In this document: positions 1 through 64,000 of the stretch, one piece after another
Position numbering within the stretch: position 1 is the first letter of the stretch
Layout: every line of letters begins with the position of its first letter
NCBI RefSeq assembly: GCF_003334255.1
Contig: NZ_QOWU01000025.1
DNA length: 64,000 bases
Strand: one strand, 5' to 3'
Origin: Escherichia coli
GTDB taxonomy: Bacteria > Pseudomonadota > Gammaproteobacteria > Enterobacterales > Enterobacteriaceae
Notes under the pieces: model-generated
What the model saw: the letters and a program-made list of their open reading frames with translations, nothing else
What the model was told of the DNA's origin: nothing
The model's database searches: none
Program-made: the position numbers and the translations under genes

Positions 1-2067
1 AATGTTGAAGACATCCGGATGCGCTTTTTCCACTTCATCCAGCAGGATGACGGAATACGGACGACGACGCACCGCTTCGGTCAGGTAGCCACCTTCTTCA
101 TAACCGACATATCCCGGAGGCGCACCAACCAAACGAGACACCGAGTGTTTCTCCATAAACTCGGACATATCGATACGGACCATCGCCTCGTCGCTATCAA
201 ACATAAAGTTCGCCAGCGCCTTACAAAGCTCTGTTTTCCCCACACCAGTTGGGCCGAGGAACAGGAATGAACCAATCGGGCGATTTGGATCCGCCAGCCC
301 CGCACGGCTACGACGAATAGCGTTAGATACCGCATCAACCGCTTCGTTCTGACCAATTACGCGATGGTGCAGTTCTTGCTCCATACGCAGCAGTTTTTCG
401 CGCTCGCTTTCCATCATGCGAGAAACCGGAATCCCCGTCCAACGCGCCAGCACTTCAGCAATTTCGGCGTCGGTCACTTTATTACGCAACAGACGCATAG
501 TTTTGCCTTCGAGCTGCGTTGCGGCTTCCAGTTGCTTTTCCAGTTCCGGGATTTTGCCGTATTGCAGTTCAGACATCCGCGCCAGGTCCCCCACACGGCG
601 AGCCTGTTCAATAGCGATTTTCGCCTGTTCCAGTTCCGCTTTAATGGTCTGCGTACCAGAAAGCGATGCCTTCTCTGCTTTCCACTCTTCTTCTAACTCG
701 GAGTACTGACGTTCTTTGTCGCTCAGTTCTTCGTTGAGCATATCCAGACGTTTTTTACTGGCTTCATCAGACTCTTTCATTAACGCCTGTTGTTCCAGTT
801 TGAGCTGGATGATACGACGATCGAGTCGGTCGAGTTCTTCTGGTTTTGAGTCAATCTGCATACGAATGCTGGATGCTGCTTCATCGATCAGGTCGATGGC
901 TTTATCCGGCAGCTGACGGTCAGCAATGTAGCGATGAGACAACGTCGCCGCTGCAACAATTGCCGGGTCAGTAATTTGCACATGGTGGTGCAATTCGTAA
1001 CGTTCTTTCAGGCCACGCAGAATCGCAATGGTATCTTCAACAGAAGGCTCGGCAACAAACACTTTCTGGAAACGACGTTCCAGCGCAGCATCTTTTTCAA
1101 TGTACTGGCGATATTCGTCAAGCGTCGTGGCACCTACGCAGTGCAATTCACCACGCGCCAGCGCCGGTTTCAGCATGTTTCCGGCGTCCATTGCGCCATC
1201 GGCTTTACCCGCGCCGACCATGGTATGTAATTCGTCGATAAATAGGATGACGTTGCCTTCCTGTTTGGCAAGATCGTTAAGCACGCCTTTTAAACGTTCT
1301 TCAAACTCACCGCGATATTTCGCCCCAGCCACCAGCGCGCCCATATCCAGCGCCAGTACCCGGCGGCCTTTCAACCCTTCCGGCACTTCGCCGTTGATAA
1401 TACGCTGCGCCAGACCTTCAACGATGGCAGTTTTACCGACGCCGGGTTCACCAATCAGTACCGGGTTATTTTTAGTACGACGTTGCAGCACCTGAATGGT
1501 ACGGCGAATTTCTTCATCACGACCAATCACCGGATCGAGTTTGCCCTGTTCGGCTCGTTCGGTAAGGTCGATGGTATATTTTTTCAAAGCCTGACGTTGG
1601 TCTTCAGCACCTTGATCGTTCACGCTTTCACCTCCACGCATTTGTTCAATCGCTTGAGTAATGTTGGCGGTGGTCGCCCCTGCTGCTTTCAGGATGTCGG
1701 CCAGCGTGCCGCGAGACTCAAGTGCCGCCAGAACGAACAGTTCTGACGAGATAAAGTTATCACCACGTTTTTGCGCCAGCTTGTCGCAAAGATTAAGAAC
1801 GCGCACCAGATCCTGTGATGGCTGGACATCACCACCAGTACCTTCAACCTGCGGTAAACGATTTAATGCCTGATTGATATCTGTGCGCAACTGGCCAGCA
1901 TTTATGCCAGCGGATGTTAATAAAGGACTAACCGAACCCCCTTCCTGATTCAGCAGGGCGCTCATTAAATGAAGTGGTTCGATAAATTGGTTGTCGTGCC
2001 CGAGTGCAAGTGATTGGGCATCGGCAAGAGCAAGCTGGAATTTATTAGTAAGACGATCCAGACGCAT
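1..2067 (-). CDS. clpB: ClpB disaggregase (Hsp100), N-terminal ~689 codons; 3' end lies beyond the window edge
   Basis: Reverse-strand translation from ATG at 2067 gives [27 protein letters not shown]...; reverse complement at window start encodes ...[42 protein letters not shown]; frame runs off the edge so absent from ORF track. Confidence 0.95.
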
Positions 2068-2107
2068 AACTCCTCCCATAACGGATCAAAGTTGCTACTG
2101 GAGATTA

Positions 2108-2134
2108 AATGAGGTCATCCCTCAATTATTCAAG
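2108..2134 (-). promoter_or_regulatory. Putative sigma-32 heat-shock promoter of clpB
   Basis: On the reverse strand CTTGAA, ~14 nt spacer, CCTCATTT, upstream of the clpB start; resembles sigma-32 consensus TTGAAA / CCCCATnT. Confidence 0.4.
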
Positions 2135-2196
2135 GTTATTGACCAGATTAATGTGAAAAGAAAATCACGCGTACCGGATCGTCTTGATTCTTTAGG

Positions 2197-2928
2197 TTAT
2201 ATCAGCCAAATGAAACTTGCCATACGACCGGTGGTCTTGTCGCGACGATAAGAGAAGAAAGTCTCATTTTCCGTATATGTACAACGGTCGCCGCCGAAAA
2301 TTTGCTCAACACCCACGTTCGCCAGACGCTGCCGGGCAAGCTGATAAATATCCGCCAGATACTTATCACCATGCTGAATGAAAGCTGCACTTGCTTTAGC
2401 GTCTACTGCCATAAACGCCTCGCGAACCTCCCCCCCCACTTCGAACGCGCGTGGACCAATTGCCGGCCCTAACCAGGCGAGAATATTTTCCGGATTATCA
2501 GCAAAACAGGAAACCGTCTCTTCCAGCACGCCTGCGCACAGTCCACGCCAGCCAGCATGAGCGGCGGCGACTTCCGTTCCCGCTCGATTGCAAAACAGCA
2601 CAGGGAGGCAGTCGGCAGTCATCACTGCGCAAACCGTGCCGGGCGTATTGCTATAAGAGGCATCCGCCCGTTTTGAGGCATAAGGTTCGCCAGTGAGCTT
2701 AAGCACATCTTTGCCGTGTACCTGCTCAAGCCAGACCGGTTTAGAAGGCAAATTGCCCGCAGCAAAAAGTCGCTTGCGATTCTCCTCAACGTGATCCGGG
2801 TTATCGCCACAATGGGCACCGAGGTTGAGTGAGTCATACGGGGGCAAGCTCACGCCGCCGATACGAGTGGAGCTACAGGCCGCAACACCTTTTGGCTGCG
2901 GCCACTGCGGGACAATCAGCTTACTCAT
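2197..2928 (-). CDS. yfiH: YfiH / PgeF, purine nucleoside phosphorylase-laccase-like domain protein (243 aa)
   Basis: ORF track protein MSKLIVPQWPQPKGVAACSSTRIGGVS...; conserved position between rluD and clpB. Confidence 0.9.
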   Translation of the reverse strand: MSKLIVPQWPQPKGVAACSSTRIGGVSLPPYDSLNLGAHCGDNPDHVEENRKRLFAAGNLPSKPVWLEQVHGKDVLKLTGEPYASKRADASYSNTPGTVCAVMTADCLPVLFCNRAGTEVAAAHAGWRGLCAGVLEETVSCFADNPENILAWLGPAIGPRAFEVGGEVREAFMAVDAKASAAFIQHGDKYLADIYQLARQRLANVGVEQIFGGDRCTYTENETFFSYRRDKTTGRMASFIWLI

Positions 2929-3905
2929 AACCAGTCCACTTCATCCTTATGTTCTTCGAAATCGGCGCGCATCACCTCAATCAGCTCCACCATATCTTGT
3001 GGAATAGGCGCATGCCATTCCATTTCGATGCCGGAGATCGGGTGATAAAGACGCAGCATGGTTGCATGTAGCGCCTGGCGGTCAAACTTACGCAGCGTGG
3101 AGATAAATGCTTCCGAAGCACCTTTTGGCGGACGCGGACGGCCACCATAAACCGGATCGCCCACCAGCGGATGAGTGATATGGGCCATATGCACGCGGAT
3201 CTGGTGCGTACGTCCAGTTTCCAGACGCAACCGCAGACGCGTGTGCACACGGAAGTGTTCCATGATGCGATAGTGAGTCACCGCTGGTTTGCCCATCGGA
3301 TGCACCGCCATATGGGTACGTTTGGTCGGGTGGCGACTGATTGGCTCGTCCACCGTGCCACCTGCGGTCATATGACCAATCGCCACCGCTTCATACTCAC
3401 GAGTAATTTCACGCCGTTGCAAAGATTCGACTAAACGCGTCTGAGCCGGAACGGTTTTTGCCACAACCATCAGGCCAGTGGTGTCTTTATCCAGACGATG
3501 GACGATGCCCGCACGCGGTACATCGGCAATGGGTGGATAGTAATGAAGCAACGCATTCAGTACCGTGCCATCCGGGTTACCCGCGCCAGGATGTACCACC
3601 AGGTCGCGCGGTTTATTAATGATAATAATGTCTTCATCTTCATAGACGATATCCAGCGGGATATCCTGCGGTTCAAAACGCGCTTCTTCTTCAATCTCAG
3701 CGTTGATGGCAACCTGCTCGCCACCCAATACTTTTTCTTTCGGCTTATCACAAACTTTGCCGTTAACCAGCACTCGCTGGTCGAGGATCCATTCTTTTAT
3801 TCGCGAACGTGAATAATCCGGGAACATTTCGGCCAAAGCCTGATCTAAGCGTTGACCGAGTTGGTTTTCGGACACCGTTGCAGTGAGCTGTACTCGTTGT
3901 GCCAT
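2925..3905 (-). CDS. rluD: 23S rRNA pseudouridine synthase RluD (326 aa)
   Basis: ORF track protein MAQRVQLTATVSENQLGQRLDQALAEMFPDY... with HRLDKDTTGLMVVAK catalytic motif; 4-bp overlap with yfiH. Confidence 0.95.
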   Translation of the reverse strand: MAQRVQLTATVSENQLGQRLDQALAEMFPDYSRSRIKEWILDQRVLVNGKVCDKPKEKVLGGEQVAINAEIEEEARFEPQDIPLDIVYEDEDIIIINKPRDLVVHPGAGNPDGTVLNALLHYYPPIADVPRAGIVHRLDKDTTGLMVVAKTVPAQTRLVESLQRREITREYEAVAIGHMTAGGTVDEPISRHPTKRTHMAVHPMGKPAVTHYRIMEHFRVHTRLRLRLETGRTHQIRVHMAHITHPLVGDPVYGGRPRPPKGASEAFISTLRKFDRQALHATMLRLYHPISGIEMEWHAPIPQDMVELIEVMRADFEEHKDEVDWL

Positions 3906-4039
3906 ATATACTGCTTCTTCGTTTATCGTTGGGGTTTTACGGCTTTGCCGTTTAATATAGTGTGCTATTGTAGCTGGTCTTAACCGGGAGCAGGAACAGA
4001 GAATCTCCCGTATTACATTTTGAGGAAAGTCAAAACGTC

Positions 4040-4777
4040 ATGACGCGCATGAAATATCTGGTGGCAGCCGCCACACTAAGCCTGTTTTTGGCGGGTTGCT
4101 CGGGGTCAAAGGAAGAAGTACCTGATAATCCGCCAAATGAAATTTACGCGACTGCACAACAAAAGCTGCAGGACGGTAACTGGAGACAGGCAATAACGCA
4201 ACTGGAAGCGTTAGATAATCGCTATCCGTTTGGTCCGTATTCGCAGCAGGTGCAGCTGGATCTCATCTACGCCTACTATAAAAACGCCGATTTGCCGTTA
4301 GCACAGGCTGCCATCGATCGTTTTATTCGCCTTAACCCGACCCATCCGAATATCGATTATGTCATGTACATGCGTGGCCTGACCAATATGGCGCTGGATG
4401 ACAGTGCGCTGCAAGGGTTCTTTGGCGTCGATCGTAGCGATCGCGATCCTCAACATGCACGAGCTGCGTTTAGTGACTTTTCCAAACTGGTGCGCGGCTA
4501 TCCGAACAGTCAGTACACCACCGATGCCACCAAACGTCTGGTATTCCTGAAAGATCGTCTGGCGAAATATGAATACTCCGTGGCCGAGTACTATACAGAA
4601 CGTGGCGCATGGGTTGCCGTCGTTAACCGCGTAGAAGGCATGTTGCGCGACTACCCGGATACCCAGGCTACGCGTGATGCGCTGCCGCTGATGGAAAATG
4701 CATACCGTCAGATGCAGATGAATGCGCAAGCTGAAAAAGTAGCGAAAATCATCGCCGCAAACAGCAGCAATACATAA
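4040..4777 (+). CDS. bamD: Outer membrane protein assembly lipoprotein BamD (245 aa)
   Basis: ORF track protein [26 protein letters not shown]... with lipobox LAGC. Confidence 0.95.
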
Positions 4778-4795
4778 CAGAAACCTGAAACACAA

Positions 4796-4826
4796 AACGG
4801 CAGCCCTTGAGCTGCCGTTTTTTTAT
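4796..4826 (+). terminator. Rho-independent terminator after bamD
   Basis: Hairpin cggcagccc-ttga-gctgccg followed by T-run. Confidence 0.5.
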
Positions 4827-4993
4827 TCTGTCAGTTGTGAAACTGAAGCGATTTAGTCGCTATCGATCTCATCAAATATGGCTCGCTTTGAGATATTCCT
4901 CAAGTAAAAAAACATCTCTTCCTGCGATTTCTCACAAAAAAGATTCGTTGACAAAAAGTGACAAAATTATGAGATTTTCATCACACATTTTGA

Positions 4994-5389
<396 letters not shown>

Positions 5390-5412
5390 TCCTTTATATT
5401 GAGTGTATCGCC

Positions 5413-5437
5413 AACGCGCCTTCGGGCGCGTTTTTTG
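5413..5437 (+). terminator. Rho-independent terminator after raiA
   Basis: Hairpin cgcgccttcgggcgcg followed by TTTTTT. Confidence 0.5.
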
Positions 5438-5470
5438 TTGACAGCGTGAAAACAGTACGGGTACTGTACT
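5438..5470 (+). promoter_or_regulatory. Putative pheL-pheA promoter
   Basis: TTGACA -35-like hexamer followed about 17 bp later by an A/T-rich -10 region, upstream of the leader peptide. Confidence 0.4.
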
Positions 5471-5492
5471 AAAGTCACTTAAGGAAACAAAC

Positions 5493-5540
5493 ATGAAACA
5501 CATACCGTTTTTCTTCGCATTCTTTTTTACCTTCCCCTGA
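5493..5540 (+). CDS. pheL: pheA leader peptide (15 aa, Phe-rich)
   Basis: Small ORF atgaaacacataccgtttttcttcgcattcttttttaccttcccctga = [15 protein letters not shown], seven Phe codons; below ORF-track size cutoff. Confidence 0.85.
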
Positions 5541-5618
5541 ATGGGAGGCGTTTCGTCGTGTGAAACAGAATGCGAAGACGAACAATAAGGCCTCCCAAAT
5601 CGGGGGGCCTTTTTTATT
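5541..5618 (+). promoter_or_regulatory. pheA transcription attenuator (terminator hairpin plus T-run)
   Basis: Between pheL and pheA: aaggcctcccaaatcggggggcc hairpin followed by TTTTTTATT; classic attenuation arrangement. Confidence 0.8.
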
Positions 5619-5638
5619 GATAACAAAAAGGCAACACT

Positions 5639-6799
5639 ATGACATCGGAAAACCCGTTACTGGCGCTGCGAGAGAAAATCAGCGCGCTGGATGAAAAATT
5701 ATTAGCGTTACTGGCAGAACGGCGCGAACTGGCCGTCGAGGTGGGAAAAGCCAAACTGCTCTCGCATCGCCCGGTACGTGATATTGATCGTGAACGCGAT
5801 TTGCTGGAAAGATTAATTACGCTCGGTAAAGCGCACCATCTGGACGCCCATTACATTACTCGCCTGTTCCAGCTCATCATTGAAGATTCCGTATTAACTC
5901 AGCAGGCTTTGCTCCAACAACATCTCAATAAAATTAATCCGCACTCAGCACGCATCGCTTTTCTCGGCCCCAAAGGTTCTTATTCCCATCTTGCGGCGCG
6001 CCAGTATGCTGCCCGTCACTTTGAGCAATTCATTGAAAGTGGCTGCGCCAAATTTGCCGATATTTTTAATCAGGTGGAAACCGGCCAGGCCGACTATGCC
6101 GTCGTACCGATTGAAAATACCAGCTCCGGTGCCATAAACGACGTTTACGATCTGCTGCAACATACCAGCTTGTCGATTGTTGGCGAGATGACGTTAACTA
6201 TCGACCATTGTTTGTTGGTCTCCGGCACTACTGATTTATCCACCATCAATACGGTCTACAGCCATCCGCAGCCATTCCAGCAATGCAGCAAATTCCTTAA
6301 TCGTTATCCGCACTGGAAGATTGAATATACCGAAAGTACGTCTGCGGCAATGGAAAAGGTTGCACAGGCAAAATCACCGCATGTTGCTGCGTTGGGAAGC
6401 GAAGCTGGCGGCACTTTGTACGGTTTGCAGGTACTGGAGCGTATTGAAGCAAATCAGCGACAAAACTTCACCCGATTTGTGGTGTTGGCGCGTAAAGCCA
6501 TTAACGTGTCTGATCAGGTTCCGGCGAAAACCACGTTGTTAATGGCGACCGGGCAACAAGCCGGTGCGCTGGTTGAAGCGTTGCTGGTACTGCGCAACCA
6601 CAATCTGATTATGACCCGTCTGGAATCACGCCCGATTCACGGTAATCCATGGGAAGAGATGTTCTATCTGGATATTCAGGCCAATCTTGAATCAGCGGAA
6701 ATGCAAAAAGCATTGAAAGAGTTAGGGGAAATCACCCGTTCAATGAAGGTATTGGGCTGTTACCCAAGTGAGAACGTAGTGCCTGTTGATCCAACCTGA
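5639..6799 (+). CDS. pheA: Bifunctional chorismate mutase / prephenate dehydratase PheA (386 aa)
   Basis: ORF track protein [39 protein letters not shown]... Confidence 0.97.
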
Positions 6800-6805
6800 T
6801 GAAAA

Positions 6806-6834
6806 GGTGCCGGATGATGTGAATCATCCGGCAC
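6806..6834. terminator. Bidirectional terminator between convergent pheA and tyrA
   Basis: Palindrome gccggatgat-gtgaa-tcatccggc flanked by A-run and T-rich sequence. Confidence 0.5.
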
Positions 6835-6841
6835 TGGATTA

Positions 6842-7963
6842 TTACTGGCGATTGTCATTCGCCTGACGCAATAACACGCGGCTTTCACTCTGAAAACGCT
6901 GTGCGTAATCGCCGAACCAGTGCTCCACCTTGCGGAAACTGTCAATAAACGCCTGCTTATCGCCCTGCTCCAGCAACTCAATCGCCTCGCCGAAACGCTT
7001 ATAGTAACGTTTGATTAACGCCAGATTACGCTCTGACGACATAATGATGTCGGCATAAAGCTGCGGATCCTGAGCAAACAGTCGCCCGACCATCGCCAGC
7101 TCAAGGCGGTAAATCGGCGAAGAGAGCGCCAGAAGTTGCTCAAGCTGAACATTTTCTTCTGCCAGGTGCAGCCCGTAAGCAAAAGTAGCAAAGTGGCGCA
7201 GTGCCTGAATAAACGCCATATTCTGATCGTGCTCGACGGCGCTAATACGATGCAGCCGAGCGCCCCAGACCTGAATTTGCTCCAGAAACCATTGGTATGC
7301 TTCCGGTTTACGTCCATCACACCAGACCACAACTTGCTTTGCCAGGCTACCGCTGTCCGGACCGAACATCGGGTGTAGCCCCAGCACCGGACCATCATGC
7401 GCCACCAGCATGGCCTGTAATGGCCCATTTTTCACTGATGCCAGATCGACCAGAATACAATCTTTCGGTAAAGGCGGTAATTTGCCAATAACTTGCTCAG
7501 TAACGTGGATTGGCACACTAACAATCACCATTCCGGCATCGGCAACAATATCAGCCGCTCGATCCCAGTCATGTTGCTCCAGAATCCGCACCTGATAACC
7601 CGAGAGGGTCAGCATCTTCTCGAACAGGCGTCCCATCTGACCGCCACCGCCGACGATAACCACCGGACGCAGTGACGGACAAAGTGTTTTAAATCCTTTG
7701 TCGTTTTCACTGGAGTAAGATTCACGCATCACCCGACGCAAAACATCCTCAATCAGATCTGGCGGTACACCCAGAGCTTCCGCCTCTGCACGACGCGAGG
7801 CCAACATAGATGCCTCGCGCTCCGGAACATAAATAGGCAGTCCAAAGCGGCTTTTCACCTCGCCCACTTCAGCAACCAGTTCCAGACGCTTCGCTAATAA
7901 ATTCAGCAGCGCTTTATCGACTTCATCAATTTGATCGCGTAATGCGGTCAATTCAGCAACCAT
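6842..7963 (-). CDS. tyrA: Bifunctional chorismate mutase / prephenate dehydrogenase TyrA (373 aa)
   Basis: ORF track protein [37 protein letters not shown]... Confidence 0.97.
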
Positions 7964-7973
7964 AATAAACCTC

Positions 7974-9044
7974 TTAAGCCACGCGAGCCGTCAGCTGCCC
8001 GTTCAGATCCTGATGAATTTCACGCAGCAAGGCATCGGTCATTTCCCAGCTAATGCAGGCATCGGTTACGGATACACCGTATTTCATTTCACTGCGCGGT
8101 TGCTCGGAAGACTGATTGCCCTCGTGGATATTACTTTCGATCATCAGACCAATAATTGAGCGATTGCCATCTTTGATTTGAGCAACCACGGATTCTGCCA
8201 CCGCAGGCTGACGGCGATAATCTTTATTGGAATTACCGTGGCTGCAATCTACCATCAGAGACGGGCGCAGTCCCGCCTGTTCCATCTCTTTTTCACATTG
8301 CGCAACATCCGCAGGGCTATAGTTCGGCGCTTTACCACCGCGCAGGATCACATGGCCGTCCGGATTCCCCTGAGTTTGTAGCAACGCAACCTGCCCTGCC
8401 TGGTTAATGCCAACAAAACGGTGCGGCTGGGCGGCGGCGCGCATAGCGTTAATTGCTGTTGCCAGACTGCCGTCGGTGCCGTTTTTAAAACCAACCGGCA
8501 TGGAAAGCCCGGAGGCCATTTCACGGTGAGTTTGCGATTCCGTTGTACGAGCACCAATTGCTGACCAGCTAAACAGATCGCCCAGGTATTGCGGGCTATT
8601 CGGATCTAACGCTTCCGTCGCCAGTGGCAGTCCCATATTCACCAGCTCAAGCAGCAATTTACGCGCGATCTGCAGCCCGGCTTCTACATCAAAAGAGCCA
8701 TCCATATGGGGATCGTTAATTAACCCTTTCCAGCCGACAGTGGTACGGGGTTTTTCAAAATAGACGCGCATTACCAGATAGAGGCTATCGCTGACCTCTG
8801 CGGCAAGGGCTTTAAATCGACGAGCATATTCCAGAGCAGTTTCCGGATCATGAATGGAACAAGGACCACATACTACCAGCAGACGAGGATCGCGCCCGGC
8901 GATAATATCTGAAATGCTTTTACGCGAGTCAGCAATCTGGGCTTCTTGTTGCAGGCTCAATGGAAAAGCGGCCTTCAGTTGTTCCGGAGTCATTAAAACC
9001 TGTTCGTCGGTAATATGTACGTTATTCAGCGCGTCTTTTTGCAT
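7974..9044 (-). CDS. aroF: Tyr-sensitive DAHP synthase AroF (356 aa)
   Basis: ORF track ORF 7974..9113 trimmed by 23 codons to the internal Met giving [30 protein letters not shown]... Confidence 0.95.
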
Positions 9045-9139
9045 GATGGCGATCCTGTTTATGCTCGTTTGCGATAGTTGATCCTCAGCGAGGATGACGT
9101 AACGATAACACATAAAGTAAAGTTTTCAATCCATATTTC

Positions 9140-9198
9140 GTACATTTTTATTTACACAGGCAATTTAGTCGCGCTTTCAACCCTTACCTCTGTATAGA
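9140..9198 (-). promoter_or_regulatory. TyrR boxes upstream of aroF
   Basis: tgtatagataaatttaca (about 9181-9198) matches TGTAAA-N6-TTTACA with one mismatch; a weaker second box tgtaaataaaaatgtacg on the reverse strand at about 9140-9157. Confidence 0.5.
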
Positions 9199-9253
9199 TA
9201 AATTTACACTCCCTTTGAAAACAATCCGCTATGCTTTGAAAAAGGAGAAAGAA

Positions 9254-9619
9254 ATGATGAAAAAGTTTATCGCCCCCTTGTTGGCTTTACTGGTTAGCGG
9301 ATGTCAGATTGATCCTTATACTCACGCGCCAACCTTGACCAGCACCGACTGGTATGATGTCGGTATGGAAGATGCGATATCGGGCAGCGCCATAAAAGAT
9401 GACGATGCATTTAGCGATTCACAGGCGGATCGCGGTCTATACCTTAAAGGATATGCCGAAGGACAAAAGAAAACTTGCCAGACCGATTTTACTTATGCCC
9501 GAGGACTTTCCGGTAAAAGCTTTCCTGCCAGCTGCAACAATGTTGAAAATGCCAGCCAACTGCATGAAGTATGGCAAAAAGGGGCTGATGAAAATGCCAG
9601 CACAATACGATTAAATTAA
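9254..9619 (+). CDS. yfiL: Small lipoprotein YfiL (121 aa)
   Basis: ORF 9215..9619 trimmed to MMKKFIAPLLALLVSGCQIDPY... (lipobox LVSGC); start choice between 9215 and 9254 is uncertain. Confidence 0.8.
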   Translation: MMKKFIAPLLALLVSGCQIDPYTHAPTLTSTDWYDVGMEDAISGSAIKDDDAFSDSQADRGLYLKGYAEGQKKTCQTDFTYARGLSGKSFPASCNNVENASQLHEVWQKGADENASTIRLN

Positions 9620-9768
9620 TTAAAACCCCACAAATAAATTAAACATAAGATTTTACTCATTGTGTTTTATTTCTCACATTGATGACGGTCGCATGAAAAA
9701 ATGATATTTTAATGAGCATTCTGAAAAAATATCGATGCATTTCGAGCGAAGATGGTGGGGATCCCTGA

Positions 9769-10287
9769 ATGCGTTTTTCTCACCGACTGTTCTTACTTCT
9801 GATTCTCCTGCTGACGGGAGCACCAATACTCGCTCAGGAGCCTTCTGACGTTGCGAAAAACGTGCGTATGATGGTTTCCGGTATTGTCAGTTACACCCGC
9901 TGGCCTGCGCTATCAGGGCCACCAAAGTTATGTATCTTTTCATCTTCACGTTTTAGTACCGCCCTACAAGAGAATGCCGCGACATCTTTGCCTTATCTGC
10001 CTGTCATCATTCACACTCAACAAGAGGCGATGATTTCAGGCTGCAATGGTTTTTATTTTGGCAACGAGTCACCGACATTCCAGATGGAATTAACCGAACA
10101 ATATCCGTCAAAGGCGTTATTATTAATTGCCGAACAAAATACCGTGTGCATTATTGGTAGCGCCTTTTGTCTGATCATCCACAATAATGACGTCAGATTT
10201 GCCGTAAACCTGGATGCCTTATCGCGTAGCGGTGTAAAGGTCAACCCGGATGTCTTAATGCTCGCACGGAAGAAAAATGATGGATAA
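9769..10287 (+). CDS. yfiR: Periplasmic inhibitor of DgcN, YfiR (172 aa)
   Basis: ORF track protein [38 protein letters not shown]... with signal peptide; first gene of yfiRNB. Confidence 0.9.
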
Positions 10288-11503
10288 CGATAATTCTCTT
10301 AATAAGCGCCCCACGTTTAAAAGAGCATTACGCAACATCAGTATGACCAGCATATTTATCACTATGATGCTGATCTGGTTGCTGCTTTCCGTGACCTCGG
10401 TGCTGACCCTGAAACAGTACGCGCAAAAAAACCTGGCACTGACAGCAGCAACAATGACTTACAGTCTGGAAGCAGCTGTCGTTTTTGCCGATGGCCCTGC
10501 AGCAACTGAAACACTGGCAGCGCTGGGCCAGCAAGGGCAATTTTCAACTGCAGAAGTACGTGATAAGCAGCAAAATATTCTGGCATCCTGGCATTACACC
10601 CGTAAGGATCCAGGCGATACTTTCAGTAATTTCATAAGCCACTGGCTCTTCCCTGCCCCCATCATTCAGCCGATTCGTCACAATGGTGAAACCATTGGCG
10701 AAGTACGCTTAACCGCTCGCGACAGTTCAATCAGCCATTTTATCTGGTTTTCGCTCGCCGTACTGACCGGTTGTATTCTGCTGGCATCAGGCATCGCAAT
10801 TACCCTCACCCGCCATTTGCACAATGGCCTGGTAGAAGCGCTGAAAAATATCACCGATGTCGTACATGATGTGCGTTCCAACCGCAATTTTTCCCGACGA
10901 GTTTCGGAAGAACGTATCGCTGAGTTTCACCGCTTCGCTCTCGACTTCAACAGTCTGCTGGATGAAATGGAAGAGTGGCAGCTTCGTTTACAGGCTAAAA
11001 ATGCGCAGCTTCTACGTACCGCGCTACATGACCCATTAACCGGGCTGGCTAACCGCGCAGCGTTTCGTAGCGGCATCAACACGTTGATGAACAATTCCGA
11101 TGCCCGAAAAACGTCGGCGTTACTATTTCTTGATGGCGATAATTTCAAATACATCAATGATACCTGGGGTCATGCGACGGGCGATAGAGTCTTGATTGAA
11201 ATCGCAAAACGGTTAGCTGAATTTGGCGGGCTGCGACATAAAGCATACCGCCTGGGCGGCGATGAATTCGCTATGGTGCTCTATGATGTACAGTCGGAAT
11301 CTGAAGTGCAGCAGATATGTTCAGCACTGACACAAATCTTTAATCTCCCGTTTGATCTTCATAATGGCCATCAGACCACCATGACATTAAGCATTGGTTA
11401 CGCGATGACCATTGAGCACGCCTCTGCGGAAAAATTACAAGAGCTTGCCGATCACAATATGTATCAGGCCAAACACCAGCGTGCCGAAAAGCTGGTGAGA
11501 TAA
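10277..11503 (+). CDS. dgcN: Membrane diguanylate cyclase DgcN / YfiN (408 aa)
   Basis: ORF track protein with GGDEF motif ([11 protein letters not shown]), TM segments and HAMP-like region; overlaps yfiR stop. Confidence 0.93.
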
Positions 11504-11518
11504 CAAGGATATATCGAT

Positions 11519-12001
11519 ATGATAAAGCACCTGGTAGCACCCCTGGTTTTCACCTCACTAATACTGACTGGCTGCCAGTCCCCTCAGGGAAAGTTTACTC
11601 CTGAGCAAGTCGCCGCTATGCAATCTTATGGATTTACTGAATCCGCCGGCGACTGGTCGCTGGGCTTATCAGATGCCATTCTGTTCGCAAAAAATGACTA
11701 CAAATTGCTCCCGGAAAGCCAGCAACAGATCCAAACCATGGCAGCTAAATTGGCCTCGACAGGGCTAACACATGCCCGTATGGATGGACACACCGATAAC
11801 TATGGTGAAGACAGTTACAACGAAGGCTTATCATTGAAACGGGCGAATGTCGTGGCCGATGCATGGGCTATGGGTGGACAAATTCCACGCAGCAATCTCA
11901 CCACACAGGGTTTAGGAAAAAAATATCCCATAGCCAGTAACAAGACCGCCCAGGGCCGCGCCGAGAACCGCCGCGTCGCAGTGGTGATTACTACCCCTTA
12001 A
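11519..12001 (+). CDS. yfiB: OmpA-family lipoprotein YfiB (160 aa)
   Basis: ORF track protein MIKHLVAPLVFTSLILTGCQSPQ... (lipobox) with OmpA-like C-terminus NRRVAVVITTP. Confidence 0.9.
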   Translation: MIKHLVAPLVFTSLILTGCQSPQGKFTPEQVAAMQSYGFTESAGDWSLGLSDAILFAKNDYKLLPESQQQIQTMAAKLASTGLTHARMDGHTDNYGEDSYNEGLSLKRANVVADAWAMGGQIPRSNLTTQGLGKKYPIASNKTAQGRAENRRVAVVITTP

Positions 12002-12020
12002 AACACCAGCAAACAGATAA

Positions 12021-12050
12021 AAAAGGGCCAGCCAATTGGCCAGCCCTTCT
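12021..12050. terminator. Putative bidirectional terminator between yfiB and rplS
   Basis: Palindromic aagggccagccaattggccagccctt between convergent genes. Confidence 0.4.
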
Positions 12051-12076
12051 TAACAGGATGTCGCTTAAGCGAAATC

Positions 12077-12427
<351 letters not shown>

Positions 12428-12465
12428 TTAATCTCTTATCCTGGGTAAACTGATATCTCGGGGGC

Positions 12466-13233
12466 TTACGCCATCCCATCATGTTTATGTTGCTGTTGTG
12501 CGTGTTCCGTTTTGAACTCCGCCAGCAACCTTGCTTGCTCTTCAGTCAGAGCCAGGTTTTCCAGAAGTTCAGGTCTTCTAAGCCAGGTACGGCCCAGCGA
12601 CTGTTTCAAACGCCAGCGACGTATCTCGGCATGGTTGCCCGACAGTAACACTGGCGGAACTTCCATCCCTTCTAACACCTCAGGCCGCGTATAGTGCGGG
12701 CAATCCAGCAATCCTTCAGCAAAGGAATCTTCCGTTGCCGAGGCTTCATGTCCCAGTACTCCCGGAATAAACCGGGAAACGGAGTCAATCAGCGTCATTG
12801 CTGGTAACTCACCACCACTGAGAACGTAATCGCCGATTGACCATTCTTCGTCAATTTCGGTTTGGATCACGCGCTCATCTATACCTTCGTAGCGACCGCA
12901 CACCAGAATCAATTTTTGATTCGTTGCCAGTTCGCTGACGCCCGCTTGATCAAGCTTGCGTCCCTGTGGTGACAGATAAATCACCTTTGCGCCTTCACCC
13001 GCCGCGGCTTTTGCTGCATGAATGGCGTCCCGCAAGGGTTGCACCATCATTAACATCCCCGGTCCGCCGCCGTAAGGACGATCGTCCACGGTACGGTGCC
13101 GGTCATGCGTGAAGTCGCGAGGACTCCAGCTCTGGATGCTCAGCAGGCCATTTTTAACTGCCCGGCCAGTTACCCCGTAATCGGTAATTGCGCGGAACAT
13201 TTCAGGAAACAGGCTAATTATGCCAATCCACAT
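12466..13233 (-). CDS. trmD: tRNA (guanine37-N1)-methyltransferase TrmD (255 aa)
   Basis: ORF track protein [41 protein letters not shown]... Confidence 0.97.
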
Positions 13234-13263
13234 AGCGCCGTCTTTTACCGTTTATCCGGTGGT

Positions 13264-13812
13264 TTAAAAACCAGGATCCCAATCTACTTCGATTGAACGA
13301 GTAGTGAGATCGACTTTCTTGATAACCTGCCCATCGAGGAACGGTACGAGACGTTCCTTGATACCAAACGCATCTTTCAGGTTTGCCTTAATGACGAGAA
13401 CGTCATTAGATCCGGTTTCCATCATATCGACGACTTTACCGAGATCGTAGCCTTCAGTGGTTACTACCTGGCAGCCCATCAGGTCTTTCCAGTAGTAGTC
13501 CCCCTCTTCAAGCTGAGGCAGCTGCGATGAATCCACGACAATTTCACAATTCGTCAGCAGGTTCGCCGCATCACGATCGTCAACGCCTTTCAGCTTGATG
13601 ATCATGTCCTGATTGTGGTGCTTCCAGCTTTCCAGCTGGACTTGCTGCCACTGACCCGCCTTCTGGATAAACCAGGGCTGATAGTCAAAAATGCTTTCGG
13701 CGTCTTCGGTGGAAGAAAACACTCTGAGCCACCCACGAATACCGTAAGACGAACCCATTTTTCCCAAAACGATGGGATCAACAGGTGCTTGCGCGGTGAG
13801 TTGTTTGCTCAT
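13264..13812 (-). CDS. rimM: 16S rRNA processing protein RimM (182 aa)
   Basis: ORF 13264..13821 trimmed by 3 codons to [32 protein letters not shown]... Confidence 0.93.
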
Positions 13813-13830
13813 CATGACCACCGTGACAGA

Positions 13831-14157
<327 letters not shown>

Positions 14158-14327
14158 TTACTCATTTTTGCGGGAATTGCAATCAACAGTTGCTAACTCT
14201 GCTGTAAAAGGCCGTCGGCGGTGCAGCCAGTTTGGTGCCGGAGTGCGCGCAGTCACCGGAGCGTACACGCAGTACGTGAGGATGACGAGCACATCCCGGT
14301 GCCAAAATGGCAAACAAGCCAGGCCGA

Positions 14328-15689
14328 TTAGCGACCAGGGAAGCCTGGGGGCATCATACCCTTCATGCTTCTCATCATCTTCGCCATTCCGCCCTTCTTC
14401 ATTTTCTTCATCATGCGCTGCATGTCGTCGAACTGTTTCAGAAGACGGTTAACGTCCTGCACCTGCATACCGCAACCGGCAGCAATACGGCGTTTACGCG
14501 AACCTTTGATGATTTCTGGCTTAGCGCGCTCTTTCATCGTCATCGAGTTGATGATGGCTTCCATACGCACCAGCACTTTATCGTCCATCTGTGACTTGAC
14601 GTTATCCGGGATCTGCCCCATGCCCGGCAGCTTGCCCATCAGACTAGCCATGCCGCCCATATTTTTCATCTGGCGCAGCTGCTCAAGAAAGTCGTTGAGA
14701 TCGAAGCCGTCACCTTTTTTCAGCTTGCTGGCTAATTTCTCTGCCTGCGCGCGGTCAACTTTGCTTTCGATATCTTCGATCAGCGACAGTACGTCGCCCA
14801 TGCCGAGAATACGCGACGCGATGCGGTCCGGATGGAACGGCTCCAGCGCCTCAGTTTTCTCGCCAACACCGAGGAACTTGATCGGTTTGCCAGTGATGTG
14901 ACGAATAGAGAGCGCCGCACCGCCGCGGGCATCGCCGTCCACTTTGGTCAACACTACGCCGGTAAGCGGTAACGCTTCATTGAATGCTTTTGCCGTATTG
15001 GCCGCATCCTGACCGGTCATGGCGTCAACCACAAACAGGGTTTCAACCGGGTTAATCGACGCATGGACTTGTTTGATCTCGTCCATCATCGCTTCGTCAA
15101 CGTGCAGACGACCAGCGGTATCCACCAGCAGCACGTCGTAGAATTTCAGTTTGGCTTCTTTCAGCGCCGCGTTAACGATATCTACCGGCTTCTGACCAAC
15201 ATCAGAAGGGAAGAAATCAACGCCCACCTGCTCTGCCAGCGTCTCAAGCTGTTTGATTGCCGCCGGGCGATAAACGTCGGCAGAAACCACCAGCACTTTC
15301 TTCTTGTGCTTCTCGCGCAGGAACTTACCGAGTTTACCAACGCTGGTTGTTTTACCGGCACCTTGCAGGCCCGCCATCAGTACGACCGCAGGCGGTTGCG
15401 CAGCCAGGTTCAGGGTCTGGTTCTCTTCGCCCATCGCCGCAACCAGTTCGTTACGGACTATTTTGACGAACTCCTGCCCCGGCGTCAGGCTCTTATTAAC
15501 TTCATGACCAACCGCTTTCTCTTTTACGCGATTGATAAACTCACGCACTACCGGCAGAGCTACGTCCGCCTCCAGCAGCGCCATGCGCACTTCGCGCAGC
15601 GTATCTTTTACGTTGTCTTCAGTGAGGCGTCCACGGCCACTGATATTGCGCAGCGTGCGCGACAAACGATCGGTTAAATTATCAAACAT
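14328..15689 (-). CDS. ffh: Signal recognition particle protein Ffh (453 aa)
   Basis: ORF track protein MFDNLTDRLSRTLRNISGRGRLTEDNVKDTLREVRMALLEADVALPVV... with GTPase motifs and Met-rich M domain. Confidence 0.97.
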   Translation of the reverse strand: MFDNLTDRLSRTLRNISGRGRLTEDNVKDTLREVRMALLEADVALPVVREFINRVKEKAVGHEVNKSLTPGQEFVKIVRNELVAAMGEENQTLNLAAQPPAVVLMAGLQGAGKTTSVGKLGKFLREKHKKKVLVVSADVYRPAAIKQLETLAEQVGVDFFPSDVGQKPVDIVNAALKEAKLKFYDVLLVDTAGRLHVDEAMMDEIKQVHASINPVETLFVVDAMTGQDAANTAKAFNEALPLTGVVLTKVDGDARGGAALSIRHITGKPIKFLGVGEKTEALEPFHPDRIASRILGMGDVLSLIEDIESKVDRAQAEKLASKLKKGDGFDLNDFLEQLRQMKNMGGMASLMGKLPGMGQIPDNVKSQMDDKVLVRMEAIINSMTMKERAKPEIIKGSRKRRIAAGCGMQVQDVNRLLKQFDDMQRMMKKMKKGGMAKMMRSMKGMMPPGFPGR

Positions 15690-15855
15690 TGTCTCTCGCC
15701 TGGGGTGGAAACGGTTGGCCGCAATCGCGACACATCATCAGTATTTTGCCGCAGTATAACATGAAGGCGTCTTTGTTGTTATGCAACGGTTGGAGCAGCG
15801 TTCACCTGACGCTATACTGCTTCTCTTTCTTATTGCTCAAACTGTCGACATCACT

Positions 15856-16647
15856 ATGCCCGTTTTTGCTCTGCTCGCGCTTGTCGCCTACTCCGTCAGT
15901 CTTGCGCTGATTGTTCCCGGTCTGCTGCAAAAAAACGGCGGCTGGCGGCGCATGGCTATTATTTCTGCGGTCATTGCGCTGGTCTGCCACGCAATCGCTC
16001 TGGAAGCCCGCATCCTGCCCGACGGTGATAGCGGACAAAACCTCAGCCTGCTGAACGTTGGTTCATTGGTCAGTTTGATGATCTGTACGGTAATGACCAT
16101 TGTGGCTTCTCGCAATCGTGGCTGGCTGCTGCTACCCATTGTCTATGCCTTTGCGCTTATCAACCTGGCGCTGGCAACCTTCATGCCCAATGAATACATC
16201 ACCCATCTGGAAGCTACGCCTGGGATGCTGGTGCACATTGGCTTATCGCTCTTTTCCTATGCCACGCTAATTATCGCCGCCCTGTACGCGCTGCAACTGG
16301 CGTGGATTGATTACCAACTGAAGAACAAGAAGCTGGCGTTTAACCAGGAAATGCCGCCATTGATGAGTATCGAGCGTAAAATGTTCCACATCACGCAGAT
16401 TGGCGTGGTGCTGCTAACGCTCACGCTTTGCACTGGCCTGTTCTACATGCACAACTTATTTAGCATGGAAAATATCGACAAGGCTGTGCTCTCTATCGTG
16501 GCGTGGTTTGTCTATATTGTGCTGCTGTGGGGACATTATCATGAAGGATGGCGTGGACGCCGCGTCGTCTGGTTTAACGTTGCGGGCGCGGTAATTCTGA
16601 CACTGGCCTACTTCGGCAGCCGAATTGTCCAGCAGTTAATCAGCTAA
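15856..16647 (+). CDS. ypjD: Inner membrane protein YpjD (263 aa), cytochrome c assembly-like family
   Basis: ORF 15781..16647 trimmed by 25 codons to MPVFALLALVAYSVSLALIVPGLLQKNGGWRR...; multi-TM. Confidence 0.85.
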   Translation: MPVFALLALVAYSVSLALIVPGLLQKNGGWRRMAIISAVIALVCHAIALEARILPDGDSGQNLSLLNVGSLVSLMICTVMTIVASRNRGWLLLPIVYAFALINLALATFMPNEYITHLEATPGMLVHIGLSLFSYATLIIAALYALQLAWIDYQLKNKKLAFNQEMPPLMSIERKMFHITQIGVVLLTLTLCTGLFYMHNLFSMENIDKAVLSIVAWFVYIVLLWGHYHEGWRGRRVVWFNVAGAVILTLAYFGSRIVQQLIS

Positions 16648-16667
16648 ACCCAGAAAAGGAGTTTCCC

Positions 16668-17954
16668 CTGGAACACATTTCTACTACTACGTTGATCATT
16701 ATTCTGATCATCATGGTGGTCATTTCAGCCTATTTTTCCGGGTCCGAAACCGGAATGATGACCCTCAACCGCTATCGTCTGCGACATATGGCGAAACAGG
16801 GTAATCGCTCGGCCAAACGCGTCGAAAAATTGCTGCGTAAGCCAGACCGCCTGATAAGCCTGGTGTTAATCGGCAATAACCTGGTCAATATTCTTGCCTC
16901 CGCGCTCGGCACTATTGTTGGGATGCGTTTGTACGGCGATGCGGGCGTGGCAATTGCGACTGGTGTGCTGACTTTTGTCGTACTGGTATTTGCTGAGGTA
17001 TTGCCGAAAACCATTGCCGCGCTGTACCCGGAAAAAGTCGCTTATCCGAGTAGTTTTCTGCTGGCTCCGCTGCAAATTTTGATGATGCCGCTGGTCTGGT
17101 TGCTGAATGCTATCACCCGTATGCTGATGCGCATGATGGGTATCAAAACCGATATCGTGGTTAGCGGCTCTTTGAGCAAAGAAGAGTTGCGCACTATCGT
17201 GCACGAATCACGCTCACAAATTTCCCGTCGCAATCAGGATATGCTGCTGTCGGTGCTCGATCTGGAAAAAATGACCGTTGATGACATCATGGTGCCGCGC
17301 AGTGAAATTATCGGTATTGATATCAACGATGACTGGAAATCGATTCTGCGCCAACTCTCCCACTCACCTCACGGGCGCATCGTGCTCTACCGTGATTCGC
17401 TGGACGACGCCATCAGTATGCTGCGAGTACGTGAAGCCTGGCGGTTGATGTCGGAGAAAAAAGAGTTCACCAAAGAAACCATGCTGCGCGCCGCGGACGA
17501 GATCTATTTTGTGCCGGAAGGTACGCCGCTCAGCACGCAGTTGGTAAAGTTTCAGCGCAACAAAAAGAAAGTCGGCCTGGTCGTCAACGAGTATGGAGAC
17601 ATTCAGGGGCTGGTGACGGTTGAAGATATTCTGGAAGAGATTGTCGGCGATTTCACTACGTCGATGTCGCCAACACTTGCCGAAGAGGTCACGCCGCAAA
17701 ACGACGGTTCGGTGATTATCGATGGCACCGCCAACGTGCGGGAAATCAACAAAGCCTTTAACTGGCATCTACCGGAAGATGATGCCCGCACGGTTAATGG
17801 CGTCATTCTTGAGGCACTGGAAGAGATCCCTGTCGCAGGCACCCGCGTGCGTATTGGCGAGTACGATATCGATATTCTCGACGTACAGGACAATATGATT
17901 AAGCAGGTAAAAGTTTTTCCTGTGAAACCGCTGCGCGAGAGTGTGGCGGAGTAA
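16668..17954 (+). CDS. yfjD: CNNM/CorB-family inner membrane protein YfjD with CBS pair and CorC-HlyC domain
   Basis: ORF track gives 16692..17954 (TTG start, MIIILIIMVVISAYFSGSETG...); I extend 8 codons to 16668 because an AAAGGAG RBS sits 7 nt upstream there and I recall a 428-aa protein beginning MEHISTTT; that codon reads as CTG, so the start is uncertain. Confidence 0.8.
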   Translation: MEHISTTTLIIILIIMVVISAYFSGSETGMMTLNRYRLRHMAKQGNRSAKRVEKLLRKPDRLISLVLIGNNLVNILASALGTIVGMRLYGDAGVAIATGVLTFVVLVFAEVLPKTIAALYPEKVAYPSSFLLAPLQILMMPLVWLLNAITRMLMRMMGIKTDIVVSGSLSKEELRTIVHESRSQISRRNQDMLLSVLDLEKMTVDDIMVPRSEIIGIDINDDWKSILRQLSHSPHGRIVLYRDSLDDAISMLRVREAWRLMSEKKEFTKETMLRAADEIYFVPEGTPLSTQLVKFQRNKKKVGLVVNEYGDIQGLVTVEDILEEIVGDFTTSMSPTLAEEVTPQNDGSVIIDGTANVREINKAFNWHLPEDDARTVNGVILEALEEIPVAGTRVRIGEYDIDILDVQDNMIKQVKVFPVKPLRESVAE

Positions 17955-18008
17955 CGAAAACGGCCCGGCATTCGCATGCAGGGCCGTGAATTATTACGAA
18001 AGCAGAAA

Positions 18009-18635
<627 letters not shown>

Positions 18636-18647
18636 CTAACTTCGCTT

Positions 18648-18678
18648 ATTATGGGGATCAGTTTCAGGGTTTCAAGGG
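18648..18678 (-). promoter_or_regulatory. Sigma-32 heat-shock promoter of grpE
   Basis: Reverse strand reads CCCTTGAAA, 13 nt spacer, CCCCATAAT; close match to sigma-32 -35/-10 consensus, about 50 nt upstream of the grpE start. Confidence 0.55.
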
Positions 18679-18724
18679 AAGCACTCACATTGTCATCAAT
18701 CTTCGCAACAAGGACCTCGGAAAA

Positions 18725-19603
18725 ATGAATAATCATTTCAAGTGTATTGGCATTGTGGGACACCCACGGCACCCCACTGCACTGACAACACATGAAATGC
18801 TCTACCGCTGGCTGTGCACAAAAGGTTACGAGGTCATCGTTGAGCAACAAATCGCTCACGAACTGCAACTGAAGAATGTGAAAACTGGCACGCTCGCGGA
18901 GATTGGGCAACTAGCTGATCTCGCGGTAGTCGTTGGTGGCGACGGTAATATGCTGGGCGCGGCACGCACACTCGCCCGTTACGATATTAAAGTTATTGGA
19001 ATCAACCGTGGCAACCTGGGTTTCCTGACTGACCTTGACCCCGATAACGCCCAGCAACAGTTAGCCGATGTGCTGGAAGGCCACTACATCAGCGAGAAAC
19101 GTTTTTTGCTGGAAGCGCAAGTCTGTCAGCAAGATTGCCAGAAACGCATCAGCACCGCGATAAATGAAGTGGTGCTTCATCCAGGCAAAGTGGCGCATAT
19201 GATTGAGTTCGAAGTGTATATCGACGAGATCTTTGCGTTTTCTCAGCGATCTGATGGACTAATTATTTCGACGCCAACAGGCTCCACCGCCTATTCCCTC
19301 TCTGCAGGCGGTCCTATTCTGACCCCCTCTCTGGATGCGATTACCCTGGTGCCCATGTTCCCGCATACGTTGTCAGCACGACCACTGGTCATAAACAGCA
19401 GCAGCACGATCCGTCTGCGTTTTTCGCATCGCCGTAACGACCTGGAAATCAGTTGCGACAGCCAGATAGCACTGCCGATTCAGGAAGGTGAAGATGTCCT
19501 GATTCGTCGCTGTGATTACCATCTGAATCTGATTCATCCGAAAGATTACAGTTATTTCAACACATTAAGCACCAAGCTCGGCTGGTCAAAAAAATTATTC
19601 TAA
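18725..19603 (+). CDS. nadK: NAD kinase NadK (292 aa)
   Basis: ORF track protein [42 protein letters not shown]... with GGDGNML motif. Confidence 0.95.
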
Positions 19604-19622
19604 TTTTACGCCAGCCTCTTTA

Positions 19623-19660
19623 CTGTATATAAAACCAGTTTATACTGTACACAATAACAG
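19623..19660 (+). promoter_or_regulatory. LexA (SOS) boxes in the recN promoter
   Basis: ctgtatataaaaccag and ctgtacacaataacag both fit CTGT-N8-ACAG, immediately upstream of recN. Confidence 0.75.
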
Positions 19661-19688
19661 TAATGGTTTTTCATACAGGAAAACGACT

Positions 19689-21350
19689 ATGTTGGCACAA
19701 CTGACCATCAGCAACTTTGCTATCGTTCGTGAGCTTGAGATTGATTTTCATAGCGGCATGACCGTAATAACTGGCGAGACCGGCGCGGGTAAATCTATTG
19801 CAATAGATGCCCTCGGTCTTTGTCTCGGTGGTCGCGCTGAAGCCGACATGGTGCGTACCGGCGCTGCTCGCGCTGACCTGTGCGCCCGTTTTTCTCTGAA
19901 AGATACGCCAGCGGCTCTGCGCTGGCTGGAAGAAAACCAGCTTGAAGACGGGCATGAATGTTTGCTTCGTCGCGTGATCAGCAGCGATGGTCGCTCCCGT
20001 GGTTTCATCAACGGTACAGCTGTTCCTCTGTCACAACTGCGCGAACTGGGTCAGTTGCTGATTCAGATCCATGGTCAGCACGCTCATCAATTACTCACCA
20101 AACCTGAGCACCAAAAATTCCTGCTTGATGGCTATGCCAATGAAACCTCTCTACTGCAGGAAATGACCGCACGTTATCAGTTGTGGCATCAAAGCTGCCG
20201 TGACCTCGCGCATCATCAACAGTTAAGTCAGGAACGCGCCGCCCGTGCGGAACTGCTGCAATACCAATTAAAAGAACTTAACGAATTTAATCCGCAGCCC
20301 GGAGAGTTTGAACAAATCGACGAAGAGTACAAACGTCTGGCGAACAGCGGTCAATTGCTGACCACCAGCCAGAATGCATTGGCATTAATGGCCGACGGTG
20401 AAGACGCAAACCTGCAAAGTCAGCTTTACACGGCTAAACAACTGGTGAGCGAATTGATTGGCATGGACAGCAAACTGTCCGGCGTACTTGATATGCTGGA
20501 AGAAGCTACCATCCAGATTGCTGAAGCCAGCGATGAACTGCGCCACTACTGCGATCGTCTGGATCTCGATCCCAACCGACTATTTGAACTTGAACAGCGC
20601 ATCTCAAAACAGATTTCGCTGGCACGTAAACATCACGTCAGCCCTGAGGCATTGCCACAGTATTACCAGTCGCTACTGGAAGAACAGCAGCAACTGGACG
20701 ATCAGGCCGACTCACAAGAAACGCTTGCGCTGGCGGTAACGAAACATCATCAGCAGGCACTGGAAATCGCGCGCGCATTACACCAACAACGCCAGCAATA
20801 TGCAGAAGAACTTGCACAGCTGATCACCGACAGTATGCATGCGCTCTCAATGCCGCATGGGCAGTTTACGATCGATGTTAAATTTGACGAGCATCACCTG
20901 GGCGCTGACGGTGCCGATCGTATTGAGTTTCGGGTAACCACCAACCCAGGTCAGCCAATGCAGCCTATTGCCAAAGTCGCATCCGGTGGTGAATTGTCCC
21001 GCATCGCACTGGCAATCCAGGTCATCACGGCGCGTAAAATGGAAACCCCGGCACTGATTTTTGATGAAGTGGATGTAGGGATTAGCGGTCCAACAGCGGC
21101 AGTTGTCGGCAAACTGCTGCGTCAACTCGGCGAATCAACTCAGGTGATGTGTGTTACCCACCTGCCACAAGTCGCGGGATGTGGTCATCAACACTATTTT
21201 GTCAGCAAAGAAACCGATGGTGCGATGACAGAAACGCATATGCAATCCCTGAATAAAAAAGCGCGGTTACAAGAGCTGGCGCGCCTGCTTGGTGGCAGTG
21301 AAGTCACACGTAATACACTGGCGAATGCGAAAGAACTGCTTGCAGCGTAA
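19689..21350 (+). CDS. recN: DNA repair protein RecN (553 aa)
   Basis: ORF track protein [51 protein letters not shown]... (SMC-like Walker A). Confidence 0.97.
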
Positions 21351-21498
21351 ACTTTTTTCCTGCTTCACGGTCAGAGTAAACAGCAAAACGCCGTAAGACC
21401 GGAAAGCAAAAGGTTTTAAAGTGATGAAAGGTCTATTATCATCGGCATATTACAGATGAGCCACGTACTGCTCGGGCCCGAAAAGGAATCAAATCACT

Positions 21499-21840
21499 AT
21501 GCGCTGTAAAACGCTGACTGCTGCAGCAGCAGTACTATTGATGTTGACCGCAGGCTGTTCCACTCTGGAGCGAGTGGTTTACCGTCCTGACATCAACCAG
21601 GGGAACTATCTGACCGCTAACGACGTATCCAAAATACGTGTTGGCATGACGCAACAACAAGTTGCGTACGCATTGGGTACACCGCTGATGTCCGATCCAT
21701 TTGGTACGAATACCTGGTTCTATGTCTTCCGCCAGCAACCAGGTCATGAAGGTGTAACTCAGCAAACGCTGACGCTGACCTTTAACAGTAGCGGTGTGTT
21801 GACCAATATTGATAACAAACCTGCGCTGAGTGGTAACTAA
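21499..21840 (+). CDS. bamE: Outer membrane protein assembly lipoprotein BamE / SmpA (113 aa)
   Basis: ORF track protein [38 protein letters not shown]... Confidence 0.95.
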
Positions 21841-21865
21841 TAATAAAGTTGCTCTCAAAGACGTT

Positions 21866-21896
21866 AAAAAAGGTGCTCAATGAGCACCTTTTTTCT
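21866..21896. terminator. Bidirectional rho-independent terminator between bamE and ratB
   Basis: aaaaaaggtgctcaatgagcaccttttttct: perfect hairpin flanked by A-run and T-run. Confidence 0.6.
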
Positions 21897-21901
21897 GTCT
21901 G

Positions 21902-22192
21902 TTATTTATTCGCTGATTTTTCTGCTCGTTGCCTGCGAAGCTCTTTCGGATCGGCAATAAGAGGGCGATAAATCTCCACCCGATCGCCATCATGCACACT
22001 ATCGCTTAGTTTTGCCGGACGGCTGTAAATGCCGACTTTGTTTTTAGTTAAATCGATATCGGTACGCAATTCCAGCAAGCCACTGGCGCGAATAGCTTCT
22101 TCAACCGTCGCGCCCTCCTGCAGCGTCACTCGCTGCAGGTACTGCTTCTCAGGTAGCGCATAAGCCACCTCAACGGCAATTTTACCTGGCAC
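21902..22192 (-). CDS. ratB: UPF0125 protein RatB / YfjF (96 aa)
   Basis: ORF 21902..22276 trimmed to the GTG giving [38 protein letters not shown]...; overlaps ratA 3' end by about 11 bp. Confidence 0.8.
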
Positions 22193-22658
22193 TGTAAACC
22201 TCTTTCGCACGAACCGTAAAAGCCTGGACCATATTAGCCGCCAGCTCTTTAAACACGCGACCAAAGGCGAGTTCAATCAACTTATTGGTAAACTCAAAGT
22301 CGAGATGAAACTCGATACGACACGCCTCCTGGCTCAGCGGCGTAAACTTCCATCCACCAATCAATTTCTTGAACGGCCCATCCACCAGATTCATAAGAAT
22401 ACTTTGGTTACTGGTCAACTGGTTGCGGGTAGTAAACGTTTTGCTGATCCCAGCCTTAGAGACATCTACCGCCGCAGTCATCTGCCCAGGAGTGGACTCC
22501 AGAATCCGACTTCCGGTACAACCCGGCAAAAACTGAGGATAAGACTGAACGTCATTCACTAACTGATACATTTGCTCCGCGCTGTAGGGTACCAGTGCGG
22601 TCCGGCTAATCTGAGGCATAACAATTTCCATCAACAAAAATCCAACAAATAATATCAT
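22182..22658 (-). CDS. ratA: Ribosome association toxin RatA / YfjG, SRPBCC family (158 aa)
   Basis: ORF track protein [50 protein letters not shown]... Confidence 0.9.
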
Positions 22659-22789
22659 TTATCCTGCTGTAAAAAAAACGCTATCCCGGCGCTGGGTAAC
22701 ATCGGGTTCATGCTAAGATAGAGCCTTGTCCCCCGCAGGATTGATATGGGGTGTTTTCGATTTCAGATTACCGATGATTCACGACGCTT

Positions 22790-23272
22790 ATGACGAAGAA
22801 AAAAGCACATAAACCTGGTTCAGCGACCATCGCGCTTAACAAGCGCGCCCGTCACGAATACTTTATCGAAGAAGAGTTCGAAGCGGGACTTGCCCTGCAA
22901 GGCTGGGAAGTTAAATCCCTGCGCGCAGGAAAAGCCAATATCAGCGACAGCTACGTCCTTCTGCGTGACGGAGAGGCATTTCTGTTTGGCGCTAACATCA
23001 CGCCAATGGCCGTGGCCTCCACGCATGTGGTGTGCGATCCTACCCGTACCCGCAAGTTACTTCTCAACCAGCGCGAACTGGACTCATTGTACGGTCGCGT
23101 CAATCGAGAAGGCTATACCGTAGTGGCGCTCTCCCTGTACTGGAAAAATGCCTGGTGCAAAGTGAAAATCGGCGTCGCCAAAGGTAAGAAACAGCACGAT
23201 AAACGTTCAGATATCAAAGAGCGCGAATGGCAGGTGGATAAAGCACGTATCATGAAAAACGCCCACCGTTAA
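22790..23272 (+). CDS. smpB: SsrA-binding protein SmpB (160 aa)
   Basis: ORF track protein [56 protein letters not shown]... Confidence 0.97.
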
Positions 23273-23486
23273 ACCTGCACTCCAATTATTGACCAGTTCC
23301 TCACCGCGCCTCCCTCTCCGGCGGCGCGAATGAACATCTTATTGGCTATCACATCCGACACAAATGTTGCCATCCCATTGCTTAATCGAATAAAAATCAG
23401 GCTACATGGGTGCTAAATCTTTAACGATAACGCCATTGAGGCTGGTCATGGCGCTCATAAATCTGGTATACTTACCTTTACACATT

Positions 23487-23849
23487 GGGGCTGATTCTGG
23501 ATTCGACGGGATTTGCGAAACCCAAGGTGCATGCCGAGGGGCGGTTGGCCTCGTAAAAAGCCGCAAAAAATAGTCGCAAACGACGAAAACTACGCTTTAG
23601 CAGCTTAATAACCTGCTTAGAGCCCTCTCTCCCTAGCCTCCGCTCTTAGGACGGGGATCAAGAGAGGTCAAACCCAAAAGAGATCGCGTGGAAGCCCTGC
23701 CTGGGGTTGAAGCGTTAAAACTTAATCAGGCTAGTTTGTTAGTGGCGTGTCCGTCCGCAGCTGGCAAGCGAATGTAAAGACTGACTAAGCATGTAGTACC
23801 GAGGATGTAGGAATTTCGGACGCGGGTTCAACTCCCGCCAGCTCCACCA
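23487..23849 (+). ncRNA. ssrA: tmRNA (SsrA), 363 nt
   Basis: Begins ggggctgattctggattcgacggg, contains the tag-peptide reading frame region, ends with tRNA-like gcgggttcaactcccgccagctccacca; 215 nt downstream of smpB. Confidence 0.95.
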
Positions 23850-23977
23850 ATCATGATTGGACGGTGTAAGGACAACACCAACAAAAACAGGAAGTTAGAA
23901 GTCTCAGCAAAACACCGACCAGACGGTGAGGAGACATAAAAGGATACGCAAAGGAGCCGCGGCTCCTGGTAACATGA

Positions 23978-24003
23978 AAGCCCACAGATGTGGGCTTTTT
24001 CGT
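23978..24003. terminator. Hairpin terminator between the ssrA 3' flank and the ypjA stop
   Basis: aaagcccacagatgtgggcttttt: hairpin with T5 on plus strand, lying 10 bp beyond the ypjA stop on the minus strand. Confidence 0.45.
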
Positions 24004-24009
24004 TGATGG

Positions 24010-32260: not shown

Positions 32261-34513
32261 ATGTTTTCTATAAAACCAGGACCCAGAAATTTACCTATCG
32301 ACAACCCCACATTGTTATCATGGAACATTACTGACGGGGATCTAAATTCCAAATTAAATACATTAGAATATCTAAACTGTATAACAAATATTATTAATTC
32401 TTGTGGAGTTTACCCTCAAGGATTAAAAGACAGAGAAATTATATCAACTTTTCACGCAGAAAAAGTTATTAATGATCTGTTAAAAAACGATTATAAAATT
32501 TCCCTTTCTCCAGATACAACTTACCGAGAGTTGAATAAAGCAGCACAGCGTAGCATTACAGCGCCAGACAGGATAGGAGAAGAAAAAACATAGGTTTATC
32601 AACGAGATACAATGATTGAAAGAGGTGATAACAGCGGTGTTTATCAGTATGGTCGTGCTGAACATTTCACCCACATTATATCTGACAAACCTTCCCCAAA
32701 AGATAAATATGTTGCATATGCTATTAACATTCCTGACTATGAGCTGGCAGCCGATGTATATAATATTAACGTGACGTCACCTTCCGGACAGCAAGAAACA
32801 TTTAAAATATTAATCAATCTAGAACATCTACGGCAAACACTTGAGCGTAAATCTCTTACTGCTGTTCAGAAATCACAATGTGAAATCATCACCCCCAAAA
32901 AACCTGGCGAAGCGATTCTTCATGCTTTTAATGCCACCTACCAGCAGATCAGAGAAAATATGTCTGAATTTGCACGTTGCCATTATGGGTATATACAAAT
33001 CCCTCCAGTGACAACTTTCCGCGCCGACGGACCAGAAACTCCCGAAGAAGAAAAGGGTTACTGGTTTCATGCTTATCAACCCGAAGATCTTTGTACCATC
33101 CATAATCCAATGGGAGATTTGCAGGATTTTATTGCATTGGTTAAAGATGCTAAAAAATTTGGTATCGATATCATTCCTGATTATACCTTTAACTTTATGG
33201 GAATTGGGGGTAGTGGTAAAAATGACCTGGATTATCCCTCTGCTGATATACGAGCGAAGATCAGTAAAGATATAGAAGGTGGTATCCCTGGCTATTAGCA
33301 AGGTCAGGTTTTGATTCCATTCATTAAAGATCCAGTAACAAAAGAACGTAAACAAATCCATCCAGAAGATATACATCTCACTGCAAAAGACTTCGAAGCA
33401 AGTAAAGATAACATCTCTAAGGATGAATGGGAAAACCTCCATGCATTAAAAGAAAAGCGTTTAAATGGAATGCCTAAAACAACACCCAAAAGTGACCAGG
33501 TTATTATGTTGCAAAATCAATACGTTCGTGAAATGCGAAAATATGGCGTACGAGGTTTACGTTATGATGCGGCAAAACACTCAAAACATGAACAAATAGA
33601 AAGATCAATAACCCCACCGCTTAAAAATTATAATGAGCGGTTACACAATACTAACTTATTTAACCAAAAATATCATAAAAAAGCCGTTATGAATTACATG
33701 GAATATCTGGTAACTTGTCAGTTGGATGAACAACAAATGTCATCACTGCTTTATGAAAGAGATGATTTAAGCGCCATTGATTTTTCATTGCTCATGAAAA
33801 CGATAAAAGCCTTTTCATTTGGTGGAGATCTTCAAACCCTTGCATCAAAACCGGGTTCCACAATCTCAAGTATCCCATCAGAAAGACGGATATTGATTAA
33901 CATTAACCACGATTTTCCTAACAATGGTAATCTTTTCAATGACTTTCTATTTAACCATCAACAAGATGAACAATTAGCAATGGCATATATAGCCGCTCTG
34001 CCGTTCAGCAGGCCTTTAGTTTACTGGGATGGCCAAGTATTAAAATCAACGACTGAAATTAAAAATTATGATGGGTCCACGCGTGTCGGCGGTGAGGCGT
34101 AGCTTAATAAAGGTTGCTCTACCTATCAGCAGCTCTACAATGAATTCCACGCATTATATATAGATAAAGCAGGAATATGGAGCGCATTTGAGGGTGTATC
34201 TGCAACTAAAAACGTTCTGGCCTTTAGTCGTGGGGATTCTGTGAACATTAATCACTCTCCTCATGATGGACTAGTTATAATAAATAAAGGAAACGAAGAA
34301 GTTGAAGGTACCTGGCCTAACAAATTGCAACCTGGAATATACAAAAACATGGGGAGTAATAGCGTTAACATTATTATTAATAATACCCGAAAAATTATCC
34401 CCCCTGGTAAAGTATTTACGCTTAGAGGCGGAACTCTAAATATCAATATTCCTGGGCGTAGCGCTCTTCTTTTAGGGAAAACAGGAGAACCGCCGAACTA
34501 TCTCTATTTATAA
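32261..34513 (+). pseudogene. ygaQ: Alpha-amylase (GH13) family gene, 751-codon frame interrupted by three in-frame TAG codons (ygaQ-like)
   Basis: Four consecutive ORF-track ORFs (32261..32593, 32612..33298, 33311..34102, 34241..34513) are all in frame 2; I translated the three gaps and found only TAG at 32591-3, 33296-8 and 34100-2, no frameshift; GH13 region II motif GLRYDAAKH at about 33545-33580; AGAGGA RBS before the first ATG; final stop TAA. Confidence 0.8.
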
Positions 34514-34734
34514 TTTAATGTTATATCTGCCCCGATAAAACGGGGCAGATAATATGTTTAGTTTACTAACGGTCATTTTGCAGTGAAGCCATTTACTGTT
34601 TTTTATCGACCAGATAATCTGTTCTCTAATGTTAACTCCCCCTAACCTGTTGCTTTAGTTATTCATTTCCTGTCTCACTTTGCCTTAATACCCTACGTTA
34701 AATGTTACTAATTTGTTGCTTTTGATCACAATAA

Positions 34735-35826
<1,092 letters not shown>

Positions 35827-35845
35827 GCGCAAAGGAATTGAGCGG

Positions 35846-37114
35846 ATGTATGATTTTGTGATTATTGGCGGCGGCATCATCGGCATGTCGACCGCCATGC
35901 AACTGATTGATGTCTATCCGGACGCCCGCATTGCGTTGCTGGAAAAAGAGTCCGGCCCGGCCTGTCACCAGACGGGCCACAACAGCGGCGTGATCCATGC
36001 CGGGGTCTATTACACGCCCGGCAGCCTGAAGGCGCAGTTTTGCCTGGCGGGAAACCGCGCCACCAAAGCCTTTTGCGATCAAAACGGCATTCGCTACGAC
36101 AACTGCGGCAAGATGCTGGTTGCCACGTCCGATCTCGAAATGGAACGGATGCGCGCCTTATGGGAACGCACAGCGGCGAACGGTATCGAGCGCGAATGGC
36201 TTAACGCCGACGAACTGCGCGAGCGCGAACCGAATATCACCGGGCTCGGCGGCATTTTTGTGCCGTCCAGCGGCATTGTCAGCTACCGCGACGTGACGGC
36301 GGCGATGGCAAAAATCTTCCAGTCCAGAGGCGGTGAAATTATCTATAACGCCGAAGTCAGCGGGCTTAATGAGCATAAAAACGGCGTGGTGATACGTACC
36401 CGTCAGGGCGGCGAATATGAAGCATCAACGCTGATTAGCTGTTCCGGGCTGATGGCTGACCGGCTGGTGAAAATGCTCGGACTCGAACCGGGCTTTATCA
36501 TCTGCCCGTTCCGTGGCGAGTATTTCCGCCTTGCGCCGGAGCATAACCAGATTGTTAACCACCTGATTTACCCCATTCCCGACCCGGCAATGCCGTTTTT
36601 GGGCGTTCATCTCACCCGCATGATCGACGGCAGCGTGACCGTCGGGCCAAACGCGGTGCTGGCTTTCAAACGCGAAGGCTATCGCAAGCGCGACTTCTCA
36701 TTTAGCGACACGCTGGAGATTTTGGGCTCGTCGGGGATTCGCCGGGTGCTGCAAAACCATCTACGCTCAGGACTGGGCGAGATGAAAAACTCGCTGTGCA
36801 AAAGCGGCTATCTGCGGCTGGTGCAAAAGTATTGTCCCCGGCTTTCGTTAAGCGATCTCCAGCCCTGGCCCGCCGGTGTGCGGGCGCAGGCGGTATCGCC
36901 GGACGGCAAGCTGATTGACGATTTTCTGTTTGTCACCACCCCGCGCACGATCCACACCTGCAATGCGCCCTCCCCGGCAGCGACATCAGCAATTCCTATT
37001 GGTGCGCATATTGTCAGCAAGGTACAAACGCTGTTGGCAAGCCAGAGTAACCCCGGACGCACGCTGCGAGCGGCACGTAGTGTGGATGCCTTACACGCCG
37101 CATTTAATCAATAA
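35846..37114 (+). CDS. lhgO: L-2-hydroxyglutarate oxidase/dehydrogenase LhgO (YgaF), FAD-dependent (422 aa)
   Basis: ORF 35780..37114 trimmed 22 codons to MYDFVIIGGGIIGMSTAMQL... (Rossmann GxGxxG). Confidence 0.95.
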   Translation: MYDFVIIGGGIIGMSTAMQLIDVYPDARIALLEKESGPACHQTGHNSGVIHAGVYYTPGSLKAQFCLAGNRATKAFCDQNGIRYDNCGKMLVATSDLEMERMRALWERTAANGIEREWLNADELREREPNITGLGGIFVPSSGIVSYRDVTAAMAKIFQSRGGEIIYNAEVSGLNEHKNGVVIRTRQGGEYEASTLISCSGLMADRLVKMLGLEPGFIICPFRGEYFRLAPEHNQIVNHLIYPIPDPAMPFLGVHLTRMIDGSVTVGPNAVLAFKREGYRKRDFSFSDTLEILGSSGIRRVLQNHLRSGLGEMKNSLCKSGYLRLVQKYCPRLSLSDLQPWPAGVRAQAVSPDGKLIDDFLFVTTPRTIHTCNAPSPAATSAIPIGAHIVSKVQTLLASQSNPGRTLRAARSVDALHAAFNQ

Positions 37115-37136
37115 CCTTTGAAAACAGGATGTAGCG

Positions 37137-38585
37137 ATGAAACTTAACGACAGTAACTTATTCCGCCAGCAGGCGTTGATTAACGGGGAATGGCTGGACG
37201 CCAACAATGGTGAAGCCATCGACGTCACCAATCCGGCGAACGGCGACAAGCTGGGTAGCGTGCCGAAAATGGGCGCGGATGAAACCCGCGCCGCTATCGA
37301 CGCCGCCAACCGCGCCATGCCCGCCTGGCGCGCGCTCACCGCCAAAGAACGCGCCACCATTCTGCGCAACTGGTTCAATTTGATGATGGAGCATCAGGAC
37401 GATTTAGCGCGCCTGATGACCCTCGAACAGGGTAAACCACTGGCCGAAGCGAAAGGCGAAATCAGCTACGCCGCCTCCTTTATTGAGTGGTTTGCCGAAG
37501 AAGGCAAACGCATTTATGGCGACACCATTCCTGGTCATCAGGCCGATAAACGCCTAATTGTTATCAAGCAGCCGATTGGCGTCACCGCGGCTATCACGCC
37601 GTGGAACTTCCCGGCGGCGATGATTACCCGCAAAGCCGGTCCGGCGCTGGCAGCAGGCTGCACCATGGTGCTGAAGCCCGCCAGTCAGACGCCGTTCTCT
37701 GCGCTGGCGCTGGCGGAGCTGGCGATCCGCGCGGGCGTTCCGGCTGGGGTATTTAACGTGGTCACCGGTTCGGCGGGCGCGGTCGGTAACGAACTGACCA
37801 GTAACCCGCTGGTGCGCAAACTGTCGTTTACCGGTTCGACCGAAATTGGCCGCCAGTTAATGGAACAGTGCGCGAAAGACATCAAGAAAGTGTCGCTGGA
37901 GCTGGGCGGTAACGCGCCGTTTATCGTCTTTGACGATGCCGACCTCGACAAAGCCGTGGAAGGCGCGCTGGCCTCGAAATTCCGCAACGCCGGGCAAACC
38001 TGCGTCTGCGCCAACCGCCTGTATGTGCAGGACGGCGTGTATGACCGTTTTGCCGAAAAATTGCAGCAGGCAGTGAGCAAACTGCACATCGGCGACGGGC
38101 TGGATAACGGCGTCACCATCGGGCCGCTGATCGATGAAAAAGCGGTAGCAAAAGTGGAAGAGCATATTGCCGATGCGCTGGAGAAAGGCGCGCGCGTGGT
38201 TTGCGGCGGTAAAGCGCACGAACGCGGCGGCAACTTCTTCCAGCCGACCATTCTGGTGGACGTTCCGGCCAACGCCAAAGTGTCGAAAGAAGAGACGTTC
38301 GGCCCCCTCGCCCCGCTGTTCCGCTTTAAAGATGAAGCTGATGTGATTGCGCAAGCCAATGACACCGAGTTTGGCCTTGCCGCCTATTTCTACGCCCGTG
38401 ATTTAAGCCGCGTCTTCCGCGTGGGCGAAGCGCTGGAGTACGGCATCGTCGGCATCAATACCGGCATTATTTCCAATGAAGTGGCCCCGTTCGGCGGCAT
38501 CAAAGCCTCGGGTCTGGGTCGTGAAGGTTCGAAGTATGGCATCGAAGATTACTTAGAAATCAAATATATGTGCATCGGTCTTTAA
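37137..38585 (+). CDS. gabD: Succinate-semialdehyde dehydrogenase GabD (482 aa)
   Basis: ORF track protein MKLNDSNLFRQQALINGEWLDANNGEAIDVTNPANGDKLGSVPKMGADE... Confidence 0.97.
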   Translation: MKLNDSNLFRQQALINGEWLDANNGEAIDVTNPANGDKLGSVPKMGADETRAAIDAANRAMPAWRALTAKERATILRNWFNLMMEHQDDLARLMTLEQGKPLAEAKGEISYAASFIEWFAEEGKRIYGDTIPGHQADKRLIVIKQPIGVTAAITPWNFPAAMITRKAGPALAAGCTMVLKPASQTPFSALALAELAIRAGVPAGVFNVVTGSAGAVGNELTSNPLVRKLSFTGSTEIGRQLMEQCAKDIKKVSLELGGNAPFIVFDDADLDKAVEGALASKFRNAGQTCVCANRLYVQDGVYDRFAEKLQQAVSKLHIGDGLDNGVTIGPLIDEKAVAKVEEHIADALEKGARVVCGGKAHERGGNFFQPTILVDVPANAKVSKEETFGPLAPLFRFKDEADVIAQANDTEFGLAAYFYARDLSRVFRVGEALEYGIVGINTGIISNEVAPFGGIKASGLGREGSKYGIEDYLEIKYMCIGL

Positions 38586-38598
38586 CTGGAGAATGCGA

Positions 38599-39879
38599 AT
38601 GAACAGCAATAAAGAGTTAATGCAGCGCCGCAGTCAGGCGATTCCCCGTGGCGTTGGGCAAATTCACCCGATTTTCGCTGACCGCGCGGAAAACTGCCGG
38701 GTGTGGGACGTTGAAGGCCGTGAGTATCTTGATTTCGCGGGCGGGATTGCGGTGCTCAATACCGGGCACCTGCATCCGAAGGTGGTGGCCGCGGTGGAAG
38801 CGCAGTTGAAAAAACTGTCGCACACCTGCTTCCAGGTGCTGGCTTACGAGCCGTATCTGGAGCTGTGCGAGATTATGAATCAGAAGGTGCCGGGCGATTT
38901 CGCCAAGAAAACGCTGCTGGTTACGACCGGTTCCGAAGCGGTGGAAAACGCGGTAAAAATCGCCCGCGCCGCCACCAAACGTAGCGGCACCATCGCTTTT
39001 AGCGGCGCGTATCACGGGCGCACGCATTACACGCTGGCGCTGACCGGCAAGGTGAATCCGTACTCTGCGGGCATGGGGCTGATGCCGGGTCATGTTTATC
39101 GCGCGCTTTATCCTTGCCCGCTGCACGGCATAAGCGAGGATGACGCTATCGCCAGCATCCACCGGATCTTCAAAAATGATGCCGCGCCGGAAGATATCGC
39201 CGCCATCGTGATTGAGCCGGTTCAGGGCGAAGGCGGTTTCTACGCCTCGTCGCCAGCCTTTATGCAGCGTTTACGCGCTCTGTGTGACGAGCACGGGATC
39301 ATGCTGATTGCCGATGAAGTGCAGAGCGGCGCGGGGCGTACCGGCACGCTGTTTGCGATGGAGCAGATGGGCGTTGCGCCGGATCTTACCACCTTTGCGA
39401 AATCGATCGCGGGCGGCTTCCCGCTGGCGGGCGTCACCGGGCGCGCGGAAGTAATGGATGCCGTCGCTCCAGGCGGTCTGGGCGGCACCTATGCGGGTAA
39501 CCCGATTGCCTGCGTGGCTGCGCTGGAAGTGTTGAAGGTGTTTGAGCAGGAAAATCTGCTGCAAAAAGCCAACGATCTGGGGCAGAAGTTGAAAGACGGA
39601 TTGCTGGCGATAGCCGAAAAACACCCGGAGATCGGCGACGTACGCGGGCTGGGGGCGATGATCGCCATTGAGCTGTTTGAAGACGGCGATCACAACAAGC
39701 CGGACGCCAAACTCACCGCCGAGATCGTGGCTCGCGCCCGCGATAAAGGCCTGATTCTTCTCTCCTGCGGCCCGTATTACAACGTGCTGCGCATCCTTGT
39801 ACCGCTCACCATTGAAGACGCTCAGATCCGTCAGGGTCTGGAGATCATCAGCCAGTGTTTTGATGAGGCGAAGCAGTAG
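38599..39879 (+). CDS. gabT: 4-aminobutyrate aminotransferase GabT (426 aa)
   Basis: ORF 38593..39879 trimmed 2 codons to MNSNKELMQRRSQAIPRGVGQIHPIFADRAENCRVWDVEGREYLDFAGGIAVLNTGH... Confidence 0.97.
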   Translation: MNSNKELMQRRSQAIPRGVGQIHPIFADRAENCRVWDVEGREYLDFAGGIAVLNTGHLHPKVVAAVEAQLKKLSHTCFQVLAYEPYLELCEIMNQKVPGDFAKKTLLVTTGSEAVENAVKIARAATKRSGTIAFSGAYHGRTHYTLALTGKVNPYSAGMGLMPGHVYRALYPCPLHGISEDDAIASIHRIFKNDAAPEDIAAIVIEPVQGEGGFYASSPAFMQRLRALCDEHGIMLIADEVQSGAGRTGTLFAMEQMGVAPDLTTFAKSIAGGFPLAGVTGRAEVMDAVAPGGLGGTYAGNPIACVAALEVLKVFEQENLLQKANDLGQKLKDGLLAIAEKHPEIGDVRGLGAMIAIELFEDGDHNKPDAKLTAEIVARARDKGLILLSCGPYYNVLRILVPLTIEDAQIRQGLEIISQCFDEAKQ

Positions 39880-39889
39880 CGCCGCTCCT

Positions 39890-39970
39890 ATGCCGGAGGC
39901 GACGCTGCGCGTCTTGTCCGGCCTACGGGGATCCAGGTCGGATAAGGCGTTTACGCCGCATCCGACAATC
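39890..39970. repeat. REP/BIME-type extragenic palindromic repeats downstream of gabT
   Basis: gccggaggcgacgctgcgcgtcttgtccggcctac and ggataaggcgtttacgccgcatccg are typical REP-like GC-rich palindromes. Confidence 0.5.
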
Positions 39971-40116
39971 TGTACGTGAACAGGAAGAAATCTATGTTGG
40001 CCGGGTAAGGCGGAGCCGCTCTCCGGCAAAAAGAATCAATAACAATTATACGCGTGACCCGGCGCGGGAAATGTCGGGGCGCTCTCCCAAGTGACACACT
40101 TTCGAGAGGATTCAGG

Positions 40117-41517
40117 ATGGGGCAATCATCGCAACCACATGAGTTAGGCGGCGGGCTGAAGTCACGCCACGTCACCATGTTGTCTATTGCCGGTGTTATC
40201 GGCGCAAGTCTGTTTGTCGGTTCCAGCGTCGCCATCGCCGAAGCGGGCCCGGCGGTATTACTGGCCTATCTGTTCGCCGGGCTACTGGTGGTTATGATTA
40301 TGCGGATGTTGGCGGAAATGGCGGTTGCCACGCCCGATACCGGTTCGTTTTCCACCTATGCCGATAAAGCCATTGGTCGCTGGGCGGGCTATACCATCGG
40401 CTGGTTGTACTGGTGGTTTTGGGTACTGGTTATCCCGCTGGAAGCCAACATCGCCGCCATGATCCTGCACTCATGGGTTCCAGGCATTCCCATCTGGTTA
40501 TTTTCCCTCGTCATTACCCTCGCCTTAACTGGCAGTAACTTATTAAGCGTTAAAAACTACGGCGAATTTGAGTTCTGGCTGGCGCTGTGCAAAGTCATCG
40601 CTATCCTGGCCTTTATTTTCCTTGGTGCAGTCGCAATTAGCGGTTTTTACCCGTATGCCGAAGTGAGCGGGATCTCAAGATTGTGGGATAGCGGCGGCTT
40701 TATGCCCAACGGTTTCGGTGCGGTATTAAGCGCGATGTTGATCACCATGTTCTCGTTTATGGGCGCAGAAATTGTCACCATTGCCGCCGCGGAATCCGAC
40801 ACGCCGGAAAAACATATTGTCCGCGCCACCAACTCGGTTATCTGGCGTATTTCTATCTTCTATTTATGTTCTATTTTTGTCGTCGTGGCATTAATTCCGT
40901 GGAATATGCCCGGACTAAAAGCCGTCGGTTCTTATCGCTCGGTACTGGAATTGCTCAATATTCCCCATGCGAAATTAATCATGGACTGCGTGATATTACT
41001 TTCCGTAACCAGTTGCCTGAACTCGGCGCTGTATACCGCGTCAAGGATGCTCTACTCCTTAAGTCGTCGCGGTGATGCTCCCGCGGTAATGGGTAAAATC
41101 AACCGCAGTAAAACCCCGTACGTGGCGGTGTTACTCTCCACCGGCGCGGCATTCTTAACGGTGGTGGTGAACTATTACGCGCCTGCGAAGGTATTTAAAT
41201 TTCTGATCGACAGCTCCGGCGCTATCGCCCTGCTGGTTTATTTAGTCATCGCCGTTTCACAGTTGCGGATGCGCAAAATTCTGCGAGCAGAAGGAAGCGA
41301 AATTCGCTTGCGAATGTGGCTTTATCCGTGGCTCACCTGGCTAGTCATCGGCTTTATTACCTTTGTGTTGGTAGTGATGCTATTCCGTCCGGCGCAACAG
41401 TTAGAAGTGATCTCCACCGGCTTATTAGCGATAGGGATTATCTGTACCGTGCCAATTATGGCTCGCTGGAAAAAGCTGGTATTGTGGCAAAAAACACCCG
41501 TTCATAATACGCGCTGA
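40117..41517 (+). CDS. gabP: GABA permease GabP (466 aa)
   Basis: ORF 40054..41517 trimmed 21 codons to MGQSSQPHELGGGLKSRHVTMLSIAGVIGASLFVG... (APC-family). Confidence 0.95.
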   Translation: MGQSSQPHELGGGLKSRHVTMLSIAGVIGASLFVGSSVAIAEAGPAVLLAYLFAGLLVVMIMRMLAEMAVATPDTGSFSTYADKAIGRWAGYTIGWLYWWFWVLVIPLEANIAAMILHSWVPGIPIWLFSLVITLALTGSNLLSVKNYGEFEFWLALCKVIAILAFIFLGAVAISGFYPYAEVSGISRLWDSGGFMPNGFGAVLSAMLITMFSFMGAEIVTIAAAESDTPEKHIVRATNSVIWRISIFYLCSIFVVVALIPWNMPGLKAVGSYRSVLELLNIPHAKLIMDCVILLSVTSCLNSALYTASRMLYSLSRRGDAPAVMGKINRSKTPYVAVLLSTGAAFLTVVVNYYAPAKVFKFLIDSSGAIALLVYLVIAVSQLRMRKILRAEGSEIRLRMWLYPWLTWLVIGFITFVLVVMLFRPAQQLEVISTGLLAIGIICTVPIMARWKKLVLWQKTPVHNTR

Positions 41518-41537
41518 TCATGATCAGGAGTCACACC

Positions 41538-42200
41538 ATGACCATTACGTCTCTGGATGGCTATCGCTGGCTGAAGAACGATATTATTCGCGGTAATTTT
41601 CAACCGGATGAAAAATTACGAATGAGTTTGCTGACATCGCGTTATGCACTTGGCGTTGGGCCGTTACGGGAAGCTCTTTCGCAACTGGTGGCGGAACGGC
41701 TGGTCACGGTGGTGAATCAAAAAGGGTATCGGGTGGCGTCTATGTCAGAGCAGGAGCTGCTCGATATTTTCGACGCCCGCGCCAATATGGAAGCGATGTT
41801 AGTGAGTCTGGCGATTGCCCGCGGTGGCGATGAGTGGGAGGCAGACGTTCTCGCAAAAGCGCATCTGCTGAGTAAGCTTGAGGCCTGTGACGCCAGCGAG
41901 AAAATGCTTGATGAGTGGGATCTGCGTCATCAGGCGTTTCATACGGCAATTGTGGCGGGCTGTGGTTCTCACTATTTGCTGCAAATGCGTGAACGGTTGT
42001 TTGATCTGGCGGCGCGTTATCGATTTATCTGGCTGCGGCGAACGGTGCTTTCGGTGGAAATGCTGGAGGATAAACACGATCAGCACCAGACCCTGACTGC
42101 GGCGGTACTGGCGCGAGATACCGCGCGCGCCAGTGAGTTAATGCGCCAGCATTTACTGACGCCAATTCCCATTATCCAGCAGGCGATGGCTGGCAATTAA
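41538..42200 (+). CDS. csiR: GntR-family repressor CsiR / YgaE (220 aa)
   Basis: ORF 41520..42200 trimmed 6 codons to MTITSLDGYRWLKNDIIRGNFQPDEKLRMSLLTSRYALGVGPLREAL...; CAGGAG RBS 7 nt upstream. Confidence 0.93.
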   Translation: MTITSLDGYRWLKNDIIRGNFQPDEKLRMSLLTSRYALGVGPLREALSQLVAERLVTVVNQKGYRVASMSEQELLDIFDARANMEAMLVSLAIARGGDEWEADVLAKAHLLSKLEACDASEKMLDEWDLRHQAFHTAIVAGCGSHYLLQMRERLFDLAARYRFIWLRRTVLSVEMLEDKHDQHQTLTAAVLARDTARASELMRQHLLTPIPIIQQAMAGN

Positions 42201-42650
42201 CTACTCTTCCGGAATACGCAACACTTGCCCCGGATAAATTTTATCCGGGCTTTTTAGCATCGGTTTATTCGCTTCGAAGATTTTATTGTACAGATTAGCG
42301 TTACCGTAGACCTGTTTGGAAATGGCACTCAGAGTGTCGCCAGACTTAACGGTATAAAACTGGCTGGCAGTGGCTGGTGTCGCCGTTTTCACCTGATCAT
42401 CGACACTGGCAATACCGGAAATATTCCCCACCGCAACAAGGATTTTCTCCTTCGCCTCCTGACTCAGGCCGTCACCAGTGACCGTCGCTTTGCCGTCGGC
42501 AATTTGAATATTCACTTTATCGGCATCCGGTATACCGGTTTTGTTCAGATGCTCCTGCACCTTCTTCGCCTGATCGTCTTTATCGTGCTGACCTGTAACC
42601 GCGTCCCAGAGTTTTTCTCCGGCATCTTTCACAAAATTGAACAGACCCAT
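42201..42650 (-). CDS. ygaU: K+-binding BON/LysM protein Kbp / YgaU (149 aa)
   Basis: ORF 42201..42677 trimmed 9 codons to [37 protein letters not shown]... with C-terminal LysM ([31 protein letters not shown]). Confidence 0.93.
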
Positions 42651-42733
42651 AGCTACCTCATTCGTTAACGGAAACACTCAGAAAGTGTAGCAGAGGAACG
42701 CGGCGCGTTAACGCCGCGGGGATGAGCACAGGT

Positions 42734-42892
42734 TTAATCGCGGGTTTGCACCCAGAACGCGTGAATCAAACCGGGGATATACCCAAGCAGTGTCAACAGA
42801 ATATTAATAATGAACGCCCAACCGAACCCTTTACCGAGCAGCACGCCGAGCGGCGGCAGAATGATGGTGATGACGATTCTCCAGAAACCCAT
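42734..42892 (-). CDS. yqaE: Small membrane protein YqaE (52 aa, Pmp3/UPF0057 family)
   Basis: Reverse-strand ORF atgggtttctggagaatcgtcatcaccatcattctgccgccgctcggcgtgctgctcggtaaagggttcggttgggcg...gattaa = MGFWRIVITIILPPLGVLLGKGFGWAFIINILLTLLGYIPGLIHAFWVQTRD; below ORF-track size cutoff; coordinates +/-1. Confidence 0.75.
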   Translation of the reverse strand: MGFWRIVITIILPPLGVLLGKGFGWAFIINILLTLLGYIPGLIHAFWVQTRD

Positions 42893-43074
42893 ATGTACTC
42901 CCTATAAGAAAATTACTCATTGTTTAAAAAGAGATTTTATCTCTTAAGCGTAGTAATTTTAGCGGAGCCTGCCAGTTTCAGCTTACGCTTTTACTCTCAT
43001 TTACGCTGCTGAGGCTGGTATATGTTGCATTTTTAGTTTAGAGTTTACTTAATTTAGAAAATACTTAAATAAAT

Positions 43075-43374
43075 ATGACTGAACTCGCGCAATTACAGGC
43101 CAGTGCCGAACAGGCAGCGGCCTTATTGAAAGCAATGAGCCACCCTAAACGATTGCTGATTCTGTGCATGCTTAGCGGTTCCCCCGGCACCAGCGCGGGA
43201 GAGCTGACGCGCATTACCGGACTGAGTGCCTCTGCGACATCACAGCATCTCGCTCGTATGCGGGACGAAGGGCTTATCGACAGCCAACGGGATGCCCAAC
43301 GCATTCTATATTCCATTAAAAATGAGGCGGTAAATGCCATTATCGCCACCCTGAAAAATGTCTATTGTCCGTAA
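43075..43374 (+). CDS. ygaV: ArsR-family transcriptional regulator YgaV (99 aa)
   Basis: ORF track protein MTELAQLQASAEQAAALLKAMSHPKRLLILCMLSGSPGTSAGELTRITGLSASATSQHLARMRDEGLI... Confidence 0.9.
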   Translation: MTELAQLQASAEQAAALLKAMSHPKRLLILCMLSGSPGTSAGELTRITGLSASATSQHLARMRDEGLIDSQRDAQRILYSIKNEAVNAIIATLKNVYCP

Positions 43375-43383
43375 GGAGTCACT

Positions 43384-43908
43384 ATGGCTTTGACAACCAT
43401 TTCGCCGCATGATGCACAAGAATTAATCGCACGCGGCGCAAAGTTAATCGATATTCGTGATGCTGATGAATATCTTCGTGAACATATTCCTGAAGCAGAT
43501 CTGGCTCCATTATCCGTGCTGGAACAGTCAGGTCTTCCGGCTAAATTACGTCACGAGCAAATTATATTCCACTGCCAGGCAGGTAAACGCACCAGTAATA
43601 ATGCCGATAAATTAGCAGCGATTGCCGCCCCCGCAGAAATCTTTTTACTCGAAGATGGGATTGATGGCTGGAAAAAAGCAGGATTGCCAGTAGCGGTAAA
43701 TAAATCTCAACCCTTGCCGTTAATGCGCCAGGTGCAGATCGCTGCGGGTGGTTTAATATTAATCGGCGTTGTACTGGGTTATACCGTAAATAGCGGTTTC
43801 TTCTTATTAAGTGGCTTTGTTGGTGCCGGGTTACTGTTTGCAGGAATCAGCGGTTTTTGTGGAATGGCAAGGTTGTTAGATAAGATGCCGTGGAACCAAC
43901 GAGCTTGA
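43384..43908 (+). CDS. ygaP: Membrane-anchored rhodanese YgaP (174 aa)
   Basis: ORF track protein with rhodanese active-site region FHCQAGKRT and C-terminal TM helices. Confidence 0.9.
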
Positions 43909-43954
43909 GAAGCGACGCCGGACGCGCCCTAGCAGCGACATCCGGCCTCAGTAA

Positions 43955-44359
43955 TTAGATCAGGAAATCGTCGAGAGATTTACCTTCTGCCAGCGCCTGA
44001 GCAATTGGCTTCGGTGTACGGCCCTGACCGGTCCAGGTTTTAGTTTCACCGTTAACATCGGTGAATTTATATTTCGCCGGACGCGGCTGGCGTTTTTTAC
44101 CAGCGCGTGGTGCAGCAGCAGAGCTATTACCCAATAACTCTTCCGGGTTAATTCCGTCAGCTTTCATCAGCTCCAGCCAGGTGCTAATTTTTTCCTGGCG
44201 CTCTGCCAGTTCACGCTGCTGCTGTTCTTCTTCTTCACGTCTTTCTTTAGTGACAACCCTGAATTTTTCGAGCATTTCTTCAAGAACGTCAATGGAGAAT
44301 TCGCGAGCCATCGCACGGAGGGTGCGAATGTTATTTAAACTTTGTAACATTACGGACAT
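43955..44359 (-). CDS. stpA: H-NS paralogue StpA (134 aa)
   Basis: ORF track protein [69 protein letters not shown]... Confidence 0.97.
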
Positions 44360-45027
44360 AATAAAGAAAACCTTTTAACGCCAAAACAAAAAAAGTATTT
44401 CGTCGCGTAGTGTAAGCGATCACTTATTATATTTCCACAAAATTTAATCTATTTACAGTCCTGCGCGAGATTATTTCAGCTGTTATTTTCTGAAACTCTC
44501 AGAATAATTTCAAGATTATATATTAGCCATTTTGATGAGTAATTTAGATTATTGGTGAACAGAGCGGCGCTCTCTGCTCGCTAATTCCGCAAGCCTGACA
44601 AAATCAAAGTGAATAAAAATGCAATATAACAGAATAAAAGAAAACATCCATCACTGGTGCTTTCTGCTGTTAATGTACATTGTCTGGCATAAAAAATGCT
44701 GAAAATGACCCAGCTACTACATACACCGAATTCTCTACGCTTATAGCGTTACCTCACCCCCAAACTTTCATTAGTGATATTAAAGGCAAGGCCATATCTA
44801 ATTGATTTAATTAAAAATAAATCATATCGGCATGTAAAAATCCACAATGTACAAAAAACGAGCCGTTACGGAATATTTTATCTACAAAAACTGACTAAAT
44901 AAAAATTTTTCACTAATTGATTAGTCATAGCCAGCGATATACGCTATGCGAAAATGCAGATGGCAATGAGATCCACTGCTTTCATCTCCATTAACATCCC
45001 ATTACGCTTTTATTAAGGAGCATTAGC

Positions 45028-45477
45028 ATGTTCTCACCGCAGTCACGCTTGCGTCATGCAGTTGCAGATACGTTCGCGATGGTTGTTTACTGTTCTGTCG
45101 TGAACATGTGTATTGAAGTTTTCCTCTCCGGAATGAGCTTCGAACAGTCTTTTTATTCCAGATTGGTAGCGATTCCGGTGAACATCTTAATTGCATGGCC
45201 ATACGGTATGTACCGTGATCTGTTTATGCGCGCGGCACGCAAAGTTAGCCCGTCGGGCTGGATAAAAAATCTGGCGGATATCCTGGCTTATGTGACGTTC
45301 CAGTCACCGGTGTATGTGGCGATCTTGTTAGTGGTGGGCGCAGACTGGCATCAGATTATGGCGGCGGTCAGTTCAAACATCGTTGTTTCGATGTTGATGG
45401 GGGCGGTTTATGGCTACTTCCTCGATTATTGCCGCCGACTGTTTAAAGTCAGCCGTTACCAGCAGGTAAAAGCCTGA
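45028..45477 (+). CDS. alaE: L-alanine exporter AlaE / YgaW (149 aa)
   Basis: ORF track protein [53 protein letters not shown]... Confidence 0.93.
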
Positions 45478-45513
45478 CTCTTCTTTTCGCGACTGGCATC
45501 GCCAGTCGCGTCT

Positions 45514-45858
45514 TTAACTGGCTTCGCCAAATAAACCATTCAAATAACGTTCAAGCGCAACACGCGAACTAAAGCCATGCGGGATACCGTAATGCTCGTG
45601 TCGCTCGCCTGCTAAATAGAGCGGAAATTGCTGGTAATGATCGCAAGTTTTAATATCGGAAGCGGGTTCAGCCAGTGTCGAACTGCGTTCTTTTAATGTT
45701 GGATGAATTACCAGAGCGGTACGTCCCATTCGCGCTTCGCGATTAACATAGACATAATTTTCCCCACGGCGGTAACCATACGCTTTCTGGGTTACCACAT
45801 CGACAGTAAAACCGACTTTTTCAAGTACGCGCGCCACCTCGTCTGGTCGTAAATACAT
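45514..45858 (-). CDS. ygaC: Uncharacterised protein YgaC (114 aa)
   Basis: ORF track protein [55 protein letters not shown]... Confidence 0.9.
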
Positions 45859-46009
45859 ATTTGATCCTCGTTATTATCAACCGCGGGCCTACCTTACCTG
45901 ATTGCGCATTCACAACGCTTTCAGAAAAGTCCATAAAGCCGCGATGAACCTTAGTTAAGAAAATTATGGTCTACACTGAAAATTACATCGAATTCTAATG
46001 GGGGATCAT

Positions 46010-46339
46010 ATGTTTAACCGACCGAACCGCAACGACGTTGATGATGGCGTGCAGGATATCCAGAATGATGTCAATCAATTAGCTGACAGCCTCGAATCTG
46101 TATTGAAGTCCTGGGGCAGCGACGCCAAAGGGGAAGCTGAAGCCGCACGCAGTAAAGCTCAGGCATTGCTGAAAGAAACCAGGGCGCGAATGCATGGTCG
46201 TACTCGCGTCCAGCAAGCCGCGCGCGATGCCGTTGGCTGCGCGGATTCTTTTGTTCGTGAAAGACCCTGGTGTAGCGTGGGTACAGCAGCTGCGGTAGGT
46301 ATTTTTATCGGCGCACTGTTAAGCATGCGCAAATCGTAG
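46010..46339 (+). CDS. ygaM: ElaB-family membrane-anchored protein YgaM (109 aa; alternative start at 45998)
   Basis: ORF 45998..46339 (MGDHMFNRPNRNDVDDGVQDIQNDV...); I prefer the second ATG at 46010, which is better spaced from the GGGGGA SD; C-terminal TM helix. Confidence 0.85.
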   Translation: MFNRPNRNDVDDGVQDIQNDVNQLADSLESVLKSWGSDAKGEAEAARSKAQALLKETRARMHGRTRVQQAARDAVGCADSFVRERPWCSVGTAAAVGIFIGALLSMRKS

Positions 46340-46370
46340 TGCAAAAATGATAATAAATACGCGTCTTTGA

Positions 46371-46400
46371 CCCCGAAGCCTGTCTTCGGGGTTTCTTTTT
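46371..46400 (+). terminator. Rho-independent terminator after ygaM
   Basis: ccccgaagcctgtcttcgggg hairpin followed by tttcttttt. Confidence 0.6.
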
Positions 46401-46586
46401 GCCTGGTGAATCACAAAAATCCCCCTACCCCGTCACGCTCATATCCAGGGTAATTTCGACCACTATTTGCTATATATTGTGTGGTTGAATATTTTTTCAA
46501 CTACATCTAGTATCTCTGTATCAACAGAGAGACAACCCGACGCGTATCATCGCGCCGTATCTTCATTTTAAACGGAAATACGAATC

Positions 46587-46832
46587 ATGCGCATTACTAT
46601 TTACACTCGTAACGATTGCGTTCAGTGCCACGCCACCAAACGGGCGATGGAAAACCGGGGCTTTGATTTTGAAATGATTAATGTCGATCGCGTTCCTGAA
46701 GCGGCAGAAGCGTTGCGTGCTCAGGGCTTTCGTCAGTTGCCGGTAGTGATTGCTGGCGATCTTAGCTGGTCTGGTTTCCGTCCGGACATGATTAACCGTC
46801 TGCATCCAGCGCCACACGCGGCCAGTGCATGA
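46587..46832 (+). CDS. nrdH: Glutaredoxin-like protein NrdH (81 aa)
   Basis: ORF track protein [69 protein letters not shown]... Confidence 0.95.
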
Positions 46833-47239
46833 GCCAGCTCGTCTACTTCTCCAGCAGCTCCGAAAACACGCAGCGTTTTATCGAACGTTTAGGTCTGCCC
46901 GCGGTGCGCATCCCGCTCAATGAGCGGGAACGGATTCAGGTAGACGAGCCTTACATCCTGATCGTGCCCTCTTACGGCGGCGGCGGTACGGCTGGCGCGG
47001 TGCCACGACAGGTAATTCGCTTTTTAAACGACGAGCACAACCGGGCGTTGCTTCGCGGCGTTATTGCTTCTGGTAATCGCAACTTTGGTGAGGCGTATGG
47101 CCGCGCCGGAGATGTGATTGCCCGGAAATGCGGCGTGCCGTGGCTGTACCGTTTTGAACTCATGGGTACGCAAAGCGATATCGAAAACGTTCGTAAAGGA
47201 GTAACCGAATTTTGGCAACGACAACCGCAGAATGCCTGA
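46829..47239 (+). CDS. nrdI: Flavodoxin-like NrdI (136 aa)
   Basis: ORF track protein [53 protein letters not shown]...; 4-bp overlap with nrdH. Confidence 0.95.
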
Positions 47240-49356
47240 CGCAGGAAACGATGGATTACCACGCGCTGAATGCGATGCTTAACCTCTACGATAGCGCAGG
47301 TCGCATTCAGTTCGATAAAGACCGCCAGGCCGTTGACGCCTTTATTGCGACGCATGTGCGTCCGAACAGTGTGACCTTCAGTAGCCAGCAGCAGCGCCTG
47401 AACTGGCTGGTCAACGAAGGTTACTATGATGAAAGCGTTCTTAATCGCTACTCTCGCGACTTTGTCATTACGCTGTTTGCCCACGCACACACCAGCGGTT
47501 TTCGTTTCCAGACATTCCTCGGGGCATGGAAGTTTTACACCAGCTATACGTTGAAGACATTCGACGGTAAACGTTATCTGGAAGATTTTGCCGATCGAGT
47601 AACGATGGTGGCGCTGACGCTGGCACAAGGCGATGAGACGCTGGCGTTGCAACTGACCGATGAAATGCTGTCAGGACGCTTTCAGCCAGCCACGCCAACA
47701 TTCCTCAACTGCGGTAAGCAGCAGCGCGGCGAACTGGTTTCCTGTTTTTTGCTGCGTATTGAAGACAATATGGAGTCGATTGGTCGGGCGGTAAATTCCG
47801 CACTGCAGCTGTCGAAACGCGGCGGCGGCGTAGCATTTTTGCTGTCGAATCTGCGAGAAGCGGGCGCGCCAATTAAACGTATTGAAAATCAATCTTCTGG
47901 CGTAATTCCGGTGATGAAAATGCTGGAAGACGCATTTTCCTATGCCAACCAACTCGGCGCTCGTCAGGGGGCTGGTGCAGTCTATTTACATGCTCATCAT
48001 CCCGATATTCTGCGTTTTCTCGACACGAAACGGGAAAATGCCGACGAAAAAATCCGCATTAAAACACTGTCGCTTGGCGTGGTGATCCCGGATATCACTT
48101 TCCATCTGGCAAAAGAGAATGCGCAGATGGCGCTGTTTTCGCCTTATGACGTAGAGCGAGTTTATGGCAAGCCGTTTGCCGATGTGGCCATCAGCCAACA
48201 CTATGACGAACTGGTTGCCGATGAACGCATTCGCAAAAAATACCTCAACGCCCGTGATTTCTTCCAGCGACTGGCAGAAATCCAGTTTGAGTCCGGCTAT
48301 CCCTACATCATGTATGAAGACACGGTAAACCGTGCTAACCCTATCGCCGGGCGCATAAATATGAGTAATCTCTGCTCAGAAATTTTGCAGGTTAACAGCG
48401 CCTCAGAGTATGACGAGAATCTCGACTATACCCGCACAGGCCATGATATTTCCTGCAATTTAGGTTCGTTGAATATTGCGCACACCATGGATTCCCCCGA
48501 TTTTGCCCGCACGGTAGAGACTGCCGTGCGCGGTTTAACGGCAGTATCAGATATGAGTCATATCCGCAGCGTGCCGTCCATCGAAGCCGGAAATGCCGCC
48601 TCGCACGCCATCGGACTGGGGCAGATGAATTTACACGGCTATCTGGCGCGAGAAGGCATCGCTTATGGTTCGCCGGAAGCACTGGATTTCACCAATCTCT
48701 ATTTCTATGCCATCACCTGGCATGCACTGCGTACCTCGATGTTGCTGGCACGCGAACGCGGTGAAACCTTCGCCGGGTTCAAACAGTCACGCTATGCCAG
48801 TGGTGAATATTTTAGCCAATATCTGCAAGGGAACTGGCAGCCGAAAACGGCGAAAGTTGGCGAACTGTTTACCCGTAGCGGTATTACGTTACCTACCCGT
48901 GAGATGTGGGCGCAGCTGCGCGACGACGTGATGCGCTACGGCATATACAACCAGAATCTTCAGGCGGTGCCGCCAACCGGTTCTATCTCTTATATCAACC
49001 ATGCTACGTCGAGTATTCATCCGATTGTGGCGAAAGTAGAGATACGCAAAGAGGGCAAAACAGGACGCGTTTACTACCCTGCCCCGTTTATGACTAACGA
49101 GAATCTGGCGCTGTATCAGGACGCTTACGAAATTGGCGCAGAAAAGATCATCGACACCTACGCGGAAGCGACTCGCCATGTCGATCAGGGGCTGTCGCTG
49201 ACGCTTTTTTTCCCCGATACCGCCACCACTCGCGATATCAACAAAGCGCAGATTTACGCCTGGCGCAAGGGTATCAAAACGCTCTATTACATCCGCCTGC
49301 GTCAGATGGCGCTGGAAGGCACTGAAATTGAAGGCTGCGTCTCCTGTGCACTTTAA
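47212..49356 (+). CDS. nrdE: Class Ib ribonucleotide reductase alpha subunit NrdE (714 aa), TTG start
   Basis: ORF track protein (M)[37 protein letters not shown]...; starts on TTG and overlaps nrdI by 28 bp. Confidence 0.95.
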
Positions 49357-50325
<969 letters not shown>

Positions 50326-50678
50326 GGGTGTTATTTTCAAAAATATCACTACCCGCAGCAGGGAAATAATTCCCGCCAAATAGCTTTTTATCACGCAAAT
50401 AATTTGTGGTGATCTACACTGATACTCTGTTGCATTATTCGCCTGAAACCACAATATTCAGGCGTTTTTTCGCTATCTTTGACAAAAAATATCAACTTTC
50501 TCGATTTGCTCTCAGCCCTTATATCACGGGAAATTCCGGCGATTTGCTCGCATCAATATTCATGCCACATTTGCCATCAGGGGTTGCCTCAGATTCTCAG
50601 TATGTTAGGGTAGAAAAAAGTGACTATTTCCATTGGGTAATATATCGACATAGACAAATAAAGGAATCTTTCTATTGC

Positions 50679-51881
50679 ATGGCAATTAAATTAGAAATTA
50701 AAAATCTTTATAAAATATTTGGCGAGCATCCACAGCGAGCGTTCAAATATATCGAACAAGGACTTTCAAAAGAACAAATTCTGGAAAAAACTGGGCTATC
50801 GCTTGGCGTAAAAGACGCCAGTCTGGCCATTGAAGAAGGCGAGATATTTGTCATCATGGGATTATCCGGCTCGGGTAAATCCACAATGGTACGCCTTCTC
50901 AATCGCCTGATTGAACCCACCCGCGGGCAAGTGCTGATTGATGGTGTGGATATTGCCAAAATATCCGACGCCGAACTCCGTGAGGTGCGCAGAAAAAAGA
51001 TTGCGATGGTCTTCCAGTCCTTTGCCTTAATGCCGCATATGACCGTGCTGGACAATACTGCGTTCGGTATGGAATTGGCCGGAATTAATGCCGAAGAACG
51101 CCGGGAAAAAGCCCTTGATGCACTGCGTCAGGTCGGGCTGGAAAATTATGCCCACAGCTACCCGGATGAACTCTCTGGCGGGATGCGTCAACGTGTGGGA
51201 TTAGCCCGCGCGTTAGCGATTAATCCGGATATATTATTAATGGACGAAGCCTTCTCGGCGCTCGATCCATTAATTCGCACCGAGATGCAGGATGAGCTGG
51301 TAAAATTACAGGCGAAACATCAGCGCACCATTGTCTTTATTTCCCACGATCTTGATGAAGCCATGCGTATTGGCGACCGAATTGCCATTATGCAAAATGG
51401 TGAAGTGGTACAGGTCGGCACACCGGATGAAATTCTCAATAATCCGGCGAATGATTATGTCCGTACCTTCTTCCGTGGCGTTGATATTAGTCAGGTATTC
51501 AGTGCGAAAGATATTGCCCGCCGGACACCGAATGGCTTAATTCGTAAAACCCCTGGCTTCGGCCCACGTTCGGCACTGAAATTATTGCAGGATGAAGATC
51601 GCGAATATGGCTACGTTATCGAACGCGGTAATAAGTTTGTCGGCGCAGTCTCCATCGATTCGCTTAAAACCGCGTTAACGCAGCAGCAAGGTCTTGATGC
51701 GGCGCTGATTGATGCGCCGTTAGCAGTCGATGCACAAACGCCTCTTAGCGAGTTGCTCTCTCATGTCGGACAGGCACCCTGTGCGGTGCCCGTGGTCGAC
51801 GAGGACCAACAGTATGTCGGCATCATTTCGAAAGGAATGCTGCTGCGCGCTTTAGATCGTGAGGGGGTAAATAATGGCTGA
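50679..51881 (+). CDS. proV: Glycine betaine/proline ABC transporter ATPase ProV (400 aa)
   Basis: ORF 50406..51881 trimmed 91 codons to [44 protein letters not shown]...; Walker [11 protein letters not shown]-terminal CBS domains. Confidence 0.95.
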
Positions 51882-52938
51882 TCAAAATAATCCGTGGGAT
51901 ACCACGCCAGCGGCGGACAGTGCCGCGCAATCCGCAGACGCCTGGGGTACACCGACGACTGCACCGACTGACGGCGGTGGTGCTGACTGGCTGACCAGTA
52001 CGCCTGCGCCAAACGTCGAGCATTTTAATATTCTCGATCCGTTCCATAAAACGCTGATCCCGCTCGACAGTTGGGTCACTGAAGGGATCGACTGGGTCGT
52101 TACCCATTTCCGTCCCGTCTTCCAGGGCGTGCGCGTTCCGGTTGATTATATCCTCAACGGTTTCCAGCAATTGCTGCTGGGTATGCCCGCACCGGTGGCG
52201 ATTATCGTTTTCGCTCTCATCGCCTGGCAGATTTCCGGGGTCGGAATGGGTGTGGCGACGCTGGTTTCGCTGATTGCCATCGGCGCAATCGGTGCCTGGT
52301 CGCAGGCAATGGTGACTCTGGCGCTGGTGTTAACCGCCCTGCTGTTCTGTATCGTCATCGGTTTGCCGTTGGGGATATGGCTGGCGAGAAGTCCGCGAGC
52401 GGCGAAAATTATTCGTCCACTGCTTGATGCCATGCAGACCACGCCAGCGTTTGTTTATCTGGTGCCAATCGTCATGCTATTTGGTATCGGTAACGTGCCG
52501 GGCGTGGTGGTGACGATCATCTTTGCTCTGCCGCCGATTATCCGTCTGACCATTCTGGGGATTAACCAGGTTCCGGCGGATCTGATTGAAGCCTCGCGCT
52601 CATTCGGTGCCAGCCCGCGCCAGATGCTGTTCAAAGTTCAGTTACCGCTGGCGATGCCGACCATTATGGCGGGCGTTAACCAGACGCTGATGCTGGCCCT
52701 TTCTATGGTGGTCATCGCCTCGATGATTGCCGTCGGCGGGTTGGGTCAGATGGTACTTCGCGGTATCGGTCGTCTGGATATGGGGCTTGCCACCGTTGGC
52801 GGCGTCGGGATTGTGATCCTCGCCATTATCCTCGATCGTCTGACGCAGGCCGTTGGGCGCGACTCACGCAGTCGCGGCAACCGTCGCTGGTACACCACTG
52901 GCCCTGTTGGTCTGCTGACCCGCCCATTCATTAAGTAA
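51874..52938 (+). CDS. proW: Glycine betaine/proline ABC transporter permease ProW (354 aa)
   Basis: ORF track protein [57 protein letters not shown]...; 8-bp overlap with proV. Confidence 0.97.
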
Positions 52939-52995
52939 CTCTGCACTTGCCCGGTGACGCCGGGCATTATCACCCTGCCAAAAAAAGGAATAACA

Positions 52996-53988
52996 ATGCG
53001 ACATAGCGTACTTTTTGCGACAGCGTTTGCCACGCTTATCTCTACACAAACTTTTGCTGCCGATCTGCCGGGCAAAGGCATTACTGTTAATCCAGTTCAG
53101 AGCACCATCACTGAAGAAACCTTCCAGACGCTGCTGGTCAGTCGTGCGCTGGAGAAATTAGGTTATACCGTCAACAAACCCAGCGAAGTAGATTACAACG
53201 TTGGCTACACCTCGCTTGCTTCCGGCGATGCAACCTTCACCGCCGTGAACTGGACGCCACTGCATGACAACATGTACGAAGCTGCCGGTGGCGATAAGAA
53301 ATTTTATCGTGAAGGGGTATTTGTTAACGGCGCGGCACAGGGTTACCTGATCGATAAGAAAACCGCCGACCAGTACAAAATCACCAACATCGCACAACTG
53401 AAAGATCCGAAGATCGCCAAACTGTTCGATACCAACGGCGACGGAAAAGCGGATTTAACCGGTTGTAACCCTGGCTGGGGCTGCGAAGGTGCGATCAACC
53501 ACCAGCTTGCCGCGTATGAACTGACCAACACCGTGACGCATAATCAGGGGAACTACGCAGCGATGATGGCCGACACCATCAGTCGCTACAAAGAGGGCAA
53601 ACCGGTGTTTTATTACACCTGGACGCCGTACTGGGTGAGTAACGAACTGAAGCCGGGCAAAGATGTCGTCTGGTTGCAGGTGCCGTTCTCCGCACTGCCG
53701 GGCGATAAAAACGCCGATACCAAACTGCCGAATGGTGCGAATTATGGCTTCCCGGTCAGCACCATGCATATCGTTGCCAACAAAGCCTGGGCCGAGAAAA
53801 ACCCGGCAGCAGCGAAACTGTTTGCCATTATGCAGTTGCCAGTGGCAGATATTAACGCCCAGAACGCCATTATGCATGACGGCAAAGCCTCAGAAGGCGA
53901 TATTCAGGGACACGTTGATGGTTGGATCAAAGCCCACCAGCAGCAGTTCGATGGCTGGGTGAATGAGGCGCTGGCAGCGCAGAAGTAA
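52996..53988 (+). CDS. proX: Glycine betaine/proline periplasmic binding protein ProX (330 aa)
   Basis: ORF 52954..53988 trimmed 14 codons to [35 protein letters not shown]... Confidence 0.95.
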
Positions 53989-53999
53989 TTTTTATTCGG

Positions 54000-54080
54000 G
54001 CGGATAAGGCGTTTTTGCCGCATCCGCCGTTCTGTGCACAATGCCTGATGCGACGCTGGCGCGTCTTATCATGCCTACAA
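54000..54080. repeat. REP/BIME-type extragenic palindromic repeats downstream of proX
   Basis: cggataaggcgtttttgccgcatccgcc and gcctgatgcgacgctggcgcgtcttatcatgcctac are canonical REP-like units. Confidence 0.55.
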
Positions 54081-54179
54081 ACCACATCGCACATTTCAAC
54101 AATCTATCTTTCATCCCATATTCATCAACATCCGCTATTATTGATTTCCAGCTTAATCATCACCTGATGAACAAAAATA

Positions 54180-55364
54180 ATGACTAAACCTAATCATGAG
54201 CTTAGCCCGGCGCTGATCGTGCTGATGTCTATCGCCACCGGTCTGGCGGTAGCCAGTAACTATTACGCCCAGCCATTGCTCGACACCATCGCGCGTAACT
54301 TTTCCCTTTCCGCCAGTTCGGCAGGCTTTATTGTTACCGCCGCGCAGTTGGGCTATGCCGCAGGTCTACTGTTTCTTGTTCCCCTCGGTGATATGTTTGA
54401 ACGCCGCCGCCTGATTGTCTCGATGACCTTACTGGCGGCATGCGGCATGTTGATTACCGCCAGCAGTCAGTCGCTGGCGATGATGATCCTCGGTACGGCA
54501 TTAACCGGTTTATTCTCAGTCGTGGCACAAATTCTGGTTCCGCTGGCAGCGACGCTGGCTTCACCGGATAAACGCGGCAAAGTGGTTGGCACTATTATGA
54601 GCGGTCTGCTGTTGGGGATCTTGCTGGCACGGACAGTTGCCGGATTGCTGGCGAATCTCGGCGGCTGGCGCACCGTCTTTTGGGTTGCTTCGGTGTTAAT
54701 GGCACTGATGGCGCTGGCATTATGGCGTGGTCTGCCACAAATGAAATCAGAAACCCACCTCAACTACCCACAGTTGTTGGGTTCCGTTTTCAGTATGTTT
54801 ATCAGCGATAAAATTCTGCGTACCCGCGCGTTGCTGGGCTGCCTGACCTTTGCCAATTTCAGCATTCTCTGGACCTCAATGGCCTTTTTGCTTGCCGCTC
54901 CACCTTTTAACTACAGCGATGGTGTCATTGGTCTGTTTGGACTTGCGGGAGCTGCCGGAGCGTTGGGCGCTCGTCCGGCGGGCGGTTTTGCCGATAAGGG
55001 CAAATCGCACCACACCACAACTTTCGGTCTGCTGCTGCTATTACTTTCATGGCTGGCGATCTGGTTTGGTCACACTTCCGTACTGGCGTTGATTATCGGA
55101 ATCCTGGTGCTGGATCTCACCGTGCAGGGCGTGCATATCACTAACCAGACGGTAATTTATCGGATACATCCTGATGCGCGCAATCGCCTGACCGCAGGTT
55201 ACATGACTAGCTACTTTATTGGCGGTGCCGCCGGTTCGCTAATTTCAGCCTCAGCCTGGCAACATGGCGGTTGGGCTGGCGTTTGTCTGGCTGGCGCGAC
55301 GATTGCCCTGGTTAACTTACTGGTCTGGTGGCGAGGTTTTCATCGTCAGGAAGCCGCAAATTAA
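54180..55364 (+). CDS. ygaY: MFS-family transporter YgaY (394 aa, intact frame here)
   Basis: ORF track protein MTKPNHELSPALIVLMSIATGLAVASNYYAQPLLDTIARNFSLSASSAGFIV...; 12-TM MFS-like hydropathy. Confidence 0.85.
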   Translation: MTKPNHELSPALIVLMSIATGLAVASNYYAQPLLDTIARNFSLSASSAGFIVTAAQLGYAAGLLFLVPLGDMFERRRLIVSMTLLAACGMLITASSQSLAMMILGTALTGLFSVVAQILVPLAATLASPDKRGKVVGTIMSGLLLGILLARTVAGLLANLGGWRTVFWVASVLMALMALALWRGLPQMKSETHLNYPQLLGSVFSMFISDKILRTRALLGCLTFANFSILWTSMAFLLAAPPFNYSDGVIGLFGLAGAAGALGARPAGGFADKGKSHHTTTFGLLLLLLSWLAIWFGHTSVLALIIGILVLDLTVQGVHITNQTVIYRIHPDARNRLTAGYMTSYFIGGAAGSLISASAWQHGGWAGVCLAGATIALVNLLVWWRGFHRQEAAN

Positions 55365-55487
55365 GCAATCAGCAACCGTTTTCGTGGCTTTACACTTATA
55401 AGGGTGTTAAGAAGCCCATCAGTCTGATAAGGTTAAGATATTCATTCAGTCTATTTATAATATTAACAATCGTTAAGCGTACACTCT

Positions 55488-56225
55488 ATGGAAAGCCCTA
55501 CTCCACAGCCTGCTCCTGGTTCGGCGACCTTCATGGAAGGATGCAAAGACAGTTTACCGATTGTTATTAGTTATATTCCGGTGGCCTTTGCGTTCGGTCT
55601 GAATGCGACCCGTCTGGGATTCTCTCCTCTCGAAAGCGTTTTTTTCTCCTGCATCATTTATGCAGGCGCGAGCCAGTTCGTCATTACCGCGATGCTGGCA
55701 GCCGGGAGTAGTTTGTGGATTGCTGCACTGACCGTCATGGCAATGGATGTTCGCCATGTGTTGTATGGCCCGTCACTGCGTAGCCGTATTATTCAGCGTC
55801 TGCAAAAATCGAAAACCGCCCTGTGGGCGTTTGGCCTGACGGATGAGGTTTTTGCCGCCGCAACCGCAAAACTGGTACGCAATAATCGCCGCTGGAGCGA
55901 GAACTGGATGATCGGCATTGCCTTCAGTTCATGGTCATCGTGGGTATTTGGTACGGTAATAGGGGCATTCTCCGGCAGCGGCTTGCTGCAAGGTTATCCC
56001 GCCGTTGAAGCTGCATTAGGTTTTATGCTTCCGGCACTCTTTATGAGTTTCCTGCTCGCCTCTTTCCAGCGCAAACAATCTCTTTGCGTTACCGCAGCGT
56101 TAGTTGGTGCCCTTGCAGGCGTAACGCTATTTTCTATTCCCGTCGCCATTCTGGCAGGCATTGTCTGTGGCTGCCTCACTGCGTTAATCCAGGCATTCTG
56201 GCAAGGAGCGCCCGATGAGCTATGA
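55488..56225 (+). CDS. ygaZ: AzlC-family branched-chain amino acid (valine) exporter subunit YgaZ (245 aa)
   Basis: ORF track protein [53 protein letters not shown]... Confidence 0.9.
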
Positions 56226-56550
56226 GGTTCTGCTGCTTGGGTTACTAGTTGGCGTGGCGAATTATTGCTTCCGCTATTTGCCGCTGCGCCTGCGTGTGGG
56301 TAATGCCCGCCCAACCAAACGTGGCGCGGTAGGTATTTTGCTCGACACCATTGGCATCGCCTCGATATGCGCTCTGCTGGTTGTCTCTACCGCACCAGAA
56401 GTGATGCACGATACACGCCGTTTCGTGCCCACGCTGGTCGGCTTCGCGGTACTGGGTGCCAGTTTCTATAAAACACGCAGCATTATCATCCCAACACTGC
56501 TTAGTGCGCTGGCCTATGGGCTCGCCTGGAAAGTGATGGCGATTATATAA
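56215..56550 (+). CDS. ygaH: AzlD-family exporter subunit YgaH (111 aa)
   Basis: ORF track protein [55 protein letters not shown]...; 11-bp overlap with ygaZ. Confidence 0.9.
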
Positions 56551-56640
56551 CCCACAAGAATCATTTTTCTAAAACAATACATTTACTTTATTTGTCACTG
56601 TCGTTACTATATCGGCTGAAATTAATGAGGTCATACCCAA

Positions 56641-57171
56641 ATGGATAGTTCGTTTACGCCCATTGAACAAATGCTAAAATTTCGCGCCAGCCGCCACGAA
56701 GATTTTCCTTATCAGGAGATCCTTCTGACTCGTCTTTGCATGCACATGCAAAGCAAGCTGCTGGAGAACCGCAATAAAATGCTGAAGGCTCAGGGGATTA
56801 ACGAGACGTTGTTTATGGCGTTGATTACGCTGGAGTCTCAGGAAAACCACAGTATTCAGCCTTCTGAATTAAGTTGTGCTCTTGGATCATCCCGTACCAA
56901 CGCGACGCGTATTGCCGATGAACTGGAAAAACGCGGTTGGATCGAACGTCGTGAAAGCGATAACGATCGCCGCTGCCTGCATCTGCAATTAACGGAAAAA
57001 GGTCACGAGTTTTTGCGCGAGGTTTTACCACCGCAGCATAACTGCCTGCATCAACTCTGGTCCGCGCTCAGCACAACAGAAAAAGATCAGCTCGAGCAAA
57101 TCACCCGCAAATTGCTCTCCCGTCTCGACCAGATGGAACAAGACGGTGTGGTTCTCGAAGCGATGAGCTAA
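56641..57171 (+). CDS. mprA: MarR-family repressor MprA / EmrR (176 aa)
   Basis: ORF track protein [64 protein letters not shown]... Confidence 0.95.
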
Positions 57172-57297
57172 CGCGTCATCTCGCTCAAAAATCCAGATTT
57201 ATAAAAGAAAAAATGACTGGCCAGCATCGCAACATGCTGGCCTTTTTGGCAAGCAGGTCGGCTCAGCCGATGAGTTAAGAAGATCGTGGAGAACAAT

Positions 57298-64000: not shown

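What the first reader, a model, noticed from the sequence alone, without database searches (positions are those of the whole stretch)
16650..16700. yfjD appears to initiate on a non-ATG codon
No ATG or GTG is in frame before the first transmembrane segment. The ORF finder starts at TTG (16692), which has no SD. A good AAAGGAG sits 7 nt upstream of an in-frame CTG at 16668, which would add MEHISTTT to the N-terminus and matches the 428-aa length I recall for this protein. A CTG start would be rare in E. coli and would imply weak, possibly regulated initiation.
Basis: partly seen in the sequence, partly recalled or inferred. Interest (0 to 1): 0.2.

Follow-up and report, generated by a model that had tools for sequence, protein, structure and literature searches.

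The report
Known CTG start codon of yfjD
The E. coli membrane-transporter gene yfjD (corB family) does begin translation at a rare CTG codon behind a strong ribosome-binding site, but this is already annotated and was confirmed by mutagenesis more than a decade ago, so the finding is correct and not new.

Summary
An in-frame CTG sits at 16668-16670, six bases after AAAGGAG (16655-16661). It adds MEHISTTT ahead of the TTG at 16692 and gives 428 aa. RefSeq starts yfjD at this CTG in K-12 (b4461) and in the other E. coli records I checked. [quoted passage not shown]

My comparative analysis supports this independently:
- The orthologous first codon is NTG in 79 of 79 Enterobacteriaceae species: CTG 36, TTG 30, GTG 13, ATG 0.
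- The Leu at codon 9 drifts through six synonymous codons.
- An in-frame stop usually lies 6-21 nt upstream of codon 1.
- 5425 of 5426 E. coli genomes carry the Shine-Dalgarno (SD)-CTG context. In 331 of them a 1-nt insertion in the spacer rules out coding upstream.

CTG species carry a stronger SD (AAGGAG) than TTG/GTG species (AAGGAA or AAGGAC), which looks like compensation. I found no conserved RNA structure or other sign of regulation. Seven of nine distant relatives also have called non-ATG starts, which hints that a weak start is old in this gene. Interest is low.

The parts
15856..16647 (+). ypjD coding sequence (cytochrome c assembly family inner-membrane protein), the upstream gene. 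Its TAA stop at 16645-16647 lies 20 nt before the yfjD start.
   Evidence: RefSeq coordinates carried over from L001 and L003. A ypjD-like ORF ends 12-30 nt before the yfjD start in 73 of 79 species.
16655..16661 (+). Shine-Dalgarno sequence AAAGGAG serving the CTG start.
   Evidence: Sequence. Duplex with the 16S 3' end is -8.2 kcal/mol. An AAGGA core is present at the same distance in nearly all of the 79 species.
16662..16667 (+). 6-nt spacer TTTCCC between the SD and the start codon. It is 7 nt (TTTCCCC) in 331 E. coli genomes of the O157:H7 type.
   Evidence: Tolerance of a 1-nt indel shows this stretch is not translated in the yfjD frame.
16668..16670 (+). CTG initiation codon of yfjD, decoded as fMet.
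   Evidence: RefSeq CDS start. Published mutagenesis statement. The orthologous codon is NTG in 79 of 79 species. It is CTG in at least 5425 of 5426 E. coli genomes.
16668..17954 (+). yfjD coding sequence including the stop: a 428-aa inner-membrane protein of the CNNM / HlyC-CorC family (CorB-like).
   Evidence: RefSeq annotation. NCBIfam NF008604 equivalog scores 866.7 bits, covering residues 1-427 of a 428-position profile. Pfam CNNM 11-184, CBS 278-326, CorC_HlyC 344-418.
16692..16694 (+). TTG at codon 9 (Leu). This is the formerly annotated start and the ORF-finder start, but not the real one.
   Evidence: No SD (+2.8 kcal/mol). It is TTG in only 7 of 79 species and otherwise CTG, CTC, CTT, CTA or TTA. 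Mutating it had no effect on expression according to EcoGene 3.0.
16713..16715 (+). ATG at codon 16 (invariant Met inside transmembrane segment 1). Gene callers that do not allow CTG choose it as the start.
   Evidence: ATG in 79 of 79 species. No SD. It lies inside the Pfam CNNM domain, which begins at residue 11. Truncated MVVISAYF... predictions of 397-433 aa occur in non-NCBI sources.

Best explanation
yfjD (b4461) encodes a CNNM/CorB-type inner-membrane transporter and is translated from the CUG codon at 16668. The 30S subunit is positioned by the strong SD AAAGGAG 6 nt upstream. Initiator fMet-tRNA reads CUG with a mismatch at the first codon position, the same position that is tolerated in GUG and UUG starts, so the protein begins fMet-Glu-His-Ile-Ser-Thr-Thr-Thr. 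The gene sits 20 nt behind ypjD, very probably in one operon. Ribosomes finishing ypjD may therefore add to initiation by re-starting locally. Because CUG is an intrinsically poor start codon, output per mRNA is expected to be low, and the strong SD offsets part of that. What is shown: the sequence anatomy, the annotation, the published mutagenesis statement and the evolutionary signature of a start codon. What is inferred: the low rate, any contribution from coupling to ypjD, and SD compensation.
For: Annotation: the K-12 CDS at 2748774..2750060 and the PGAP CDSs in other strains all start at this CTG.

Comparative evidence:
- Codon 1 is CTG 36, TTG 30, GTG 13 in 79 species. Positions 2 and 3 are invariant and only start-competent NTG codons occur. 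The Leu codons at positions 9 and 13 use 5-6 synonymous forms.
- Codons 2-8 (EHISTTT) are conserved as protein with synonymous drift.
- An in-frame stop lies 6-21 nt upstream in most species, with no canonical start in between.
- 72 of 79 species have no ATG, GTG or TTG at codon 9. Downstream of codon 1 the only in-frame start codon shared by all species is Met16, inside TM1.

Within E. coli: 5094 genomes have the exact SD-spacer-CTG context. A further 331 have it with one extra C in the spacer. None has ATG, TTG or GTG in that context.

SD strength: -8.2 kcal/mol before the CTG and none before the other candidate starts.

Family profile: the NCBIfam equivalog is 428 positions long and aligns from residue 1.
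Against: The published experimental confirmation is one sentence citing unpublished results. I found no ribosome-profiling or N-terminal peptide evidence for this gene. The supplements of the tetracycline-profiling paper and of a ribosome-signature paper do not mention yfjD. An E. coli N-terminomics study reports only ATG, GTG and TTG among its 688 confirmed database starts. Reporter work puts CUG at about 1% of AUG, so a minor additional initiation at Met16 cannot be excluded from sequence alone. Six species have 104-159 nt between ypjD and yfjD and still use CTG, so coupling to ypjD cannot be essential.
Confidence: 0.93

Rival explanations
1. Translation starts at the TTG at 16692 (the old annotation and the ORF-finder call), giving a 420-aa protein. 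The CTG and its SD are coincidental.
For: TTG is a canonical bacterial start and is the first ATG/GTG/TTG in the open frame. The Pfam CNNM domain starts at residue 11, so a start at codon 9 would not truncate it.
Against: There is no SD upstream (+2.8 kcal/mol). Codon 9 is TTG in only 7 of 79 species and is a non-start Leu codon in the others. Mutating it had no effect on expression. Codons 2-8 are conserved as protein sequence.
Confidence: 0.02
2. Translation starts mainly, or in addition, at the invariant ATG at 16713 (Met16), giving the 413-aa protein that many gene callers predict.
For: ATG is present at codon 16 in 79 of 79 species. AUG is about 100-fold better than CUG as a start codon in reporters. 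Non-NCBI gene callers predict MVVISAYF... products.
Against: There is no SD. The codon lies inside the first hydrophobic segment and inside the CNNM domain, which begins at residue 11, so the product would lose part of TM1. The Met is conserved as a residue of that segment. The upstream 15 codons are conserved as protein. The truncated predictions come from non-NCBI sources and are probably artefacts of gene callers that do not allow CTG starts (from general knowledge).
Confidence: 0.04
3. Initiation at the CUG depends largely on translational coupling. Ribosomes terminating at the ypjD stop 20 nt upstream re-initiate at the CUG, so yfjD output follows ypjD translation rather than independent 30S recruitment. 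This is a variant of the main explanation, not an alternative start site.
For: The ypjD stop lies 12-30 nt (mode 18) before the start in 73 of 79 species. The ffh/ypjD/yfjD order is kept in relatives of only 42-50% identity. No promoter-like site was found on the + strand between ypjD and yfjD.
Against: Six species have 104-159 nt inserts between the two genes and keep AAGGAG plus CTG. A strong SD argues for direct 30S binding. Nothing here tests dependence on ypjD translation.
Confidence: 0.3
4. The CUG start is a regulatory device. Because initiation factor IF3 discriminates against non-canonical starts, yfjD output would rise when IF3 is limiting or when initiation fidelity is relaxed, as with the AUU start of infC.
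For: This rests only on analogy. IF3 contributes to accurate start-codon selection, and IF3 discrimination against non-canonical starts is established for infC (from my own knowledge of the field). ATG is never seen in the 79 Enterobacteriaceae species, and 7 of 9 distant relatives have called non-ATG starts, which is compatible with selection for a weak start.
Against: There is no conserved RNA structure around the start. TTG and GTG, which are not strongly discriminated, replace CTG freely in other genera, so a specific need for a non-canonical codon is unlikely. There are no expression data.
Confidence: 0.1

Closest known systems
hda of E. coli (the first chromosomal E. coli gene shown to start at CTG)
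   Same: A chromosomal E. coli K-12 gene whose annotated start had to be moved to a CTG. EcoGene 3.0 names hda as the first and yfjD as the second confirmed case.
   Different: It is a different protein (a regulator of DnaA, against a membrane transporter). For hda the evidence is a dedicated publication cited by EcoGene. For yfjD it is a sentence citing unpublished fusion data.
infC and pcnB of E. coli (AUU starts)
   Same: Non-canonical, poorly used start codons in otherwise ordinary SD-led genes, giving low expression (from my own knowledge of the field).
   Different: The mismatch is at the third codon position rather than the first. For infC the codon is the basis of demonstrated IF3 autoregulation. 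No regulation is shown for yfjD, and its orthologues swap CTG freely with TTG and GTG.
General trend of start-codon weakening compensated by a stronger Shine-Dalgarno (Belinky, Rogozin and Koonin 2017, PMC5622118)
   Same: Across 79 species, CTG goes with AAGGAG (32 of 36, mean -8.1 kcal/mol), while TTG and GTG go with weaker AAGGAA, AAGGAC or AAGGAT (42 of 43, means -5.9 and -6.1). This is the direction that paper reports for sub-optimal starts.
   Different: That study dealt with AUG, GUG and UUG. Here the weakest member is CUG. My association rests on only about 8 inferred changes per trait on a gene tree, so it is suggestive and not a formal test.
CNNM / CorB / CorC Mg2+ transporter family (for example Salmonella CorB and the archaeal CNNM with a solved structure)
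   Same: Same domain architecture of CNNM (DUF21) transmembrane domain, CBS pair and CorC_HlyC domain. yfjD is listed beside Salmonella CorB in a CNNM family tree.
   Different: This concerns the protein and not the finding. The transport function of E. coli YfjD itself was not examined here.

Membership tests
Bacterial genes initiating at CUG (hda-type non-canonical start) | An in-frame CUG preceded by a Shine-Dalgarno sequence at functional spacing (about 5-9 nt) | tested here: met
   AAAGGAG at 16655-16661, a 6-nt spacer, CTG at 16668. Duplex energy is -8.2 kcal/mol.
Bacterial genes initiating at CUG (hda-type non-canonical start) | No canonical start codon available upstream in frame, and downstream candidates implausible | tested here: met
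   There is no ATG, GTG or TTG between the in-frame stop at 16575 and 16692. TTG 16692 and ATG 16713 lack an SD.
Bacterial genes initiating at CUG (hda-type non-canonical start) | Orthologues carry a start-competent codon at the same position, and the residues after it are conserved as protein | tested here: met
   NTG in 79 of 79 species (CTG 36, TTG 30, GTG 13). Codons 2-8 are conserved with synonymous drift.
Bacterial genes initiating at CUG (hda-type non-canonical start) | Sequence upstream of the CUG is not under coding constraint in that frame | tested here: met
   A 1-nt insertion in the spacer occurs in 331 E. coli genomes and a 9-nt duplication in one strain. In-frame stops lie 6-21 nt upstream in most species.
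Bacterial genes initiating at CUG (hda-type non-canonical start) | Mutating the CUG abolishes expression, and mutating the alternative start does not | not testable with these tools
   EcoGene 3.0 reports this as done, citing unpublished data of Dague and Rudd. I could not reproduce it here.
Bacterial genes initiating at CUG (hda-type non-canonical start) | Direct mapping of the initiating ribosome or of the N-terminal peptide | tested here: inconclusive
   yfjD is absent from the supplements of two start-site mapping papers. The E. coli N-terminomics set contains no CTG-initiated database start. I saw no positive or negative data.
IF3-controlled non-canonical starts (infC type) | Expression responds to IF3 level or to infC fidelity mutants because of the start codon | not testable with these tools
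   No data found. The free exchange of CTG with TTG and GTG among genera argues that a strictly non-canonical codon is not required.
Translationally coupled gene pair (termination-reinitiation) | Stop of the upstream gene within a few tens of nucleotides of the downstream start | tested here: met
   20 nt in the window, and 12-30 nt in 73 of 79 species.
Translationally coupled gene pair (termination-reinitiation) | Downstream translation depends on translation of the upstream gene | not testable with these tools
   This needs reporter experiments. Six species with 104-159 nt gaps that keep CTG argue against strict dependence.
CNNM / HlyC-CorC transporter family (YfjD/CorB equivalog) | CNNM transmembrane domain plus CBS pair plus CorC_HlyC domain, with a score above the curated equivalog cut-off | tested here: met
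   NF008604 scores 866.7 bits against a cut-off of 475, covering residues 1-427 of 428. Pfam PF01595, PF00571 and PF03471 are all found.

The most novel reading that the evidence does not exclude
The weak, non-AUG start of yfjD/corB may be an old, selected property of the ypjD-yfjD gene pair rather than an E. coli oddity. ATG never occurs in 79 Enterobacteriaceae species, and the called start is TTG or GTG in 7 of 9 relatives of only 42-50% identity. SD strength appears tuned to hold output at a low set point. Going further, a start codon that is sensitive to initiation fidelity on a CNNM-type Mg2+ transporter could tie its synthesis to IF3 activity or cytosolic Mg2+, both of which affect start-codon stringency. 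None of this was tested here.
Probability: 0.1. Interest if true: 0.5.

Novelty: already known. Interest (0 to 1): 0.15.

Why it matters
The finding itself has little importance. The CTG start of yfjD is in the reference annotation and was reported as experimentally confirmed in 2013.

The case still has practical value in three ways.
- Gene callers that forbid CTG truncate this protein at Met16 in metagenome and assembly collections.
- A published MazF 'regulon' table appears to measure its cleavage distance from the superseded TTG start.
- The gene gives a clean natural series of CTG, TTG and GTG at one orthologous start with co-varying SD strength. That series could be used to calibrate how far an SD offsets a poor start codon.

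Tried and rejected
- I looked for direct initiation-site data on yfjD. The supplements of the tetracycline-profiling paper and of a ribosome-signature paper hold no entry for yfjD or b4461. The main texts of the retapamulin preprint, a Salmonella riboproteogenomics paper and the TRAINSPOTTER N-terminomics paper do not mention it.
- I looked for a regulatory RNA structure around the start. The single-sequence fold is not better than shuffles (z = -1.05). The consensus fold of 29 species has essentially zero energy and no pairs near the SD or start. A small hairpin, GUUUC-CCCU-GGAAC, appears in the E. coli minimum-energy fold but not in the centroid, and it is not supported across species. I rejected it.
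- I looked for an internal promoter for yfjD inside ypjD. The consensus scan finds none on the + strand. That scan is weak evidence.
- The search for homologous proteins returned only Enterobacteriaceae among its best 120 hits, so it did not widen the taxonomic range. I used the 50%-identity representatives plus contig look-ups instead.
- I considered ATT at 16677 as a start. It is 15 nt from the SD, and nothing singles it out as a start (the codon varies among ATC, ATT and ATA across species), so I rejected it.
- One broad literature search returned nothing useful.

Full report
**What is in the window.** Positions 14328-18602 hold ffh (-), ypjD (+), yfjD (+) and grpE (-) of Escherichia coli. 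A 1-kb query around the finding matches all 5426 complete E. coli genomes, and the start region is identical to K-12 MG1655.

**Checking the observation.** The sequence statements are all correct.
- CTG is at 16668-16670, in frame with the TTG at 16692. The seven codons between them read GAA CAC ATT TCT ACT ACT ACG.
- The extension is (M)EHISTTT and the product is 428 aa instead of 420.
- AAAGGAG is at 16655-16661 and is separated from the CTG by the 6-nt spacer TTTCCC.
- The frame is open back to a TAA at 16575, with no ATG, GTG or TTG before 16692.
- The first in-frame ATG (16713) and GTG (16716) are codons 16 and 17, inside the first hydrophobic segment.
- Predicted pairing with the 16S rRNA 3' end is -8.2 kcal/mol upstream of the CTG. 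It is +2.8 upstream of the TTG and +0.6 upstream of the ATG.
- Only 7 of the 1420 CTG triplets on the + strand of the window have an SD this strong.

**It is already annotated and published.** RefSeq starts the yfjD CDS exactly at this CTG. This holds for K-12 (b4461, 2748774..2750060, 1287 nt) and for the PGAP-annotated strains I examined, including the most divergent ones. The NCBIfam equivalog for this protein, NF008604, is 428 positions long and aligns from residue 1.

EcoGene 3.0 (PMC3531124) has a section headed 'CTG start codon verification'. [quoted passage not shown] The source is unpublished results of Dague and Rudd.

**Independent comparative evidence across species.** I fetched the orthologous locus from 79 Enterobacteriaceae species and tabulated the codons.
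- Codon 1 is CTG in 36 species, TTG in 30 and GTG in 13. It is never ATG and never a non-start Leu codon such as CTC, CTT, CTA or TTA.
- The ordinary Leu at codon 9 (the E. coli TTG) is CTG 50, CTC 11, TTG 7, CTA 6, CTT 4 and TTA 1. Leu13 behaves the same way.
- A position that admits only C, T or G followed by an invariant TG is the signature of an initiation codon.
- Codons 2-8 are conserved as Glu-His-Ile-Ser-Thr-Thr-Thr with synonymous drift, so they are translated.
- In most species an in-frame stop lies 6-21 nt upstream of codon 1, with no canonical start in between.
- In 72 of 79 species codon 9 is not ATG, GTG or TTG. Downstream of codon 1, the only in-frame start codon shared by all species is the invariant Met16, inside TM1 and inside the Pfam CNNM domain, which begins at residue 11.

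**Evidence within E. coli.**
- 5094 genomes carry the exact 30-nt SD-spacer-CTG context.
- Queries with ATG, TTG or GTG in place of CTG find nothing.
- 331 further genomes, of the O157:H7 type, carry the same context with one extra C in the spacer. That makes 5425 of 5426.
- The 1-nt indel immediately before the CTG, and a 9-nt duplication of the ypjD stop region in one strain, show that nothing upstream is read in the yfjD frame.

**Mechanism.** The best-supported picture is ordinary SD-directed initiation in which fMet-tRNA reads CUG with a first-position mismatch. Reporter measurements put CUG at 1-2% of AUG. A 2024 structural paper quotes 0.86%, against 58% for GUG and 30% for UUG, and notes that CUG makes up 0.024% of bacterial start codons. 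Output per mRNA is therefore expected to be low. This is inferred, not measured here.

Two features may raise it. The first is the SD. CTG species carry AAGGAG in 32 of 36 cases (mean -8.1 kcal/mol). TTG and GTG species carry AAGGAA, AAGGAC or AAGGAT in 42 of 43 cases (means -5.9 and -6.1). This is the direction of compensation described in general by Belinky et al. 2017. On a gene tree each trait changes only about 8 times, so the association is suggestive and not proven.

The second is position. The ypjD stop lies 20 nt upstream in E. coli and 12-30 nt upstream in 73 of 79 species, so terminating ribosomes could re-initiate. Six species have 104-159 nt inserts there and still use AAGGAG plus CTG, so coupling cannot be obligatory.

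**Is it regulated?** I found nothing to support this. The region does not fold better than shuffled sequence (z = -1.05). A 29-species consensus fold has no pairs around the SD or start. The free exchange of CTG with the much stronger TTG and GTG among genera argues against a specific requirement for a non-canonical, IF3-sensitive codon.

**Wider distribution.** I looked up nine representatives of only 42-50% identity from metagenomes, most with the same ffh/ypjD/yfjD order. Their called starts are TTG in five, GTG in two and ATG in two. In L086 the arrangement TAAGGAA, 6 nt, TTG GAT AAC ATT ACC ACC matches the enterobacterial one closely. In L089 a TTG 27 nt downstream of the called start resembles the E. 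coli N-terminus better than the called start does. With ATG at about 82% of annotated starts in well-annotated bacterial genomes, this hints that a non-AUG start is old in this gene pair. The sample is small, its taxonomy is unknown, and the starts are gene-caller predictions.

**Verdict.** The comparative pattern adds modest detail and no new kind of biology.

Noticed in passing
window 16673-16677: The MazF-regulon paper (PMC5001579, Table 1) lists yfjD with a cleaved ACA 17 nt from the start. The only ACA sites nearby are at 16673 and 16675. The one at 16675 is exactly 17 nt before the old TTG start at 16692 and lies inside the real coding sequence (codons 3-4). That entry seems to rest on the superseded start, so the site is not in a 5' UTR.
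   Followed up: partly
window 16662-16667; L084 (O157:H7 FRIK2069): 331 of 5426 E. coli genomes, including O157:H7 strains, carry one extra C in the SD-to-CTG spacer (7 nt instead of 6). This natural spacing variant might slightly change initiation efficiency.
   Followed up: partly
L002 1846-1863 (strain ChlosBP-23-1); window 16645-16653: There is a 9-nt tandem duplication, TAACCCCAG, of the ypjD stop region. It lengthens the ypjD-yfjD gap from 20 to 29 nt in one divergent E. coli strain.
   Followed up: no
L009, L019, L024, L025, L026, L036 (about 100-160 nt upstream of position 1501): Citrobacter amalonaticus S646, Raoultella species, Enterobacter sp. 10-1 and Intestinirhabdus alba have 104-159 nt inserted between the ypjD stop and the yfjD start. 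All keep AAGGAG plus CTG. I did not examine what the inserts are (REP-like elements, for example).
   Followed up: no
P0121, P0123, P0135 and several hits: Gene callers outside NCBI truncate this protein at Met16 (MVVISAYF..., with predicted products of 397-433 aa). The representative of the E. coli cluster in the 50%-identity library is such a 411-aa truncation. One 640-aa prediction (P0002) also begins MVVISAYF and I did not explain it.
   Followed up: partly
window 15781-15858: The ORF list gives ypjD as 288 aa from the ATG at 15781, while RefSeq annotates 263 aa from the ATG at 15856. I did not examine which start is used.
   Followed up: no
L086-L095: The divergent ffh / ypjD / yfjD arrangement is kept in relatives with only 42-50% protein identity, and 7 of 9 have called TTG or GTG starts. 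In L089 a TTG 27 nt downstream of the called start fits the conserved N-terminus (LETISTE...) better than the called start, which overlaps the upstream gene.
   Followed up: partly

Follow-up and report, generated by a model that had tools for sequence, protein, structure and literature searches.

A reading frame of gene length that is interrupted only by amber codons raises the question of whether it belongs to a dead gene or to one that is still expressed through its stops. Such a frame lies in the stretch of Escherichia coli DNA analysed here (64,000 nucleotides, referred to as the window). The first-pass annotation had described it as an alpha-amylase-family gene of 751 codons that ends on TAA and is broken by three in-frame TAG codons (followed by G, C, and C, respectively), with pseudogene decay as the default reading and amber suppression or stop-codon readthrough as alternatives. 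This description of the sequence held in every part: translation returned the single frame and its terminal TAA, with no other internal stop; the four open-reading-frame pieces were reproduced by ORF listing; the frame is colinear with intact alleles, free of frameshifts; and the ribosome-binding site AGAGGA, at 8-nt spacing from the ATG, and the GH13 region II motif GLRYDAAKH, 3' of the first two TAGs, were both located (Table 1). The remaining five frames of the same interval contain 39–86 stops at a G+C content of 37%, which indicates that the frame is genuine and recently coding rather than a product of chance. A promoter scan gave 8 sigma-70-like sites versus 11.9 expected in shuffled sequence, and thus no excess.

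Table 1. Features of the ygaQ locus and its surroundings, in window coordinates
Feature	Position	Strand	Remarks
tRNA gene, CAT anticodon (PGAP ileY)	31626..31701	-	upstream of ygaQ
ypjCB pseudogene, same A+T-rich islet	29502..30875	-	one TAG at 30393-30395, CAG>TAG; flagged 'internal stop'
Shine-Dalgarno-like AGAGGA	32247..32252	+	8 nt 5' of ATG at 32261; read from sequence
ygaQ pseudogene, GH13-like	32261..34513	+	751 codons, three ambers
Codon 108	32582..32583	+	Gly (GGA) in intact alleles; Glu (GAA) in window; Arg (AGA) in K-12, EF7-18-51, G1/2
W111* (TAG, codon 111)	32591..32593	+	TGG in intact alleles; G>A transition at 32592
W346* (TAG, codon 346)	33296..33298	+	TGG in intact alleles; G>A transition at 33297
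Region II GLRYDAAKH	33554..33580	+	putative nucleophile Asp436, codon 33566-33568
Glu481 codon (in MEYL), putative region III general acid/base	33701..33703	+	invariant in alignments A1 and A2
His550-Asp551 codons (NHD, GH13 region IV)	33908..33913	+	invariant in A1; at least 90% conserved in A2
W614* (TAG, codon 614)	34100..34102	+	TGG in intact alleles; G>A transition at 34101
Terminator-like G+C-rich hairpin	34524..34551	+	11 nt past TAA; 11-bp stem, weak T tail; consensus match only

The interval corresponds to ygaQ of E. coli, a pseudogene locus that has already been catalogued. As in K-12, it is preceded by ileY and followed by glaH(csiD)/lhgO/gabDTP. Nucleotide identity with the ygaQ of K-12 strains is 99.8%, and both the window and K-12 NCM3722 carry TAG at codons 111, 346, and 614. 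The pseudogene status of K-12 ygaQ, as given in the first-pass annotation, is correct: PGAP marks the gene as pseudo with an 'internal stop' in NCM3722 and also in G1/2, a natural isolate nearly identical to the window. The window allele is itself of the natural-isolate type, not K-12. An older annotation divided the K-12 locus into ygaQ and an adjoining ygaR (PMC4725251), and ygaQ, which contains H-NS-repressed promoters, has been grouped with horizontally acquired genes (PMC7229825). The ileY tRNA and ssrA form the borders of an A+T-rich islet. Over 22 kb, 7 of the 9 differences between the window and G1/2 fall inside the 5-kb pseudogene islet (p = 8e-4).

What has been lost in the window can be judged from alleles that retain the complete frame. 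Of 23 E. coli alleles sampled, 9 are intact at 750 codons, that of strain HS (WP_000491435.1) among them; an intact ygaQ is also present in E. albertii. Pfam searches with the HS allele matched PF00128 weakly (E = 5e-4) and PF02806 (Alpha-amylase_C; E = 9e-6), and NCBIfam alpha-amylase models gave only matches far below their cut-offs. An AlphaFold model of the intact allele based on a 40-sequence alignment reached a pLDDT of 86 and a pTM of 0.89 (a model from a 3-sequence alignment, with a pLDDT of 42.6, was discarded). The predicted layout comprises an N-terminal domain of ~215 residues, an alpha-amylase catalytic domain, and a C-terminal beta domain. The top PDB matches in Foldseek were all alpha-amylases (E ~1e-22, target TM 0.73–0.79). 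Across the 40 aligned family sequences, D436 and E481 do not vary, and conservation of H550/D551 is at least 90%; the D436 motif aligns with GFRYDAAKH of Bacillus alpha-amylase, and region I reads DYTFNF, in which the Asn is kept and Phe stands in place of the usual His. By general knowledge of GH13 enzymes, Glu481 is presumed to be catalytic. The family is small, consisting of Escherichia proteins and a handful of metagenome proteins at 33–39% identity. Based on the structural model, intact YgaQ is predicted to adopt a GH13 alpha-amylase-like fold with the catalytic Asp/Glu/Asp, and intact alleles probably have an enzymatic function.

The alignment of intact alleles shows that the ancestral codon at all three TAGs is TGG (Trp), each altered by a single G>A transition. 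Sequence probes across 5426 complete genomes detected W111* in 977, W346* in 1074, and W614* in 2396, compared with TGG at codon 614 in 1632. The most widespread of the three, W614*, is probably the oldest, although the order of mutation is itself deduced; W111* is the least frequent. Amber alleles occur in wild isolates from humans, goose, seawater, and chicken. Wild isolates also carry the allele type of the window, and G1/2 and BR1220 are examples of natural isolates with the triple-amber allele. The three ambers are old natural polymorphisms that predate the laboratory. A strict nested order of 614, then 346, then 111 was rejected, since some alleles have W111* as their only amber and others combine it with W614*; W111* also occurs without W346* and/or W614* (L011, L028), and such combinations require recombination or recurrence. 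The stop haplotypes 000, 001, 011, 111, 100, and 101 were all observed, which by the four-gamete test indicates recombination. Allele L011 is a mosaic, K-12-like in its 5' part and HS-like in its 3' part.

The first-pass annotation had reasoned that frameshifts in close relatives or neutral evolution of the downstream segments would speak for plain decay; frameshifts and relaxed constraint were both found. The K-12-like strain EF7-18-51 carries the same three TAGs plus an inserted A at nt 1751, and other ygaQ alleles have frameshifts of +T at 1640 and -A at 1193. Sister alleles also bear IS insertions, 5' deletions, and an 81-nt internal deletion, and an independent amber of the O157 lineage, Q413*, lies at a CCAGG Dcm site in 304 genomes. 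Intact alleles are under purifying selection, with dN/dS values of 0.06–0.21 between them. Private substitutions, which are small in number and drawn in part from mosaic alleles, are distributed as 32N:20S in broken alleles versus 41N:69S in intact ones (Fisher p = 0.004), and those of the three-stop clade as 6N:2S (p = 0.004). The relaxation extends to the downstream segments: N:S counts in broken alleles are 8:9, 12:9, and 6:1, where intact alleles have 7:22, 13:29, and 13:15, the 6N:1S being that of the segment past W614*. Two further nonsense hits among ~16 substitutions are not unusual (P = 0.24, with 5.9% of substitutions nonsense).

Identity of the locus, the PGAP flag, and relaxed constraint support the default reading of an alpha-amylase-family pseudogene equivalent to K-12 ygaQ. 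With a probability of about 0.93, ygaQ is an ordinary, already annotated young pseudogene that is decaying neutrally and whose Trp-to-stop ambers have been reshuffled by recombination. The argument that a dead gene would not usually show nonsense lesions alone while keeping its initiation signals and catalytic motif found no support. These features persist because the pseudogene is young: only 31 of 2253 positions separate the window from the intact allele of HS, a divergence of ~1.4%. On this reading, ygaQ is an A+T-rich GH13 alpha-amylase-like gene, gained horizontally, that many E. coli strains and E. albertii keep intact under purifying selection. Three independent TGG>TAG transitions have inactivated it in the lineage to which the window belongs (natural isolates of phylogroup-A type, together with K-12). 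W614* probably came first, and intragenic recombination has mixed the ambers into several combinations, including the triple. In a suppressor-free cell, translation would stop at codon 111 and release at most a 110-residue N-terminal fragment, and full-length product is expected to be absent. The clean remainder of the frame would reflect the short time elapsed, with ygaQ drifting neutrally while sister alleles are already gaining further lesions.

Alternatively, the three UAGs could act as leaky gates that permit a little full-length enzyme to be made, leaving ygaQ functional at low dose. Such a scheme would be in keeping with a frame that is otherwise intact, with its ribosome-binding site, D436, E481, and D551 preserved, and with stops in the window's ygaQ that are exclusively amber. 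A survey arguing that in-frame stops in bacteria are often read through, with dN/dS kept below 1 (PMC7918605), also counts in its favor. The stops, however, are not conserved; intact alleles have TGG at the orthologous positions, and the ambers are polymorphic within the species. Constraint is relaxed in the broken alleles even downstream of the stops, and alleles of the same clade have gone on to acquire IS insertions, deletions, and frameshifts. E. coli cells that lack a suppressor read through a single UAG at a basal rate of about 1e-4 to 1e-2; with three sites in series, full-length product would amount to at most ~1e-6. Moreover, near-cognate insertion at codon 614 would substitute Trp614, which is invariant among Escherichia and metagenome homologues. 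An Rfam search of 28.5–35.5 kb for a recoding RNA returned nothing but the tRNA. Given stops that are not conserved, relaxed downstream constraint, and no recoding element in the region searched, the suggestion that readthrough gates expression found no support and is considered highly improbable.

The other proposal is that the ambers became fixed in strains with an amber suppressor and persist thanks to it, for which rpoS(Am)/supE44 of early K-12 lines offers a precedent. Many K-12 laboratory lines (WG1, NCM3722, C600, DH1, DH5alpha, JM109, and HB101) carry the tRNA-Gln CUA allele, and in such supE strains some Gln-substituted full-length YgaQ is conceivable. The rpoS amber allele is suppressed, at least in part, by supE44, and the origin of supE has been traced to the early laboratory strain Y10 (PMC4444293). 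Probing of the 5426 genomes, with supE as the only suppressor covered, detected a supE-type tRNA-Gln(CUA) in 157, almost all of them laboratory K-12 derivatives, against ygaQ ambers in 977–2396 genomes that include wild isolates. The window allele, with its four ygaQ differences and ssrA directly before ypjA, is not K-12, and the 64-kb window contains no tRNA with a CUA anticodon. The disparity between supE and amber counts leaves the suppressor-background proposal without support, and it is regarded as extremely improbable.

A further possibility concerns the first piece of the frame rather than the whole. W111* might have created a new gene, the 110-residue flap nuclease represented by the ASKA clone 'YgaQ', that aids tolerance to mitomycin C. 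Over-expression of the 110-residue K-12 fragment is reported to make cells resistant to mitomycin C, and the fragment to have nuclease activity; both properties disappear when D25/D27 and a C-terminal Glu-Arg-Lys triplet are mutated together (PMC4725251). These observations suggest that the fragment may not be inert, and the ribosome-binding site and start codon of the first piece are intact. The Arg of the triplet (codon 108), however, is a novelty of the K-12 lineage, since every intact allele has Gly at this position and the window has Glu; the window and K-12 types have undergone distinct non-synonymous G>A hits at this codon, just 5' of the first stop. Changes in the segment before W111* that are private to broken alleles amount to 6N:1S, and W111* is the rarest of the three ambers. 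The mitomycin C phenotype stems from plasmid over-expression, and the promoters reported inside ygaQ are H-NS-repressed (PMC7229825). A native role for the fragment is judged to be very unlikely, and caution is warranted in treating the 110-residue ASKA 'YgaQ' as a native protein, as Arg108, one of the residues mutated in that study, is a substitution confined to K-12 within a frame that is decaying.

One property of the lesions fits the pseudogene reading less well. All three ygaQ stops are amber and all lie at Trp codons, with an expected amber share of nonsense paths of 0.23–0.375; the resulting P(3/3 TAG) of 0.017–0.053 was counted against plain decay. The nonsense lesions encountered in adjoining genes of the islet are likewise all amber, which plain neutral decay does not predict, and in the neighborhood as a whole 7 of 8 independent nonsense lesions are TAG and none TGA, with ochre expected to be the commonest. 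It is conceivable but doubtful that frequent nonsense polymorphisms are preferentially amber in this A+T-rich islet, perhaps genome-wide. If so, this would point either to an unrecognized G:C>A:T context bias (C>T at 5'-CA in CAG/CCA) or, in natural populations, to UAG nonsense alleles being selected against less strongly than those with UAA or UGA. A literature search on stop-type bias among natural nonsense polymorphisms returned nothing decisive, and the amber excess is at most a weak residual oddity that is not established. Two mutational sources were considered. Dcm sites are classic amber hotspots in lacI, where 5-methylcytosine deamination converts CCAGG to CTAGG, but this source was rejected for the window as none of its three ambers lies in CCWGG (ancestral contexts CATGGG, ATTGGC, and CGTGGC). 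Replication-strand asymmetry, which would favor G>A on the + strand with TGG as the main target, was set aside because the spectrum of broken alleles is symmetric (G>A 12, C>T 13); the + strand of the window has negative GC skew, and substitutions in the three-stop clade comprise six G>A and two C>T.

The pseudogene status of ygaQ was already known and is now confirmed by population evidence, with few consequences for biology at large. The locus nevertheless offers a worked example of how a multi-nonsense null allele is assembled, both stepwise and by recombination, while alleles with zero, one, two, and three stops still segregate. In supE, RF1-deficient, or genetic-code-expansion strains, ygaQ constitutes a chromosomal frame with three UAGs that is potentially readable.

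These findings can be set against several known systems. With GH13 alpha-amylases such as Bacillus subtilis AmyE, Pseudoalteromonas haloplanktis AHA, and the animal-type enzymes, the predicted YgaQ protein shares the common A/B/C-domain fold, region II (GxRxDAAKH), the Asp/Glu/Asp residues, and Alpha-amylase_C; in contrast to them, it has an extra N-terminal domain of ~215 residues without a family match, and identity over the Foldseek alignments is only 14–19%. K-12 ygaQ resembles the window in locus, synteny, and all three ambers, but 4 positions separate the two (among them, in the window, G108E where K-12 has G108R, P469Q, and one synonymous change), and in the window, unlike in K-12, ypjA comes directly after ssrA without an intervening prophage. 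The Dcm hotspots are matched only by Q413* of O157 (GACCAGG>GACTAGG), from which the window's three ambers differ. Finally, rpoS(Am)/supE44 resembles ygaQ in being an in-frame chromosomal amber of K-12 that is partly readable by tRNA-Gln CUA (PMC4444293), whereas the ygaQ ambers predate the laboratory, form a series of three, and are common among wild strains that lack a suppressor.

The region is the ygaQ locus, and the first-pass annotation was right to take it by default for the K-12 pseudogene of that name. Its counterpart in K-12 NCM3722 is flanked by the tRNA gene ileY and glaH-lhgO-gabD, in the same gene order as here, and bears a PGAP pseudogene label, [quoted passage not shown] The region was matched in 4124 of 5426 complete E. 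coli genomes and was at least 80% covered in 3367 of these. The window is not K-12 itself. Four positions in ygaQ differ between the two, ypjA lies directly after ssrA in the window, and across 22 kb the window is essentially identical to strains isolated in nature, their sources being human faeces, a Canada goose, seawater, and chicken.

Translation reproduced every detail of the proposed frame, a single reading frame broken by three TAG codons, which are its sole internal stops. The four ORF pieces named earlier are all present in the ORF listing of the window, and the ribosome-binding and catalytic motifs were both found. The stretch has 37% G+C, and each of the other five frames contains 39–86 stops, which indicates that the near-open frame represents a genuine, recently coding gene.

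Features in and around the ygaQ locus (window coordinates)
Feature	Position	Strand	Basis or remark
ssrA	23487-23849		
ypjA	24010-28590	-	intact 1526-codon frame
Recombinase remnant	~28998-29165		annotation of G1/2, a near-identical natural isolate
ypjCB	29502-30875	-	one 458-codon frame, single amber (codon 161)
ypjCB Q161*	30393-30395	-	TAG from CAG; common to K-12 and HS
tRNA	31626-31701	-	tRNA-Met (CAT anticodon) per ARAGORN; tRNA-Ile per PGAP
AGAGGA	32247-32252	+	8 nt 5' of ygaQ ATG; read from sequence
ygaQ pseudogene frame	32261-34513	+	translation; 751 codons, ends on TAA
TAG, next base G (W111*)	32591-32593	+	translation; codon 111
TAG, next base C (W346*)	33296-33298	+	translation; codon 346
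GLRYDAAKH codons	33554-33580	+	translation
TAG, next base C (W614*)	34100-34102	+	translation; codon 614

Nine of the sampled E. coli strains, HS among them, have an uninterrupted allele of 750 codons, and the orthologue of E. albertii, also intact, is 738 aa long with 60% identity. When 1.8 billion representative proteins were scanned in full, only a handful of full-length relatives emerged (33%–39% identity), beyond which the next matches were ordinary alpha-amylase-like proteins at ~30% identity. Pfam matches to the intact allele were weak (Alpha-amylase, residues 264–519, E = 5e-4; Alpha-amylase_C, residues 649–738, E = 9e-6), and a PDB sequence search matched Bacillus and Ruminococcus alpha-amylases with region II aligned. 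In a 40-sequence alignment, D436, E481, R434, and K439 never vary, and conservation of H550/D551 reaches 90% or more. The top PDB matches of an AlphaFold model built on this alignment (pLDDT 86, pTM 0.89) were all alpha-amylases (E ~1e-22, target TM 0.73–0.79). Taken together, the Pfam and PDB matches, the conserved residues, and the model predict that the intact product would be a divergent GH13-type enzyme; no family match was obtained for its extra N-terminal domain (first ~215 residues). Pairwise dN/dS values of 0.06–0.21 among intact alleles indicate that ygaQ is functional where it is intact.

The sense codon behind each amber was determined by allele alignment, a check that the first-pass annotation had proposed. 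At all three sites the orthologous codon is TGG (Trp) in every allele without the given stop, so each amber arose by a G>A transition at position two of its codon. Inspection of the sequence context of all three revealed no Dcm site. When the homologues from E. coli, E. albertii, and a metagenome were aligned (three sequences), Trp614 proved invariant, and conservation of Trp111 and Trp346 was confined to Escherichia. Alleles were counted with 31–36-nt probes, for which seeding was possible only if the diagnostic base matched. Among the 5426 genomes, 977 carried W111*, 1074 W346*, and 2396 W614*, with TGG at codon 614 in 1632. A sample of 23 full-length alleles, taken in even steps along the similarity ranking, plus one metagenome contig comprised nine alleles without a stop and others with W614* only, W614* and an extra T at nt 1640, W346* and W614*, all three stops, all three stops and an extra A at nt 1751 (a K-12-like strain), W111* and loss of an A at nt 1193, or W111* and W614*. 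The resulting haplotypes at sites 111/346/614 (000, 001, 011, 111, 100, and 101) include those of L011 and L028, two alleles with W111* but without W346* and/or W614*, and the four-gamete test was positive for the pairs 111/346 and 111/614. L011 is moreover a mosaic, K-12-like to ~nt 708 and HS-like beyond, which together with the presence of all four gametes indicates that null alleles have been shuffled by intragenic recombination.

Decay by nonsense alone, as first described, holds for the window allele but not for the locus, which carries frameshifts, IS insertions, and deletions elsewhere. In the O157:H7 lineage, a CCAGG Dcm site has been hit to give Q413* (CAG>TAG; 304 genomes), several strains have IS3, IS903B, or IS1 insertions in ygaQ, and in O26 and others the 5' half is gone, adjoining an IS3. 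One sampled allele, on a Logan contig (SRR4430015; L029), combines a 5' truncation with an in-frame 81-nt deletion (gene nt 1139–1219). At bases 1–30 of that contig, the truncated 5' end abuts TGTCTGGAGATTCAGGGGGCCAGTCTA, which resembles an IS2 terminus.

Substitutions restricted to broken alleles (32 nonsynonymous:20 synonymous) were compared with those restricted to intact alleles (41:69; Fisher p = 0.004), and the private changes of the three-stop clade, at 6:2, are near the neutral 3.75:1. The segment-wise analysis of constraint, run as N:S counts on small numbers, showed a shift towards relaxation in three of four segments (broken versus intact: segment 2, 8:9 versus 7:22; segment 3, 12:9 versus 13:29; segment 4, after W614*, 6:1 versus 13:15), with no detectable difference in the first, before W111* (6:1 versus 8:3). 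Of the nine positions at which the window and G1/2 differ over 22 kb, seven fall inside the 5-kb pseudogene islet at 29400–34513 (binomial p = 8e-4), a clustering compatible with neutral drift in the islet or a local rise in mutation rate. Nonsense changes should make up 5.9% of substitutions, at which rate the chance of two further stops among the ~16 substitutions of the lineage is 0.24. All of the selection evidence fits the neutral decay of a young pseudogene; ygaQ here is an ordinary, already-annotated, evolutionarily young pseudogene.

A native function of the 110-aa first piece would be suggested by the reported mitomycin C resistance and nuclease activity of over-expressed W3110 "YgaQ," both abolished when D25/D27 and the C-terminal Glu-Arg-Lys triplet were mutated together (PMC4725251). 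Such a function is nevertheless highly improbable. The Arg of the K-12 triplet is encoded by codon 108. This codon, which precedes the first stop by three, is GGA (Gly) in all intact alleles, GAA (Glu) in the window (32582–32583), and AGA in K-12, G1/2, and EF7-18-51, differences that reflect either a tandem change or two separate G>A hits to the codon. Given Gly in the intact alleles and Glu in the window, Arg108 arose recently, as a change specific to its lineage, in a probably relaxed segment.

Two alternatives to plain decay had been raised. Fixation of the ambers in a suppressor background is contradicted by their distribution: a probe for supE-type tRNA-Gln (CUA) matched 157 of the 5426 genomes (wild-type probe, 5424), and the ygaQ ambers, which also occur in wild isolates, outnumber those matches six- to fifteenfold. 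Among the matches listed, nearly all supE genomes are laboratory K-12 derivatives (C600, DH1, DH5alpha, J53, JM109, HB101, TG1, WG1, and NCM3722), and supE44 (glnX44) has been traced to Y10, an early strain of the K-12 laboratory line (PMC4444293). The sole listed match outside such derivatives is NZ_CP122768.1 (3933396–3933431), from the apparently natural pig isolate E. coli ETEC1738 (5.58 Mb). Sub-percent production of a triple Trp>Gln YgaQ is conceivable in supE laboratory strains, with no bearing on the origin of the alleles. Low-level readthrough gating expression fared no better. The window encodes no tRNA with a CUA anticodon, its RNA genes being only tmRNA, an ileY-type tRNA, and tRNA-Arg, and no Rfam element besides tRNA lies near ygaQ. 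At a single UAG, basal readthrough runs at roughly 1e-4 to 1e-2, so that three sites in series would yield essentially no full-length YgaQ.

Among the nonsense paths open to ygaQ, ambers should account for a share of 0.23 under a uniform model, 0.26 under the empirical spectrum, or 0.375 if transitions alone are counted, which gives a probability of 0.017–0.053 for three TAGs out of three and 0.12–0.16 for three stops of any one type. A wider tally of the neighbourhood (window ~22000–44000 and related loci), in which lesions were taken regardless of type, adds the O157 Q413*, explained by its Dcm site; ypjCB Q161*; ypjCB Q119* in B2 strain AR Bank #0349 (TAG from CAG), where the Q161* site is not the one hit; ypjA S719* in G1/2 (TAG from TCG; window 26435 G versus T); and glaH Q80* in TUM1223 (TAA from CAA). 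The eight independent lesions across strains are thus seven TAG, one TAA, and no TGA; TAA is the commonest type expected in A+T-rich genes. Before the glaH ochre entered the tally, the joint probability of seven ambers in seven was ~1e-4 under the empirical model. With the Dcm lesion and the three ambers that prompted the tally left out, the evidence under the transitions-only model is weak (hand estimate, p ~0.1). It is improbable that the amber excess reflects a real bias.

The A+T-rich islet that contains ygaQ (~28.7–34.6 kb; 36%–39% G+C versus ~50% in the flanks) also contains a recombinase remnant and the ypjCB pseudogene and has the look of a decayed integrative element. H-NS-repressed intragenic promoters have been reported inside ygaQ, a gene that the same paper counts among those acquired horizontally (PMC7229825). 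The conflicting Met and Ile calls for the tRNA at 31626–31701 are typical of ileX/ileY, in which the CAU anticodon is lysidine-modified. In HS, the interval corresponding to the ssrA–ypjA region (window 23487–28719) holds IS3, IS1, and phage-tail remnants instead, and at ssrA K-12 has the CP4-57 prophage.
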